A stretch of DNA of 64,000 nucleotides, taken from an uncultured cyanobacterium (GTDB lineage: Bacteria; Cyanobacteriota; Cyanobacteriia; PCC-9006; JAAUQQ01). How positions within the stretch are numbered: the first letter of the stretch is position 1; each line of letters begins with the position of its first letter. The DNA is taken from NCBI GenBank assembly GCA_963718615.1, contig OY970368.1:1568001-1632000 (forward strand). The letters are read 5' to 3'. The notes under the pieces were generated by a model. It was not told the DNA's origin. It made no database searches and saw only the letters and a list, made by a program, of their open reading frames with translations. Of this stretch, positions 1 through 64,000 are shown piece by piece. Position numbers and translations under genes: made by a program.

Positions 1-258
1 AAAGCTTAGTCCACAGCCCAGGTCAAGGCATTGATCATTCTTTTTGGGTTTCGCCAGGTCCCAAAAGGGAGAGGCGATCTTGGCCTGGATTGTCCCCGCT
101 GCCCAGTCCTGGAACACCGGCATGGCCTCTATTTCCTCCGGCAGATCAAAGGATTTTCCCTGGTACTCCTGACTAAACCGACGCGCCACCGCACTAATTT
201 GGGCTGACACATCGACGCCCTTCGGAAATGCCGAAGACTCATCCCACAAATCCGCCAT
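1..258 (-). CDS. Class I SAM-dependent methyltransferase (5' part; runs off window start)
   Basis: Own translation from ATG at 258: MADLWDESSAF...SPFWDLAKPKKNDQCLDLGCGLSF, with SAM motif I LDLGCG; not in the ORF track because truncated. Confidence 0.75.
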   Translation of the reverse strand, partial: MADLWDESSAFPKGVDVSAQISAVARRFSQEYQGKSFDLPEEIEAMPVFQDWAAGTIQAKIASPFWDLAKPKKNDQCLDLGCGLSF

Positions 259-327
259 AGTTTTATCCTGTTCCTTGTCCTGGTGTCCTAGTACTGGGTT
301 GGGTTCTGTCAGATTGGCCGCTAGGAT

Positions 328-510
328 TTACCCCTTGAGCGCCTTTTGGAAATTTTGACGATAGGAGCGATTCGCCAACACTAACACCGGCCAGAGCGCC
401 GTCAGCATCAGCCGGTTGCCATTAAAGTTGGTGCGTCGGAACCCCCCCCAGAACTTGGCGGCTCCCCAGACATAAACCCCAACCCCAACCAAAAGCAGTA
501 AATAACCCAT
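328..510 (-). CDS. Small hypothetical membrane protein (60 aa)
   Basis: ATG preceded by AGGAGG; hydrophobic N-terminus; resembles a conserved small cyanobacterial protein. Confidence 0.7.
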   Translation of the reverse strand: MGYLLLLVGVGVYVWGAAKFWGGFRRTNFNGNRLMLTALWPVLVLANRSYRQNFQKALKG

Positions 511-753
511 TCACGCCTCCTTTGGATGAATCAATCCAATCAACAGATCAACATCAAGATAAACAAATCCGTGGGTAGGGTGCCCCTTGGTGTCTATCCT
601 TGACGCAAAGAAACATTACGTTTTGTGCCAGTTCCACAACCGAGATGGGGCGCTTGCTCACCCCAAACGTTGCCGCCTGGATCTCTACGTTAACCTACGA
701 ATAAGGGCGATCGCCCACCCACCTTTTGAACCACCTTTTTACCCGAGAGAGCT

Positions 754-3279
754 ATGCGCGCAGTACTGATGGCCGGGGGCTCCGGAACCAGGCTTCGGCC
801 CCTGACCTATGACCTGCCCAAACCCATGGTCCCGATTCTCAACCGACCCATTGCCCACCATATTGTCAATTTACTCAGACGTCACCAGATTACCGAAATC
901 ATTACCACGCTACATTTTCTGCCGGGGGTAATGCAGGACTATTTTCAGAATGGTCAGGACTTTGGCGTGCAGATGACCTATGAGGTGGAGGAAGACCAAC
1001 CCCTAGGAACGGCGGGCTGTGTCAAAAACTGCGCGGAGCTGTTGACTGATACGTTTGTGGTGATTAGTGGGGATAGTTTGACGGATTTTGATCTGACGGA
1101 GGCGATCGCCTTCCATCGTGCCAAGGGAGCCAAAGCCACGCTCATCCTCACCCGAGTCCCGAACCCCGTTGAGTTTGGCGTTGTCATCACCGATGCCGAG
1201 CATCGCATCCTGCGCTTTCTTGAAAAACCCTCCACCAGCGAAGTCTTCTCCGACACCGTCAACACCGGAGTTTATATTCTCGAACCGGAGGTGCTGGACT
1301 ATCTGCCGGAGGGCCGAGAGTCAGACTTCTCCAAGGACCTATTCCCGATGTTGCTGGGGCGAGGGGAGCCGATCTATGGCTACATCGCCGATGGCTATTG
1401 GTGCGATATCGGCCATCTCGAAGCCTATCGCCGCGCCCACTACGACTGTTTGACCGGTGCCGTCAAGCTCGAAAGCGGGTACCATCAGCAACGCGAAGGG
1501 CTATGGGTCGGCGCGAATACCTACATTGATGAAACGGCTCGGATTGAAACGCCGGTTTTGATTGGCGAGAACTGCCGGGTCGGGCCTCGGGTCCAGATTA
1601 GCGCCAACACCATCATTGGCGATAACGTCACCATTGGAGCCGATGCAATTTTGTCGCGCCCGGTGATTTGGAATGGTGTTTATATTGGCGAAGAAGTCAC
1701 GCTAGAGGCTTGCACGATCGCCCGAGGGGTCAGAATCGAACGACGAGCCCATATTTTAGAAGGTGTTGTTGTGGGGTCCTTATCAACCGTGGGTGAAGAA
1801 GCGCAAATTAGCCCCCATGTGCGGGTGTGGCCAAGCAAGCGGGTGGAGTCTGGGGCAACCCTCAATATCAATTTGATTTGGGGCCATACGGCCTATCGCA
1901 ATCTCTTCAGCCAGCGTGGGGTTTCGGGTCTGGCGAATATCGACATTACGCCGGAATTTGCAGTCAAGCTGGGGGCGGCCTTTGGGTCAACGTTGCCCCT
2001 AGGGTCCCAGGTCGCAGTCTCGCGGGACCAGCGCAGCATTGCGCGGATGCTATCGCGCGCCTTTATTTCCGGTCTCATGTCCGTGGGGATTCATGTCCAA
2101 GATCTGCGGGCCACAGCCATTCCCATTGCCCGCACCCTTGTGCCCACCCTAGGCGTCGAAGGGGGCGTACATATTCGGATTCACCCCGGTCGCCCGGACC
2201 ACATTCTGATTGAGTTTTTTGATGCCAAGGGGGTCAATCTCTCCAAGTCCCGCGAGAAAAAAATTGAAGGCACGTTTTTCAAGGAAGACCTCCGACGGGT
2301 TCAGGCCCATGAAATTGGCGATATTGTCTCCTCGGGGCAAATCATTGAAATCTACAGCCACGCCTTTGAGAAAAACCTCAATACCGCTGCTATCCGGTCC
2401 AGTCGTGCCAAGGTGGTGATTGACTATGCTTACTCGGTCTCAGGGGCAGTTTTGCCTCGACTCCTGGCCAAGTTTGGCGGCGATGCGGTGGTGCTCAATG
2501 CCAGTCTGCAACTATCGGTGCTTTCGGAAGCGGAACGGGAGGGCTTGCTGATTCAGTTGGGTCATGTGGTGGAAGCTCTGCGGGCACACTTTGGCGTGCA
2601 GGTGTCGGCCAATGGGGAACAGTTGATTCTTGTGGATGAGGCCGGAATTCCCATTCGGGGTGAGCAGTTGACTGCGCTCATGGTTCATACTATTTTGACT
2701 GCCCGTCCCCGTGGAACGGTGGTGGTACCGGTGAATGCGTCGAGTGCCATCGAGCAAATTGCCCGTCGCCACGATGGCCATGTGGTTCGGACTAAAGCCA
2801 ATCCGACGGCCCTCATGGAAGCCTGTTTGGCCCATACCAATGTGGTGATGGGCGGCAGTGGCGAAATGGGATTTATTTTTCCACAGCTCCATCCGGGGTT
2901 TGACTCGATGTTTTGCATTGCCAAGCTCATGGAAATGCTGACGATTCAAGAGCGCTCCCTGGGGCAAATTCGCACCGAGTTGCCGAATATGTTCCACCGT
3001 CGCTATACGATTCGCTGTCCCTGGAACGATAAGGGGCGATTGATGCGCTATTTGATTGAGATTAATCCGGCGGAATGCGTAGAGCTGATTGATGGGGTGA
3101 AAATTTGGGATTATCCTCACGATCGCTGGGTGTTGATTTTGCCGGATGCGGGTGAGCCCTTGGTGCATATTTATGCAGATGGTGAGGACCGGGAATGGGT
3201 TGACCGCAGTTTACAAAACTACCGCGAACGCATTCAAAACTTCGTGGACCAGACCCATGAAGTCGGGGGCGCGGTGTAG
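754..3279 (+). CDS. Mannose-1-phosphate guanylyltransferase-like NDP-sugar synthase fused to hexapeptide repeats and a phosphoglucomutase-like region
   Basis: MRAVLMAGGSGTRLRPLT..PKPM nucleotidyltransferase motif, LbH repeats, C-terminal PGM/PMM-like domains. Confidence 0.9.
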   Translation: MRAVLMAGGSGTRLRPLTYDLPKPMVPILNRPIAHHIVNLLRRHQITEIITTLHFLPGVMQDYFQNGQDFGVQMTYEVEEDQPLGTAGCVKNCAELLTDTFVVISGDSLTDFDLTEAIAFHRAKGAKATLILTRVPNPVEFGVVITDAEHRILRFLEKPSTSEVFSDTVNTGVYILEPEVLDYLPEGRESDFSKDLFPMLLGRGEPIYGYIADGYWCDIGHLEAYRRAHYDCLTGAVKLESGYHQQREGLWVGANTYIDETARIETPVLIGENCRVGPRVQISANTIIGDNVTIGADAILSRPVIWNGVYIGEEVTLEACTIARGVRIERRAHILEGVVVGSLSTVGEEAQISPHVRVWPSKRVESGATLNINLIWGHTAYRNLFSQRGVSGLANIDITPEFAVKLGAAFGSTLPLGSQVAVSRDQRSIARMLSRAFISGLMSVGIHVQDLRATAIPIARTLVPTLGVEGGVHIRIHPGRPDHILIEFFDAKGVNLSKSREKKIEGTFFKEDLRRVQAHEIGDIVSSGQIIEIYSHAFEKNLNTAAIRSSRAKVVIDYAYSVSGAVLPRLLAKFGGDAVVLNASLQLSVLSEAEREGLLIQLGHVVEALRAHFGVQVSANGEQLILVDEAGIPIRGEQLTALMVHTILTARPRGTVVVPVNASSAIEQIARRHDGHVVRTKANPTALMEACLAHTNVVMGGSGEMGFIFPQLHPGFDSMFCIAKLMEMLTIQERSLGQIRTELPNMFHRRYTIRCPWNDKGRLMRYLIEINPAECVELIDGVKIWDYPHDRWVLILPDAGEPLVHIYADGEDREWVDRSLQNYRERIQNFVDQTHEVGGAV

Positions 3280-3328
3280 GATCGAGGCAGAGACAAACGA
3301 GATTCGTGGGAAAAAGGACGAAGGCGCG

Positions 3329-3757
3329 ATGAATCAATGCATTCTCATGGCTGAGGTTGTACAGGCCCCTCAACTTCGCTATACCCAAGATAATCAAACG
3401 GCAGTGGCCGAGTTGATGATTCAATTTCCGGGGCTGCGGCCTGAGGACCCAGCGACGACGATGAAGGCGGTGGGCTGGGGCAATTTGGCGCAGGAAATCC
3501 AGGAACGCTGTCAGATGGGCGATCGCTTCGTGTTCGAAGGTCGGCTGCGCATGAGCACGGTGGATCGGCCCGAGGGCTTTAAGGAAAAACAGGCGGAACT
3601 GACGATTAGCAAGGTTTATTCCCTCAGTGGCGAAGACCCCGTGGCCCGCCCAGCCAGTGCTCCTGGTCCAGCGGTGGCAACAACAAGCAGTCGACCCGCC
3701 CCTAAACCAGCGGCTCCCTCGGCTCCGGAACCGGATTATGACGATATTCCGTTTTAG
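3329..3757 (+). CDS. ssb: Single-stranded DNA-binding protein
   Basis: OB-fold start MNQCILMAEVVQAPQLRYTQD, EGRL motif, acidic tail DYDDIPF; ATG at 3329 preferred over 3146. Confidence 0.85.
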   Translation: MNQCILMAEVVQAPQLRYTQDNQTAVAELMIQFPGLRPEDPATTMKAVGWGNLAQEIQERCQMGDRFVFEGRLRMSTVDRPEGFKEKQAELTISKVYSLSGEDPVARPASAPGPAVATTSSRPAPKPAAPSAPEPDYDDIPF

Positions 3758-4605
3758 AGTCGGGCCAAACCCACACCGACGAGGGCAAGGAAAACCAGGC
3801 CCATTATCCCTGCGAGCAAATAGCCGCCCATTCCCGTAACCCAGGCCGGAACCTTGCCCGTGGGTTGGATGGCTTGGAGGGTATCGAGACTGGCGATCGC
3901 CCAAACCCATCCCCCATGGAGACCGATCGCCAGACCCAAATTCCCTTGTCTGGCATAGGCCAAGGACAACACCATCCCCAAGAGCCACAGCCCTGGGAGC
4001 TGGGGGACCACATTTTGCCAACGGTCCCAGGGAAAATGGAGTAGGGCAAACAGGAGGTTGGCGATCGCCACGATTCCCCATCCCCCTAACGATCCAATCT
4101 CACCCAGAGATCCAATCCCAAAATAGCTGAACAAGGCTGGCAAACTCACGGGAACGAATCCACGAAAAACAATCTCCTCAACTCCACTGATGAAGAGGGC
4201 GATCGCCAAAACGAGAGGAGCCGTTTTGAGCAGTTGATCCGGGTCAAGGGTGAAGGTAATCCAGCCTAGGGACCATGCCAGCCCCCACAGCAAAGCCAGA
4301 CTGAGCAGTGCCAAGCCCAGCCCCGTCAAAATTCCAAAGCCAAACGTCAAAGTCCAAGAGCTGCCGTAGTCAGACCAGGGGTGATGCCCAAAGCAGGTTA
4401 GGAGCCCCAGCAGCGGTAGTGCGAAAACGTAGAGCGAGAGAACGAGCGGAATCTTTTGTTCTGGCCTAGGCGGTTGGGGAAAAGCCCAACCCAGTCGATA
4501 TCCTAGCCAAATGCCCCAAGGTATCCAGAGGAGCAGCCAACTGAGAAAAAAGAAAACTAGACTGAACGGTTCGAGGCGATCGCCCATGTCCACCGCTTCT
4601 AGCAC
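3754..4605 (-). CDS. CPBP family intramembrane glutamic endopeptidase (CAAX protease-like)
   Basis: EEIVFRG, FALLH and AIGLHGGW motifs; multiple TM segments. Confidence 0.85.
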   Translation of the reverse strand: MLEAVDMGDRLEPFSLVFFFLSWLLLWIPWGIWLGYRLGWAFPQPPRPEQKIPLVLSLYVFALPLLGLLTCFGHHPWSDYGSSWTLTFGFGILTGLGLALLSLALLWGLAWSLGWITFTLDPDQLLKTAPLVLAIALFISGVEEIVFRGFVPVSLPALFSYFGIGSLGEIGSLGGWGIVAIANLLFALLHFPWDRWQNVVPQLPGLWLLGMVLSLAYARQGNLGLAIGLHGGWVWAIASLDTLQAIQPTGKVPAWVTGMGGYLLAGIMGLVFLALVGVGLARL

Positions 4606-4623
4606 GAGCCTCCAACACGGCCC

Positions 4624-4818
4624 CTAGGCAGCGGTTTCCATCCAGTCATAGATCTTTTCAAGTTGTTCGAGCGTAATCAGTCCATAGCGCCACAAAATCA
4701 TATGTAGCGGCCCTGGATCCTGTTCAGACTGCCTAAGCGCCATGGAAATTGACGCCGAGGACAGATCTAGCTCTTCTTGCAAAAATTCAATTAGTCGAGC
4801 ATAAGATGCAGATGCCAT
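4624..4818 (-). CDS. DUF2949 family small protein
   Basis: LIEFLQEEL...MILWRYGLITLEQLEKIYDW pattern; AGGAGGT RBS. Confidence 0.85.
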   Translation of the reverse strand: MASASYARLIEFLQEELDLSSASISMALRQSEQDPGPLHMILWRYGLITLEQLEKIYDWMETAA

Positions 4819-5213
4819 CTGTCCTCACCTCCTTTGGTTTGCTCCAGAAAATGATCAACAATGAATTGGGTTGGCCTATTTTAGCGGCCTTGGATTAGAT
4901 CTTGCATGAAGGTTAACTAGCTTAACCTCTGTCCGGGGAGAGGGGCTAGACCCTCTCTCCTGCTTCTTGCAATACAATGCAACACAAATATACAGAGACA
5001 ATCAACAGAGACAATCCAGCTTGTTCCTGAAAGATCACGCCTGAAAGATCGCCTCTCAAGAGTGCTCCCTTGACCTGAATTTGAGTGGGGGTCAGTTAAA
5101 CCTTGGCAGAGAATACACCCTAACGAGGTCGTATTACGCAAATTACGCAAAGATCAGGTCTAGATTTTGCCACAGAACTTGCAAGATATCGAAAGGTATC
5201 GCTCAAAACAGGA

Positions 5214-7742
5214 TTAGCCATGCTCAAGCAATAGGCCCTGACGCTCCTGCAAAACTAGGCCCCGTAAATCTTCTAGGGTTTTGAGTTCTAGGCCGGGAGA
5301 CGCGATCGCCAATCGCCACTCATCCAAATCGAGCTGAAGCCAATCAGCCAGAGCCGTTTGGGCCGGTTCCCCTCCCATGTGGGCTAAAAAGGCAACTTGC
5401 TTAAACTGAGCCGCTGCAATCGGGCTAGAGTGAGCCGGACTGGGTTGGGTGCGAACGCCATAGAACAACGTATGTCCAGCCTCGCTGATTCGGTTGAACC
5501 GATCCGTTGCCGAGAGATTTTGGCTCAGCCAGGGATTGTTTTTGCGGTACTGACGCAGGGCTAGGTTAAACCGGCTGCGATCGCCATCCACCGTCTCAAA
5601 ATAGTGAGAGACTCGACAAAACTCGTGCCCCTCCTCCATGAAGATACGGGCAAAGGTCTGGAGCGCAGCCGCATCCAAGGATAGAAAAAAGGATTGAACC
5701 TCTGGGCTAGCTTCAGCCAGAGCAGTTGTCCCCCAAGCTTGGCAGAATTGAGCCACTTGATCGAGGTCGTACTCTTGCTTCTCCATGGCGATCGCCAACT
5801 GCTGGCCAAAGGCTTTGAGTGCCGCCAAACTTTTGAAGCCTAACTGCTTGAGTTGGGGGAAAAACTCGGGGCGATCGTATAACGCTGGCGTCACTTGCCA
5901 ATCCCAAAAACCCAGCTCTTCCATCGCCACCTTCACGCCATACAGATCGTCCGTGTTGCGAAAAAAGCCCCAGCCGCTGTGCATCAGCGCATTCAAAAAG
6001 TCCATGGGGAGGCCAGGGCTAAAGCCATAGGTCCAGAGCGTTGTGGCGGGATTGTCATAGGCATTGTTAAGGACTTCTGGCAGGGTCTGACCCAGATTCC
6101 AATTAATGTCGGTATCAATGGGAATTTGATTGCCCCGGCGGACGGTGTCGTGGTTGGCGCAGCCGGTGATCCAGCGATCGCCCTGCATCATCACTTCACA
6201 AACCCGAGACCACTTATAATCCCAAAATCCCTTCAGCGTCGGCGTATTGTGAGCAAAAATTAGCGGTCCCCACTGAAAGGCATCGGGCCGCAGCTCAATT
6301 AAATCTCGGTAAGTAGAGGTCGTTTCCCAACCCTCCGCAGGCCAAGGTCGCCCATCTTCAAAAATCGTAAACAGCAACCGTTTATGGCCCTGAATCGTTT
6401 GCACCCCATCGCTCATCGCCAGCAAATAGGCATTGTCATATTCGATCCGTCCAGAAAGGGGGTTAAAAAAGCGAAAGTCCTGCCCCCCGTCAATGCGAAT
6501 GCCATCTACCCCTGTGTTGATTTTACGGCGCTGCATTTCTAAAAGTAAGGCCCGCACCATCGGTAAGGTGTGACAAATATCTTGGCCATACATATTGGGT
6601 CCCGCTAAAAACTGGCGACTCACCAACTCCAGCGCTTGATTATCCGCATGGCCATAGACCAAGTCATAAATCACCTGAATCGGTTGTCCCGGAAAAGTAT
6701 GCAGCGTCGCAATAAAGTCAATGACCTCATCGGGACGTAGGCTGCTGAGCAGTGCCGGATTGGTGGTAGAGCTGCCCAAAAGCGGCACATCGTAGCCCCA
6801 ATTTTGGGTATTGGGTCGTCGGAGCTGAATCGTCAGGGGATCGGGGATGCAGACAGGACCTTGGTGGGCGGAGAACTCGGTGGCGATCGCAAAAAAATCT
6901 GGACTGGCCGGTTCGTTTTCCGTTCGAGAGGAACGAAACTCAATGGTGGGCTCCGTCGGCAGCAGTTGAACTGCGTCATAGCCGATATAGTTCTGTTCGC
7001 TGGGACTGGGGGTCTCACCCCGCTCCAGCTTGGCCGCAATTTGGCGATATATCTCGGTCAGTCCTGCTAGCGTTCCAGCTTCAGAGGCAGTCGGCACATG
7101 AATTTGCAAAATACTGACCGGGGCTGACGCCCGAGGGAGAGCCGGTTCTAGGCCTGTTGCAGCGGGAATCACAGGCGGTTGCTCCGCCTGCTGAGCCAAA
7201 TAGGCCAAATCGGCTCGCTCGCGCTGCATGGCTTCAAAGTCATAGAGTTCTGCTGGAGCAAAGATCCCATAGGGTAAGGAATAGGGCACCATATCGCGCA
7301 CGGTGCGCCAAGCTCCATCCCCAGGATCTTGATACCGTAGCCAATACAGCGAGCCCAAGGTCTGCCGCTGCCCCACTTGCAGGCCTGCCACTACAGCCCA
7401 GACAAATTCCCATTGAACCGGCACAGGTACACAATCATAGCGAAATCGAAGAATCTGTTCCGAGGCCAGCCAATCTACGGGATCAAGGGGGGTAAAAACT
7501 TCCAGGTACACCTCTTGAGCCGTTGGCGTAATTTGTGCAGCCAGCTCTGGTACCCAAAAACCAAATTCAGTTAAACCATCGGGTCGAGGATGTGCTCCTA
7601 GTCGGTGGGACAGTTGCCGCCCAATTTCAAAATAGGGAATTCCAGAATCAGCAATTTTTGCGGCCCAATCGAGGAATTGATGGGTTTCGATAGTTTGAAG
7701 CTGGATTGCAGTGGAGGATTGTGTGAGGGTTTGATCGATCAT
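5214..7742 (-). CDS. gghA: Glucosylglycerol hydrolase (alpha-amylase-like GH13 fold)
   Basis: NWGYD, DLVYGH, DGIRIDG and ANHD motifs; divergent from ggpS; start uncertain (ATG 7742 vs TTG 7808). Confidence 0.85.
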   Translation of the reverse strand: MIDQTLTQSSTAIQLQTIETHQFLDWAAKIADSGIPYFEIGRQLSHRLGAHPRPDGLTEFGFWVPELAAQITPTAQEVYLEVFTPLDPVDWLASEQILRFRYDCVPVPVQWEFVWAVVAGLQVGQRQTLGSLYWLRYQDPGDGAWRTVRDMVPYSLPYGIFAPAELYDFEAMQRERADLAYLAQQAEQPPVIPAATGLEPALPRASAPVSILQIHVPTASEAGTLAGLTEIYRQIAAKLERGETPSPSEQNYIGYDAVQLLPTEPTIEFRSSRTENEPASPDFFAIATEFSAHQGPVCIPDPLTIQLRRPNTQNWGYDVPLLGSSTTNPALLSSLRPDEVIDFIATLHTFPGQPIQVIYDLVYGHADNQALELVSRQFLAGPNMYGQDICHTLPMVRALLLEMQRRKINTGVDGIRIDGGQDFRFFNPLSGRIEYDNAYLLAMSDGVQTIQGHKRLLFTIFEDGRPWPAEGWETTSTYRDLIELRPDAFQWGPLIFAHNTPTLKGFWDYKWSRVCEVMMQGDRWITGCANHDTVRRGNQIPIDTDINWNLGQTLPEVLNNAYDNPATTLWTYGFSPGLPMDFLNALMHSGWGFFRNTDDLYGVKVAMEELGFWDWQVTPALYDRPEFFPQLKQLGFKSLAALKAFGQQLAIAMEKQEYDLDQVAQFCQAWGTTALAEASPEVQSFFLSLDAAALQTFARIFMEEGHEFCRVSHYFETVDGDRSRFNLALRQYRKNNPWLSQNLSATDRFNRISEAGHTLFYGVRTQPSPAHSSPIAAAQFKQVAFLAHMGGEPAQTALADWLQLDLDEWRLAIASPGLELKTLEDLRGLVLQERQGLLLEHG

Positions 7743-8385
7743 TCCTAGGAGGTTGAATTCTGTATTCTCTGCTTGGTAAGCATTGCAAGGTAGAAGCTGC
7801 AAAGCCAAGCTGGACTGATCGCAGAGGGCTCAATTTGCCTATTTTCGCTCATACAACTCTGAGAATGATTGATGGTCTGGTGAGAACTTGGATGGGCGAT
7901 TGAGCCTCGAACTTGCAATCACTTAGTCTTAGTTTAGAAGTTATCGCATTTCAAACGATTGAGCTTAATTGCCCACAGGATGTTACAATCTGCACGGACA
8001 ATGCTGTTTCCTACACCAGTCCCTTTGTCTGATGCCTTTAAATTCCCATTTTGCCTTGCAGCTGGGTCAGATAGGCTTTGAACGAAGTTACTGTTGTAGC
8101 TCAGTTGTGCCAAAGTCGTGACAGGGATGAATCGGCAATAAAATTTGATTTTCAATCTGATTTTGTAATCCGTTTGTGATCCATGGCTACTGCTTCTGGG
8201 AGCCCATGGATAGTCTGTCTGAGCGTTAGATTTAGGTCAAGCCTAGAAGTGATCTAGGCAAGGTTTTGTGTTGTCTAATTTGCGTTTAATTTCGGTCAAG
8301 CGAGGGGCTGGAGTGGTCGCCTATGGCAGCGATCGCCACTGTCTTCTTGTACCGTTTTAAGCTCAACTCTAAGAGGAAACTGCTG

Positions 8386-9921
8386 ATGAAATCCACGTTA
8401 TCTTCGCTGGTTATTCTCTACCATCGTGAACCCTATGATGAGGTGGTAGAGGATGGAAAAACCTACTATCGCGAGAAGAAAAGCCCCAACGGAATTTTAC
8501 CAACGCTCAAAAGCTTCTTCTCAAATGCGCAGCAAAGTACCTGGATTGCCTGGAAGCAGGTGAACCCAAAAGAGAGCACGGCATTTCAAGCTCGCATGAC
8601 CTTTGACGGCAATCCTAATGGCCTAGTGCGGCGCATTCCCCTGGATGCCGAACAGGTCAAAAATTTCTATCACATCACGTCAAAAGAAGCCTTCTGGCCG
8701 ATTCTACACTCGTTCCCCTGGCAGTTTACCTACGATTCTTCCGATTGGGAAAACTTTCGGCAAATTAATCAACAGTTTGCAGAGGCCGCTTGCGAAGACG
8801 CCGCAGACGATGCCCTCATTTGGATCCACGACTACAATCTTTGGCTTGCGCCCTACTATATTCGGCAGCAGCGACCCAACGCCAAAATTGTCTTTTTCCA
8901 TCACACACCATTTCCATCAGCCGATATTTTCAATATCCTCCCCTGGAGAGAAGCCATTGTAGACAGTTTGTTGTGCTGCGATGTTTGTGGATTTCATATT
9001 CCTCGCTATGTGGAGAATTTTGTCGGGGTCGCTCGTAGTTTACGAGACATTGAAATCCTGCGACGGGAACCTGTGCCTTCTGTATTTACGCCCAGCGGAA
9101 CGGCGCTAGCAGAACCTGAAATGACCACTCATATTCGCTACAAAGCTCAGACGGTTCATCTAAATGCCTTTCCTGTAGGAACAAATCCGGCGCAATTGCG
9201 GGCGATCGTTGAACGGCCTGAGGTCCAGCAGCGAGCGGTAGAGATTAAAGCGGAAATGAGTAATTCCGCTGAACAATCTCCGCGCGATCGCAAACTGATT
9301 GTCTCCGCCGGTCGGGTGGACTATGTGAAAGGTACCAAGGAAATGTTGCTTTGCTATGAACGGTTGCTCGATCGTCAACCTGAACTGCAGGGCAAAATTA
9401 ATCTTGTGGTAGCAGTCGCGAAGCCTGCGACGGGAATGCGGGTTTATCACACCGCTCAAAGCGAAATTGAACAATTGGTGGGCAAAATTAATGGCCGCTT
9501 TGCCAAGCTGGACTGGAGGCCGATTGTCTTGTTTACCTCAGCCCTGCCCCAAGAAGAAATTTTGGCGCTCTACAAGGCTGCGGACATTGCCTGGATTACG
9601 CCGCTGCGGGATGGGCTAAACCTCGTCGCGAAAGAATATGTGGTGGCCAAGGGCGGCAAAGCTGGAGTCTTAGTCTTCTCTGAATTTGCGGGGGCGGCGG
9701 TGGAGTTGCCTGATGCGATTTTGACCAATCCCTATGCGGATAGCAAGATGGATGCGGCGATTGATCAAGCCTTAGCGATGGACCCGCAGGAACAACAGGA
9801 GCGCATGGGCCGGATGTATGCAGCGATTCAGGCTTACGATGTCGATCGCTGGGCGCAAGAGTTACTCGGGGCCGTCAAGTCAACCCAGACAATCCGTCAG
9901 GAAGCACTGGCCGCAGTCTAG
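8386..9921 (+). CDS. ggpS: Glucosylglycerol-phosphate synthase (GT20)
   Basis: SLVILYHREPYDE, IWIHDYNL, GRVDYVKG and PLRDGLNLVAKEY motifs; GAGGA RBS before ATG 8386. Confidence 0.93.
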   Translation: MKSTLSSLVILYHREPYDEVVEDGKTYYREKKSPNGILPTLKSFFSNAQQSTWIAWKQVNPKESTAFQARMTFDGNPNGLVRRIPLDAEQVKNFYHITSKEAFWPILHSFPWQFTYDSSDWENFRQINQQFAEAACEDAADDALIWIHDYNLWLAPYYIRQQRPNAKIVFFHHTPFPSADIFNILPWREAIVDSLLCCDVCGFHIPRYVENFVGVARSLRDIEILRREPVPSVFTPSGTALAEPEMTTHIRYKAQTVHLNAFPVGTNPAQLRAIVERPEVQQRAVEIKAEMSNSAEQSPRDRKLIVSAGRVDYVKGTKEMLLCYERLLDRQPELQGKINLVVAVAKPATGMRVYHTAQSEIEQLVGKINGRFAKLDWRPIVLFTSALPQEEILALYKAADIAWITPLRDGLNLVAKEYVVAKGGKAGVLVFSEFAGAAVELPDAILTNPYADSKMDAAIDQALAMDPQEQQERMGRMYAAIQAYDVDRWAQELLGAVKSTQTIRQEALAAV

Positions 9922-10027
9922 GTTTTCGCTTAGGGTGTGAAAGCGTCGGTTGGGGTTTGTTGGGGTTTACTGTACTTGACCCGACCTACGGATAATTTCG
10001 ATCTTGGCGTTATACCTGCAATTTTCC

Positions 10028-11758
10028 ATGCGTGACCTCTCTTCCTTGGCTCATCAAACCTTTGATCTGGTCATTATTGGAGGTGGGATTAATGGTGCCG
10101 GAACTGCACGGGAAGCGGCACTGTCTGGCTTACGCACGTTATTAGTTGAGAAAGGAGACTATGGCAGCGGCACCAGCAGTTGGTCTAGTCGCCTCATCCA
10201 TGGGGGGCTCCGCTATCTAGAATATTTTGAGTTTAACCTCGTGCGGGAGTCCCTGCGGGAGCGGGAGATTTTGCTGCGGTCCGCGCCCCATTTGGTTCAG
10301 CCACTACAGATGACGATTCCGATTTACCAAAATAATCGGCGGGGACCAAGCCTGGTCCGAGCGGGGATGATGTTGTATGACCTGCTGAGTTTTGACAAAA
10401 CCTTACCGGGACATCGGATGTTGACTCCCTCATCGTTCCGTCAACTATTTCGAGGGGTCAATTGCACTGGGCTAACGGGAGCGGCGCAATATTACGATGG
10501 ACAGGTTGCCTATGCCGAACGGCTCTGCCTGGAAAATGTGCTCTCAGCGCAAGCAGCGGGTGCGACGGTGTTGAACTATGTCAAGGTTGAGCGATTGGAG
10601 CGGCAGACATCGGCAGATACTCAGGGGGAGCGGATTGGGGCGATCGCCCTCCAAGACCGCCTCACGGATCAAAGGCTCACGATCAACACCCACAACGCCA
10701 TCATTATCAATACCGCTGGCCCCTGGGTTGATCAAGTCTGCAAAATGGGGTGGCAAATAGACCAGCCTGACCCCCTTAGCCCCGATCGCCTCATGGGCGG
10801 CACCCAGGGCAGCCACATCATCGTCGATGCCTTTCCCGGTGCGCCGGAGGGGGCGCTTTACGTGGAGGCGGAAAGCGATGGGCGACCCTATTTCATTCTG
10901 CCTTGGCTGGGCAAATATCTCATTGGCACCACGGATCTGCGGTTTCATGGCGACCTGGATGCCGTCAAGGCGAGCGACGACGAAATTGACTATCTCTTGC
11001 GGGAAACCAATCGAGTCTTGCCCAGGGCGAGACTAACCCGTGACGATGTGCGCTTTACCTACGCAGGCGTTCGGCCCCTGCCCTATAGCGAGGGTAAAAA
11101 GACCAGCAGCATTACGCGCCGCCACATTTTGCATGACCACGCCCCCGCTACCGCAGGGGGAATTGAAAATCTGATTTCGTTGATTGGCGGAAAACTGACC
11201 ACCTATCGTCAGGTGGGGGAAGAGCTGGTACAGGCTGCTTGCCGAAAACTCAAGCGGTCTGCACCCGAGAGCCCAACCCGTGATCAGCCGTTGCCCGGTG
11301 CCGTGGGGTTGACGACGGAGGCGATCGCCCAAACCACAGACCAATACGCACACCGAGAGGTAGACCAACAGGTCGACCAAGACCCCCCCCAGATCTCACC
11401 CCAAACCATTAACCACCTCTTCCAGCTCTATGGCAGCCGTGCCAAGGCGGTCCTTCAGCTCACGGTAGATCATCCCAACCTAGGTCAAAAGTTGGTGCCG
11501 CATCTGCCCGATATTCGAGCTCAGATGGTCTACGGGATTGAAGCCGAGCAGGCGCAGACGCTGGTAGATCTGTGCTGTCGTCGGACGCTGGTGGCAATGA
11601 TGGGGAATTATGGTTGGGAGGCGCTGGATGGAGTGGTGTTAACGTTGCAACAGCATTGTGGCTGGAGCGAGGAAGAGGGCGATCGCCAACGGCAGGCTTA
11701 TCAAGCCCACATCAAGGCTCATGCGCGGCCAGACTACAGCGATGAACCTACAACCTAA
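10028..11758 (+). CDS. glpD: FAD-dependent glycerol-3-phosphate dehydrogenase
   Basis: IIGGGINGAG, SSRLIHGGLRYL and GGKLTTYR motifs; adjacent to ggpS. Confidence 0.92.
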   Translation: MRDLSSLAHQTFDLVIIGGGINGAGTAREAALSGLRTLLVEKGDYGSGTSSWSSRLIHGGLRYLEYFEFNLVRESLREREILLRSAPHLVQPLQMTIPIYQNNRRGPSLVRAGMMLYDLLSFDKTLPGHRMLTPSSFRQLFRGVNCTGLTGAAQYYDGQVAYAERLCLENVLSAQAAGATVLNYVKVERLERQTSADTQGERIGAIALQDRLTDQRLTINTHNAIIINTAGPWVDQVCKMGWQIDQPDPLSPDRLMGGTQGSHIIVDAFPGAPEGALYVEAESDGRPYFILPWLGKYLIGTTDLRFHGDLDAVKASDDEIDYLLRETNRVLPRARLTRDDVRFTYAGVRPLPYSEGKKTSSITRRHILHDHAPATAGGIENLISLIGGKLTTYRQVGEELVQAACRKLKRSAPESPTRDQPLPGAVGLTTEAIAQTTDQYAHREVDQQVDQDPPQISPQTINHLFQLYGSRAKAVLQLTVDHPNLGQKLVPHLPDIRAQMVYGIEAEQAQTLVDLCCRRTLVAMMGNYGWEALDGVVLTLQQHCGWSEEEGDRQRQAYQAHIKAHARPDYSDEPTT

Positions 11759-11770
11759 GGGTCTAGCCAC

Positions 11771-13297
11771 TCAACCCAAACAACGAATCGCTTCCAGCAA
11801 CCCCCTCGCCTTATTCAACGTTTCCTGATACTCACTCTCCGGCACTGAATCCGCCACCAGCCCCGCCCCCGCCTGCACACTGACTTGATGATGACCATCC
11901 CCCTGGGGTTGTACCATCATCGTGCGAATCGTAATCGCGCTATTGAGCTGACCTTCAAAGTCGTAGAAGCCATAAACCCCTGAGTAGGGACCGCGCCGAC
12001 AACCCTCTAGCTCATGGATAATCTCCATCGCCCGGATCTTCGGCGCACCGCTGACGGTACCCGCCGGGAAACAGGCCTTGAGCAAATCCCAGGCAGTTTT
12101 TCCCTCGGCCAGGTGACCCACCACATTGCTGACAATATGCATGACGTGGGAATAGCGCTCGATTACCATCAGCTCATTGACCTTGACGCTGCCGGGTTTG
12201 CACACGCGCCCCAGGTCATTGCGACCCAGATCCACCAGCATCACATGCTCCGCAATTTCCTTTGGGTCTTGGAGCAACTCTTCTGCATAGGCAACATCTT
12301 CGCCGTGGGTCTTACCCCGAGGTCTGGTGCCTGCGATCGGACGCACCGTCGCCACCCGCTCCGTGTGATCCGCTGACCATTCCGCCTTCACCATTACCTC
12401 TGGGCTTGACCCGATCAATTGCCAGTCCTTGAAGTTGAAATAGGCCATGTAGGGCGAGGGATTGATCAGCCGCAGCGATCGATACAACTGAAACGGATCC
12501 CCCTCAAACACTGTGCTCAACCGCTGGGAGATCACCACCTGAAAAATATCCCCAGCCCGAATATATTCCTTAGCCCGCTCCACATTGGCACAAAACTTCT
12601 CCTGCGGGGTGTTACTCGTCCAATCCAGGGTTTGTGGCGCTTTCCGCGAGGGTTTCCAGGAGAGCAAGGTGCTTTGGGCCGCGAGGGGCTGCTGGAGTTT
12701 GTGGACCAACTGCTGAACCCGATCACAAGCCTCCCCATAGGCCTTGGCCAAATCCGGTTCGGCTTGGAGATCGGCGTAGGCGATCGCCCAAATCTTCCGT
12801 TTCACCTGGTCAAAGATCAGCAGACTATCCACCTGCATCCAGAGGCCATCGGGTAAATCTTCCGGATTCTCCGGCCCATACACCGGCACACGGGACTCAA
12901 TCCAGTGAATCAGTTCATAGCCCCAAAATCCAAATAACCCCCCAATCCCTGGCGGCAGTTCGGGCAGCGTTACGGGTTTGTAGGGCGCAAGACGTTGGGC
13001 CAAGGTTTTGAAGGGATCCCCCTCAAAGGTCTCCATAGAACCATCGCGGAAGGTTTGGGTGGTGCGATCGCCCCGCGCCTCCAGCGTCCACAGCGGATTG
13101 CAGCCCAAAAAGCTATAGCGCCCGATCGTTTCGCCCCCTTCCACCGACTCCAGCAAAAAGCTATAGGGCTCCCCCGCACAGACCCGATACCAAGCAGAAA
13201 CCGGCGTATCGAGGTCAGCAACCCACTCTTGATAGACCGGGACGAAATTGCCTTGCTGCGCTAAGGTCTGAAATTCGTCAAAGCTTGGAAAAATCAT
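11771..13297 (-). CDS. trpE: Anthranilate synthase component I
   Basis: LLESVEGG, GDIFQVVISQR, PIAGTRPRG, EHVMLVDLGRND and FPAGTVSGAPK motifs. Confidence 0.95.
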   Translation of the reverse strand: MIFPSFDEFQTLAQQGNFVPVYQEWVADLDTPVSAWYRVCAGEPYSFLLESVEGGETIGRYSFLGCNPLWTLEARGDRTTQTFRDGSMETFEGDPFKTLAQRLAPYKPVTLPELPPGIGGLFGFWGYELIHWIESRVPVYGPENPEDLPDGLWMQVDSLLIFDQVKRKIWAIAYADLQAEPDLAKAYGEACDRVQQLVHKLQQPLAAQSTLLSWKPSRKAPQTLDWTSNTPQEKFCANVERAKEYIRAGDIFQVVISQRLSTVFEGDPFQLYRSLRLINPSPYMAYFNFKDWQLIGSSPEVMVKAEWSADHTERVATVRPIAGTRPRGKTHGEDVAYAEELLQDPKEIAEHVMLVDLGRNDLGRVCKPGSVKVNELMVIERYSHVMHIVSNVVGHLAEGKTAWDLLKACFPAGTVSGAPKIRAMEIIHELEGCRRGPYSGVYGFYDFEGQLNSAITIRTMMVQPQGDGHHQVSVQAGAGLVADSVPESEYQETLNKARGLLEAIRCLG

Positions 13298-13362
13298 GGA
13301 TAAAAAACCGTGGGCCGTTCGCCCCAAGACTGGACAAAGAACTAGACGAAGCTAAATAAAAA

Positions 13363-13428
13363 AAACACAAACACAAACACAAACACAAACACAAACACAA
13401 ACACAAACACAAACACAAACACAAACAC
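13363..13428. repeat. Microsatellite (AAACAC)11
   Basis: Eleven perfect hexamer copies counted in the psaD-trpE intergenic region. Confidence 0.95.
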
Positions 13429-13473
13429 AAAAATTATGGCAGCTAGCGGGAATTTCCCAGACTAACTGCCATA
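13429..13473 (-). terminator. Probable intrinsic terminator of psaD
   Basis: Stem TATGGCAG...CTGCCATA with inner pairing, followed on the minus strand by a T run. Confidence 0.6.
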
Positions 13474-13507
13474 TCCAGAGAACCATCCCTGACCGTAACC
13501 TAGACGA

Positions 13508-13936
13508 TTATTCGTCGTAGGTGGTCTTACCGGAGAATTTCACCTTGGAAGGCTCAGGATTTTCGCCAATAGGCCGGGGGTTATGATTAACCTTCTCACG
13601 ACCCTCATTCACTTTCTCGGGGAAAACGCCATCCTTAGGATGGAGATACTCGGTGTCACCACTGGGAAAAACCCGGTAAACCTTGTAATCGTCAATCTTC
13701 GGCTTGAATTTGGTCCGCAGTTGAGTTCCTAGGGCTAGGCACTGCTCTTTACGAGCCAAATAAAGAAGATTTTCCCCTTCGTTCATGATGGCTGCGCCAC
13801 CCGTGGGCATTTCAAAAACCTGCTCCTTCGAGCTGGTCCAGGTGATGGCGTATTTTTCTTCTGTCTCTGCCGCCTTCAGAAGGCCGCCCGTGCTGCCTCC
13901 AAATTTAGGCATCTGTCCTGTAAGTGCTTCTGACAT
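13508..13936 (-). CDS. psaD: Photosystem I reaction centre subunit II
   Basis: [20 protein letters not shown]...[14 protein letters not shown]...[12 protein letters not shown]. Confidence 0.98.
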
Positions 13937-14079
13937 AGGAATCGTTATTTGAATATTTTTACGGAATCCTAGCACCCAGTTTCCCCCATCCCGTAGGCAG
14001 AGACGCGAACTGTTACAGTTCTTCAGAGAATACAAGACCTTGAGTTCACGAGGGCTAAGCCGTTCCTTAGCTGGTCAAT

Positions 14080-14790
14080 ATGGCCTATCAATCCATTTTG
14101 TTTTACAAACCTTATAACGTTCTGTGTCAGTTTACGAACCCAGAGGCGTTGGACTGTCTGACTTTAAAAGACTTTGTTGCGTTGCCGCAGCTCTATCCGG
14201 TGGGGCGTCTCGATCGCGATAGTGAAGGTCTACTGCTACTCACCAACCATGGAGCCCTCAAACATCGGCTGATCCATCCCCAGTTTTATCATCCTCGAAC
14301 CTATTGGGCGCAGGTGGAGGGGATCCCCGAGGAAGCTGCCTTGGAACAACTGCGTCAGGGCGTCAGGATTAAGGGAGAGTATCAAACCCGGCCTGCTCAG
14401 GTGGAGCGATTGGCAGTTGCACCGAACCTACCCGAGCGGGAGCCACCGATTCGGTTTCGTAAAACAGTGCCTACGGCTTGGCTGACCCTAACGCTTACGG
14501 AGGGACGCAACCGCCAGGTGCGCCGGATGACGGCGGCGGTGGGGCTGCCGACACTGCGGCTGGTGCGGGCGGCGATAGGTCTCTTCAGGTTGCCCTCCGA
14601 GTCGAATGGCTTGCCCGCGCCCTTCGCGACTGGCGATGCACCTTGGCTGACCCTTGATGGCCTCCAGCCTGGGGAATGGCGATCGCCCACCCCCCCCGAA
14701 CAAGCTGCCCTCACGGGTCTTTTGCAGTCTCCGCGATCGCCCCAGCACCGCCGTCCAACCCCCTTGCCTCAGCGGCGATCGCGCCCGTAG
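14080..14790 (+). CDS. rRNA pseudouridine synthase (RsuA/RluE family)
   Basis: YKPYNV, VGRLDRDSEGLLLLTN and EGRNRQVRRMTA motifs. Confidence 0.92.
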   Translation: MAYQSILFYKPYNVLCQFTNPEALDCLTLKDFVALPQLYPVGRLDRDSEGLLLLTNHGALKHRLIHPQFYHPRTYWAQVEGIPEEAALEQLRQGVRIKGEYQTRPAQVERLAVAPNLPEREPPIRFRKTVPTAWLTLTLTEGRNRQVRRMTAAVGLPTLRLVRAAIGLFRLPSESNGLPAPFATGDAPWLTLDGLQPGEWRSPTPPEQAALTGLLQSPRSPQHRRPTPLPQRRSRP

Positions 14791-15007
14791 TTTCCCTGGT
14801 CAGCTAGTTTTCCTTTTGATAGACGCACCCTGAAAAATGCGGAGACCAATAGGCGAGAAGAAAAATCGTTTGGGTAATCTTCGGCTGTACATCGATTGTG
14901 ACCTTGGGCACACTAAGGCTAACCGATGAGAATGCTGTGGTCATCGCTTCCGCTGCTGACAATGGCAGCTTTGACCGCACTGTTCTTCGCAGCTTGAGAG
15001 CAAGATT

Positions 15008-16522
15008 ATGCCGACGAACCGTCAATCCTCTTCGCCGTTGTCGCTGTCTGCCCTAAGGGAGCCAACGGGCGATCGCCTGGTGGGTTTCTCACAATCGAAT
15101 TTGGGGATGCGATCGCTGGCCTCCAAGGAAGCCCTAGCGGAATGTTTGGCTCAGGCCCAAGCCCAAGAGGACCAACGGGTTCAAATTGCGGAGCTGGTGC
15201 GGATCAACGAGCAGCTACAACAGGAAATGGAGGCGCGAACGGCCCAATTGCAGCAGGCGCTGGAGTATGAGGCAGCCCTCAAACGCATTACCGATCGCGT
15301 GCGTGACAGTCTTGACGAACATCAGATTTTGCAAAATGCCGTGCAGGAGTTGGCGGTCGTCCTCAATGCCAGCGGCTGCAACGCGGCGCTCTATGACCTG
15401 ACGGAAGGTACGTCAACGGTTCGCTACGAATACACCGCTGCCTCTCCCGCCTTTCAGGGCCGAGTGGCCAAGATGAACAACGCCCCCCAGCTCTATGAAC
15501 AGTTGCTCAAGGGGGAGTATTTCCAGTTTTGTTCCTTAGTGCCCCATCCCGAGCGAGGCCGGGTGGCGATGCTGGCCTGTCCGATTTTGGATGACCAGGG
15601 CGTCATGGGGGATCTGTGGCTGATTAACCAAACTGGCTATAGCTTTAGCGAGTTAGAAATTCGGTTGGTTCAGCAGGCGGCGAATCAGTGTGCGATCGCC
15701 ATTCGTCAAGCCCGACTCTACCAGGCCGCCCAGGCCCAGGTGCAAATGTTGGAGCGACTCAATCAGCTCAAGGACGACTTTCTCAGTACCGTTTCCCACG
15801 AGCTGCGCACCCCTATGACCAACATGAAAATGGGGATCCAAATGTTAACGATGAAGATGGAACGGGTGCTCGAAACGGCTCCGCCAGAGGTCGCCAGAGC
15901 TGCGGCAGATATGCAGGTCGATCACTACCTCAAAATTCTGCGGGTCGAATGTGAACGGGAAATTAATCTGATTAACGACCTGCTCGATCTTCAACAACTG
16001 GAGCAAGAGGGTCATAATCTGCCTTGCCAAGTCATTGATCTCAACGCTTGGCTGAGTCGCTTGGTCGATCCCTTCTATGCGCGGGTCCAGCAGCATCAGC
16101 AGCAGTTGATCGTCCAGCTTCAGCCTGATCTACCGACAATTTTTTCCCACGCAGGATGCCTGACTCGAATCCTCTCGGAGCTGCTGAACAACGCCTGTAA
16201 ATATACGCCGAAAGCTGGTGAAATCACGGTCGACATTGCTCAGAAAGATCAGGCTTTATACCTTCAAGTGATCAATACCGGCATTGAAATTGCCCCCCAA
16301 GAACTCAACCGGATTTTTGAAAAGTTCTACCGGGTGCCCAGTTCCGATCCTTGGGGACAACCGGGGACCGGCTTGGGACTCGCCTTGGTTCAAGGATTGG
16401 TCCATCGACTCGGCGGTCACATCGTTGCCACCAGTGGCGCTGGAAAAACGACGTTTAGGGTTGAGCTTCCTTGCGATCGCCCCTCGCCCGTTACAGATCT
16501 TTGTCGCTCCCCAGGGGGTTAA
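15008..16522 (+). CDS. GAF-domain sensor histidine kinase
   Basis: Coiled coil plus GAF; H-box VSHELRTP, N-box ELLNNACKY, G-box GTGLGL. Confidence 0.9.
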   Translation: MPTNRQSSSPLSLSALREPTGDRLVGFSQSNLGMRSLASKEALAECLAQAQAQEDQRVQIAELVRINEQLQQEMEARTAQLQQALEYEAALKRITDRVRDSLDEHQILQNAVQELAVVLNASGCNAALYDLTEGTSTVRYEYTAASPAFQGRVAKMNNAPQLYEQLLKGEYFQFCSLVPHPERGRVAMLACPILDDQGVMGDLWLINQTGYSFSELEIRLVQQAANQCAIAIRQARLYQAAQAQVQMLERLNQLKDDFLSTVSHELRTPMTNMKMGIQMLTMKMERVLETAPPEVARAAADMQVDHYLKILRVECEREINLINDLLDLQQLEQEGHNLPCQVIDLNAWLSRLVDPFYARVQQHQQQLIVQLQPDLPTIFSHAGCLTRILSELLNNACKYTPKAGEITVDIAQKDQALYLQVINTGIEIAPQELNRIFEKFYRVPSSDPWGQPGTGLGLALVQGLVHRLGGHIVATSGAGKTTFRVELPCDRPSPVTDLCRSPGG

Positions 16523-16652
16523 GGCAGGGTCTTCCTGACCCGGAAAAATCATGTAACCTTAGTAGTATCAGGACTCAAGGATTTGCAGTGTGTCTCTCCA
16601 TTGGTTGTCTTTCGGTTTGCGATTCCCTCTCATTATTTTTTGTTAGCCCGCA

Positions 16653-17963
16653 ATGTTGACCTGCTCCCAGTGCCGATTCGAAAATCCCACAGAGAATCGG
16701 TTCTGTCAGAGATGTGGGGCACCTTTGATGGGCAGCGTTGAGGCTGCAGCGGATCCGCTTGTCGGAATTGATCTACAAATTGATCTACAAAGCGACACCC
16801 CTCCCGCCGATGATGGGGAGGAGCCATGGGAGGCTTTTGGGCTCGATGAACAGTCCGAAGACCCAACGGTGCCCTTAAATTTTGACGAAGTGAGTAACCT
16901 TCCGACTGAGCCTCCTGAAGATCTGGCCCCGGAAGACTTGGCCCCGGAAGACTTGGCCCCGGCAGATCTGGTCCTTAACGAGCTAGACGACTTACCAGAA
17001 ATCACCTCGCCACCCCTAGACCTCACCCCAGAGGCCGAGCCCCTGGATACAGAGTCGGTCTTGCCGATGCCAGCCTTTGAGGAAATGCGCACGGTCCGCC
17101 CCGATGAAGATTTGCCCACGATGGTGCTGCCGATGCAGTTGGCTCGGCTAGAGAGTGCGGGGGCAACCCATGTGGGCCGCCAGCGGGAGCATAACGAGGA
17201 TTTTTTTGATACCTATACTGAGATGACCGCTGCCGAGAGTCCCATGGGACAGATTGTGCAGGCCCGAGGTCTTTATATTCTCTGCGATGGCATGGGGGGG
17301 CACAGTGCAGGCGAAGTCGCCAGCGCCATGGCGGTGGAACAGCTTAAAAATTACTTCAAACTTCACTGGAAAGAGACGTTGCCGGATGAAGACTGTATTC
17401 GTCAAGGTATTTTTGCAGCGAATCAAGCCATCTTTGAAGTGAATGAAGCCCATGAGAGCGCAGGTAGCGGACGAATGGGGACAACCCTCGTGCTGATGCT
17501 GTTGCAAAACACCCAGGTGGCGATCGCCCATGTCGGCGACAGTCGGCTCTATGCCTATTCCCGTCGCTACGGCCTCGAACAGCTGACTCTGGATCACGAG
17601 GTCGGACAGCTAGAGGTCCTGCGGGGCGTCGATCCGGAAGTAGCCTATGCGCGCCCGGAGTCCTATCAGCTCACCCAAGCGATGGGACCCAAAGACAATG
17701 ATTACCTCAGCCCGGATATTCAGTTTGTGGATATCCAAGAAGACACCCTGTTTCTGCTCTGTTCCGATGGTCTGTCGGACTACGACTTTTTAGAAGAGCA
17801 GGCTCAAGACCGCATTGAACCCCTCCTCAGTTCCCGTGCTTCGCTCGAACAGGGCATGGGTGAACTGATTTCCTTGGCAAACGAATTCAATGGTCATGAC
17901 AACATCACGGCCATTGCCATTCGCGCCAAGGTCCGTCCAGACCCCCGAGCCCTCAGGAACTAA
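16653..17963 (+). CDS. PP2C-family Ser/Thr phosphatase with N-terminal zinc ribbon and acidic linker
   Basis: Two CxxC pairs; GRQREHNED, CDGMGGH, HVGDSR, CSDGL and GHDNIT motifs. Confidence 0.92.
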   Translation: MLTCSQCRFENPTENRFCQRCGAPLMGSVEAAADPLVGIDLQIDLQSDTPPADDGEEPWEAFGLDEQSEDPTVPLNFDEVSNLPTEPPEDLAPEDLAPEDLAPADLVLNELDDLPEITSPPLDLTPEAEPLDTESVLPMPAFEEMRTVRPDEDLPTMVLPMQLARLESAGATHVGRQREHNEDFFDTYTEMTAAESPMGQIVQARGLYILCDGMGGHSAGEVASAMAVEQLKNYFKLHWKETLPDEDCIRQGIFAANQAIFEVNEAHESAGSGRMGTTLVLMLLQNTQVAIAHVGDSRLYAYSRRYGLEQLTLDHEVGQLEVLRGVDPEVAYARPESYQLTQAMGPKDNDYLSPDIQFVDIQEDTLFLLCSDGLSDYDFLEEQAQDRIEPLLSSRASLEQGMGELISLANEFNGHDNITAIAIRAKVRPDPRALRN

Positions 17964-17977
17964 AACCACGATTCCCC

Positions 17978-19627
17978 GTGATCATACTGGCGCTGCTTAA
18001 ATCCAATGGTCGCACCCCGCTTCAGTGGTGGACTTTCCGTGAGGCAAAACCCATCTCAGTGGGCCGCTCCCTGAGCAATCAGGTGATTGTGCGAAATTCC
18101 CATGTGTCCCGTCACCATTGCGAACTGCGCCCGGTGTATCAGCCGGATCAATCGATCGCCTGGGAGCTCATTAGCCAGGGCAAAAATGGCACCTTTTTAG
18201 AGGGCAAACTGATTTCCCAGGTTCTCTTGAGCGATAATGCCACCATTCAGCTTGCGCCCAAGGGGCCTGTGCTTAAGGTTTATTTGCGCGATCGCATTCC
18301 CAATCGCGAAGAGCTGATTTTCTCATCCTTGGGTTCTGACCCCAAGCCTACCAATGGGGATTCTGAGGACAATCCAGAAGCGGGTCTAGAGCTTGTAGTC
18401 CCCGCGATCGCCCCCGCGATCGCCCTAGATCGGATAACGGATATCACTCCCCTAGATTTGTCATCGGTTTCTGATGTAGCCAAGGGGCAGTCTAAGAATA
18501 AACCTCAGAGTTTGTCTCAGAGTCCGTCTCAGGGTCCGTCTCAGGGTCCGCCTGCGGCTGTTTGTCCGGTACCCGCTCCCACTGAGTTTCGACTGTCCGG
18601 CTCAATCCGCCCGTTCGTGCCCCTACGGTCTGTGGTGGAAGACCGTATTCGACCACTGAACCCCTCGGAACCGGCCCCAGCCCCTTGGAACGACCCCAGT
18701 GATCTGTCCACGGCGGGGAGCGGTTGCACTCACCCCGGTAACCCGCCGGGCAATTTGCTTTGCATTCACTGTGGCCATCCCCTGCGAGTGATGCGCAATG
18801 TTCGCCATTACCAGCTTCTGAGGATTTTGGGCCAAGGGGGGATGGGAACGACGTTTTTGGCTTGGCGATTGCCCCGGCAGCCCTCCCAGCCTTCGCCCCC
18901 GATCCCGGAAACGCCACCCCAAAGTCCTGGTCAACGCCTAGTGGTGGTGAAGCAGCTCAATCCGGAAATTGCGGCGATCGCCAAGGCCCGTGAACTCTTC
19001 GAGCGAGAAGCGGCGGTGCTCCAGCGGATGAATCACCCTGGCATTCCCAAGTTTCTGGATGCCTTTTCCGAGGGCGACCAAGCCTATCTGGTGATGGAGT
19101 TAGTCCATGGCCAGAACCTGGAGCAATACGTTCTCAAACAGGGAGCCGCTGAACCGGCCCAGGCGATCCAGTGGATGCAGCAGACCTGTGATGTCTTGCA
19201 TCACTTACATACCCAGCATCCGCCAATTCTGCATCGGGATATCAAGCCAGCGAATCTGCTCCGGCAATACCGGGATGGACGCATTGTCGTGGTCGATTTT
19301 GGCGCGGTCAAGGCCATGGCGGGGGCCATGGGCACCTGCATTAAGGCGGAGGGCTACACGGCTCCTGAGCAGGAAAGTGGCAAGCCGATGATTGAATCGG
19401 ACCTATTTTCCGTCGGCGCAACGTTGGTCTTTTTAGTGACCCGTAGGAGCCCGCTCGATTTTTATACTGCCCTAGCGGACAATGCCCCTAATTTGAATGA
19501 AATCGCCCAGATGCCAGTGAGCTTGCGCCGGGTTTTGACCAAGGTATTGGCTTTGAATGCGAGCGATCGCTACAGCTCCGCCCTCGAACTCAAGCTGGCG
19601 CTGACGGCCTGCCTCGACGATTGTTAA
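17978..19627 (+). CDS. FHA-domain Hanks-type Ser/Thr protein kinase
   Basis: FHA (VGR..VSRHH..NGT), LGQGGMG, VVVK, HRDIKPAN, DFG and APE motifs. Confidence 0.9.
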   Translation: MIILALLKSNGRTPLQWWTFREAKPISVGRSLSNQVIVRNSHVSRHHCELRPVYQPDQSIAWELISQGKNGTFLEGKLISQVLLSDNATIQLAPKGPVLKVYLRDRIPNREELIFSSLGSDPKPTNGDSEDNPEAGLELVVPAIAPAIALDRITDITPLDLSSVSDVAKGQSKNKPQSLSQSPSQGPSQGPPAAVCPVPAPTEFRLSGSIRPFVPLRSVVEDRIRPLNPSEPAPAPWNDPSDLSTAGSGCTHPGNPPGNLLCIHCGHPLRVMRNVRHYQLLRILGQGGMGTTFLAWRLPRQPSQPSPPIPETPPQSPGQRLVVVKQLNPEIAAIAKARELFEREAAVLQRMNHPGIPKFLDAFSEGDQAYLVMELVHGQNLEQYVLKQGAAEPAQAIQWMQQTCDVLHHLHTQHPPILHRDIKPANLLRQYRDGRIVVVDFGAVKAMAGAMGTCIKAEGYTAPEQESGKPMIESDLFSVGATLVFLVTRRSPLDFYTALADNAPNLNEIAQMPVSLRRVLTKVLALNASDRYSSALELKLALTACLDDC

Positions 19628-19828
19628 AGGCCTTGAATCCGGCCAAACAAGAACAAAAGAACTATAATAAACGCATCAGGATTTGTTGAGTCGATCTCCG
19701 GCTCGGCACGGCTTAACGCTATATTTGGGGGTGGCTGCGTTGACCTAGCCTGTATCTAGCGTTAGGTGTCAGGATAGGCAGAGTCGACGCACCCTTATCT
19801 TACGCCTCTTTGTTTGGGTTGATTGCTT

Positions 19829-22800
19829 ATGTCCTTTGTCGGTCTCCACATCCACACAGACTACAGTTTGCTGGACGGAGCGAGTCAAATTCCTGCGATG
19901 ATTGACCGGGCGATCGAGTTAGGGATGCCTGCGATCGCCCTCACGGACCACGGGGTGATGTATGGGGCGATCGAGCTGCTCAAAACCTGTAAAGGCAAGA
20001 ACATTCGCCCGATCATTGGCAATGAAATGTACATCATTAATGGCAACATTGAGGATGCGCCAAAGCGGGTGAAGAAATATCACCAAGTAACGCTGGCAAA
20101 AAACAAGAAGGGTTATCAAAATCTGGTAAAGCTGACGACGATCTCTCACCTCAAAGGGGTCAAAGGCAGCGGCATTTTTTCACGGCCTTGTATCGACAAG
20201 GAATTATTAACGCAGTATCACGAAGGGCTGATCGTCACCAGCGCTTGTTTAGGCGGTGAAATTCCCCAGGCCATTTTGCAAAACAAACCCGATGTCGCCC
20301 GCCAGGTTGCTACTTGGTATAAGGATTTGTTTGGCGATGATTACTATATTGAAATTCAAGATCATGGTTCGCCAGAAGACCGTATGGTCAATGTGGAACT
20401 AGTGAAGATTGCACGAGAACTGGATATTAAGATTGTTGCAACAAACGATTCCCACTTTATTTCTTGTAAGGATGTTGAGGCCCATGATGCGTTGCTTTGT
20501 ATTCAAACCGGTAAGCTGATCATTGAAGAAAAGCGATTGCGCTATAGCGGTACAGAATATCTCAAGTCTGCGGATGAAATGCGGCAGATTTTTCGGGATC
20601 ATTTACCGCCGGAGGTGATTGAGGAGGCGATCGCCAACACCCTAGAAGTCGCCGCAAAAATTGAGGATTACGACATTCTAGGAAACCCGAGAATTCCCGA
20701 CTATCCCATCCCCGAGGGCTACACCAACGAAAGCTACATGGCCAAGGTGGCGCGAGATGGCATTGTGGAGCGGTTTAAGCTATCGAGCTATGACGAGCTC
20801 CAGCCCGAATACCGGGAACGGATGGAATACGAAATTGAGATGATGATTCAAATGGGCTTTGCAGCCTATTTCCTCGTTGTCTGGGATTACATCAAATATG
20901 CGCGAGACCAGGGCATTCCTGTCGGACCAGGGCGGGGCTCAGCGGCGGGATCGCTGGTGGCCTATGCCATGGGAATTACCAATATTGACCCGGTTCACTA
21001 CGGTTTGCTGTTTGAGCGTTTCCTCAATCCTGAGCGTAAGTCTATGCCGGATATTGACACGGACTTCTGCATTGAGCGGCGGGGGGAAGTGATTGATTAT
21101 GTGACAGAAAAATACGGTGAGGAACGAGTTGCTCAGATTATTACGTTCAACCGCATGACCTCAAAAGCCGTGCTCAAGGATGTGGCGCGGGTGTTGAATA
21201 TTCCCTACGGTGAGTCCGATCGCATGGCGAAGCTTATCCCGGTTTCGCGGGGCAAACCGGCAAAGCTCAAGGAGATGATTGGGGATAGTTCACCGGACCC
21301 AGAATTCAAAAAAAAGTACGATGAAAATTCGTTAATTCCTGGCACAGATCCACCGGTTACCTATCAGCGTTGGATCGATATGGCCATCCGCATTGAAGGC
21401 ACAAACAAAACCTTTGGCGTTCATGCTGCTGGGGTTGTCATTTCCAAAGAGCCCCTCGATGAAATTGTACCGCTTCAACGCAATAACGACGGCTCAGTCA
21501 TTACCCAGTACTACATGGAAGATGTGGAAGCGGTGGGTCTATTGAAGATGGACTTTTTGGGTCTAAAAAACCTGACGATGATCCAAAAAACCGTAGAGCT
21601 CGTCAAACAGTCACAGGGCCAAGTGGTGGATCCAGATGAACTTGCAATGGATGATCCAGAGGTTTATAAGCTCTTAGGACGAGGGGATCTCGAAGGTGTT
21701 TTTCAGCTTGAGTCCTCCGGCATGCGGCAAATTGTGCGGGAGCTTAAACCCTCGGACGTGGTAGATATTTCTTCAGTTTTGGCTCTCTATCGACCGGGTC
21801 CTTTGGATGCAGGATTGATTCCTAAGTTTATCAACCGTAAGCATGGACGTGAGCAAATTGATTATGCGGATGCCATTTTACAACCCATCCTGAAGGAAAC
21901 CTATGGAATTATGGTTTATCAGGAGCAAATCATGAAAATTGCTCAGGATATGGGGGGCTATACGCTGGGTGAAGCAGATTTACTCCGTCGGGCCATGGGT
22001 AAGAAAAAAGTGTCGGAGATGGAGAAGCATCAAAGCATTTTTACCGAAGGTGCAGCCAAGAATGGAGTTGACAAAAAAGTTGCCAACGCCCTTTGGGATG
22101 ATATGGTTTTGTTCGCAGCTTACTGTTTTAATAAAAGCCATTCCGCTGCCTACGCTTACGTCACCTATCAAACGGCTTATCTGAAAGCTCACTTTCCCGT
22201 CGAATACATGGCGGCGTTGCTCACCGTTAACAGCGGTCAGCAAGACAAAGTACAGCGGTACATCGCCAACGCGATCGCCATGGGGATCGAAGTGGAGCCC
22301 CCCGATATCAACCGTTCCACTGTCGACTTTACCCCCGTCGAAGGCAAAATTCTCTTTGGCCTTTCCGCCGTGCGCAACCTTGGACAAGGCGCGATCGAAA
22401 ATCTGCTCGAAGCTCGGGATCAAGACGGTTCCTTTAGTTCCCTGGCGGAATTGTGCGATCGCATCGATTCCCGCACGGTCAACCGCCGTGCCCTAGAAGC
22501 CCTGATCCATTCCGGAGCCTGCGATGCCCTGGAACCCAACGCCAACCGTCGTCAACTGGCCGAAGATTTGCCCCTGATTTTGGAATGGGCTCAGGGCCGT
22601 GCCAAGGATCGTGCCAGTGGCCAGGGGAGTTTGTTTGATCTTTTGGGTGGTCCAGTGGGTGGCCCAAACCCCTCAACCGCCAGCAACGACGCTGCTGGGA
22701 TCGCCATGGCTCCGAAAGCGCCGGCGGTCCCAGACTATCAACCCCAGGAACGACTCAAACTAGAAAAGGAATTACTGGGCTTTTACGTTTCCGATCATCC

Positions 22801-23389
22801 GCTCAAGTCGGTGCAGCAGCCTTCGCGGATTTTAGCACCCGTAAATATTGGCGATCTGGATCAATATATAGAGAAGGGTACGGTTAGCGCCATTGTTCTA
22901 CTCCCCGAAATCAAGGATGTGATTACCAAAAAGGGCGATCGCATGTCCATCCTCCAGGTAGAAGATCTTACCGGCAATGCCGATGCCGTGGTTTTCCCCA
23001 AGAGCTACGCTCGCATTGGCCAACATATTCGCGTTGATGCCCGCTTGATGGTTTGGGGGAAAGTCGATCGCCGGGACGATCGCGTCCAGTTCATTATTGA
23101 AGACGCTGAGCCCGTCGAAGATATCCGCTTAGTGATGGTCGAGATGGCTTTGCAACAGGCCAGTGACATTACCCAACAACATCGCCTTAAAACCCTGATC
23201 CAGTCCCAGCAAAGCGAAGAAAAAGATGAAAATAAAGTCCCTGTTGTGGCAGTCATTAATGCCGGGGGGCAGCGGCACTTTGTTCGCCTGGGTTCACAAT
23301 TTCGGGTGAGGGATCCAGAAGAAACGGCATTAGCCCTATCTGCTGCTAATTTTAGGGCTAGAGCCGAGTCCTTACTCCAAATGAATTAA
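19829..23389 (+). CDS. dnaE: DNA polymerase III alpha subunit, contiguous (no split intein)
   Basis: PHP domain [36 protein letters not shown] contiguous, C-terminal OB fold. Confidence 0.97.
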
Positions 23390-23482
23390 GTTGTTTAAAA
23401 TACCGTTTTGTAATTTATTCAAATCCCCAAACATCAGAAAGTTCCCGGATATTAGATATTGTTATCGCTCCCCGCTAAATGA

Positions 23483-23498
23483 TGTGATTACTATCGCA
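23483..23498. promoter_or_regulatory. Candidate CRP-family binding site
   Basis: TGTGA-TTACTA-TCGCA, one mismatch from TGTGA-N6-TCACA, in an AT-rich intergenic region. Confidence 0.35.
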
Positions 23499-23814
23499 TT
23501 TGTTAATCAATGTTGCGACTTTGGCGTTACACTGTTAACGTCGGTAACAACTGACCCCATACGCCAAAAATTCAGTTTGCGATTCTACGCCTGAATCTGT
23601 ACCGGGGTCAGAAGATCTAGAGTCTCTGCAATTGCTGTTCTTGACTTATATTTGTCTGTCTCTCCTTGCGGTTCTCACTACAGCCCTTCGTTCCCTCCCC
23701 CAGTCACTCTCGCTTCATTCCTCGCTCAACCCTGGCCTGAGCCTTAAATGCAGAGTGGTCTGAACTATCCACAACAGCGCAGAGACAGTGGACTCAATTT
23801 TGGAGGTATTTCCG

Positions 23815-24645
23815 ATGATTTTTCGTAACCCTTTTGCTCGCAGTCCTGATCTTCGAGGGCAAACGGCTTTAATTACCGGCGCATCACGGGGGATCGGTCG
23901 GGCGATCGCCTTCGCCCTAGCCCGTGAAGGTGTTGCCAAGCTGATCTTGGTTGCTCGTCAAGAAACCCGTTTAGCGCAGACCGCAGAAGACCTACGCGAC
24001 CTTGGAATTGAGGTCATTACGGTCACCGTCGATCTGGCTGAACCTATGGCTGTCCATCAAAAACTAGGACCGGTACTGCGGGATCAAGGTCCCGTTGACC
24101 TGCTAATCAATTGTGCCGGGGTTGCCCACCAAGCCTTATTTTTGCGATCGCGCTTGGCGGATATCCAATCTGAACTCTCCACGAACCTACTGGGGCTCTA
24201 CACGGTCACTCGCCTTGTGGCGCGGCAAATGGCGAAACGACGGCAGGGTTGCATTGTCAACGTCACCAGCTTAATGGGCAAGATCGCCGCGCCTTCCATG
24301 GCGACTTACTCGGCAACCAAGTATGCGATCGTGGGTTTTACCCAGGCGTTGCGCAGCGAACTCGCGCCCTATAACGTTAAAGTGATTGCTCTCTTACCCT
24401 CCCTCACCGCCACCGATATGGTGCGGGACATGGCCTGGTTCCGCTGGGTGCAGGCCAGCCGTCCCGAGCAGGTGGCCCAAGCCTTAGTCTGGGGGATCAA
24501 ACGGGGGCAGCCTGAAATTCTCGTGGGCTGGCAAAGTCAAGCCGCCATTTGGGCATCTCGGCTACTGCCAGGACTCGTGGCCTATGGAGTTGGTCGAGCG
24601 GCTCCCCTGCCGAATCTTTACCGAGAGAGGGCCGTATATCCCTAG
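23815..24645 (+). CDS. Short-chain dehydrogenase/reductase
   Basis: TGASRGIG, NCAG and YSATK motifs; GGAGG RBS before ATG 23815. Confidence 0.9.
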   Translation: MIFRNPFARSPDLRGQTALITGASRGIGRAIAFALAREGVAKLILVARQETRLAQTAEDLRDLGIEVITVTVDLAEPMAVHQKLGPVLRDQGPVDLLINCAGVAHQALFLRSRLADIQSELSTNLLGLYTVTRLVARQMAKRRQGCIVNVTSLMGKIAAPSMATYSATKYAIVGFTQALRSELAPYNVKVIALLPSLTATDMVRDMAWFRWVQASRPEQVAQALVWGIKRGQPEILVGWQSQAAIWASRLLPGLVAYGVGRAAPLPNLYRERAVYP

Positions 24646-24703
24646 GCAGATGCACTGAGTTTGGCTAAGCTGGGGCTGTTTTGATTGATCAGGAGTATCA
24701 AGG

Positions 24704-25666
24704 ATGACAGTCCCGCTTGGTGCCAGATGTCTGGCGATCGCCCTAAGGCAAAAAACTTTAAGCAACGGCTGCAAAACCCTTTGGCAGACTATCAGGGGGG
24801 GGGGACTGTCGTTGTTGCTGGCCTTACCGGTGATCGCCCAACCGATTCGCGCCATCGAGATCAATCCCGATACTTCTGCTTTTCAAAATAAAACGCTGCA
24901 ACTCGGCAAGCTCAGCATCCAGGTGAGCTATACGCCGCTGAAGCGTGAGGAAGTGGGGAGCGATCGCAAAAATCTCACCTACCAAATTCTGAATGATGGC
25001 AAACCACAGCTAACGGGTGAATTGCAAACCGCTGTCATAGGGCATATTAGCCTTCTAGATCTCGACAACAACCTTAGCCCTGAAGTGGCGATCAAAACCT
25101 ATACTGGTGGCACCCATTGTTGTACTACACTAACAATCTTTAGTGCGGCTAAGGGACAACCCTATGGCCAAGCCCAGATGCTTGAAGGACTGGATGGTAC
25201 CGGGGGAGAGTTCAAAGATTTAGATGGAAATGGCTCGATTGAATTTATCAGTTCAGATAATCGTTTTCTATACAACTTTTCTGGCTATGCTCAAGCGTTT
25301 CCACCCTCGCAAATTCTAGCCTGGAGTAATGGCAAGTTTATTGATGTGACCCGTCGCTATCCCAAGGAATTGCGGGCTCGGGCCTGGCTAATGTTCCAGC
25401 AGTTGCAGGAGCTAGAAAAGGGCGGCACAGGGCTTTCGACCAATGGAATTTTGGCAGGCTATGTGGCTCAAAAAGCGATGCTAGGTGAGTACGATGCCGG
25501 TTGGCAACTGATGCTGGCGCGTTATGACAAAACCACGACTTGGGGATTGGAAAAGCGGGATAGTCAAGGTCGTGAAGTGGGAAAATATGCGAATTTTCCA
25601 GATGCGTTAAAGGCATTTTTGATTCAGAGTGGTTATCTGGATCAGAATGGTCAGCCGAAGAAATAG
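24704..25666 (+). CDS. Hypothetical exported protein with DxDx(N/D)G Ca-binding-like loops
   Basis: AGGAG RBS; signal-like hydrophobic stretch; DLDNNLSPE, YTGGTHCC and DLDGNGSIE motifs. Confidence 0.75.
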   Translation: MTVPLGARCLAIALRQKTLSNGCKTLWQTIRGGGLSLLLALPVIAQPIRAIEINPDTSAFQNKTLQLGKLSIQVSYTPLKREEVGSDRKNLTYQILNDGKPQLTGELQTAVIGHISLLDLDNNLSPEVAIKTYTGGTHCCTTLTIFSAAKGQPYGQAQMLEGLDGTGGEFKDLDGNGSIEFISSDNRFLYNFSGYAQAFPPSQILAWSNGKFIDVTRRYPKELRARAWLMFQQLQELEKGGTGLSTNGILAGYVAQKAMLGEYDAGWQLMLARYDKTTTWGLEKRDSQGREVGKYANFPDALKAFLIQSGYLDQNGQPKK

Positions 25667-25703
25667 AATCTCAACGCTGTGTTGATTGCGATCGCGACGG
25701 ACA

Positions 25704-25724
25704 GGACATGGCATTGCCATGTCC
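25704..25724. repeat. Perfect inverted repeat (REP-like) between convergent genes
   Basis: GGACATGGCA-T-TGCCATGTCC. Confidence 0.6.
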
Positions 25725-25914
25725 CGACAGGATTTATGATTTTATGGATTTTGCTTGGGGCTTGGTCCGTAGAGGGGACGATCGCCCGCCGCAGGCCAAG
25801 TTGGTCCCAAAGGAATCGCCGGTTTCAAAAAGGCCGGAGCCTGGGGTTTTGGGGCTGAGGATTGCGGTATAGGTTCCGTAGGTTCCGTGGGTTCTTGGGG
25901 GGCTTTGGGGACTT

Positions 25915-28014
25915 CTAAAGTTTGCTCGGGTTCAGGTGTAGAAGCATCTGGTGTTGAGACAAAGCTATCACTCCAGGGGGTCTCGTTAGGGGGGGGAGCA
26001 GAGGTCCCATGACCTGGCGATCGCGCGGATTCTGAGGCAAAACCGGCCCAAGCATTTCAGGTTTGGGTTCAGGCTTTAATTCAGGCTTTAATTCAGGCTT
26101 GGCCTCGGTTGAAGTTTGCGGTTGAATCGGTCCAATCAGTTCAGACTTATCGCTTGCCTTGGGTTCCGCGCTTGGCGCGGTACTGGGCGTTGAACTGGGT
26201 GTTGGACTGGGTGTTGGACTGGAATTGGGCGTGGGCGTTGCACTAGGTGTCGAACTGGATGTCGAACTGGATGTCGAACTGGGCGCAGTGGGTTTAGCCT
26301 CTGGCAGAAGCGTATCAAAGGAGCGCAAGAACTGAAAATTGAGATCGTATCGAGTCCAGCGTTCATCTTCAATCCGACGCTCTGCCCCAGCGCTCTTAAG
26401 CGCATCTACGAAGGGCTGAAGACCAACGGGCAAGGGCAAAAGCGAGGGTAAATTGGTTTTGGAAACGCGATCGAGATCCATAAACAACTGACCCGTTGCA
26501 GGGGTAGCGTCTTGGGAACGCGGCATCCCCTCCCGATAGAGCGGACTGCCCGCCAAGGTCGCCTGGGGTTGCGGCAACAGCAAGCTGGCTCCTGGGGCTC
26601 CGACGATTAAAAAGGCGACATTCCCCTCTAGCCAGCCGTGGGTAACCACCGGTTCGCCGGCCTGATTCAGCCAATTGACCACGGGTTGACCCGCTAAGGT
26701 ACCGGTGTTGAGCCGCAGTCGGTATTTGTTGACCATGAGCGAATCCAGCTTTTGCAGCGATCGCTCCGCCAGCCGCCGGTTACCGGTCTGGACCATCACC
26801 GTTAGACCCGCCTCAAACCGAGAATTGGCCTTAGAGGGAATGGGTAAAAGACCCACCGCATAGGACCCATCCATCCAGGTTAGCCAGTCTTGGTCGAGAT
26901 CCATGCTCGTGACGGCCTTGATTTGCTCTCGCAGGGCGTTGGCATTGAGCAAGGGCGAGGCATTAGGGTTTTGGCTATAGGAACTCCAGGCATCCTTGAG
27001 GCTGCGGCCCGTGAGCAACAGTGACGTGGAGGCTGGGAAGCGATCGCCCAAGGCCGTCGTCAGGTCCACCCGCTTGCCATCGGATGGATTGAGCAAACTT
27101 AGGCCCGAGTTGCGGGGCAATTGCCAGGTCAAGCTTTCGATGGAAAAACCATTGTCCACCAGATCGATCTGGGCCATCAGCCCTTGAATATCGCTGGGCA
27201 GAGGCAATAAACGACCCGCAGCAGTGGTTGCTTGCGTCGCTGCTGGAGCATTGAGATAGAGCGTCGCGAAGGGGTCACGCTCGCTGTCGCTGTTAGCAGG
27301 CTGTTGCCGCTGTTGGGCGATGCGGTAGTCTTCGAGCTGGAGCAAGGATTTGCGGTCAAAATAGCTGTCGATCGCCCGCTCCAATGTCGCCCCATTGGCC
27401 GCGACTAACGCGTAGGACCCCAAAATCGCCACATGATGACGCTGGGCCAGATCCGCTTGAATCTGCCAAACTTCTACCCCGCGATAATCAGAAACCTGAT
27501 TTTCGAAGCCCTGGGGCGGTTTGAGTTGACGAATTTTTTGCTGAATCGCCCCTGGGTTTTTGAGGGGAGCGACGAGCAGCAGATCGGACTGGGGTTTGAG
27601 CGCTGGATTCGTCGAAGGATTCGCGACCGTCGCCGGGACGAGGGCGATCGCCGGTTCTCCCGCCAGTTGCGTCTGGACCTGCTGCCAATCTCCGTAGCCC
27701 AAATTCGTGATGCGATCGCGCCCAATCGCCAACCATTGCCCTAAGCCCTTTTGTAGCGAAGGTGTTCCCAGTCGCCGTGCCGTCTCCCACTGGCTGCGAT
27801 CATCGGTCAAGGAAAGGACGGCGATCGCATTCTCCGGTACCAAACTCAGCGCCTGCTCCGGACCCGGCACCACCGTCCGCTGACTGACATAGGCCGCCAC
27901 TCCCCCACCCAAAATCACCGCCACTGCCCCAATTCCCAACAGCAGCTTACGACCCTTGGGTCGAGGCGGTTGAGCAGGAAAGTCTTGCTGAAGTGGCAGT
28001 TCGGCTTGGGTCAT
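25915..28014 (-). CDS. DUF3352-like membrane-anchored protein with Pro/Ser/Thr-rich tail (tail probably frameshifted; see findings)
   Basis: N-terminal TM, YRGVEVW and WLTWMDGSYA motifs, low-complexity repeat tail. Confidence 0.8.
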   Translation of the reverse strand: MTQAELPLQQDFPAQPPRPKGRKLLLGIGAVAVILGGGVAAYVSQRTVVPGPEQALSLVPENAIAVLSLTDDRSQWETARRLGTPSLQKGLGQWLAIGRDRITNLGYGDWQQVQTQLAGEPAIALVPATVANPSTNPALKPQSDLLLVAPLKNPGAIQQKIRQLKPPQGFENQVSDYRGVEVWQIQADLAQRHHVAILGSYALVAANGATLERAIDSYFDRKSLLQLEDYRIAQQRQQPANSDSERDPFATLYLNAPAATQATTAAGRLLPLPSDIQGLMAQIDLVDNGFSIESLTWQLPRNSGLSLLNPSDGKRVDLTTALGDRFPASTSLLLTGRSLKDAWSSYSQNPNASPLLNANALREQIKAVTSMDLDQDWLTWMDGSYAVGLLPIPSKANSRFEAGLTVMVQTGNRRLAERSLQKLDSLMVNKYRLRLNTGTLAGQPVVNWLNQAGEPVVTHGWLEGNVAFLIVGAPGASLLLPQPQATLAGSPLYREGMPRSQDATPATGQLFMDLDRVSKTNLPSLLPLPVGLQPFVDALKSAGAERRIEDERWTRYDLNFQFLRSFDTLLPEAKPTAPSSTSSSTSSSTPSATPTPNSSPTPSPTPSSTPSTAPSAEPKASDKSELIGPIQPQTSTEAKPELKPELKPEPKPEMLGPVLPQNPRDRQVMGPLLPPLTRPPGVIALSQHQMLLHLNPSKL

Positions 28015-28167
28015 AGCGTAGATCGAGCCCGACAAAATGGATGGCGGAGAGGAAAAGGTAGCGGAATGGGACGGAGCTTAAATAAGTATCTTTTTTATCA
28101 TGATAGAACTTCAGTGACGTAAGTTCCCGCAGGGTTAACGGTCAGCGTTATTTCAGTGTTATTCGCG

Positions 28168-29520
28168 TCACTGCGCCGGAGTCACTTGAGACACTTGTTC
28201 AGCGGCCTGGACTGCGGCAGTCAGCTTGGCGTCGTTGAGAGCGGAAACCACCGCTTCTTGCTGTCTGTAGAAATAATCCAAATCAGAACCGTAGTTTTGG
28301 ATGGCAAAACAAACCGAGTCCGGTTGCTCCAACGATAGCGCGGGTTGGCTGGCGATGGGCAAGACGCCTGCGAGATTGCTGACGGTAGCCAAAGTTCCGG
28401 TTTTCCCAATCAGCCCCGACGGCAAATTGCGGTCTTCGAGGGTCCCCCGATCCACGGGGACAATCGGTAATACATCCCTGAGGCCCAGCTGATGGGGGTT
28501 TAGCTGATGGCCGATGACATCCAGAATGCGGCAAGCGGCCCGAGGCGAAAGCTGGTTTTCCTCGCCTAGACCTGAGCCATTAATAAACTCAACTTCAGAG
28601 GCGGGCACCCCGGCCACCCGCTCCACGGCGCTCTTCATCATGGTGGGTCCCCCTAGCAAATCCGACAGCAGTTGGGCCATGTCGTTGTTGCTATACATAT
28701 TCATGCGCTTGAGCAGTTCCTGAAGCGCAAAGGAGTGGTGCTCAGCCACGATCGGGGTGGTGGCTTTGTCGATGTCGTTGACCCCGAGGGCTTGCCCACG
28801 AATTTTGACCTCAGGCTTAGCCGTTCCCGCTGGCAGCGTGGCGTACTGCTGGGCGGCTTCCCAGCCCCAGATGCTTGAATCTAGACCCTGGCGGAGGAGT
28901 TCGGTGGCGGCGTCGCGATCGCGATCAAAGTTCATCACAAACACCCCGGTAACGAGCAAGTTCCCCGTGACTTCGCGAATTCCCAGTTTATTCAGGCTGT
29001 TGCCAACGGCGATCGCCGACTCCCAAACAAACATCGGATCCGCACCGCCAAAAAAGACCAGATCGCCATTGAGTACACCGTCTTGGACTGTGCCGCGAAT
29101 GCCAATGCGGGTAATAAATTTATAGTTGGGATCCCAGCGATCGAGGGCTGTCAGCGTCGTGGCCAATTTGGTGAGGGAGGCGGCGGGGAGGCGGGTTTTG
29201 CCTTGATGTTCTGCTAGGAGGCGATCGCCACTTTGCACCCAGATGCCCTGGGCATTGGGGTCTACCCCAGTTGCCGCTAACCGGTCTACATATTGCTGAA
29301 CAATGCTTTGAATTTGCGTATCTGGCTGATCTTCCCGAACCGCAACATAGAGCTTAGGGGGATCGGGGGGCTGAACCGGAAAAATAGTCGTTGGAGCGTT
29401 GGCGACACCTGGAGCGTCTGCTCTAGGCATTCGACTCGCCAGGGCCAGCTTGAGGGCGGCAAGGCCCACCACTACACCGGTGACCACCGACAGGGTTCGG
29501 AAGAAATTGGGATTACCCAT
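28168..29520 (-). CDS. dacB: D-alanyl-D-alanine carboxypeptidase/endopeptidase (PBP4, peptidase S13)
   Basis: SxxK (ASLTK), SxN (SNN) and KTG (GKTGT) motifs, NGSGL. Confidence 0.88.
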   Translation of the reverse strand: MGNPNFFRTLSVVTGVVVGLAALKLALASRMPRADAPGVANAPTTIFPVQPPDPPKLYVAVREDQPDTQIQSIVQQYVDRLAATGVDPNAQGIWVQSGDRLLAEHQGKTRLPAASLTKLATTLTALDRWDPNYKFITRIGIRGTVQDGVLNGDLVFFGGADPMFVWESAIAVGNSLNKLGIREVTGNLLVTGVFVMNFDRDRDAATELLRQGLDSSIWGWEAAQQYATLPAGTAKPEVKIRGQALGVNDIDKATTPIVAEHHSFALQELLKRMNMYSNNDMAQLLSDLLGGPTMMKSAVERVAGVPASEVEFINGSGLGEENQLSPRAACRILDVIGHQLNPHQLGLRDVLPIVPVDRGTLEDRNLPSGLIGKTGTLATVSNLAGVLPIASQPALSLEQPDSVCFAIQNYGSDLDYFYRQQEAVVSALNDAKLTAAVQAAEQVSQVTPAQ

Positions 29521-29632
29521 AGAACGCGGGGGAGAACGATCGCACTCAGCATGCCCTATCCTGCCGTCCTTGACAATTGTTCCTCATCCTAATCCTTAGC
29601 CTGGGACGGTCTGGGCGCTGGGACGGTCTAGA

Positions 29633-30730
29633 TTATACCGGTGCCTTGGGAAAGCTCGGGAGATCAATTGCAGCCAGCGAAGACAACTTTTTCTTCGTGG
29701 GTCGCAACGGGTTGACCAGCGGTGAAGGCCAGTTCGTCGGCTCTCCCAAATGTAATTCGCCTTCAAAAGGAAGCGCCTCAGAAAGGACTTCGGAAATGGT
29801 TCCAGGAACGGCTCCGGTCTCTACTGAAAGGGCTTCGGTAGACTCGCTTGGTGACGGTTTTTCCAGCGGCTCGAAGCGGGACTCGGTCTTTTCGAGAATC
29901 ATCTCGTTGTCTTCGTTAGACCCCTCTGCCGCCGGACGAATCCCCCAATCCTCAGCTTCCACCCCCCCCATGGGGGTCAGATGCTCATGAATCTGATTGA
30001 AGGCTGCCTCATCGACCTGCTGCGACCAAGGCTTGACCGGCTGGGAACGGGGAAAAAACTCACCGGGGAAATCGATGGGCTCTACGTCTAATTCCGGAAG
30101 CTCAAAATTGGCTGGCGTCACAGAAACTTCTAAGCTTTTTTCCAGGGCCGCTTTGAACTGAAGCGTATGGCGCTGTTGGCGATGGAGACGACTCTTGAGA
30201 TCACGGCAGAGCTGCTCTGCCTGCAGCAACTGCTGGGCCTGCTCGGTACTGCGTCGCTGAACCAACGTACATTCCCGTTCCATTTGGGCGATTCGCTCTT
30301 GCCCGGTCTCCAACTGAGCCGTCATGGTTTCGACCAAAATCGTTTGCCGTTGGGCCGTCTTGCGACAGGTCTCTAGATCGCGAGTTAGGACGGTAACCCG
30401 TTCTTGGGCTGCCGTCAATTCTTGGGTGCGGCGCTCCAGCAAAATTTCCTGCTGGCGAAACTGCTGCAAGTGCGCCTGGAAGTCTGCCTGACAGTCACTG
30501 AGGGAATGCTCCAGCTCGCTGATCCAGCCGAGGAGCTCCTGGTTTTGGGCCAGCAGTTCTGCCTGGGTGGCCTGAGCCATGTCTGTATCGGCGTCCACCT
30601 CCGTCATGGCAACCTCGACCATGGGAACCTCGACGGCTGTGACATCTACCGCTGTAACATCCACAGCAGGCTCCTGTCGCTCGGCCTCTAGATCTAGGAT
30701 TTCAACCTTCAGTGTTTCAATGTCGCTCAT
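29633..30730 (-). CDS. Coiled-coil hypothetical protein
   Basis: Long heptad region; RQQRHTLQFKAALEK and C-terminal SLAAIDLPSFP resemble a conserved cyanobacterial family. Confidence 0.8.
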   Translation of the reverse strand: MSDIETLKVEILDLEAERQEPAVDVTAVDVTAVEVPMVEVAMTEVDADTDMAQATQAELLAQNQELLGWISELEHSLSDCQADFQAHLQQFRQQEILLERRTQELTAAQERVTVLTRDLETCRKTAQRQTILVETMTAQLETGQERIAQMERECTLVQRRSTEQAQQLLQAEQLCRDLKSRLHRQQRHTLQFKAALEKSLEVSVTPANFELPELDVEPIDFPGEFFPRSQPVKPWSQQVDEAAFNQIHEHLTPMGGVEAEDWGIRPAAEGSNEDNEMILEKTESRFEPLEKPSPSESTEALSVETGAVPGTISEVLSEALPFEGELHLGEPTNWPSPLVNPLRPTKKKLSSLAAIDLPSFPKAPV

Positions 30731-30830
30731 CGCTCCTCACCCACCCGTAAAATCGACTGCGCTTTGCTCAACTTGCCCTGGTCATCCTGACGGCCTTGGA
30801 CTGGCCCTGTCTTTCACGATTACTCTGCCG

Positions 30831-30875
30831 TTAGTGACTCCTGCTTAGTGACTCCTGCTTAGTGACTCCGCTTAG
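30831..30875. repeat. 14-bp tandem repeat TTAGTGACTCCTGC x3
   Basis: Read directly; third copy lacks one base. Confidence 0.85.
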
Positions 30876-31143
30876 AAATATCGTTCAAGAAAATGTATCT
30901 AGATGCCTACTAGCTAATATCAGAACCCTAGAAATATCGAGCCGTAATTTTACCTAAATTTAACAAGCAGATTTCAGGACCCAACTTTACAAATCTTGTT
31001 CGATCCCTGCCTGATTCAACCGTCAATTTACGGACGCCGACTTAGTGTATATCGAATTTTTCAAAAGCTGTAAACCGCTGGATCGCCGATTGCCGTGGGA
31101 TCCGTAGGGGGATTCAACTTAATGTGCGTACGCAATGATACGC

Positions 31144-31170
31144 AAAAAGGGGTGGTGACCCTTACCCCTG
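31144..31170 (-). terminator. Probable intrinsic terminator downstream of csaB
   Basis: Minus strand AGGGGT...ACCCC followed by TTTTT. Confidence 0.45.
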
Positions 31171-31269
31171 GCGGGAGAAGACCCCCAGGAAATTTTGTCG
31201 ATTTTTAGAGGTTTGGGGCTTTAGGTGGGGCGGTTAAGGGCTGAAGATAGGCAGGAATTGCCTGTGCCT

Positions 31270-32310
31270 TTAGGCGGCGAGAGTGGTGTGTAACAAGTCA
31301 CGATGGATGAGGGCGCGATCGCGTAAAGATTGTCGTTGATTTGTAGACAAAGGTTGATGCTGGGTACAGTGGGCTAGCCAAGCTTCAAATAAGACCGTTG
31401 GCTGCTCCGGAAGTTGTGCTAAATTCCAACCCGGTAAACCCACATCCTCCATCAAGGCATCTACCTTGGGGTCGTAGCTGAGGGCGGAACAGCGGCAGCC
31501 CTCTGAGGCCGCCATAATCAGCCCATGCAAACGCATAGAAAGGGCAAAGTTAATGTGCTTGAAAACACCTTTTAAGGTTCGTGGATCTTGACGTTCGAGG
31601 ATGAGTGTAGGGCCGGGGAGGGCAGTGGCAAGCTGTTGGGCGATCGCCCCATCCTGAATCGGTTGAAAGGGCAACAGGACGAAAGAGGCTTGGAGCTTGT
31701 CCTGAAGCAGCTTGAGGGCTTCGATGATGCAGGCCAGTCGGGGTGGTGTCAGGCTGGGGTGGGGCCGCAGACTGATGGCGATGCGAGGCTCAGGGAGCTC
31801 TAAAACAGCAGGGGCCGGTAGGGCTTCCAAGGCCCAAACGGGGTCTGGGGCCAACAGGCAGGGAATTTGCCAGTCGCTCAAAAGCTGGGCCGAGGTGCTA
31901 TCACGGACGCTGATGCGATCGCAGCGGCTAAAGGTCTTTTCGGCCAGCCAGCGGGTAAACGGGTGTTGCAATGGACCAATGCCCTGGGCCCAGGCCAGGG
32001 TACGCAGCTTGGACCGTTGGGCTAACCCCATGACCCCGGCATAGTAAATGGGGCTAAAGAAGCTGGTGGTATCCTGGATGAGACTTCCCCCTCCAAAAAT
32101 AAAGGCATCGGCAGACTGGAGAGCTTGCAGAACATCCTGAACCCCCTTGCGATCGTAGGCTTCCACACCGTAGCGAGCGCGGGTTTGGGGCGGATTGCCA
32201 CTGAGAACCACCGGAGTCACTTCCGTTGGTAGCATTTGCAACAGCGTGGCCAACAGGGCCTCATCACCACCATTGCCCATGCCGTAGTAGCCACACAGGA
32301 CCGCTCGCAT
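31270..32310 (-). CDS. csaB: Polysaccharide pyruvyl transferase
   Basis: GYYGMGNGGDEALL, GGGSLIQDTTS, AQGIGP, SVRD, MRLHGLI and SYDPKV motifs. Confidence 0.92.
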   Translation of the reverse strand: MRAVLCGYYGMGNGGDEALLATLLQMLPTEVTPVVLSGNPPQTRARYGVEAYDRKGVQDVLQALQSADAFIFGGGSLIQDTTSFFSPIYYAGVMGLAQRSKLRTLAWAQGIGPLQHPFTRWLAEKTFSRCDRISVRDSTSAQLLSDWQIPCLLAPDPVWALEALPAPAVLELPEPRIAISLRPHPSLTPPRLACIIEALKLLQDKLQASFVLLPFQPIQDGAIAQQLATALPGPTLILERQDPRTLKGVFKHINFALSMRLHGLIMAASEGCRCSALSYDPKVDALMEDVGLPGWNLAQLPEQPTVLFEAWLAHCTQHQPLSTNQRQSLRDRALIHRDLLHTTLAA

Positions 32311-32435
32311 GCCTCACTCCTCATCTGTAGGTTCTCGGTAGGGTCTTGAACGGTTCTTGAATCTGTTCTTGAAATATCCATCCACCCAGCTTCCCCCTAC
32401 AATACCCTTAGAGGTTTCGTCTGGATAGCGCCCCC

Positions 32436-32744
32436 ATGCACGCACTTTCAATCCCTACCTGGATGATTCATGTTTCTAGTGTCTTGGAGTGGATGGCCGC
32501 CATTGGGCTGATCTGGCGCTATGCCGAGGTCAGAGGCAATGGGGCATGGCGGTTTCTGTCGGTGGGTATGCTACCGGCTTTAGTCAGCGCCATGTGTGCC
32601 TGTACCTGGCACTTTTTTGATAATCCAGTGGGGTTGGGCTGGTTGGTGACCCTGCAGGCGGCGATGACGGTTGTGGGAAATGTCACGATGATGTTAGGGG
32701 GGTGGCAAGTTTGGCGATCGGCCCAGGTCCAGGAGAACGGCTAG
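32436..32744 (+). CDS. DUF2499 (Ycf49-like) membrane protein
   Basis: MHALSIPTWMIHVSSVLEW...MCACTWHFFDN. Confidence 0.9.
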   Translation: MHALSIPTWMIHVSSVLEWMAAIGLIWRYAEVRGNGAWRFLSVGMLPALVSAMCACTWHFFDNPVGLGWLVTLQAAMTVVGNVTMMLGGWQVWRSAQVQENG

Positions 32745-32831
32745 GGTTACCCAAGCGATTGGGGATAGAATTCGGTATGCGTTAGATTAGTGTGCGTTAG
32801 ATGGAAGTCCTGAGGACGGGTGGGATGTCTG

Positions 32832-33119
32832 ATGTCTAAGGAAACATTGTTTGCGCTTTCGCTCTTTCCCTACCTGGGGTTTTTGTGGTTTTTGACGCGA
32901 TCGAAACTGACGCCGCCCTTGGCTTTGGTTGGGTTTTATATGACGCTGGTATTTGTCGGGGTGACGATTCCAGCAGGCATTTATGCCAAGGTGCATTATG
33001 GACAGGAGTTGGCCAATGTGGATTGGCTCCATGGAGGCGCGGAGTTCTTTTTGACCTTGGCAAATGTTTTGGTGGTGTTTGGGTTTTGGCAGGCGCTGCA
33101 ACAAAAACAAGCATCTTAA
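32832..33119 (+). CDS. DUF3593 membrane protein
   Basis: LFALSLFPYLGFL...LANVDWLHGGAEFFLTLAN; usual partner of DUF2499. Confidence 0.88.
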   Translation: MSKETLFALSLFPYLGFLWFLTRSKLTPPLALVGFYMTLVFVGVTIPAGIYAKVHYGQELANVDWLHGGAEFFLTLANVLVVFGFWQALQQKQAS

Positions 33120-33164
33120 ATAACGGATTACAAAATAGGCGTCTTAAATTCCAGAGGAATTCTG

Positions 33165-34127
33165 ATGATTCAGGGGGTTATGGCTCAGGGGGATGGGCTT
33201 CCAGAGGATAAATTGCAGGGGAATGGGGTGCGATCGCAACAATTCTGGCATTGGCAAGGCTGTCGCATTCGCTATCAACAGGCCGGAGAAACGGGACCGG
33301 CGCTGGTGTTGATTCACGGCTTCGGCGCATCGAGTATTCACTGGCGTAAAAACCTGCCGGAACTAGGCCGAGCCCATCGCGTTTTTGCCATCGATCTCTT
33401 GGGGTTTGGTCAATCGGATAAACCCACACCGGGGCAGCCCCATGCCTATACCTTTGAAACCTGGGGGCAATTGGTTCGGGACTTTTGCCGGGAGATTGTC
33501 GGTGAAGCAGCGTTCTGGGTCGGCAACTCAATTGGTGCGGTCGTGGCACTTCAGGCGGCAGTGGATGAACCGGAAGGCTGTCGTGGTTTGGTTCTGATCG
33601 ACTGCTCGCTACGGCTGCTCCATGTCCGCAAACGGGCGCTGTTGCCCTGGTACCGCAGTGCACCTGCACCCCTACTGCAACAGCTGTTGGCGATTCAACC
33701 CCTGGGTCAGTTTTTCTTTTCACAATTAGCCACACCCAGGACCCTGCGCCGGATTTTGCGACAGGCCTATGGTCGTTCCGCTGCGGTGACCGAAGACCTC
33801 ATCCAACTGCTATTGGAACCGGCATTTGAGCCCGGTGCGTTGGCGGTGTTTCTGGCCTTTATCCAATACGATCAGGGTCCTTTGGCGGAAGATTTGCTGC
33901 CGCAACTGAGCTGTCCGGTTTTGGTGCTATGGGGTGAGGCCGATCCTTGGGAGCCGATCGCCCTAGGGCAGGAATTTGCAAAGTTTCCAGCGGTGGATGA
34001 GTTTATTGCCCTACCTGGTCTCGGCCACTGTCCCCAGGATGAGGCCCCCGAATTAGTCAACCCTTTGATTGCCCAGTGGATTGCCCAGCAGATTGTTCAG
34101 CGGATTGTCCAGTCAACGACCTCGTAA
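33165..34127 (+). CDS. Alpha/beta hydrolase
   Basis: HGFGAS, GNSIG nucleophile elbow, GHCPQDE. Confidence 0.9.
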   Translation: MIQGVMAQGDGLPEDKLQGNGVRSQQFWHWQGCRIRYQQAGETGPALVLIHGFGASSIHWRKNLPELGRAHRVFAIDLLGFGQSDKPTPGQPHAYTFETWGQLVRDFCREIVGEAAFWVGNSIGAVVALQAAVDEPEGCRGLVLIDCSLRLLHVRKRALLPWYRSAPAPLLQQLLAIQPLGQFFFSQLATPRTLRRILRQAYGRSAAVTEDLIQLLLEPAFEPGALAVFLAFIQYDQGPLAEDLLPQLSCPVLVLWGEADPWEPIALGQEFAKFPAVDEFIALPGLGHCPQDEAPELVNPLIAQWIAQQIVQRIVQSTTS

Positions 34128-34220
34128 ATTGCCCCGTTTAGCCAGCCAGAATTGTAATCCTCGACCGCCCCCCCCAGCCTCGATCGCGATGCTACTATGG
34201 GGCTAATTAACGCCTGATCG

Positions 34221-35033
34221 ATGGCTACCTTAAGGAACTTGGAGATCGGGAATAGTCAGGAGATTGCATTGCTCAGTCACTCCTTTGGGTTTTACGGGAT
34301 TGCCTTTTTTGGCATCATCCTATTGCGGTACTTTCTGGTAGCTGGGGGGACCTATTTAGTCCTTTATTCACCCCTTAGCCAATTCTTAAACTCACCAGAA
34401 CTGACCCATCAACCGCTTTCTTGGCCATCGATTCGGCATGATATTCAGCTTTCTGTTTGTTCTGCTGGAATTTTTGCCCTCGCGGCGGCTTCGATTATGT
34501 CGGGCTATAGCGAAGGCATCACGCGGCTCTATAGCCATTATCAACAGCATGGGGTGTGGTATTTGGGTGTTAGTTATGCCACCGTTTTAATCTTGCAAGA
34601 TACGTATTTCTATTTTACCCATCGCTTATTTCATCATCCCCGACTGTTTCCCTGGCTCCATCGAGGACATCACCGATCGCGCTATCCTACCCCTTGGACT
34701 TCCTTTGCCTTTGATCCCCTAGAGGCGCTGGTCCAGTCGCTGTTTCTGGTGGGAATTGTTTTTGTGATTCCGCTCCATTGGGTGACGGTGTTGGCGGTGT
34801 TGATCACGATGACCATTTGGGCGGTGTTGAATCATCTCGGTCTCGATCGCTTGCCCCTAGCCTTTCCTCACCATTGGCTCGGCAAATGGTTTATTGGTCC
34901 GGCCCATCATTCGGTGCATCACCTTAAATACACCACCCATTACGGCCTGTATTTCACCTTTTGGGACAAGCTTTTGGGGACGCAAGACCCCCAGTATGAA
35001 CAACAGCTTGACGATCGCTTTGCCCAGTCCTGA
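34221..35033 (+). CDS. Sterol desaturase / fatty acid hydroxylase superfamily protein
   Basis: His boxes HRLFH, HRGHH and HHSVHH; YGLYFTFWD. Confidence 0.9.
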   Translation: MATLRNLEIGNSQEIALLSHSFGFYGIAFFGIILLRYFLVAGGTYLVLYSPLSQFLNSPELTHQPLSWPSIRHDIQLSVCSAGIFALAAASIMSGYSEGITRLYSHYQQHGVWYLGVSYATVLILQDTYFYFTHRLFHHPRLFPWLHRGHHRSRYPTPWTSFAFDPLEALVQSLFLVGIVFVIPLHWVTVLAVLITMTIWAVLNHLGLDRLPLAFPHHWLGKWFIGPAHHSVHHLKYTTHYGLYFTFWDKLLGTQDPQYEQQLDDRFAQS

Positions 35034-35077
35034 GTCCAGCAAAATGCGAAAATAAGGCGTTCCCAACGGCCAGCGCC

Positions 35078-36436
35078 ATGTCTGCCCCCCGTGATCCCCT
35101 TTTGCAACAAGCGCGCGATCGCCTCCAACGGGCGATCGCCCAACACCGTCAAGTCACGCAACGCTCCCAGTCTGAAACCAACGAGCGCTTGCGCCAAGCC
35201 CTGCAGCCTGAGCTAGACCAGCTCACAGCGTTGTTGCAAAAACTAGACGAGGGGCTGGTCCGGATCGCGATTTTTGGATTAGTCAGTCGCGGTAAATCGG
35301 CGGTGCTCAATGCCCTAGTGGGCCAGAAGCTGTTGGAAACTGGGCCGATTAATGGCTTGACCCGAGAACCGCAAACGGTGCGCTGGCGACTGGGCGATCG
35401 CCTGCAAGTAGATTTAGTCGATACACCGGGTCTGGATGAAATCGATGGCCAAACCCGAGCCGTGATGGCCCAGCGGGAGGCAGAGGCTGCGGATCTGATT
35501 ATGTTTGTTTTGGCGGGGGATATGACCCGGCGAGAACTTCAGGCTATTCGCAAGCTCTGGCAGTTTCATAAGCCGCTGTTATTGGTGTTTAACAAAACCG
35601 ATTTGTATCCTGCGCCGGACCGACGGGCGATCGCCGCCAATTTGCAACAATATTTGACCGTCGATGCCACCGATCCCCAGCCTATCGCCCTCAACAACGT
35701 TGTCGCCGTGGCTGCTGAACCGGCTCCGCTGCGGGTGCGTACGGAATGGCCCAATGGTGAAGTCAACGAAACCTGGGAAACACCGCCGCCGGACATCGAC
35801 GCCCTACGCGACCGTCTTCTAGCGTTGCTGCAAACCGAAGGCGCTGCCTTGCTGACGCTCAATGCCCTGGTGCAAACCCGCGAAGCAGAGGCGGCGATCG
35901 CCCGCAAAACCCTGGCCATCCGTCAAGACGAAGCCGAAGCCCTGATCTGGACCTATGCCCGCAATAAGGGAATTGCCATTGCCGCTAACCCTGTTGTTCT
36001 GCTGGATTTGCTGGGGGGGGCGATCGCCGATTTGGCCCTCATTCGCGCCTTGGCTCGGTTGTATGGGCTACCCATGACCAGTCACGAAGCCGGAGCCCTC
36101 CTGCGCAAAATTTTGATCAGCAGCGGTACGTTGCTTTTGGCCGATCTAGGCGGCGGTCTCTTCCTCGGAGCCGGAAAAAGCGCCGCTGCCCTGGGCAGTC
36201 TCGACAACCCCTCCGGCTGGGTGGCCTATGGTGGGGCTGCGATCGCCCAGGGCAGTCTCGCAGGTTATGGATCCTATTTGGTGGGACGGGCGGCTCAGAT
36301 TTACCTAGAGCAGGGCTGTACCTGGGGTGAAACTGGGGCCAGTACGCTGATTCGCGGCATCTTGGCCCAGGTTGATCGCCAGAGTGTTTTGTATCGTTTG
36401 CGGTTGGAGTTGGAGCAGTCTCTGCCTTTGTTTTAA
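35078..36436 (+). CDS. Era-like GTP-binding protein with DUF697 C-terminus
   Basis: GLVSRGKS, DTPG and NKTD motifs; hydrophobic C-terminal domain. Confidence 0.85.
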   Translation: MSAPRDPLLQQARDRLQRAIAQHRQVTQRSQSETNERLRQALQPELDQLTALLQKLDEGLVRIAIFGLVSRGKSAVLNALVGQKLLETGPINGLTREPQTVRWRLGDRLQVDLVDTPGLDEIDGQTRAVMAQREAEAADLIMFVLAGDMTRRELQAIRKLWQFHKPLLLVFNKTDLYPAPDRRAIAANLQQYLTVDATDPQPIALNNVVAVAAEPAPLRVRTEWPNGEVNETWETPPPDIDALRDRLLALLQTEGAALLTLNALVQTREAEAAIARKTLAIRQDEAEALIWTYARNKGIAIAANPVVLLDLLGGAIADLALIRALARLYGLPMTSHEAGALLRKILISSGTLLLADLGGGLFLGAGKSAAALGSLDNPSGWVAYGGAAIAQGSLAGYGSYLVGRAAQIYLEQGCTWGETGASTLIRGILAQVDRQSVLYRLRLELEQSLPLF

Positions 36437-37164
36437 CGATAGCGACGGCTGCCGGAACGAGCCCAGCGGGTCATGCGCCAGAGATAGAAAAAGGAAGTTC
36501 CACTGATGAGCGCCCCTAGGTTCCATTTGATGGAGTTTTTGAGGAGCGATCGCCAGCGATTTTGCTTCTCCGTTTCTACCTGGGCTTTAGTTTTGCTTTT
36601 GGCCGCACTCAGTTCCTCTAGGACCTTGGCTTGGACTTCATCGGGAGACAATTCGCCCACGTTCCCCCCCTGCTTTTGGATAAAATCCGCAATTTGACTG
36701 GGGCTGGCCTGGGTGAGATCCTGCTCGATCTTCTCGGCTTGGGCCATTTGCTGTTGATAGATCCCCGCCAAGCGCGTGTTGCTGGTTTCATTCAGCCGCG
36801 TCGTATTGACAATCGCCAGGGGAATCAGGGCGAGATAGAGCAGCCCCAGGAGCAAACTCAGCCAAGATAAGCTCTTGAGCACTAGCCGCTCCGAGCGACT
36901 GCGCTGCTGCATTTCACCATAAAACACAAACACTAGGCCCAAAAGGGGCACCGGTACCCGCTCGACCAGGGCTCCAATGGTTTGAAATTCCCAGGCCGGG
37001 TCCATCAATCGCAGCGGAATCAAGATCGCCGCCCAATCCAACACCGAGAGCAGTAGTAGGCTATAGCCGACGGTGCGCAGAAGTTTTGCCGTCCGAGTTG
37101 AAAAGGACGCATCCTGAATCGGCTCGCTAGAAATGCCGCTAGAGCTCGTCTGAATCATTGCCAT
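36433..37164 (-). CDS. HpsJ-like membrane protein, cyanoexosortase A-associated
   Basis: PAWEFQTIGALVERVPVPLLG motif; in an operon with crtA. Confidence 0.8.
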   Translation of the reverse strand: MAMIQTSSSGISSEPIQDASFSTRTAKLLRTVGYSLLLLSVLDWAAILIPLRLMDPAWEFQTIGALVERVPVPLLGLVFVFYGEMQQRSRSERLVLKSLSWLSLLLGLLYLALIPLAIVNTTRLNETSNTRLAGIYQQQMAQAEKIEQDLTQASPSQIADFIQKQGGNVGELSPDEVQAKVLEELSAAKSKTKAQVETEKQNRWRSLLKNSIKWNLGALISGTSFFYLWRMTRWARSGSRRYR

Positions 37165-37206
37165 AGAAAAATCTCTAAAACCTAAATAAAAGAAATTCAC
37201 ACATAA

Positions 37207-37845
37207 CTACGGGTTAAACGCCCGTTGCCATTGGGGGAACCAATCCCGCCAGACCTCTTCCAAAAGGGGATAAACCGCTTCGGGTGGGGTGCCATCCTGG
37301 GGCAAGGACAGGGTTATCCACAAACAGCGGGCATCTCGCATGGGTCCCGTTCCCGCTAGCCAAGCGGCCAACTGACGGGGCTGAAGCTGTTGTCGATGGG
37401 AATAGCGCAGGTAATCGTCATAGCGACCAAGGCTTTGGCCACTGGGGACTAAACAGGTGGTGAGACGAGTCGCTTGGGAATCGTACATCAGGGCATAGGT
37501 GCCTCCCTCGGGCTGGCTGCGGATTTGGGGTTGCTGGGGATCGAAGGAGCGGGCGATCGCCGCATCCCGCAAAAATCGATTGCTATTGCCACTAAAAACA
37601 TTGATCTCCTGCATGCGAATCTCTAGAACCTTGTCCCCCCGCTGAAAGCGATAGAGATAGCCGCCATCCCGAGGTCCTGAATCCCCTAGGGGTTGCCATT
37701 GGGGAAGATGAACCCTGGAGCTAAAGGCGACCTGGGGCAGGGGCGATCGCTGGGCCGAGACCGGCGCAATCCCCGTTTTGAGCAGGGTTCCTGAGGCCGC
37801 CACGAAGGTCAGCACCAAACTGGCTAGACGAATCGAATGCATCAT
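37207..37845 (-). CDS. Cyanoexosortase A system-associated protein
   Basis: Overlaps the crtA stop; TCLVPSG...DARCLWITLS pattern. Confidence 0.75.
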   Translation of the reverse strand: MMHSIRLASLVLTFVAASGTLLKTGIAPVSAQRSPLPQVAFSSRVHLPQWQPLGDSGPRDGGYLYRFQRGDKVLEIRMQEINVFSGNSNRFLRDAAIARSFDPQQPQIRSQPEGGTYALMYDSQATRLTTCLVPSGQSLGRYDDYLRYSHRQQLQPRQLAAWLAGTGPMRDARCLWITLSLPQDGTPPEAVYPLLEEVWRDWFPQWQRAFNP

Positions 37846-38723
37846 GATGCTTTTCCTACAGAATGCCGCTGGGTCTTCGACTCAGAAACCAATTCAGGCA
37901 TGGGTTCAACGCCGCCCAAACCCGAGTAAATCCAGCCAAATAGCCCCACCGAAACCATGGAGAAAATTAACGATCCATTGCCGTCGTGCCAATATTCAAA
38001 TCCCGCCTGATTGCCCACCGAAACTAACAGGGTCATGAGGCAAACCCGTAGGGCGTTGACCCCGAAGGCGATGGCGATCGCCACCCCCGGCATCCACCCC
38101 CCCACCCGCGCCCGCACCGGGAAGACCAACAGCGCCATCACAGCAATCCCCAGTAAATGGAAGATTTGCTCAATGCCCGAGCAGCCGCCCGCCACATTGA
38201 CAACCCCCTGGTTGAGATGCAAAAGCGCCCCTTCGAGCATGACCGGCTGACCCGCATACCAAAGCAAAAAGCTTGCGACTCGGGCCGTATAGACCGAAAT
38301 TTCTAGGGAAAATCCGAAGGTCACGAGGGCATGCCAGGCCAACGCACTCAAAATCACCAGTTCTTTCCAAAACTGGCGCAGTCCACCCAGCCCCGAAGCC
38401 AAGAGGGCAAGCCCCACGCCTGAGAGCAGTGGAGCCATCATCAAAAAGTTAGGGTTGGGCAAAATCCAGCTCCGCAGGAGCACAAAGGCAATGGGCAGCA
38501 GTCCCAAAAGATTGCAGGGGGAAACGGGAAAGGGGAGGTGCGATCGCCGCAGCCAAACCCCATATCCCGCCCCCGTCCAAAACAAGAGACTATTGCTCAG
38601 TAAATTGCCCGTTTCAAGCCGCCAAGCTAGCGTCAGATGCAACGCCACGCAGGTTGTGGTAATCCCCAGCAGCCAAAGGCGAGCATCCTGAACTGAGAGC
38701 TGCATTTTTGACATGCATTTCAC
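37842..38723 (-). CDS. crtA: Cyanoexosortase A
   Basis: Exosortase triad Cys (VAGGCSG), Arg (NALRV), His (FEYWHDG); polytopic membrane protein. Confidence 0.87.
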   Translation of the reverse strand: MKCMSKMQLSVQDARLWLLGITTTCVALHLTLAWRLETGNLLSNSLLFWTGAGYGVWLRRSHLPFPVSPCNLLGLLPIAFVLLRSWILPNPNFLMMAPLLSGVGLALLASGLGGLRQFWKELVILSALAWHALVTFGFSLEISVYTARVASFLLWYAGQPVMLEGALLHLNQGVVNVAGGCSGIEQIFHLLGIAVMALLVFPVRARVGGWMPGVAIAIAFGVNALRVCLMTLLVSVGNQAGFEYWHDGNGSLIFSMVSVGLFGWIYSGLGGVEPMPELVSESKTQRHSVGKAS

Positions 38724-39162
38724 GCGAGTGAGAAGCTTTACGAGTAGTTATTCATACTGTCTTTTTCTTTCCAGGGAAATAGAGAACAAGTTTCCATAAA
38801 GTTTGCCAAGGGTTTTTTCTGTTTCTTTAAAGCTTGTGATTTCAAGCTGTGATTGTAGGTCTTGAAGCTATGGAGTTTGATTCCAGCTTTAGGTCAGCTA
38901 ACTCTCAGTGAAAGATCTAGAACAAACGACCACGAACAAGTACGGGATTTTATAGATTCTTGAAGCTTCGATGAATTATTTTTGGACACATAGACAGGAC
39001 TATACCGACAGTGAGATAGTGTCGCAAGCACTACCCGCATGGCTGCCAATGGGCAGTGGTGTGTGAGATTTTGGTCAGGATCTTTAGAGTTTTAGCGTTG
39101 GAGTGGTTGGATGTCCACCACGCTGATTTCATCTCAATCCTGTAGGAGGATCGCGGCTGATT

Positions 39163-39930
39163 ATGGCTTTGAATCGTATTAAACAAGCTTCGCTCATCGC
39201 AGCGGGAGCCGCCGTTTTGACCCTCGGTATGGGTCATGCTGCCCAGGCTATTAACTTAGATATCGTTGCCGAGACCAGTGGCTTAGATTCTGGACTTGAC
39301 CGGGTTTTAGGGTTTAACAGCTTCTTCAAGGTTGGATTTAATGCCTCTGATGATGCCAATGCCTATATTGAATCGGTGACGTTCGATCTGAGCGGGGATA
39401 CAGATGCCGCCTTCGACAACCAAGACTTCTTCTTCTTTGATGCTGGTCCCCAGGTGGGTCAGGTTGGAGGAAGCCTGACGGCTGCTGCGATTTCCTTTAG
39501 CGAGGTGACCCGCAATAGTTTTGCCAATGCTGCCAATTGGACCCGTGCGTTGACGGTCAGCTTTGCAGCGAACACCTTTAAGGTGGGTAGTTTCTTTACC
39601 TTTGGGGTTGATACCAATGGCGTTGGCGATGATGCTTTTCCTTTCTTGAGTATCCTGAATGGCTTGACCGGCGATAACGTCGCCACATTCAATGATACGG
39701 GGGCTGATTTCGGTCGGGCTGGGGTTCAGTTTGTTGCCAACATTGTCCATGGCAGTACGACCTCCACGGGCAGCGGAGCCTTTGCGACCACAGGACTGTT
39801 CTCTTCCCAAGCCCAAATCACCAATGCTCCAGAACCGCTAACGATTTTGGGTTCTGCCCTGGCGTTGGGATTTGGTGCGCGTCTGAAGAAAAAACGGGAT
39901 CAACAGCGGCTCAAGGCAGAAGTTGCCTAG
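39163..39930 (+). CDS. PEP-CTERM sorting-domain surface protein
   Basis: Signal peptide ending AQA; C-terminal APEPLTILGSALALGFGARLKKKR. Confidence 0.9.
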   Translation: MALNRIKQASLIAAGAAVLTLGMGHAAQAINLDIVAETSGLDSGLDRVLGFNSFFKVGFNASDDANAYIESVTFDLSGDTDAAFDNQDFFFFDAGPQVGQVGGSLTAAAISFSEVTRNSFANAANWTRALTVSFAANTFKVGSFFTFGVDTNGVGDDAFPFLSILNGLTGDNVATFNDTGADFGRAGVQFVANIVHGSTTSTGSGAFATTGLFSSQAQITNAPEPLTILGSALALGFGARLKKKRDQQRLKAEVA

Positions 39931-39978
39931 GCTAGCGAATCCCTTCGGCTTCATTAATATTCAGACTGTTCAGTCGGG

Positions 39979-40004
39979 GGCGCGGATTTCGCGCCTTCTT
40001 TTTT
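39979..40004 (+). terminator. Intrinsic terminator after the PEP-CTERM gene
   Basis: GGCGCG-GATTT-CGCGCC followed by TTCTTTTTT. Confidence 0.6.
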
Positions 40005-40065
40005 ATGCATACTCGTCAACTTTCCTAGATATCACGAGTCAGGTTTTCCGTATGCACGAAGTATT

Positions 40066-40731
40066 TTATCCTAAGGGTTCTAATGCCCCGCCTTTTGCCG
40101 TCGCTCGTTGATAGGCTGGACGATCTTGATAGCGCTTGATTAACGCTTGAATCTGTGGATAGGCGGCGAAATCGACGCGGTTGCGGGCCACCTCTAAAGG
40201 AAAACTCATCTGAACATCGGCTGCGGAAAAGTTACCGGCAAACCAGTCTTTCCCTTGTAAACTGGTCTCAACAAAGCCCAAGTGGGTACTCAGTTGGGGA
40301 TCGAGAAATTGGGTTTGTACTTTAGCCATGATTGTATTGGCTACCGGACGCAAGAAAAACGGCATGTCTGGGTTTTCCGGAATGCGGCTAAACACCAGCT
40401 TCATCACCAGCAATGGCATCAGCGATCCTTCGGCGTAGTGTAGCCAATAGTGGTAACAACGCTTGTGCTCGGGGTCGGTGGGGACAAACCGACCTTGGCC
40501 ATAAACCTCAATCAGATATTCGATAATGGCACCTGATTCGGCCACCGTTACATCGTCATCGGTAATCACGGGGGATTTGCCCAAAGGATGTACTGTCTTC
40601 AGACTCTCAGGCGCTAAAAGAGTTTGAGGGTCGCGCTTGTAGCACTTGATGTCGTAGTCGAGTTCAAGCTCTTCCAGCAGCCAGAGAATACGCTGGGAGC
40701 GGGAATTTTCGAGATGATGAACGGTAATCAT
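40066..40731 (-). CDS. Glutathione S-transferase
   Basis: MITVHHLENSRSQRILWLLEEL, HPLGKSPV, AESGAI and SAAD motifs. Confidence 0.93.
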   Translation of the reverse strand: MITVHHLENSRSQRILWLLEELELDYDIKCYKRDPQTLLAPESLKTVHPLGKSPVITDDDVTVAESGAIIEYLIEVYGQGRFVPTDPEHKRCYHYWLHYAEGSLMPLLVMKLVFSRIPENPDMPFFLRPVANTIMAKVQTQFLDPQLSTHLGFVETSLQGKDWFAGNFSAADVQMSFPLEVARNRVDFAAYPQIQALIKRYQDRPAYQRATAKGGALEPLG

Positions 40732-40780
40732 AGACCCTAGGATGATGGATAAGCGGTGTTGAGAGGCTAGACGACTGGAT

Positions 40781-41518
40781 TTACATGCTTTGCTGGGTAG
40801 GGCGGATAATCATTTCATTGATATCGACCTCTTGGGGCTGTTCAATGGCAAAGGCAATGGCGCGTGCGATCGCATCCGCATCAATCGCCACGTCGTAGAG
40901 CTGATCTGCATTCTTAGCACTTTCCTCATGGGAAATGGTACTAGTGAGCTCGGTGGAAACAGCTCCAGGGGAAATATTTGTTGCGCGAATGTGACCGTCA
41001 GTCTCCAGTCGAATGCCCTCGGAAATGGCCTTGACAGCAAACTTGGTGGCGCAGTAAACCACACCCGCAGGAAACACTTGATGGCCGGCCACTGAAGAGA
41101 TATTGATAATATGCCCAGACTTTTGCTGTTGCATGATCGGTAGAACAGCGGCTACACCATAGAGAACGCCCTTAATATTGACATCCACCATCTTTTCCCA
41201 TTCGTCCACTTTCAAAGCAGTAAGAGGAGAGAGGGGCATCAAACCTGCGTTGTTGAGTAATACGTCTATGCGTCCATAGGTATCTTGGGTCGCTTGGGCC
41301 AGCGATTCTACTTCGTCTCGATGGGTCACATCTGTGACCTGATACTGAGCTTTGCCACCTGTTTTTTCAATCTGCTCAACCAGTTCTTGTAGGCGATCTT
41401 CTCGCCTGGCCGCGAGCATGACTTTGGCACCACTCTTTGCCAATCGTAATGCTGTTGCTTTTCCTAATCCGCTGCTGCCTCCTGTAATAATAACGACTTT
41501 ATTTTGTATGTTAGACAT
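40781..41518 (-). CDS. SDR family oxidoreductase
   Basis: TGGSSGLG, NNAG and YCATK motifs. Confidence 0.92.
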   Translation of the reverse strand: MSNIQNKVVIITGGSSGLGKATALRLAKSGAKVMLAARREDRLQELVEQIEKTGGKAQYQVTDVTHRDEVESLAQATQDTYGRIDVLLNNAGLMPLSPLTALKVDEWEKMVDVNIKGVLYGVAAVLPIMQQQKSGHIINISSVAGHQVFPAGVVYCATKFAVKAISEGIRLETDGHIRATNISPGAVSTELTSTISHEESAKNADQLYDVAIDADAIARAIAFAIEQPQEVDINEMIIRPTQQSM

Positions 41519-41797
41519 AGTTGTAATCTCTAAGTATGGTCTAGTAGTCGAAGGCGTTATTTCAGCATTAGAGCCCGCGAGAGCTGGTTATCGTTTGAAA
41601 CGTACTCTAAATTTTCAACCATCAACCTGAATCTAGCTAAAGGCAGAAAGTATGATTAAAAACAAAATTTGTGTGGCATGCAAACGATTTAAAGTTGGCA
41701 ACCTAAGGACAAATTGGGTTGCCTTAGCTCAGCCAACAAGCTAGGTCCGCCAAAAAAAACAAGTTTTAACTCTCTTTAAAATCAATCTTTAACTCCT

Positions 41798-43336
41798 ATG
41801 GCGACCCCTGAACATATCCTCGGCATCGACATTGGCACCACCAGCACAAAAGTAGTTCTTTTTGCCCTAAACGGGACCATCATCGGTCAGCACGCCATGG
41901 GCTATCCCCTGTTGTCTCCCCAAGCGGATATTCAAGAACAAGACCCAAACGAGATTTATCAAGCGACGATCGGTAGCGTACGCGCTGTTGTAGACCGCTT
42001 CCCAGAGCAGGCCAAAAGCATTATTGGCATGGCTTTCAGCACGGTGATGCACAGCTTGATTGCCGTTGACGAACAAGGGGAGCTGCTGACGAACAGCATG
42101 ACCTGGGCGGACCGCCGCAGTGAGCCCTGGGTTACCAAAATCCGACGACGGTGCGATGCCCATGCGCTCTATGTCCGTACGGGTACCCCCATTCACCCCA
42201 TGTCGCCGCTGGTGAAGCTGATGTGGTTGCGGGACGAAAAACCTAAGCTATTTAACCGGGCTGCAAAGTTTATCTCCATTAAAGAGTACATAATTCACCG
42301 CTGGTTTGGGCAATACCTGGTGGACTATTCCATTGCCAACGCCACGGGTTTGTTCAATATGAAAGCGCTGGACTGGGATCCAGAAGCCCTTGAGCTGACT
42401 GGCATCACGCCGACGCAGCTATCGCAGCTCGTGCCAACGACCCATATACTCTCGTCGATGAACTTGGCGATCGCGAACAGTATGGGGATTCGTGCTGATA
42501 TTCCCGTCGTGATAGGGGCGAGTGATGGTGTGTTAGCGAATTTGGGGGTGGGTGCGATCGCACCGGATACCGTTGCTGTAACGGTGGGCACCAGCGGAGC
42601 CGTGCGGGCGATGCTCGCTCATCCCCAAACTGACCCCGAAGAACGTCTATTTTGCTATGCCCTTACCGAAAACCACTGGGTCATTGGCGGTGCCACCAAC
42701 AATGGCGGCATTATCCTCCGCTGGGTTCGCGACAACCTGGCCGATGCTGAGGTGGATACCGCATTACGGCTCAAAAAAGATGCCTACGATATCCTGACCG
42801 AGATTGCTGCGACCGTTCCAGCGGGTTCTGAAGGACTTATTTTTCACCCCTTTTTGGCAGGTGAACGTGCCCCCATTTGGGATGCCAATGCTCGAGGTAG
42901 CTTCTTTGGTCTGGGACTGAACCACACCAAAGCCCATATCATTCGAGCCGTGTTAGAAGGGATTATTTACAATCTGCATACCGTCCTAACAGCGCTTGAA
43001 GACGGGGTTGGCCCCGCCAAGAGCATTCGAGTCACGGGTGGGTTTGCCCATTCTTCCCTATGGCGACAGATGCTAGCGGATGTGTTGAATCGCACGATAA
43101 TTGTTCCTAATAGCCATGAAGGCTCCTGTTTTGGGGCAGCTATATTGGGGCTGTACGCCCTAGAGCGCATTTCTAATCTGGAACAAATCACTCAGATGCT
43201 GAGTGAAACCTACGCCCATCAGCCCATGGCTAAAAACGTCGAACGCTATCAAAAGATATTGCCGCTATATGCACAGCTACTCGAACGCTTTGTGCCGCTG
43301 TACGGCGATATGGCCAAAATCCGAACAGACTGTTAA
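41798..43336 (+). CDS. gntK: Gluconokinase (FGGY family)
   Basis: GIDIGTTSTK, TGTPIHPMSPL, SDGVLANLG, GTSGAVR and GERAPIW motifs. Confidence 0.85.
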   Translation: MATPEHILGIDIGTTSTKVVLFALNGTIIGQHAMGYPLLSPQADIQEQDPNEIYQATIGSVRAVVDRFPEQAKSIIGMAFSTVMHSLIAVDEQGELLTNSMTWADRRSEPWVTKIRRRCDAHALYVRTGTPIHPMSPLVKLMWLRDEKPKLFNRAAKFISIKEYIIHRWFGQYLVDYSIANATGLFNMKALDWDPEALELTGITPTQLSQLVPTTHILSSMNLAIANSMGIRADIPVVIGASDGVLANLGVGAIAPDTVAVTVGTSGAVRAMLAHPQTDPEERLFCYALTENHWVIGGATNNGGIILRWVRDNLADAEVDTALRLKKDAYDILTEIAATVPAGSEGLIFHPFLAGERAPIWDANARGSFFGLGLNHTKAHIIRAVLEGIIYNLHTVLTALEDGVGPAKSIRVTGGFAHSSLWRQMLADVLNRTIIVPNSHEGSCFGAAILGLYALERISNLEQITQMLSETYAHQPMAKNVERYQKILPLYAQLLERFVPLYGDMAKIRTDC

Positions 43337-43342
43337 CGCTTA

Positions 43343-43387
43343 GGCGATTGTTGAGACAGCGATTGTTGAGACGGCGATTGTTGAGAC
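43343..43387. repeat. 15-bp tandem repeat (R)GCGATTGTTGAGAC x3
   Basis: Read directly, just after the gntK stop. Confidence 0.85.
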
Positions 43388-43402
43388 GATGTTGCTCTAC
43401 TC

Positions 43403-43620
43403 GCAAAACCTGAAACGAAGCGTTGACGCTCATCCACCCAATCGCTAGGCGATATGGATGGAGATTCCTGTTTCACAGACTCTTGGCTAGATAGCAGCAC
43501 CTTCATGCCGCCACCCCCGCTAGACCGTCTCCACAAGCCTTTTCTTGAACCGTGCGCCCCACGGCTCTTTGTTTGATTACAATTGCACTCGCAATATCCC
43601 GAGGCATCGATGACCCGCAA
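43403..43620 (-). ncRNA. Predicted TnpB omega/reRNA (tnpB 3' end, IS right end and about 20 nt of flank as guide); 5' boundary approximate
   Basis: Inferred from established TnpB biology and the visible right-end hairpin. Confidence 0.5.
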
Positions 43621-44690
43621 TGGGGACAATTATGCCAACGGTCTGCCAGTACCTTTTTCACGACATGACCACAATCAGGACATTGCTGAGAGGTTCCACG
43701 GGCATCCACTTTCAGATACCCCTTCCCTCGCTTGAAGCAAACCCAAGGCAAAATCTGATTCAGGAACTGTCCCAAGCCAGCATCGAGCATGTGTTTGCCT
43801 AAAATGCCACGGGACAAGCCCACTAGATTCAGATTCTCCACCACAATCACATCACCCCGGTCACAGAGCAGATGAGCAATCTTGAAGTGAAAATCCTTGC
43901 GAGTGCTGCTGATTCGTTCATGCAGTTTTGCGATCTTAAGCTGAAGTTTTTTCCAGTTCTTCGACCCCAGCACCTTTTTCTTGAGTCTGCGTTGCAGCAA
44001 TTTCAGCTCGCTTTGCAGGTCAACGAAAAACCGAGGACGATGAACTTGCAAGCCATCCGAGGCTGACAGGAAATATTCCAACCCTACATCGACACCCACA
44101 CACTGACCTACCAACGGGACATCGGGAATGAACAACTCTGCTTGAAAACAGAGCATCACATAAAACCCTGACGCCCGTTTTACAATCCGCGCCTGCTTCA
44201 GCTGGAAGCCTTCGGGATAGGGTCGAGACTGCCGGATAGCAATTTTCCCGATACTGGGAAGATTTACCCACCCGTCTCCCAGTGGAGTCTTGCCCAACTG
44301 AGGAAACAGAAACGACTTCATCTGACCGGGTTTCTTAAACCGAGGAAACCCAAAACCCCGCTCTGCCCTATCCTTGAATGCCTTTTCTAAAGTCTTCAGC
44401 ACTTGCTGAAGGGATTGAGCATTGACAGACGTGAGGTCAGGATTAGTCTTCTTGGCTTGGGTCAGGGATTTGCACTGCTGGGCAAAACCGGGATAGGGAG
44501 CATCCGCCGCCATGATGTACTCACCCTGAATTGAGCAAGCATTGATAGGACACTTTCTTGAAGCAATCCAGTCCTTGCTCTCTTTGAGGGCATAATTCCA
44601 GACTTTTCGGCAAACATCCAAGCTATTTTCTAGCTCCTCAATCTGCTGAGCGGTTGGCTTCAGTTTGTACTCATAGGTCAGTGTTAGCAT
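43503..44690 (-). CDS. tnpB: RNA-guided endonuclease TnpB
   Basis: N-terminal YEYKLKPT, GFPRFK, RuvC D (VGVDVG), E (VVENL), D (PRDIASA), Zn finger CPDC/CPHC. Confidence 0.95.
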   Translation of the reverse strand: MLTLTYEYKLKPTAQQIEELENSLDVCRKVWNYALKESKDWIASRKCPINACSIQGEYIMAADAPYPGFAQQCKSLTQAKKTNPDLTSVNAQSLQQVLKTLEKAFKDRAERGFGFPRFKKPGQMKSFLFPQLGKTPLGDGWVNLPSIGKIAIRQSRPYPEGFQLKQARIVKRASGFYVMLCFQAELFIPDVPLVGQCVGVDVGLEYFLSASDGLQVHRPRFFVDLQSELKLLQRRLKKKVLGSKNWKKLQLKIAKLHERISSTRKDFHFKIAHLLCDRGDVIVVENLNLVGLSRGILGKHMLDAGLGQFLNQILPWVCFKRGKGYLKVDARGTSQQCPDCGHVVKKVLADRWHNCPHCGSSMPRDIASAIVIKQRAVGRTVQEKACGDGLAGVAA

Positions 44691-44717
44691 GGTCTTATGC
44701 TAGCTTAGTCGCCCACA

Positions 44718-45131
44718 ATGTCGCAACAGTTAAACACCATCCACCACTGCTCCTATAATCTTCAGTTCCACTTAGTCGCTTGCACTAAGTACCGACGAAA
44801 GTGCATCACAAACCCCATGCTGGAAAGGATGCGAGAGATATTCGCACAGACGCTCGTTAAGTGGGATGGCAACCTGCTTGAGTTTAATGGGGAGGCTGAC
44901 CATGTTCATCTTCTTATCTCGATCAATCCCAAGGTTCAGCCGTCAAAGTTGGTGAACAACTTAAAAACTGTCTCTAGTCGGTTACTCAGGAAAGAGTTTG
45001 GTGAACACCTTAATCAGATCTACCGAGATAAGCCGATCTTTTGGAGTCGTTCCTACTGCATTATTTCTTGTGACGGAGCCCCTATATCTGTTCTCAGGCA
45101 ATATATTCAACAGCAGGCCGAGATTGATTAG
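44718..45131 (+). CDS. tnpA: IS200-type Y1 HUH transposase
   Basis: FHLVACTKYRR, EADHVHLL (HUH), FWSRSY, RQYI (catalytic Tyr). Confidence 0.95.
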   Translation: MSQQLNTIHHCSYNLQFHLVACTKYRRKCITNPMLERMREIFAQTLVKWDGNLLEFNGEADHVHLLISINPKVQPSKLVNNLKTVSSRLLRKEFGEHLNQIYRDKPIFWSRSYCIISCDGAPISVLRQYIQQQAEID

Positions 45132-45217
45132 TTGCTTCCTGCGGTCGCGCTCCGCTTCACCACCCCTTAACCCTTCGGGTATAGGCGGAGCACTGCGGAG
45201 ATTTCTGGTAGAACGGT

Positions 45218-45529
45218 TCAAATCACCGATTGAACTGCTCGACCTCCTTTTGCGCAAAAGTCTATCACTGCACGGCTCGATCCCAGAACGAGAGCGTGAA
45301 CACCGCTGCCGCTGCTCGCCTCAGTATTGCCCAGAACTCCCAGGGTTTCCAAGATTTCAGAGGGTTGATTACCCATGACGCGGCTGAAGATTTGCGTGAT
45401 GCCTTCGGGGTTGGTGAAATAGAGCGATCGCCCCCCAGTCACCCGATCCTCCTCAGCAAAGGGACGCTGCAATACAGCGCCCCTTATCTCAAAAAACCGA
45501 CTTTGAATTGAAACGAATATAGGCTCCAA
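45218..45529 (-). pseudogene. Remnant of a filamentous-haemagglutinin (TPS) N-terminal domain gene
   Basis: LYFTNPEGITQIFSRVMGNQPSEILETLGVLGN resembles the YFxNPxGIxNIFSRVTGxxxSxIxGTLGVxG core of cyanobacterial FHA-like proteins; the rest is missing. Confidence 0.55.
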
Positions 45530-45556
45530 GACAATTGTTGCCTAGAAGTTCGGTGC

Positions 45557-46552
45557 TTAGGCAACAATCCGTAAATCCGGATATTCCGCCATCAGTTCAT
45601 CCGCACTGAGCACATCCCCCTTCGCTTGGGGTTCCCACAACAACTCCATGCCGTAGAGCTGATCGCTAGAAATCGCGCCAGCCTTACGAAGTGCCGATCT
45701 TAGGTCATCAGCATTCTGAACCTGCGGTAGCTCCAACTTGCCTTGGGACGCGAGCACGAGCGTGACCACGATATACTCCCCTGGTTCCTGGAGACCTGCC
45801 AACGGCCCGCCGCTGCCCTCTCCGCTAATCTGGAGGGAGCGTTCTAGGGATCGCACCTGTCCGTTATAGTTCGACAGGGTTTCCGCCGCTAGCTTGCTGC
45901 GCTCACCCAAGGCCACTCGGTTAAACACCGTCTCCGCCTGGGTCAGGACTGTTTTTTCAACGCTGGTGCTGCCATAGGCCCAGTATTCTGGGTGACGGAG
46001 CAAGGCAAGGACGGATTCTTGCAACAACCCCGAGAGTCCTTCGTTCGTGCTGGTATTGGAGGTTTGGGCAATGCGATCGAGATCCGGCTGTAATTCCCGT
46101 GCCTGGGCAAGCAAACCCACCTGGATTTTGGCAACCGAGACCGCTGGGTTCTCGCTGCTGGTGTAGCCTGCGCCACTGTAGCCGCCGCTGCCGCCTGCAA
46201 AATTCTGGAAGGCGCGGACTAGGATGCTCGCAACTGCCATAAAGACAAGCAAGCTAAAGAGTCCACCGCCCCCGCCAAAAAAGAAGGGCAGCATGAACGG
46301 AAAGCCAAAACCACCGCCGCCATAGCCCCTGCCATAGCCGCCGCCATAGCTACCCCCGCCGCCACGGGGCACGGTGCGACTGGGAGAAGGGGCTCTGAAA
46401 CCGCCAGCTCGACCACCACTGCGGGCGGCGAAGGCCGGGGCCGCTTGGCTAAAAACTAGCCCCACGACAAGTGCAAAGACGACGGCGCGCTTTGTGACCA
46501 TTTTGAGAAAGTTCTTCAAGCTAAAATTCTTCGGGCTAACGTTTTTTTGCAT
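45557..46552 (-). CDS. DUF1517 family membrane protein
   Basis: AFAARSGGRAGG, Gly-rich segment, QVGLLA, ALLRHPEYW and EYIVVTL motifs; start uncertain. Confidence 0.88.
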   Translation of the reverse strand: MQKNVSPKNFSLKNFLKMVTKRAVVFALVVGLVFSQAAPAFAARSGGRAGGFRAPSPSRTVPRGGGGSYGGGYGRGYGGGGFGFPFMLPFFFGGGGGLFSLLVFMAVASILVRAFQNFAGGSGGYSGAGYTSSENPAVSVAKIQVGLLAQARELQPDLDRIAQTSNTSTNEGLSGLLQESVLALLRHPEYWAYGSTSVEKTVLTQAETVFNRVALGERSKLAAETLSNYNGQVRSLERSLQISGEGSGGPLAGLQEPGEYIVVTLVLASQGKLELPQVQNADDLRSALRKAGAISSDQLYGMELLWEPQAKGDVLSADELMAEYPDLRIVA

Positions 46553-46781
46553 GGCTGATGATTGTGCCTGGCTGATGGTGGGGCCAGAATGCGACCATCC
46601 GAATGCTTTTAGTGTATCGCTTTCGTTGGGGGGCGATCGCCCCAGCCCATCTCCTTGGGGGACGGATCTCCGCACCATAAACGGCCTTTATGCCTTGCGG
46701 GGTGGGCGTTGCAAAAATTATGAACAATTTATGAAACTTGAGGTTCCTCACCCTGGGTTCTTGACCCAGATGCCAAAATCC

Positions 46782-47732
46782 TTAGGCCCAAAAATCATCC
46801 CCTTCGTAGGTGACACCGGGAATAAACCAGGCAGCAGGGCTAACGTAGCGATACTGAATGTCGATGGTGTCCAGCGCTTGACGGGCCTCGGGTGAGAGCC
46901 GGTGGGAAGCCGCTTGAAGGTTTTCGGCAAGGCGGCTGGGGTTTGTGGATTTGGGAACGACGCTGGTGCCTCGGGCGATCGCCCAAGCGATCAACAGTTG
47001 CCCCGGTGTAAGCCCTTCAGCAGCAGCAGTCGCAGTTACAACTTTGTTTTCCAAGAGCGGTGGTTCGTCCGGAGATTTCATGCTGTCGGGGCGATCGCCA
47101 GACCCCAAGGGCGAATAGGCCGTCAGTCGAATGCCTTGGTCTTGGCAATAGGCCAAGAGTTTGGTCTGGGGATTGTAGGGATGGAGCTCGACCTGATTAA
47201 CCGCTGGCACAACGCCGGTTTCGGCAATCAGCCGCTCTAGCTTGGTCAGGGTAAAGTTGGAAACCCCGACACTTTTCACCAAGCCCTGATCTCGCAGCTT
47301 TAGCATCGCCTCGAAGGTCCGAGAAAGCGGCAGTTCAGACAGCGGCACAAAGTCTTCGCGGCCCTCGGGCATGAATGTCCCGGCTCGGAAGGCAACGGGC
47401 CAATGGATCAAATACAAATCCAGATAGTCCAAACCCAGGGCGGTGAGGGTTTCGCGGCAGCCGGTTTCCACGTCTTCTGGGGCGTGAAAGCTATTCCAAA
47501 GTTTGGAGGTGATGAAAATTTTGGCTCGGGTGACGGTGCCTTGGGCGATCGCCTCCTGAATTCCCCGCCCCACTTCGGTTTCGTTCTGATAAATCCAGGC
47601 CGCATCAATGTGACGATAGCCCAGACTGAGGGCTTCTTGGACGGCTGGGTAGACATCCCCTGGCTTGGACTTCCAGGTGCCCAGGCCAAAGGCGGGTAGG
47701 CGGTTACCGTCGTTGAGGGTAAAGGTTTGCAT
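46782..47732 (-). CDS. Aldo/keto reductase
   Basis: GLGTW, GYRHIDAAWIYQNE, LDLYLIHWP, GVSNF, NQVELHP and PKS motifs. Confidence 0.95.
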   Translation of the reverse strand: MQTFTLNDGNRLPAFGLGTWKSKPGDVYPAVQEALSLGYRHIDAAWIYQNETEVGRGIQEAIAQGTVTRAKIFITSKLWNSFHAPEDVETGCRETLTALGLDYLDLYLIHWPVAFRAGTFMPEGREDFVPLSELPLSRTFEAMLKLRDQGLVKSVGVSNFTLTKLERLIAETGVVPAVNQVELHPYNPQTKLLAYCQDQGIRLTAYSPLGSGDRPDSMKSPDEPPLLENKVVTATAAAEGLTPGQLLIAWAIARGTSVVPKSTNPSRLAENLQAASHRLSPEARQALDTIDIQYRYVSPAAWFIPGVTYEGDDFWA

Positions 47733-47825
47733 GGGAAGCGTGCTTTTGGATAAGGCGATATGGTATCTAGGCTATCGTCAATTATGGAAGTTTGAATCGC
47801 CCTGTCAGCACAGGACCTCCAATCA

Positions 47826-49727
47826 CTAGCCCACCATCTCCCACGCTAGACCACTGCACTGTGGAAACACAAATATTCCCTGACGGTTGGCTATCGCTCC
47901 ATTCATTAGCCATATCTCGTTCTGGCCTGTTACAGGATTGTTCCACATCAGATCTGACTTGCCATCGTAGTTGTAATCTCTCATTCCACCAACATACCAG
48001 TCAGAACCTAGAAGGTTGTCAACTGCTGTCTCCGTTATAGACATTGTATTTTCCAGTAGCCAAACTAGATTCTCCCCCGTAGTCGGATTACGCCAGAGTA
48101 AATCTGAGATGTCATTCCCATCAAAATCTCCACACCCCTCTAATTCATAGCCCTCAGCGGGGGAGATTTGGGGGGTTAATGTTACAGTTTCTTGCTTCAT
48201 TGCATGGCTATCCAAGTACCAGGCTACTGTCTGGCGATTCGTTGTGTTATACCAGAGTAAGTCATCGATACCATCTTTATTAAAGTCTCCAACTCCATGA
48301 ATTTGCCAGTCTTTATGAGTAATTGAAGGTATGGCTGTTCCTGCTATGGGTTGGTCTTCATTCATTAGCCAAACAACATTTTGTCCTGTAGATCTGTTTC
48401 GCCATACCATATCGTCTTCATCATCTCCATTGAAGTCTCCTACTCCCTGAATTTGCCAATTTTGATCACGAATAAAAGGCTGGATAGAATAGCCTAGCTC
48501 GATCCTATGATTTCTGACTAATCCAACGGAGAGTTGACCAGTTTGATCATTTCTCCAAAAGGATTTAGGTTGTTGTCGATCGCCATACTTAATAACAAAG
48601 CCATCATAATTTCCCTTCGGTTCTCCCAACTCTCCCAGTACACCGCCGACCACAAATACATTGTCAGATTGGTCAATGGTCAGATCATCCGGTGTATCTC
48701 TACCGATTGTTCCAGCTTGATGAAATCCCAAAATATTTCCTGATTCATCAAACTTAATCAAGAGAATGTCATTTTCCCCAGAATACCCATCAAACAGATT
48801 GTTATAGGTTGACCCAGCTGTATAAATGTGATTCTGAGAATCAACCCCAATGGCTGTCACCTTATAAAGAGAACCATTAAAATCCTGTTGCCAGACTAGA
48901 TTTCCTTCAGGATCAATTTTGACAAGAATAGATCCAGCAACATATAGGTTTCCATTTTGGTCAATTGTAATGTCAAAGGCTGTATCATCTCCTGCAAGTT
49001 TAGATGTATTTAGCCATTGCTGTTCTCCCTTTCCATTATACTTAGCAACAAAAAAGTCATTTTCACCTACATTAATTCCTTGCGTTTTTCGTCGAGTAAT
49101 TCCAGTGATGTAAAGATTGTCATTTTTGTCAATTGTGATTCCGTAGCCTTCATCAATGTCAGAGATGTCAACTGACTGGTACCACAATGAGTTGCCCTGT
49201 GAGTCAAACTTCGTAATAAAGGCATTGCTCCCAGTAAGTCCAAAGCCAGATGAGGTGCCAGTCAGGTAAATCGCGCCAGAGCGATCGACAGCAATATCTT
49301 TAGCCGTTTCTAAAGCTGATTTTTTGAATTCACGCTGCCATACTTTTTGTCCTAGCGAATCAAACTTAACCAAAAAAGCATTTGATGCCACTTGTCCTGC
49401 AACATAAATATTGCCTGTTAAATCCAAGCCAATCGCTTCGGGGGTCTCCACTAGGATGCCGGTTTGATCCCCGAGCTGCGATCGCCATACCTCTTCCCCT
49501 TGCTTGTTATACTTAACAAGCATGATGTCATTGTCTAAATTACTGTCTACAGGTTTCTGGCCCTTAAAGCTTCCCTGCGTGTAGCCAGTGATATATATAT
49601 TTCCAGCTTGATCTAAGGCAATTCCTGTGGCTCCATCCGTACTTATTGTTCCTAGCTGATCCATCCAACTAGGTACTGGAATCTCACCAAGTCTTAGCTC
49701 TTTTACCTTGTCAGAGAAGACACTCAT
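47826..49727 (-). CDS. SBBP-repeat beta-propeller fused to FG-GAP/VCBS repeats
   Basis: Repeated IxxDxxGNIYxTG and three GDFxxDGxxDLLW units; AGGAGG RBS before ATG 49727; visibly AT-rich. Confidence 0.85.
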   Translation of the reverse strand: MSVFSDKVKELRLGEIPVPSWMDQLGTISTDGATGIALDQAGNIYITGYTQGSFKGQKPVDSNLDNDIMLVKYNKQGEEVWRSQLGDQTGILVETPEAIGLDLTGNIYVAGQVASNAFLVKFDSLGQKVWQREFKKSALETAKDIAVDRSGAIYLTGTSSGFGLTGSNAFITKFDSQGNSLWYQSVDISDIDEGYGITIDKNDNLYITGITRRKTQGINVGENDFFVAKYNGKGEQQWLNTSKLAGDDTAFDITIDQNGNLYVAGSILVKIDPEGNLVWQQDFNGSLYKVTAIGVDSQNHIYTAGSTYNNLFDGYSGENDILLIKFDESGNILGFHQAGTIGRDTPDDLTIDQSDNVFVVGGVLGELGEPKGNYDGFVIKYGDRQQPKSFWRNDQTGQLSVGLVRNHRIELGYSIQPFIRDQNWQIQGVGDFNGDDEDDMVWRNRSTGQNVVWLMNEDQPIAGTAIPSITHKDWQIHGVGDFNKDGIDDLLWYNTTNRQTVAWYLDSHAMKQETVTLTPQISPAEGYELEGCGDFDGNDISDLLWRNPTTGENLVWLLENTMSITETAVDNLLGSDWYVGGMRDYNYDGKSDLMWNNPVTGQNEIWLMNGAIANRQGIFVFPQCSGLAWEMVG

Positions 49728-49954
49728 GTTCTCTCCTCCTTTATTCAATAATTGAGCCCCTAGCTTTTGCAGTGCAATTGCTCGCTTAGGCTTTCTCATC
49801 TACGGCTTTAACTTAGGATTAAAATGTGAAGATAATGTGAGTATCGATAGCCTTATTAGCCTTTCGTGCAATCGCCATGCACCCTTTCTCTTCCCCACTC
49901 TGGCACACCCTTCCTCCAGACACGTCCTCGCTTGACTCCACACTACTCTCAACG

Positions 49955-50358
49955 GTCTCACCACAACGTTCGTAAGATGATTTATTTGTTGGTGTCTACA
50001 GGGGCGGTGGAGATTATTTTGCTAGGGTTAGCGGTAACCCTGGGATTCCCACTGCCGCTGTTACCGGTGCAAATTCTTTGGCTCAATTTGGTCACGAATG
50101 GAATTCAGGATGTGGCATTGGCCTTTGAATCGGGAAAGGATGGAGTAGTGAAGCAGAGTCCGCGATCGCCCTTTTCCTAGGGACCGCAGGAGCCTTTCTG
50201 ATTATCTGATTGCTATGTATGTGCCCCTGGGAAGGTGCTTACTAGCCACTGAGCCTGCTGATCTGCGCACTTGGGGAATGCTTTTAGCGTTGGGGTCAAC
50301 GGTGTTAATCGCGAACGAGATTCACAAGTTCCTTCAGAGTTGTCTCTGGCACCGCTAA
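49955..50358 (+). pseudogene. Fragmented C-terminal part of a cation-transporting P-type ATPase
   Basis: NVRKMIYLL..PLLPVQILWLNLVTNGIQDVALAFE (TM5-6), then out-of-frame IAMYVP..TEP..TW..NEIHK (TM9-10); N-terminus absent. Confidence 0.8.
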
Positions 50359-50362
50359 TGGG

Positions 50363-50590
50363 TTAACCGCCGCCGACAATGGTGACCACTTCGAGGCGAT
50401 CGCCCTCTTCCATCACCGTCCCCTCCCAAAACTGCCGATGTAAAATTTCACCGTTATATTCCACCGCCACTAAGCGAGGATTCATCCCCAACTGCTCTAA
50501 AAACTGGGGCAGTGTCGTGGCCGGTGGGCAGGATTTTTCCTCGCCGTTGACTTGGAGGGTAAAGCTGGAGGATAGGGCGTTCGTGGACAT
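50363..50590 (-). CDS. thiS: Sulfur carrier protein ThiS
   Basis: LQVNGE...VAVEYNGEIL...LEVVTIVGGG. Confidence 0.95.
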   Translation of the reverse strand: MSTNALSSSFTLQVNGEEKSCPPATTLPQFLEQLGMNPRLVAVEYNGEILHRQFWEGTVMEEGDRLEVVTIVGGG

Positions 50591-50726
50591 CAGGACATTG
50601 TGAGAAAGGGCAGTGGGGAACGGGCAGCGGGGAACGAACAGCAATCCGGGATTGAGTCAACCCCGGACTGTGATCTAGCGCTTCTATTGCTAGCTTATTT
50701 CCCTAGGAAATTCGCGAGAGAACTTG

Positions 50727-51890
50727 CTAGAGAATATGGCTAGGGGCTGGGGGCGGAGCAGGTGGGGCAGGCGGCATGACCGATTCAGCCGTGGGCGCAG
50801 CGGGCTGTTCTGTAACCGGGGCAGACTGTCCCGTGGGTCTGGCCATGGCATTGCGGGCGAGTTGTGCCAGCAGGTATTGGGTGATCAACGTGGGCTGTTC
50901 GGCTTGCATGATCGAGCGCACCACCGCCACCCGGCGAGCTCCGGCTCCCATCACTTCCCCTAGGTTATCAGCGTTGATGCTGCCAATGGCAAACCAGGGA
51001 ACAGGAGAATTTTGCACTGCGTATCGCACATAGTCCAATCCCGCCGCCGCTTTACCGGGTTTGGTCGGCGTTTCGTAGACCGGGCCGACGCCAATGTAGT
51101 CCGCTCCCTCCTGCAGCGCCCGTGCCATCTCCTCCGGGCTAGTGGTCGAACGACCAATGATGCAACTTGGACCCAGGATTTGACGGGCTAGGGAAATCGG
51201 CACATCCTGCTGACCCAAATGTACGCCATCCGCACCGACGGCGAGGGCCAGATCGACGCGATCGTTCATCAAAAACAGGGCTCCGTAGCCATGGCAGAGT
51301 TCTCTCAGCTTGATCGCCGTTTGCAGCCGCAGGGTGTCTTCCGACTCCTTGTCGCGGTATTGCAGAATCTGTAACCCGCCTTCGAGAGCCGATTGCACCA
51401 CATTGAAAAGGTTGTTACTGGGGCTCGTCACCAAATAGAGCGAAGCATTGAGGAGTTTTTGCCGCCGTTCGTGGCCTAACAGTTCGGTTTCGATGGTGTA
51501 GATGCGATAGCGCATTTGCTTGCAGGTTGCGCCCAGCTCGGTGTCATAGACCTTGCCATATTCTTCTAGAACCCGCAGGGCCTCCTGGACGCGGCAAAAA
51601 TTGGCCTGAAGCACCTGGGGAATGCCGTTGCGGACGGCCTCCTGGGGATGGGTGAGGCTGGTGCCGGGGTCTTCCGAGGTGTTGCGGGCGGAGCGAAACT
51701 CAGGCCGATGCCAGCGGGCGAGCTCCTGGCGCAGGTTTTTAAATTCCTCGGTGAATTCGAAATGGTTCAGGCCAAAGCGGCACCAGTCTTCGAGGATGCG
51801 CAGACCCTCGCGGACGCGGTCCAGATTGGCGTCGAGGATGCGGAAGAGGGCTGGTTGAACCAGATTTTGTTGCCAGTTGGAGTCACCCAT
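50727..51890 (-). CDS. thiE: Thiamine-phosphate synthase (cyanobacterial long form)
   Basis: RILDANLDRVREGLR N-terminal domain, QYRDK, NDRVD, GVHLGQQD and ETPTK motifs. Confidence 0.95.
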   Translation of the reverse strand: MGDSNWQQNLVQPALFRILDANLDRVREGLRILEDWCRFGLNHFEFTEEFKNLRQELARWHRPEFRSARNTSEDPGTSLTHPQEAVRNGIPQVLQANFCRVQEALRVLEEYGKVYDTELGATCKQMRYRIYTIETELLGHERRQKLLNASLYLVTSPSNNLFNVVQSALEGGLQILQYRDKESEDTLRLQTAIKLRELCHGYGALFLMNDRVDLALAVGADGVHLGQQDVPISLARQILGPSCIIGRSTTSPEEMARALQEGADYIGVGPVYETPTKPGKAAAGLDYVRYAVQNSPVPWFAIGSINADNLGEVMGAGARRVAVVRSIMQAEQPTLITQYLLAQLARNAMARPTGQSAPVTEQPAAPTAESVMPPAPPAPPPAPSHIL

Positions 51891-52361
51891 GTTTCTATCG
51901 TTCGCAAGTGCAAGGTTGTACAGGTTGGACGGAGGACACACCACCGTGCCTTCTCCAGCAAACCGCTTCCTTTAGCGTAAAGGCCGATGGGGCAATGCGG
52001 TGGCGGAGAAGCGCTTTGGGGCAGGGAGGCGGATTGAGTTTGCAGAAAGATGAACTTTTGCAATGATCCCGTTGTACTTCATAATCTTGTGAAGCCTACG
52101 GTGACTCAACCCAGAGCCGGAATGTATCTAGTTATCCTGTCTAGATGGTTTTGCATCCAGGGTTGTTGGGCCTTATCTCAGAAATTTGTGGTGGCTCCTG
52201 GTCGTTTTCAAATTTGTTTGCTACAACAAACGAGCTTGTTGGCGAAAGGGAGCGAGTGCGAAGCTCGTCGAGTGCGGAATTCGTTGAATCTGGGCATTAT
52301 TCTTTCAACGCCAAAATTCAACGCCAAAATTACGTGAAGCCCTGAAGGGTATCGATGCAAT

Positions 52362-53063
52362 ATGGCCTTTGTTTCCTTCCTTTGGACCCTGCGGGTTGTG
52401 GCGATCGCCACAGCCCTATCCCTTCCCCTAGGAGCCTTGGGAGCCTTAGCGGTGCGGGCGAATGAGGCGATCGCCCCCGTTTCCCCCATTTCTCCACCTC
52501 ACCTTGCCCTAGACCCGGCCATGGTCCAAAACCAGGAGCTGCAAGAGCTCAAGGCCCTCGCACCGCGTTTGCGGGTGCCAAAATCTGGAGGGATTCATGC
52601 TGGAGGAATTACGGATAGGGATGCTAGTGGGGCGATCGCGATTCCCGTCATTCCATCCGCCCCCAGTGCTTTTCCCAGTACTTTGCCCAGTACTCCACTG
52701 GGTTCCCCTGCCGACCCCAATGCCCAGCCCTTACCCGTTCCTGAATTGCGGGTGCCAGTGGGCAATGTGGGAAACCGTCACGATATTAGCCCAGTAACGC
52801 TAGCGGCGATGCCCTGGATGGCTGAGCCAATGACGGCGACGGTGGTGACGGCGACGGTGCAGTATCGGGTGCTGGTAGAAACGCCCCATCCCCTCGTGCA
52901 GGCCCAAGTCCAAACCCTCGTACCAACGGCCTTTGTCACCCTAGAGCAAGGACGCCCTGTTATGCAGGTGGGCAGTTTTGAGGATCCGGGCCGAGCGAAT
53001 GCATTGCAGCAAACTCTGGCACGCTATGGGTTTTGGGCCAGGGTCGAACTTCAGCGCGCTTAA
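52362..53063 (+). CDS. Hypothetical exported protein with C-terminal SPOR-like domain
   Basis: Signal-like N-terminus, Pro-rich linker, YRVLV...MQVGSFED..RAN pattern. Confidence 0.65.
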   Translation: MAFVSFLWTLRVVAIATALSLPLGALGALAVRANEAIAPVSPISPPHLALDPAMVQNQELQELKALAPRLRVPKSGGIHAGGITDRDASGAIAIPVIPSAPSAFPSTLPSTPLGSPADPNAQPLPVPELRVPVGNVGNRHDISPVTLAAMPWMAEPMTATVVTATVQYRVLVETPHPLVQAQVQTLVPTAFVTLEQGRPVMQVGSFEDPGRANALQQTLARYGFWARVELQRA

Positions 53064-53081
53064 CGTGAACCTACAGCGAAC

Positions 53082-54344
53082 TTAAAAGGGTAATGTTTCA
53101 GTCACCAAGGATTCCACCGGGGCGATCGACTGGAGATATTGCAAAAAATCCCAAAGCTCCGCATCGTTCAGGTCTTTACGGGTGGGCTTATCATAGCGGG
53201 ACTTGAGGAAATTGCTGCCTTGGCGATTGGTCCATTTCAGCCGTTTACATTCGTTCGCCGTGCGTTCCATCATCTCGCTGCGGGAGAGGGGCGGTTCTAG
53301 GGTGACCAAGGATTCGTCAAAGGCCGCGCTGTAATCGGTTTCGGGCTGAGGAGTTGCCAACGGTGCAGGTTCTGGGTCAGTAAGTTCGAATGTATCAGGC
53401 TCTAGCTCGGCAGGCTCTAGCTCAGCAGGCTTTAGCACTGGACCTGTGGCCGCCGCTGCCGCTGGTTCCTCAAACTGATCGGGATCAAAGTGGGAGGGCA
53501 GGGCTCGCAGATAGCTCAGAAAATCCATGAGCTCGCTGTAATCGGTGATGTAATCCCGCGAAGACTTGCCATAGGTTCGCTGCAAATAATCGGATTCCTG
53601 CTTGGTGGTCCAGCCCAAGCGCTTGAGTTCAACCTCCACCTGAGCTAAGTCCTCAGACCAATCTGCCACGAAAGCCGCAGGTTTAGAAGACGGCACCGAG
53701 GCCGGGGAAGATGAGGGGGTAAAGGGTTCCTCAAACTTCGGCTCCGGCAGATCGTAGTCGGTTAAGTCGTAATCCGTGAGCGTCGGTTTGGGTTTGGGCT
53801 TTTCGACGGATTGGCCGCTGGGCTTGCCTTTTCCGTTCGGCTTGCCATTAGATAGGCCATTTTTAGATAGGCCATTTGAGGTTCCGTTTAATTGGCCCTT
53901 TGATGCCTCAGAGGCTGGCAGGGTTTCTATCGCAGCCGGTGCGTTTATTGGAGCCTGAGTCGTTGGAGCCTGAGCCGTTGTTGGTGTGAAAGGGGCGCTG
54001 GTCGTGGGGGTGACGGCGGTGACGGCAGGGGTAGTAGTAGGAACAAAGCCAAACTGTTCTAGAGCCCGTAGCTGAGCCAAAGCCTCTGCTTGAAGCAAGT
54101 CAGTCGCCTCCGCCAGGGCACTCGCCAAGGTCATGCCGCCCACAACCACAGTGGCTTGGACGATATAACAGAGAGGAGACGGAAGGTCCGAAGCCTGAAC
54201 CTTCACCAAATTGGCAATCACGCCGCCCATAGGATAATGCCGTCGAAACTGCTGAATCCCTTCCAGGGCTTGCTGGGGGAGCTCCTCTGGAGCGGTGGCC
54301 GCGATCGATGAAGGGGGTTGAGCGAAATCGCGATTTTGAGCCAT
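53082..54344 (-). CDS. Conserved hypothetical protein with two repeated C-terminal domains
   Basis: Two KRLxWT...YxKxxR...ELxDFLxYL repeats separated by low-complexity linkers. Confidence 0.8.
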   Translation of the reverse strand: MAQNRDFAQPPSSIAATAPEELPQQALEGIQQFRRHYPMGGVIANLVKVQASDLPSPLCYIVQATVVVGGMTLASALAEATDLLQAEALAQLRALEQFGFVPTTTPAVTAVTPTTSAPFTPTTAQAPTTQAPINAPAAIETLPASEASKGQLNGTSNGLSKNGLSNGKPNGKGKPSGQSVEKPKPKPTLTDYDLTDYDLPEPKFEEPFTPSSSPASVPSSKPAAFVADWSEDLAQVEVELKRLGWTTKQESDYLQRTYGKSSRDYITDYSELMDFLSYLRALPSHFDPDQFEEPAAAAATGPVLKPAELEPAELEPDTFELTDPEPAPLATPQPETDYSAAFDESLVTLEPPLSRSEMMERTANECKRLKWTNRQGSNFLKSRYDKPTRKDLNDAELWDFLQYLQSIAPVESLVTETLPF

Positions 54345-54512
54345 GGTGATTGTCCTGAGCGTCCTAGTTCTATTTTAGAAACTAACGGCGAAATCTCGCG
54401 TGAGGAAGACGTTAAGGAATAATAGAAAAGGCGAGGCTGGCCTAATCACTAACCTGTTCTAGAGGAATGACCGTTTTGTCTTGTTGCTTATCCTTGCCTT
54501 TTTTAACCTGGA

Positions 54513-55271
54513 ATGATTGATTCGATCTTGGCTCCCTTCGAGCTTTTTAGTACCGACACGCTGCTGCTCCTGCCAATCTTGATTGGCTTGGAGGCGGTGC
54601 TGTCTGCGGATAATGCCATTGCCCTGGCGGCGATCGCCCGAGGACTCAAGGATCCCAAACTCCAGCAGGATGCCTTAAACCTGGGCTTAGTCGTGGCGTT
54701 TAGTTTACGGGTGTTACTGATTCTCACTGCCACCTGGGTAACGCAGTTTTGGCAGTTTGAGTTAGGGGGCGCGGCCTATTTGCTCTGGTTAGCCATTCAG
54801 TATTTTTTCCTCAGCGACGAGGAAGATGCAGAGGGCAATCACCACCACCATGGCCGCAGTTTGAATAATCTTTGGGAAGCGATTCCGCTGATTGCCCTGA
54901 CGGATCTGGCGTTCTCCCTGGATAGTGTGACGACGGCGATCGCTATTTCCAAGGAAACCTGGCTGGTAATCACGGGGGGAGCCATTGGTGTCTTGACCCT
55001 GCGGTTTATGGCGGGACTATTTATCCGCTGGCTCAAGGAATTTGCCTATCTGGAAGATGCGGGCTATCTGGCGGTGGCGCTGGTGGGGCTGCGGTTGCTT
55101 CTGCGGGTGGTGTTGCCGGAGTTTGTGCCGCCGGAATGGGTGATGGTGAGCTTGATCTCGATGCTGTTTATTTGGGGATTTTCGAAGCGATCGCCCGACC
55201 CAGTCCCCCCCGAAACGCCCCTAGATCCTCCCCTAGAACCCGCAACATCCAAAGCTCCCTCCGACGCCTAG
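54513..55271 (+). CDS. TerC family membrane protein
   Basis: LEAVLSADNA and DLAFSLDSV motifs. Confidence 0.92.
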   Translation: MIDSILAPFELFSTDTLLLLPILIGLEAVLSADNAIALAAIARGLKDPKLQQDALNLGLVVAFSLRVLLILTATWVTQFWQFELGGAAYLLWLAIQYFFLSDEEDAEGNHHHHGRSLNNLWEAIPLIALTDLAFSLDSVTTAIAISKETWLVITGGAIGVLTLRFMAGLFIRWLKEFAYLEDAGYLAVALVGLRLLLRVVLPEFVPPEWVMVSLISMLFIWGFSKRSPDPVPPETPLDPPLEPATSKAPSDA

Positions 55272-55274
55272 GGC

Positions 55275-55655
55275 ATGAACCACAGCGATTCCCATAAACC
55301 ATCACGTTCGGCTTTACTGCCCACGGAGGTTATCCTGATGCAAAGCCAGCAGAGCCTCGGTCGGTTTGAGCTAGAAGCGCAGTTGCAGCCCGGTAGTTCT
55401 CTAGAACTCCAAGGCGAGACCTATGTGGTCCTAGAGCGACGCCATCGCTATCAGTATCGCCAGGGGCGCTATTGTCTTGGGCAAATCTTGCTCTACGTGA
55501 ATCCAGCGACACCAACTATGGAAAAAACTTGGGTTGGGGGCCGTTGGGTGTTGGGGGATGCGAGCTGTCGGTTTAATGCGCGATCGCCTCTCCTGCGTTG
55601 TGCGATCAATCCGCAAGGCCCCTGTGCAGGATGTGTGAGCTACCTTAACGGGTGA
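55275..55655 (+). CDS. DUF6464-like hypothetical protein
   Basis: VLERRHRYQ...LGDASCRFNARSPLLRCAINPQGPCAGC. Confidence 0.8.
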   Translation: MNHSDSHKPSRSALLPTEVILMQSQQSLGRFELEAQLQPGSSLELQGETYVVLERRHRYQYRQGRYCLGQILLYVNPATPTMEKTWVGGRWVLGDASCRFNARSPLLRCAINPQGPCAGCVSYLNG

Positions 55656-55756
55656 ATTGACATCCATCTCCCGCAATCCTGGCTCATGTTCTAGACCTGT
55701 GTACTGTCTCTAGCCTTGGGCGACAATTCGTCTGGGTTCCATATTCTTTCAATAGA

Positions 55757-56632
55757 TCAAGATTGTTGTTCTAGAAACTGGGCGATCGCCCCATCAAATC
55801 GCTCCGGATCCACCAAAAACGCCCAATGATTGCTCTCCAGTGTGCAAATCTCAAGCTGAGGCAAAAATTGCCGATAGGGCTGGAGCTGTTTTTCAGAGCG
55901 ATTGATGCCGAGGGTCGGACGAACCAAGAGCGTCGGTAGATCGAGGGTTTGGGTAAAGCCCGGTTCCATGATCGCATCAAACATGGGTTCTCGGGCGGCG
56001 ATCGCAAACTTACTCCCCCAGCTTCCGTCGGGCTTTTGTTCCACCGATTGCTCAAAGACTTGCTGCTGCAACGGCGTCCAGTCCCGATATTGTTTGAGCT
56101 GTCGTGCCTGGGTTGCCGCAGCAGCTTTGTCCGGAAATGGTCCCAGCATCTTGAGAAACGGCAGAATTTTGTAAAACAGCGGAAACGTCAACTTGCTCCA
56201 GCGGGGGAAGCGGTTCATAAACGCCGGATCCACCAAAATCATCGAGCGAAATTGCTCCGGCTCTCGCGTTGCCCAGACAACCAGTAGTTTTGCCGTCCAG
56301 GAATGTCCCAGCAAATGGGCAGAAGTCCAGCCATAATGGGCCATTAACGCCTTCACATCTTGAATCGTGTCCGTGAAGCTGTAGCCAGTTGCGGGTTTGC
56401 TGCTTTCGCCATGGCCTCGCAGATCGGGGGCGAGGATGTGGTAGCGATCGCCCAAGTCCGCCCCCAAACTCGCCCCCAAACTCGCCCAAACCCCTGCATG
56501 GTCCGCCATGCCATGGAGCAAAATCAGCGGAATGCCGCCAGGGTTCCATTCAAAATAGGAAATTTCAACGCCATGGGCCGTTGTCAAGACTTGACGTGGG
56601 GGAAGCTGAAATGTGCGATCGCCAAGGGTCAT
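55757..56632 (-). CDS. Alpha/beta hydrolase
   Basis: LLHGMAD, DLRGHG, GHSW and NHW motifs. Confidence 0.88.
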   Translation of the reverse strand: MTLGDRTFQLPPRQVLTTAHGVEISYFEWNPGGIPLILLHGMADHAGVWASLGASLGADLGDRYHILAPDLRGHGESSKPATGYSFTDTIQDVKALMAHYGWTSAHLLGHSWTAKLLVVWATREPEQFRSMILVDPAFMNRFPRWSKLTFPLFYKILPFLKMLGPFPDKAAAATQARQLKQYRDWTPLQQQVFEQSVEQKPDGSWGSKFAIAAREPMFDAIMEPGFTQTLDLPTLLVRPTLGINRSEKQLQPYRQFLPQLEICTLESNHWAFLVDPERFDGAIAQFLEQQS

Positions 56633-56710
56633 AGCCAAAATCCAACCCAAAAAACGGAACAAAGAAAGGATGCAATTTGTTTGGTTTAGGTCGCTCTCCA
56701 CGGGCAAGGA

Positions 56711-57313
56711 TTAGGTTGCTTCTGAAGGTTCCTCTGAAGGGTCCTCGGATACCGGAAATACGACGTTCTCATAGACGGCTTCGATCGCGCCTTCAAATCC
56801 CACGCTGGCTAGTGAAAATTGTCCTTCGACAAAGGTGTGGAGGATCCAGACCCCAGCTTCTCCTCGCCGGAAGCATTCGATGCGCGATCGCTTCGAGTTG
56901 ACCAAAACGTATTCTTCGAGGCTGTCTAGGGTCTGGTAATCCGCAAATTTGTCGCCGCGATCGTAGGCTTCGGTGGAGTCGGAGAGGACTTCAAGGATCA
57001 GTTTAGGAAATGATTTATAGAGGGGGGTTTCGGCATCTCTGCTCTCACAGGTCACCATGACATCAGGATAGAAGAAGCGGTTGCGTCGCTCAATCCGAGC
57101 TTTCATATCTGAAATATAGACACGACACCCTGAACCCCGTAAATGAGAGAGCAACAGAGCGGAGATGTTGAGGGCAACGGTGACATGACTGTCCGTTGCG
57201 CCTGCCATAGCGAAGATTTCGCCGTCGTGATACTCGTGTTTGACGTCACGCTGGGTTTCGAGGGTGAGGTATTGGTCAGGGGTGAGGTAGGCGCGATCGG
57301 AGAGAGCAACCAT
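56711..57313 (-). CDS. Uma2 family (DUF820) PD-(D/E)XK endonuclease-like protein
   Basis: HEYHDGEIFAMAG, YPDVMV and EVLSDSTEAYDRGDKF motifs. Confidence 0.92.
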   Translation of the reverse strand: MVALSDRAYLTPDQYLTLETQRDVKHEYHDGEIFAMAGATDSHVTVALNISALLLSHLRGSGCRVYISDMKARIERRNRFFYPDVMVTCESRDAETPLYKSFPKLILEVLSDSTEAYDRGDKFADYQTLDSLEEYVLVNSKRSRIECFRRGEAGVWILHTFVEGQFSLASVGFEGAIEAVYENVVFPVSEDPSEEPSEAT

Positions 57314-57499
57314 GAGAATAGGGGAATAGATGACGAGGCTGGTGAGGATGTTTCTAGTCTACGGGTGGGTTGGGCGATGGGGCGGGCTTTAGGGGGGGCG
57401 GGTCGAGCAAATCAGGGAAGCGCGATCGCATTCTGGGGAGTTCAACACCGTTAAAATGAAAATAGCATCGGGTTGAAAAGTTCAACAAGCCCTAGCACT

Positions 57500-58267
57500 A
57501 TGGTTCAGCAGCCCCGTCCCACCTTGGTCGAATATCCCGAAACTGATGGTCAGCCCATGACAGAAAGCGATGCCACGCGCAACTACTTGGTTTACTGTGT
57601 CGCTGCGCTGCGGCTATTTTTTCAGAGTCGGCCCCAGGTCTATGTTTCCGGTAACCTGTTTATCTACTACGAAGAAGGCCAGCCCAGCAAAAACATTTCG
57701 CCGGATGTCTTTGTGATTTTTGGCGTGAGCAACCGGGAGCGCCGCAGCTATAAGGCCTGGCAGGAGGGCAATAAGCTGCCGTCGTTTATTTTGGAGCTGA
57801 CGTCGAAGAGTACGAAGAAGCAGGATGAGGAGACCAAGCCTGAGCTGTATCGCCGACTTGGGGTGCAGGAATATTTTCAGTACGATCCGACCGGGGATTA
57901 TCTTCAGCCGCAGCTCAAGGGGCAAACCTTGGTGAATGGCGAGTATCAGCCGATCGAAGCCCAGACGCTGGCCGATGGAACCGTATCTTTGTCCAGTCGG
58001 GTTTTGGGTTTGGATCTGCGGCTGTTGGCCGCTTCTGTGGCTTCGTTCCTACCCTCCCCCTTGGGAACGGTTACGCGGGAGTTACGCTTATTTGATCCTG
58101 CAACGGGAGCGCAGCTCTTGACCTATGCGGAGTTGGAGCTGTCTCGGGTGCGGGCAGAGCAGGTGGCAGCGGAGGAACGGCAGCGGGCGGAAGCAGAGCA
58201 GCAGCGGGCGGAGCGGTTGGCGGAGCATTTGCGATCGCTCGGTGTTGATCCAGATTCGATTTTCTAG
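57500..58267 (+). CDS. Uma2 family endonuclease-like protein with coiled-coil tail
   Basis: YPETDGQPM, SPDVFV, ELTSKST and EYFQYDP motifs; RAERLA..LRSLGVDPD tail. Confidence 0.92.
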   Translation: MVQQPRPTLVEYPETDGQPMTESDATRNYLVYCVAALRLFFQSRPQVYVSGNLFIYYEEGQPSKNISPDVFVIFGVSNRERRSYKAWQEGNKLPSFILELTSKSTKKQDEETKPELYRRLGVQEYFQYDPTGDYLQPQLKGQTLVNGEYQPIEAQTLADGTVSLSSRVLGLDLRLLAASVASFLPSPLGTVTRELRLFDPATGAQLLTYAELELSRVRAEQVAAEERQRAEAEQQRAERLAEHLRSLGVDPDSIF

Positions 58268-58291
58268 CTTCATTTCCATAACAGGCTTGCC

Positions 58292-59419
58292 ATGAGCGAA
58301 TATCAGGTTTACGAATTCCAGGCGATCGACCGTTTCCTGTCTTCCGACGACAAGGCGTATTTGCATAGCCTTTCCAGCCGAGCCCAGGTGGGAGCAACTT
58401 CTGCTCGGTTTACCTATAGCTATGGGGATTTTCGGGCAAAGCCGGAGGAGGTGCTCGATCGCTGTTTTGATGTGATGTTGTATGTCGCCAATTTCGGCGT
58501 GCGCCGCTTGGTCATGCGGTTGCCGAAGGAACTGGTGAAAATGTCCAAGCTCGAACCCTACGAAATCCCCTACACGATTACATTCGAGGAAACACCCCGC
58601 TCAATCCTCGTTGATCTCAACTTGGTTTGTGAGGATTACTACACTTGGATTGAAGAGGGACCGATGCTCTCCAGTCTGGTGTCCCTGCGGGAGGAACTCC
58701 TTCGGGGAGATTTACGGCTGCTGTATCTGGCATGGCTGCGCAGTGGCAAGAGTGAAGAGTCACCCCTGTCGCCAGACGCTATGCTTGAGCCTCCGGTTCC
58801 GGCGGGCTTGCAGCAACTATCCACGGGGTTGAAGGCATTTGCTGAGCTGTTTGTCGTGGATGAGGATTTGATTGCGGCGGCAGCAGAGGAAAGCGCCGCA
58901 GGGCCAGAAGATATGGAGGAACCCTTGGAGCAATGGCTGGCAGAACTGACGACGGAGGAGCATATTGAGTATTTGCTGCGGGCGATGCGGGGGGAGACCC
59001 ATGTGGGGCAAGAGTTGTTGCAGCGACTCAGGTTTGAGTTTGGTTCGGAGGAAGATGAGGAGGAGGAATTGGAGGGTTTGCCGGGACGTTCGCTGGGGGA
59101 TTTGATGGCGATCGCCCAACAAAAACAAAAACAACGAAAAAAACAAGCGGCCCAGGCAGAGCAACGCGCCCGCGAGAAGTATCTCGATTCGTTGGTGCCA
59201 AAGCAAGAGGCGTTGTGGCGGGAGGTGCCTCGCTTGATTGAGCTGAAAACGGCGCGGGGGTATGAGCAGGCGGTGGCGATTTTGGTGGATTTGAAGGCTG
59301 TGGCATTGCTCCAAGGCAAGGTTGTGGATTTTATGGAGCGAGTGCAGGCGCTTGTGGATCGTTATTCGGGTCGATCTGCGTTGAAAAAGCGAATGCGGGA
59401 TGCCAATTTGTTGGATTAG
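58292..59419 (+). CDS. Conserved hypothetical protein
   Basis: MSEYQVYEFQAIDR..SSRA..YSYGDF..GDLRLLYLAWL; 375-aa ORF 24 nt after the Uma2 gene. Confidence 0.8.
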   Translation: MSEYQVYEFQAIDRFLSSDDKAYLHSLSSRAQVGATSARFTYSYGDFRAKPEEVLDRCFDVMLYVANFGVRRLVMRLPKELVKMSKLEPYEIPYTITFEETPRSILVDLNLVCEDYYTWIEEGPMLSSLVSLREELLRGDLRLLYLAWLRSGKSEESPLSPDAMLEPPVPAGLQQLSTGLKAFAELFVVDEDLIAAAAEESAAGPEDMEEPLEQWLAELTTEEHIEYLLRAMRGETHVGQELLQRLRFEFGSEEDEEEELEGLPGRSLGDLMAIAQQKQKQRKKQAAQAEQRAREKYLDSLVPKQEALWREVPRLIELKTARGYEQAVAILVDLKAVALLQGKVVDFMERVQALVDRYSGRSALKKRMRDANLLD

Positions 59420-59462
59420 ATTTCTTTCATAAATCATGAAAATCAACGGATTCAATAGGGTT

Positions 59463-62400
59463 TCAGCTCTCAAAAAGTCCGTGAAAGAGGTCTGAGAAGT
59501 CTATTGGAAGCAGGAATTGAATGCCCTGCAGTGCTTGCTCTAGGGTGAGGTCTGGGTTGATGGTTTTGGCGCGGCGGAGGAGGAAGTTGGTTTCTTCGAG
59601 GTAGGCGGCGCGATCGAACGCATTAACTGATTTTTGACTGGCAGAAATGCGGCGACTGGCTTCTTCGATAACGGCTTGAGCAGCGGTTTGGCGGAGGCTA
59701 CTCACGAGGGGTTGGTCAATGGATAACTTCGGATCGCGTGCTTTTGCTTCTTCGAGCAGGGCCTTGGCTGCGGTGTAATTTCCCATTTCGGCGGTGGTGC
59801 GGGCCTGGATTAGGAGCAGGGGTGGAATATCGGATTGGACCTTGGCACAGTCACTTTTTAGACCTTGAATTTCTGGTCCATTGATTGTGTCTTTGATCCG
59901 GTAGCAGCCCATGGCGAAAAAGTCAGACAGCCTGATCGGCCACAGCTTCACCGTGTTATCCCAACTCCCCGAGGCGATCGTATTGCCATCCGGACTGAAG
60001 GCGACACTATTGACAGAGGATTCATGGCCTTTGAGGGTGGAGATCAGCGTCCCATCCCGTCGCCACAGCTTCACCGTGCTATCCTCGCTCCCGGAGGCGA
60101 TCGTATTGCCATCGGGACTGAAGGCGACACTATTGACATTGCCTTCATGGCCTTTGAGCGTCGTCAGCAGCGTCCCATCCCGTCGCCACAGCTTCACCGT
60201 GTTATCCCAACTCCCCGAGGCGATCGTATTGCCATCCGGACTGAAGGCGACACTATTGACAGGGGATTCATGGCCTTTGAGGGTGGAGATCAGCGTCCCA
60301 TCCCGTCGCCACAGCTTCACCGTGCTATCCTCGCTCCCGGAGGCGATCGTATTGCCATCGGGACTGAAGGCGACACTATTGACATTGCCTTCATGGCCTT
60401 TGAGCGTCGTCAGCAGCGTCCCATCCCGTCGCCACAGCTTCACCGTTTTATCCCCACTCCCCGAGGCGATCGTATTGCCATCCGGACTGAAGGCGACACT
60501 ATTGACAGGGTCTTCATGGCCTTTGAGGGTGGAGATCAGCGTGCCATCCCGTCGCCACAGCTTCACCGTTTCATCCCCCCCCAAGCCCCCACTGGCCGAG
60601 GCGATCGTATTGCCATCCGGACTGAAGGCGACACTATTGACAAAGTCTTCATGGCCTTTGAGCGTCGTCAGCAGCGTGCCATCCCGTCGCCACAGCTTCA
60701 CCGTTTCATCCCCCCCCAAGCCCCCACTGGCCGAGGCGATCGTATTGCCATCCGGACTGAAGGCGACACTATTGACAGAGGATTCATGGCCTTTGAGGGT
60801 GGAGATCAGCGTGCCATCCCGTCGCCACAGCTTCACCGTTTTATCCCCACTCCCCGAGGCGATCGTATTGCCATCCGGACTGAACGCCACGCTACTGACA
60901 TAGAATTCATGGCCTTTGAGCGTCGTCATCAGCGTCCCATCCCGTTGCCACAGATTCACCGTGCCATCCCCCAAAAAGCCCCCACTGGCCGAGGCGATCG
61001 TATTGCCATCGGGACTGAAGGCGACACTATTGACATTGCCTTCATGGCCTTTGAGCGTCGTCAGCAGCGTCCCATCCCGTCGCCACAGCTTCACCGTGCT
61101 ATCCTCGCTCCCGGAGGCGATCGTATTGCCATCGGGACTGAAGGCGACACTATTGACATTGCCTTCATGGCCTTTGAGCGTCGTCAGCAGCGTCCCATCC
61201 CGTCGCCACAGCTTCACCGTTCTATCCCAACTCCCCGAGGCGATCGTATTGCCATCCGGACTGAAGGCGACACTATTGACAGGGGATTCATGGCCTTTGA
61301 GGGTGGAGATCAGCGTGCCATCCCGTCGCCACAGCTTCACCGTTTTATCCCAACTCCCCGAGGCGATCGTATTGCCATCCGGACTGAAGGCGACACTATT
61401 GACAAAGTCTTCATGGCCTTTGAGGGTGGAGATCAGCGTGCCATCCCGTCGCCACAGCTTCACCGTTTTATCCCAACTCCCCGAGGCGATCGTATTGCCA
61501 TCCGGACTGAACGCCACGCTACTGACATAGAATTCATGGCCTTTGAGCGTCGTCATCAGCGTGCCATCCCGTCGCCACAGCTTCACCGTGTTATCGTCGC
61601 TCCCCGAGGCGATCGTATTGCCATCGGGACTGAACGCCACGCTCCTGACATCGGATTCATGGCTTTGTTGCCGCCCTTTCAATGCTGGATCGACAAAGTT
61701 CATCACATTTTGAATGCCACTTTGATTGACTGCGGTATTTAATGCCTTCAGGACTTCGCTTTCTGTCACTTGATAGGGTTCTAAATTCAATCTTGCGCCA
61801 ATGCCTAGGGGCCGAAAACGCTGGTAGGCTTTCATGCTTTTCACCAGTGCTGTCTGCACATCCCCTTCAACAGATGCATCCTGAGCCGTCATGCTCAAGA
61901 TTCGAATATCCGCTATATTCCACAATAGTCCCGCAAATCCGGCTAAGCCCATACTTCCAGCCAGAAAAAAACTACCAATCCCAATAAGACGTCTCCTGGC
62001 AGTTCGGTTAGAGGCTTCCAAGTTACTCTTCTCTTGTTGCTCCAATTGAAGACTTTCCTGTATTTCTGCAAGCTCTTCCTGCGTAGCCGAGTCCTGGCTA
62101 GCTTGCAAAAATCGATAATCCTCTGGTGTAAGTTTCCGCCCCTCTTCGTTTGCCCATGCTCTTGCTCTTTTCAGTTCATCCCCCGCGAGAAGCCAGGCAT
62201 TATGTTTGCCCATCCTTGACCACATTCGCATTTCTTCTCCATAAGGACGTAATGCTAACAACATTTTTTCTACCCACTCTGGTCCGAAAACCTGTTGGTA
62301 AATTCGATTTGCCAAAACTAGGCTGTCTCCTCGTTTCACTACCAATCCTGTTAACCGCAATGCCAGTAATTCTTCACTTGAATCTAGCCCGACTCGTCCT

Positions 62401-63365
62401 GTCTGCAAAATCTGCTGATATAACCCTAATATCGCTCCCGCCAGAAACTCCTCCGCCATCACCCGATCCTGAATCGTCTGGAAATGCACTTGCTCATCCT
62501 GGCTCTCCCAAACGCGAATCATTTGATTCTCAATAATTTTCTCAATCTCCCTACGGGGAAAAGGAGAACAAAGATCAGGAGATTCTGCCACCAAACGACA
62601 GGCCCGCTGGGTCAAAAATGGTTGCCCCCCCGTCCAATCCAAAACCGTTTGTAGCGTCGCCTCTCCCCCCGGCAACCCCTCGGCCAAACCAAGTGCCTCC
62701 CCAAACGAAAACCCCGTCAACTCAACCGCCTGACCCACATTAAACGGCGTCCGTCGCTTATCCCGAATCAAATCCTGCGGCGCACAAACCCCCAACAACG
62801 CAAACGTCAACCGCCCATAGCGAGGATCATCCACCCGCCGGTTATACAACTCCCGAATCGCCGCAAAAAAATCATCCGTCCGAAACCCCAACCCCAACAC
62901 ACTATCAATCTCATCCACAAAAATTACCAACGGATCCATTAGTTCCGCCAGCAACCCCTCCCCCACAAACTCCCCCCACCGCTGCACAAACGACAACCCC
63001 TCCCGCTCCGCCCACCACTGCCGCACCCTCGGCAACCGCCAATCCTGCAACCGCCCCGACTGCTCCCGCACCTGCTTGACAATCTCCCACACCACCCCCA
63101 AATACCACTGCTCCGCCGTCACCTCCCCCGAACCGATCGCCGTCATATCGATCGCCACACAAACCACACCCTCGCTCTGCAACCGCGCCATCGTCCGCAC
63201 CCGCAGACTCGACTTGCCCATTTGCCGCGAATTCAGCACATAACAAAACTTCCCCGCCTTCAAACCCGCATAAAAATCCTCATCCGCCTGCCGCCGCACA
63301 TAACTCGGCGCACCCAACGGCAAACTTCCCCCCAGCCAATACTCAAAGGCAGGACCGGAGATCAT
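59463..63365 (-). CDS. AAA_35/STAND-like ATPase, TM helix, 14 WD40 repeats and TPR-like tail
   Basis: YVRRQAD, SRQMGKSS (Walker A variant), IFVDEID (Walker B), WTGGQPFLTQ, hydrophobic segment, 14 GH...W repeats. Confidence 0.92.
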   Translation of the reverse strand: MISGPAFEYWLGGSLPLGAPSYVRRQADEDFYAGLKAGKFCYVLNSRQMGKSSLRVRTMARLQSEGVVCVAIDMTAIGSGEVTAEQWYLGVVWEIVKQVREQSGRLQDWRLPRVRQWWAEREGLSFVQRWGEFVGEGLLAELMDPLVIFVDEIDSVLGLGFRTDDFFAAIRELYNRRVDDPRYGRLTFALLGVCAPQDLIRDKRRTPFNVGQAVELTGFSFGEALGLAEGLPGGEATLQTVLDWTGGQPFLTQRACRLVAESPDLCSPFPRREIEKIIENQMIRVWESQDEQVHFQTIQDRVMAEEFLAGAILGLYQQILQTGRVGLDSSEELLALRLTGLVVKRGDSLVLANRIYQQVFGPEWVEKMLLALRPYGEEMRMWSRMGKHNAWLLAGDELKRARAWANEEGRKLTPEDYRFLQASQDSATQEELAEIQESLQLEQQEKSNLEASNRTARRRLIGIGSFFLAGSMGLAGFAGLLWNIADIRILSMTAQDASVEGDVQTALVKSMKAYQRFRPLGIGARLNLEPYQVTESEVLKALNTAVNQSGIQNVMNFVDPALKGRQQSHESDVRSVAFSPDGNTIASGSDDNTVKLWRRDGTLMTTLKGHEFYVSSVAFSPDGNTIASGSWDKTVKLWRRDGTLISTLKGHEDFVNSVAFSPDGNTIASGSWDKTVKLWRRDGTLISTLKGHESPVNSVAFSPDGNTIASGSWDRTVKLWRRDGTLLTTLKGHEGNVNSVAFSPDGNTIASGSEDSTVKLWRRDGTLLTTLKGHEGNVNSVAFSPDGNTIASASGGFLGDGTVNLWQRDGTLMTTLKGHEFYVSSVAFSPDGNTIASGSGDKTVKLWRRDGTLISTLKGHESSVNSVAFSPDGNTIASASGGLGGDETVKLWRRDGTLLTTLKGHEDFVNSVAFSPDGNTIASASGGLGGDETVKLWRRDGTLISTLKGHEDPVNSVAFSPDGNTIASGSGDKTVKLWRRDGTLLTTLKGHEGNVNSVAFSPDGNTIASGSEDSTVKLWRRDGTLISTLKGHESPVNSVAFSPDGNTIASGSWDNTVKLWRRDGTLLTTLKGHEGNVNSVAFSPDGNTIASGSEDSTVKLWRRDGTLISTLKGHESSVNSVAFSPDGNTIASGSWDNTVKLWPIRLSDFFAMGCYRIKDTINGPEIQGLKSDCAKVQSDIPPLLLIQARTTAEMGNYTAAKALLEEAKARDPKLSIDQPLVSSLRQTAAQAVIEEASRRISASQKSVNAFDRAAYLEETNFLLRRAKTINPDLTLEQALQGIQFLLPIDFSDLFHGLFES
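59940..61663 (-). repeat. Intragenic tandem array of 14 near-identical WD40 units (123 bp; three of 135 bp)
   Basis: Repeated GGCGATCGTATTGCCATC(C/G)GGACTGAA ... CCACAG(C/A)TTCACCGT blocks read directly. Confidence 0.97.
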
Positions 63366-64000
63366 AACCCCACACTCCCAAAATACTGCCGATACAACTC
63401 ACAACTCACCTGCACCACATTGCGATAGGGCTTCACCAACCCCAAACTCCGCAACGCCGCTCCTTGGCCCAAGGCAATCGCCACCCCAGCCTCACTCGCC
63501 AACACCCGCCGAAACGCCGTCGCCCACTCCGGATGCCGCTCCAAACTCGATCGACAATGCTGCAAATGTCGCCCATACAACCCTGCTTCCGTGGCCCCTT
63601 CCGTCAGCAAATTCTCCAGAGAGCAGCGTCCACGGGCGATCGCATATAACCCCACTCGCAACAACTGCGGATGCCCGCCGACGAGAGGCATGAGGGCGAT
63701 CGCCACCCCCGCCTCTAACCCATGACGCACCGCCAACGCCTCCCCCTGGGCCTCACTCAACTCCGGCAATTCAATTTCCAGCCCCACATTAAACGGCGAC
63801 TGCGACTGTTGCAGCGTCTCATGATCAAAATCCTTAGAATGCACCAACACCAACCGTAACTTTTGCCATTGTTGGTGCGTTCTACCCTTCTCATACCAGG
63901 CCCGCAACATCGAAAAGAAATCGATCGGCCAAGCCCCACCCTCTCGCTCCTCAAACAGCAAATCCACCTCATCCAACTCCAACACCAAACCAGCCCCGAT
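63362..64000 (-). CDS. AAA_35/STAND-like ATPase (3' part; starts beyond window)
   Basis: LDEVD Walker B, FFSMLRAW, SPFNVG, GGHP and C-terminal CELYRQYF motifs; its TGA overlaps the next ATG. Confidence 0.85.
   Translation of the reverse strand: MGAGLVLELDEVDLLFEEREGGAWPIDFFSMLRAWYEKGRTHQQWQKLRLVLVHSKDFDHETLQQSQSPFNVGLEIELPELSEAQGEALAVRHGLEAGVAIALMPLVGGHPQLLRVGLYAIARGRCSLENLLTEGATEAGLYGRHLQHCRSSLERHPEWATAFRRVLASEAGVAIALGQGAALRSLGLVKPYRNVVQVSCELYRQYFGSVGL

Follow-up and report, generated by a model that had tools for sequence, protein, structure and literature searches.

A hypervariable 14-unit WD40 array in the putative sensor of a two-gene AAA_35 module from an uncultured cyanobacterium

Organization of the locus

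At one end of the window, that is, the whole stretch of 64,000 nucleotides analysed here, lie two adjacent genes of the minus strand whose products both carry an AAA_35 domain (Table 1). The product of the downstream gene, hereafter the sensor, displays in this order an AAA_35 ATPase, a coiled coil, a membrane-type segment, 14 WD40 units and a two-cysteine helical tail. The upstream gene, its partner, runs off the window; its full product (546 aa from the first Met) carries a caspase-like CHAT protease domain (PF12770, E 5e-13) and an AAA_35 domain (E 5e-107), and its stop codon overlaps the start codon of the sensor gene by 4 nt. A scan for promoters and terminators gave nothing above shuffled expectation. 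Long ORFs of the plus strand within the array, such as 59865-61742 (625 aa), are antisense read-through of the repeat and were rejected as genes.

Table 1. Features of the AAA_35 gene pair (positions in the window)
Feature	Position	Strand	Basis
Partner gene, 3' part, running off the window	63362..64000	-	AAA_35 E 1e-59 on the part within the window
Sensor gene, 1300 aa	59463..63365	-	ORF; Pfam WD40 E 8e-199, AAA_35 E 2e-23
AAA_35 NTPase domain, residues 13-360	62286..63329	-	Pfam PF14516, AF2 model
Hydrophobic Gly/Ala-rich membrane-type segment, residues 460-481	61923..61988	-	Hydropathy
Helical linker, residues 482-564	61674..61922	-	Translation; nearly identical in P0088
WD40 array, 14 units, residues 565-1150	59916..61673	-	In-frame units, 2YMU alignment
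C-terminal cap and helical tail, no Pfam family	59466..59915	-	C1154, C1173; low-confidence model

In residues 1-560 of the sensor, AAA_35 is the sole Pfam match at E values up to 0.1, neither NACHT, NB-ARC nor HET being found there, and no domain precedes it. NCBIfam provides no informative family for the protein. The Walker A (G50-K51-S52-S53) and Walker B (D151-E152) motifs are conserved and correspond to invariant columns. The AF2 model of the domain (pLDDT 90.4) is closest to the archaeal ATPases 2QEN (Z 20.6) and 2FNA (Z 20.4) and to ORC2 (Z 17.6), and also matches the plant NLR RPP1 (Z 16.8) and CED-4 (Z 16.0). The predicted fold is thus of the NBD-helical-winged-helix type common to STAND and ORC proteins. 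Comparison by hhalign of the AAA_35 profile with the nSTAND1 domain encoded by the same genome was not significant (probability 3.8%).

The AAA_35 domains of the sensor and of its partner are homologous (334 columns, hhalign probability 99.85%). The His- and Cys-containing motifs of the partner CHAT domain are present and conserved with the related loci L040 and L035; we take this His and this Cys to be the catalytic dyad. The genome carries five such gene pairs, three with WD40 units and two with CHASE2 instead. In all five, the sensor-type gene is preceded by a gene that joins a variable domain to AAA_35, this domain being CHAT with TIR_2, TIR_2 or CHAT in the WD40 modules and none being recognized in the two CHASE2 modules. 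An upstream gene of this type was also found in 7 of the 10 relatives examined, with Trypsin_2 and TIR_2, HTH_3, Pkinase (three times) or nothing recognized (twice) as the variable domain. Since these partners include kinases and HTH proteins, they fit signalling as well as immunity.

Repeat structure, variation and mosaicism of the array

The array, described here from one genome of the species, is made of 14 in-frame tandem units, 11 of 41 aa and three (units 6, 8 and 9) of 45 aa, the extra 4 aa lying just before a conserved Asp. Pfam WD40 (PF00400) matches 14 stretches of the sensor, and Tandem Repeats Finder reports a repeat at 59939-61667 with a period of 123, 13.8 copies and 87% matches. 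When each unit is taken to begin at TLKGHE and columns are numbered without gaps, His in column 5, Ser in column 23, Asp in column 27 and Trp in column 33 are found in 14/14 units. The best solved match is PDB 2YMU, which aligns blade for blade over the whole array (E 2e-218 to 4e-218); by homology with this structure, the 14 blades would form two seven-bladed propellers. Pairwise nucleotide identity between units 2-13 averages 90.2% (range 83.7-100), units 11 and 13 being identical in DNA, and amino-acid identity is about 0.87 (357 differences over 66 pairs and 41 columns).

The first-pass annotation of this DNA had described 14 near-identical WD40 units with changes concentrated in a few slots. 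Indeed, five slots, columns 7, 8, 10, 26 and 28, account for 231 of the 357 amino-acid differences between units 2-13 (65%), and the residue sets listed for them, as well as the 4-aa insert variant, which changes the loop length at D-1, are all present. The other differences fall in columns 40-41 (77/357), in the insert-linked column 24 (27/357) and in changes private to unit 6 (22/357), the amino acid being fixed in 31 of the 41 aligned columns. According to the V-R1-R2-V rule and the D-1 position (PMC3419727) and to the HET-E codons (PMC1805685), as given in the available text of these papers, the slots correspond to the canonical hotspots of the top face (R1-2, R1 and D-1) and to the positions next to them. 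All three canonical columns are among the seven that vary most out of 41 (p = 0.003), and the pattern is therefore not due to chance. The slots were placed on the surface by the 2YMU alignment and published sequence rules, because the single-sequence AF2 model of residues 520-1300 (pLDDT 42, pTM 0.27) is unusable for mapping.

Non-synonymous change is likewise concentrated in the slots. Nei-Gojobori counting over the 66 pairs of units 2-13 gives pN 0.427 and pS 0.023 (pN/pS 18.6) for the five slots, and pN 0.0045 and pS 0.131 (pN/pS 0.03) for the remaining 33 columns, slot pN being about three times the pS of these columns; between repeats that exchange sequence, and in surface loops that are also the least constrained, such ratios are descriptive and do not amount to a formal test. 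In slot codons 7 and 8 the third base is the same in 14/14 units, which gives no indication of local hypermutation. The genome's three other highly repetitive arrays show the same pattern (slots, pN 0.32-0.49; rest, pN 0-0.027). The surface formed by the slots would thus be a specificity determinant under diversifying selection.

The units are mosaics in which blocks have been re-assorted. Four gametes occur in 87 of 210 pairs of informative sites, with Rm of at least 5. Residues DF are associated with WDK in unit 3 and with the insert in unit 9, and GN with EDS in units 5, 11 and 13 and with the insert in unit 6. Furthermore, the FY block, synonymous markers included, follows both unit 1 and unit 6, and units 11-12 are copied as units 13-14 in an exact repeat of 183 nt at an offset of 246, the longest within the array; unit 14 departs from unit 12 at column 8 and where the array ends. 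This reshuffling, block recurrence and duplication had all been read correctly in the first pass.

The source of this diversity appears to lie in the array itself. A blastn search of the whole genome with two units retrieved only the array and one paralogous array, at 77% identity or less. Donor cassettes are therefore ruled out, as are paralogues sharing units, a search for which the first-pass annotation had proposed. A DGR target is also ruled out: the complete genome yields 0 matches to the reverse transcriptase family PF00078, in a search whose positive controls matched, and there is no second copy of the unit DNA. Ordinary point mutation and unequal exchange or gene conversion within the array may account for its diversity. 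The CGATCG core reported in every unit is indeed present once per unit (14/14), always in the 7-of-8 form of HIP1, full HIP1 being absent, but this HIP1-like core is a coding by-product. It lies in the N-T-I-A codons and encodes the conserved T-I-A, and none was found in the two sister AAA_35 arrays; genome-wide, HIP1 is present in 8832 copies versus 111 expected.

The nearest proteins, P0002, P0003 and P0088, share 66%, 60% and, over 46% of the query, 70% identity with the sensor; in the N-terminal part, the best identity among 40 relatives is 53%. The orthologue P0002 also carries 14 units. Identity of the unit scaffold is 0.947 within the sensor and 0.886 with P0002, whereas slot identity with P0002 falls to 0.114 between units of equal index and 0.171 between units of different index. 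Orthologues have kept the scaffold, but their slot residues are wholly different. Among three near-identical full-length copies of P0003, 3 array positions vary, two of them slots.

Membrane-type segment and relation to known systems

The hydrophobic segment between the ATPase and the array was called on hydropathy and charge bias only. Its mean Kyte-Doolittle value (19-mer window) is 1.71, a borderline score for a cut-off of 1.6, and it is preceded by five K/R in 15 residues and followed by one in 15. Of 36 relatives, 29 have an equivalent segment and 7 lack it, and its N-flank is the more basic one in 26 of these 29, i.e. a positive-inside bias. C1154 and C1173 are the only Cys downstream of the segment, the former invariant and the latter nearly invariant among the 36 relatives; the tail helices are seen in a low-confidence model (pLDDT 56-73). 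An nSTAND1-WD40 protein from the same genome also carries the two-Cys cap but lacks the membrane-type segment. Two paralogues display an extracellular-type CHASE2 domain where the sensor has the segment and the WD40 units. In one relative the segment separates an upstream kinase from downstream TPR-like repeats, and another, which carries GAF/PAS-like sensors, has no such segment.

The segment and its charge bias suggest that the propellers may well lie on the periplasmic or lumenal side, and a membrane-type segment between ATPase and array argues against a cytosolic, NLR-like location. All things considered, an extracytoplasmic position of this array has about even odds. No statement of such a topology was found in the literature searched, including the available parts of PMC9218822, PMC5587647, PMC7159879 and PMC8195603, and Dunin-Horkawicz et al. 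2014 may address it. The conserved membrane segment with its positive-inside bias, together with the CHASE2 paralogues, goes beyond those papers.

The locus fits the WRAP operon type published for cyanobacteria as well as the "highly repetitive WD40" class, and the general phenomenon is already in print (PMC5587647 and PMC9218822, in their available parts). Like WRAP proteins, the sensor is a cyanobacterial ATPase protein with 14 near-identical 41-aa WD40 blades at its C-terminal end; as described in the text available from PMC9218822, in both systems the gene is paired with another ATPase gene whose product has a TIR and/or caspase-like domain, here the upstream CHAT-AAA_35 gene. The variable position of WRAP (W/R/N) aligns with column 10 (R1). 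The array protein of WRAP begins with a STAND-type ATPase according to the same text, and the ATPase is here an AAA_35 domain of STAND/ORC-like fold, that of Npun_R6612 being compared by description only. The array described here is older (pS 0.13), with all five slots diversified, loop-length variants and a clear mosaic structure, whereas WRAP is reported, in what is available of PMC9218822 and PMC6805158, to differ by some 10 amino-acid changes only, with synonymous changes absent. A degenerate WRAP motif pattern was found in 0 of the 401 cyanobacterial genomes searched.

In the part of Hu et al. 2017 (PMC5587647) at hand, highly repetitive WD40 proteins are defined by an internal identity cut-off of 0.7, which the array exceeds with its value of about 0.87, a mean over units 2-13 that differs from their eight-repeat-window rule. 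These proteins are described there as conserved at most sites, diverse at predicted interaction hotspots and enriched in cyanobacteria. The AAA_35 pair, the membrane segment and intra-array recombination are features of the present locus that the same part of that paper does not treat.

A second relationship is with the HET-E, HET-D and HNWD proteins of Podospora anserina (Paoletti et al. 2007, PMC1805685, in the portion available), which share with the sensor concerted evolution of WD40 units, repeat reshuffling and an NBD-helical-winged-helix ATPase upstream of the repeats. The positively selected codons of HET-E (7, 9, 25 and 27) flank the conserved codons 8 and 26 and lie in the d-a loop and the b-c turn of the top face (PMC1805685). 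As had been proposed in the first pass, the slots occupy the equivalent positions, since columns 8/10 flank V9 and columns 26/28 flank D27, the counting being descriptive. The qualification "HET-E-like" therefore stands for the selected codons and the mosaic units; it does not extend to domain content or to exchange with paralogous genes. Unlike HET-E/HNWD, the system is bacterial, has neither HET nor NACHT, carries its effector on a second protein, undergoes no RIP and shows no exchange with paralogous genes, and its membrane-type segment suggests a non-cytosolic array.

The likeness to NLRs, also claimed in the first pass, is partial as well. It holds for the STAND/ORC-like predicted fold: the AAA_35 model matches NLRs, CED-4 and Apaf-1 (VIA-align Z 14.5-16.8), as well as Avs3 and Avs4 (Foldseek E 2e-6 and 2e-5), with which the sensor shares a C-terminal repeat sensor. 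It fails for the absence of NACHT or NB-ARC, the location of the effector on the partner and the membrane-type segment. In contrast to NLRs and classical STAND proteins, effector, NOD and repeat sensor are not gathered in one polypeptide, CHAT being on the partner; in contrast to Avs and bacterial NLR-related proteins, the best folds are 2QEN and 2FNA (Z about 20.5), the effector is unfused and two ATPases are involved. The available parts of Kaur et al. 2020 and 2021 contain no AAA_35 pair system. Lastly, the DGR-diversified sensors described in the accessible text of PMC10907252 resemble the sensor in their hypervariable ligand-binding end and in being NTPase-linked putative conflict proteins, some of them predicted to be periplasmic. 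They differ from it in that here there is no reverse transcriptase, variation is not tied to adenines and the fold is WD40 instead of C-type lectin.

Putative function and alternative explanations

The array is best interpreted as the hypervariable recognition surface of a WRAP-type AAA_35 sensor, a reading to which we assign a probability of about 0.8. The best overall explanation is that it forms, probably, the part of the sensor subunit that binds the ligand, within a cyanobacterial module of two genes. A putative variable non-self ligand (phage, competitor or foreign-kin molecule) would bind the propellers and the signal would be relayed to the AAA_35 domain of the sensor, which may co-assemble with the homologous AAA_35 domain of the partner and gather the CHAT protease domains. 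The CHAT domains thus brought together would activate proteolysis and so trigger cell suicide or signalling, and the module would resemble an apoptosome split over two polypeptides. A role of the sensor in conflict or non-self recognition is putative and only somewhat favoured over other roles.

A more speculative extension, rather doubtful at present, is that AAA_35 pairs are bacterial analogues of Toll-like receptors and not of cytosolic NLRs, with propellers displayed outside the cytoplasm. A hypervariable propeller pair, possibly stabilized by a C1154-C1173 disulfide, would then lie in the periplasm or the thylakoid lumen and sense foreign molecules on or before their entry, or else the surface of non-kin filaments nearby. 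A single membrane helix would transmit the signal to the cytoplasmic STAND-like ATPase, which would recruit its TIR- or CHAT-bearing sister ATPase. Each genome would possess several receptors with private, fast-evolving specificities, here three with WD40 and two with CHASE2.

The sensor could instead be an ordinary environmental or developmental transmembrane receptor devoid of any immune role, the AAA_35 pair being a general signalling module that converts an extracytoplasmic cue into regulated proteolysis. The free swapping of sensors (WD40, TPR, CHASE2, GAF/PAS) and outputs (kinase, HTH, TIR, protease) would suit such a receptor, as would the CHASE2 paralogues, the relatives with GAF/PAS-like, kinase or TPR sensors and the partners with Pkinase or HTH_3. 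So would the PADLOC search, which detected no known defence family, its single hit being a WD-repeat match to HEAT-ARM_XIII. However, a fixed cue would leave unexplained the non-synonymous excess at contact residues, the complete slot turnover on a conserved scaffold between orthologues and the fact that close relatives have lost the array or retain a collapsed one. Furthermore, CHAT and TIR outputs are, in the available literature, a typical trait of cell-death and conflict systems. This explanation is therefore judged unlikely.

Much less probable still is that the array is a recently amplified propeller whose tolerant exposed loops drift neutrally, with no diversifying selection or recognition role. 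Continuous recent amplification of WD40 blades is documented in cyanobacteria (PMC9218822 and PMC6805158, in their available parts) and the slots are indeed surface loops, but slot pN (0.43) is higher than the synonymous divergence of the other columns (0.13) and other exposed positions are fixed, 31 of 41 columns being invariant. Moreover, the same slots head the entropy ranking in orthologues, one homologue and paralogues. Two of the other arrays of the genome, which are younger sister arrays with almost no synonymous change, have a slot pN of 0.32 versus a synonymous divergence elsewhere of 0.013 and 0.000, which neutral drift cannot explain.

Lastly, an assembly artefact in unit order or number has a very low probability: close relatives with a one-unit array (P0088, on a contig of 5115 bases) or with the partner gene but no array (the metagenome-assembled genome L040, the closest genome locus) come from short contigs, as repeat collapse would give, but the present genome is a single 6.1 Mb contig scored 100% complete, exact repeats do not exceed 183 nt, units have distinguishing markers, the frame is open through all 14 units and closes in the conserved cap, and 14 units are also found in P0002 and 2YMU.

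Interpreted as the variable recognition surface of a sensor, the array provides a clean, intermediate-age case of a bacterial repeat sensor that diversifies without a dedicated mutator. It combines a frozen scaffold with five free contact positions per blade, i.e. 70 over two propellers, loop-length variants and block re-assortment. The locus and its four sister modules, all in one complete genome, form a tractable set for asking what the sensors bind. If the propellers are extracytoplasmic, the usual view of WRAP-type proteins as "bacterial NLRs" would need revision.

Anatomy and variation of the WD40 array

The sensor gene is a single open reading frame that contains the whole repeat (Table below), and Pfam finds 14 WD40 stretches in its product (E 8e-199). 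The array comprises 11 units of 41 aa and three units (6, 8 and 9) of 45 aa, whose four extra residues lie directly N-terminal to the conserved Asp, in the b-c turn. DNA identity among units 2–13 averages 90.2% (83.7–100%), units 11 and 13 being identical, and 31 of the 41 amino-acid columns are invariant. Columns 7, 8, 10, 26 and 28 (ungapped numbering of a unit starting TLKGHE), referred to here as slots, gather 231 of the 357 pairwise amino-acid differences; the others comprise 77 in columns 40–41 (strand d), 27 in column 24, which is tied to the insert, and 22 private changes of unit 6. The tetrad residues His5, Ser23, Asp27 and Trp33 are kept in 14/14 units. The first-pass annotation, which had described a near-identical 14-unit array with few variable slots, is confirmed as an observation: every slot pairing and recurrence that it listed appears in the codon table of the units, and the duplication of units 11–12 as 13–14 corresponds to an exact 183-nt repeat at an offset of 246. 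Its interpretation as a recombining, NLR-like recognition surface is partly supported. The long + strand ORFs over the array are antisense read-through of the repeat, not genes. The HIP1-like core of the units is a side effect of coding for N-T-I-A; full HIP1 sites number 8832 in the genome and 0 in the array, and the two sister AAA_35 arrays of the source genome contain no such core.

Coordinates of the sensor gene, its surroundings and related loci (G000:C1, source genome; L040 and L095, genome loci with relatives)
Feature	Location	Strand	Remarks
Sensor ORF	window 59463-63365	-	1300 residues
WD40 array, cut in frame	window 59916-61673	-	14 units, residues 565-1150
Repeat tract	window 59939-61667		period 123, 13.8 copies (Tandem Repeats Finder)
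Two-Cys cap	window 59847-59906	-	just after last blade; Cys about 19 residues apart
ORF convergent with sensor gene	window 58292-59419	+	375 aa; 43 nt between ends; no match in Pfam, NCBIfam or PADLOC
Uma2-family gene	window 57473-58267	+	putative restriction-endonuclease-like; just downstream of module
Uma2-family gene	window 56711-57313	-	as above, divergent from it
12-nt tandem repeat	window 56459-56487		perfect, 2.4 copies; within alpha/beta-hydrolase-like ORF region
Pro/Ala/Thr-rich ORF	window 53082-54344	-	420 aa; short acidic tandem motifs; C-terminal-type module of ~40 aa in two copies
Four further two-gene AAA_35 modules	G000:C1:469049-474598; 1162816-1168724; 2754297-2758270; 4178354-4182825		outside window
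Peptidase_C14 (caspase) + nSTAND1 + 14 WD40 protein	G000:C1:3509345-3513841		outside window
Three tandem AAA_35-WD40 genes	L095:2426-12990		Okeania MAG; internal unit identity 0.60-0.70
L040 sensor orthologue	L040:6945-8678		ends after coiled coil
L040 tail remnant	about L040:8300-9000

The diversity of the array is confined to contact positions. [quoted passage not shown] Applied to the motifs GHE-x-x-V-x-S-V and GS-x-D-x-TVKLW of the units, these rules assign R1-2 to column 8, R1 to column 10 and D-1 to column 26, with columns 7 and 28 as their direct neighbours; by chance, the three hotspot columns would all rank within the top seven of 41 for variability with a probability of 0.003. In HET-E, as reported in excerpts of PMC1805685, the strongly selected codons (7, 9, 25 and 27, flanking conserved 8 and 26) sit in the d-a loop and the b-c turn of the top face. 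The proposed equivalence with the HET-E variable positions holds, with the same geometry and a numbering off by one residue. The 4-aa insert extends the b-c loop, which also carries the slots of columns 26 and 28. This mapping relies on sequence rules and on a blade-for-blade alignment (E 4e-218) with the solved 14-blade structure 2YMU, because the single-sequence model of the array was unusable (pLDDT 42); 2YMU folds as two seven-bladed propellers, according to the passages seen of PMC6805158 and PMC9218822.

A Nei-Gojobori count across all 66 pairings of units 2–13, descriptive here since repeats exchange sequence, gives pN 0.427 and pS 0.023 for the five slots, 0.339 and 0.409 for columns 40–41, and 0.0045 and 0.131 for the remaining 33 columns, so that pN in the slots is roughly threefold the scaffold's synonymous divergence. 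In the other three highly repetitive arrays of the source genome, pN is 0.32–0.49 in the slots and 0–0.027 elsewhere, and in two of them synonymous change is close to nil (0.013 and 0.000). The Peptidase_C14-nSTAND1-WD40 protein, which is devoid of a hydrophobic segment and carries 8-aa insert variants, displays the same slot hypervariability (pN 0.485 in the slots versus 0.027 in the rest).

A diversity-generating retroelement is excluded because the genome gives 0 matches to the reverse transcriptase family PF00078, which is detected in control genomes. A local mutator acting on the slots is unlikely, since slot codons 7 and 8 each keep their third base unchanged across all 14 units. Exchange between units is apparent: among 21 informative biallelic nucleotide sites, all four gametes occur in 87 of 210 pairs, and unit 6 is a recombinant with a GN-type first half and an insert-type second half, which bears out the claim that slots are reshuffled. 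At least five exchange events are needed, three of them between codon blocks 1–7, 16–24 and 41–44 and two within codon 32; recurrent mutation could explain the latter two. When two units were searched by blastn against the whole 6.1-Mb genome, matches were confined to the array and a single paralogous array (≤77%), hence there are neither donor cassettes nor inter-gene exchange, and the paralogues sharing units that had been envisaged were not found. In this respect the array differs from the Podospora family, in which exchange occurs between genes.

The ATPase pair and its relatives

AAA_35 covers residues 13–360 of the sensor protein (E 2e-23), and its Walker A (G50 K51 S52 S53) and Walker B (D151 E152) residues are invariant or nearly so in sets of 36 and 46 relatives. 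An alignment-based model (46 sequences, pLDDT 90.4, pTM 0.86) is most similar to 2QEN (Z 20.6 and rmsd 4.0 over 312 aligned residues) and 2FNA (Z 20.4), both archaeal ATPases, ORC2 (Z 17.6), the plant NLRs RPP1 (Z 16.8) and NRC4 (Z 16.3), CED-4 (Z 16.0), Apaf-1 (Z 14.5) and MalT (Z 13.7); Foldseek matches include Avs3 and Avs4. These matches identify the predicted fold as an ATPase-helical-winged-helix module of the ORC/STAND group. By sequence, on the other hand, the supposed NLR-like receptor is neither NACHT nor NB-ARC.

A 4-nt overlap joins the sensor start codon to the stop codon of an upstream gene that extends beyond the window. Its product, read from the genome, has 546 aa and carries CHAT (E 5e-13) and AAA_35 (E 5e-107), the latter homologous to the sensor AAA_35 over 334 columns (hhalign probability 99.85%). 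In 7 of the 10 relatives inspected (Trypsin_2+TIR_2, HTH_3, three Pkinase, two with none recognised) and in all five modules of the source genome (CHAT+TIR_2, TIR_2, CHAT, two with none recognised), the sensor gene has upstream of it a gene encoding a variable N-terminal domain followed by AAA_35. From their sequences, these are two homologous, apparently active ATPases that are conservedly paired, here with a protease domain on one of them. Two of the four further modules carry highly repetitive WD40 arrays, with CHAT+TIR_2+AAA_35 and TIR_2+AAA_35 partners, and the other two carry CHASE2 where WD40 would be. None of the three tandem genes of L095 encodes a hydrophobic segment.

Among the nearest relatives in the protein collection, P0002 (66% identity, 98% coverage) has 14 units, P0003 (60%) about 15, and P0088 shares 70% identity across the N-terminal 46% of the sensor protein. 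With the five slots set aside, units are 0.947 identical within the sensor protein, 0.886 to those of P0002, 0.747 to those of P0003 and 0.826 among themselves in P0003; P0003 has a unit consensus of its own, which indicates concerted evolution or re-amplification. When units of equal index are compared, slot residues of the sensor protein and P0002 agree in only 11% of positions, against 17% for units of different index, which amounts to complete replacement of the slot residues while the scaffold is conserved. The slot columns also rank highest by entropy in P0002, P0003, P0020 and the paralogues. The P0003 cluster includes three full-length sequences that are nearly identical; of the six alignment columns at which they differ, three lie in the array, two of these being slots.

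P0088 (769 aa, contig of 5115 bases) keeps a near-identical linker and tail but one WD40 unit only, unable to form a propeller by itself, and is either a collapsed assembly or a contracted allele. L040, the closest genome-contig locus (65%), has an intact CHAT+AAA_35 partner and keeps the ATPase part, lacks membrane segment and array, and retains downstream about the last 25 tail residues, through either deletion or assembly collapse. Both come from short or metagenomic assemblies, in which collapse is indistinguishable from true loss.

Topology, proposed mechanism and place among known systems

Between coiled coil and array, residues 460–481 form a Gly/Ala-rich hydrophobic stretch (Kyte-Doolittle 19-mer mean 1.71) with five Lys/Arg in the preceding 15 residues and one in the following 15. 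Of 36 aligned family members, 29 have an equivalent segment (1.6 or more, mostly >2.0), the N-flank being more basic in 26 of these (reverse in 1, ties in 2); among 12 relatives drawn from genomes, 9 have one. In one relative a kinase domain precedes the segment and TPR-like repeats follow it; another, with GAF/PAS-like sensors, has no such segment. The two source-genome paralogues without WD40 carry at the corresponding place CHASE2, an extracellular sensor domain according to the portions of the literature consulted. After the segment, the sensor protein contains exactly two Cys, C1154 (invariant in 36 relatives) and C1173 (nearly so), in a conserved cap that is matched by no Pfam family and also occurs at the C-termini of most WD40 relatives.

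With a single span and a necessarily cytoplasmic ATPase, the propellers would be extracytoplasmic. Against this count the borderline hydropathy of the sensor protein, the segment missing from 7 of 36 relatives and the presence of the Cys cap in a segment-less nSTAND1-WD40 protein; from sequence, the odds of extracytoplasmic propellers appear about even. The membrane segment and the CHASE2 paralogues support the bolder idea of an extracytoplasmic, Toll-like arrangement; the full scenario is rather unlikely (roughly three chances in ten).

A ligand from phage, competitors or non-kin filaments could be bound on the propeller top faces and the signal passed to the sensor AAA_35 domain, which would co-assemble with the partner AAA_35. 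Clustered CHAT domains would then become active and cleave targets, possibly leading to cell death, abortive infection or signalling.

The class is already published, and this locus adds a further member. Highly repetitive WD40 proteins with diverse hotspots are described in the sections seen of PMC5587647, and those of PMC9218822 and PMC6805158 report recently amplified propellers of WRAP, a cyanobacterial two-gene operon type with near-identical blades, in ATPase pairs with TIR or caspase partners, for which a role in innate immunity is proposed; excerpts of PMC1805685 present HET-E as the paradigm for such diversification. In its gene pairing, the module corresponds to the WRAP operon type as Dunin-Horkawicz et al. 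2014 is summarised in the part of PMC9218822 consulted. Compared with WRAP, the array is older and more diversified, with loop-length variants and clear intra-array recombination. The literature search, including the consulted parts of PMC9218822 and PMC5587647, found no statement on the membrane segment and the CHASE2 paralogues, and it is these two features that go beyond the published accounts found.
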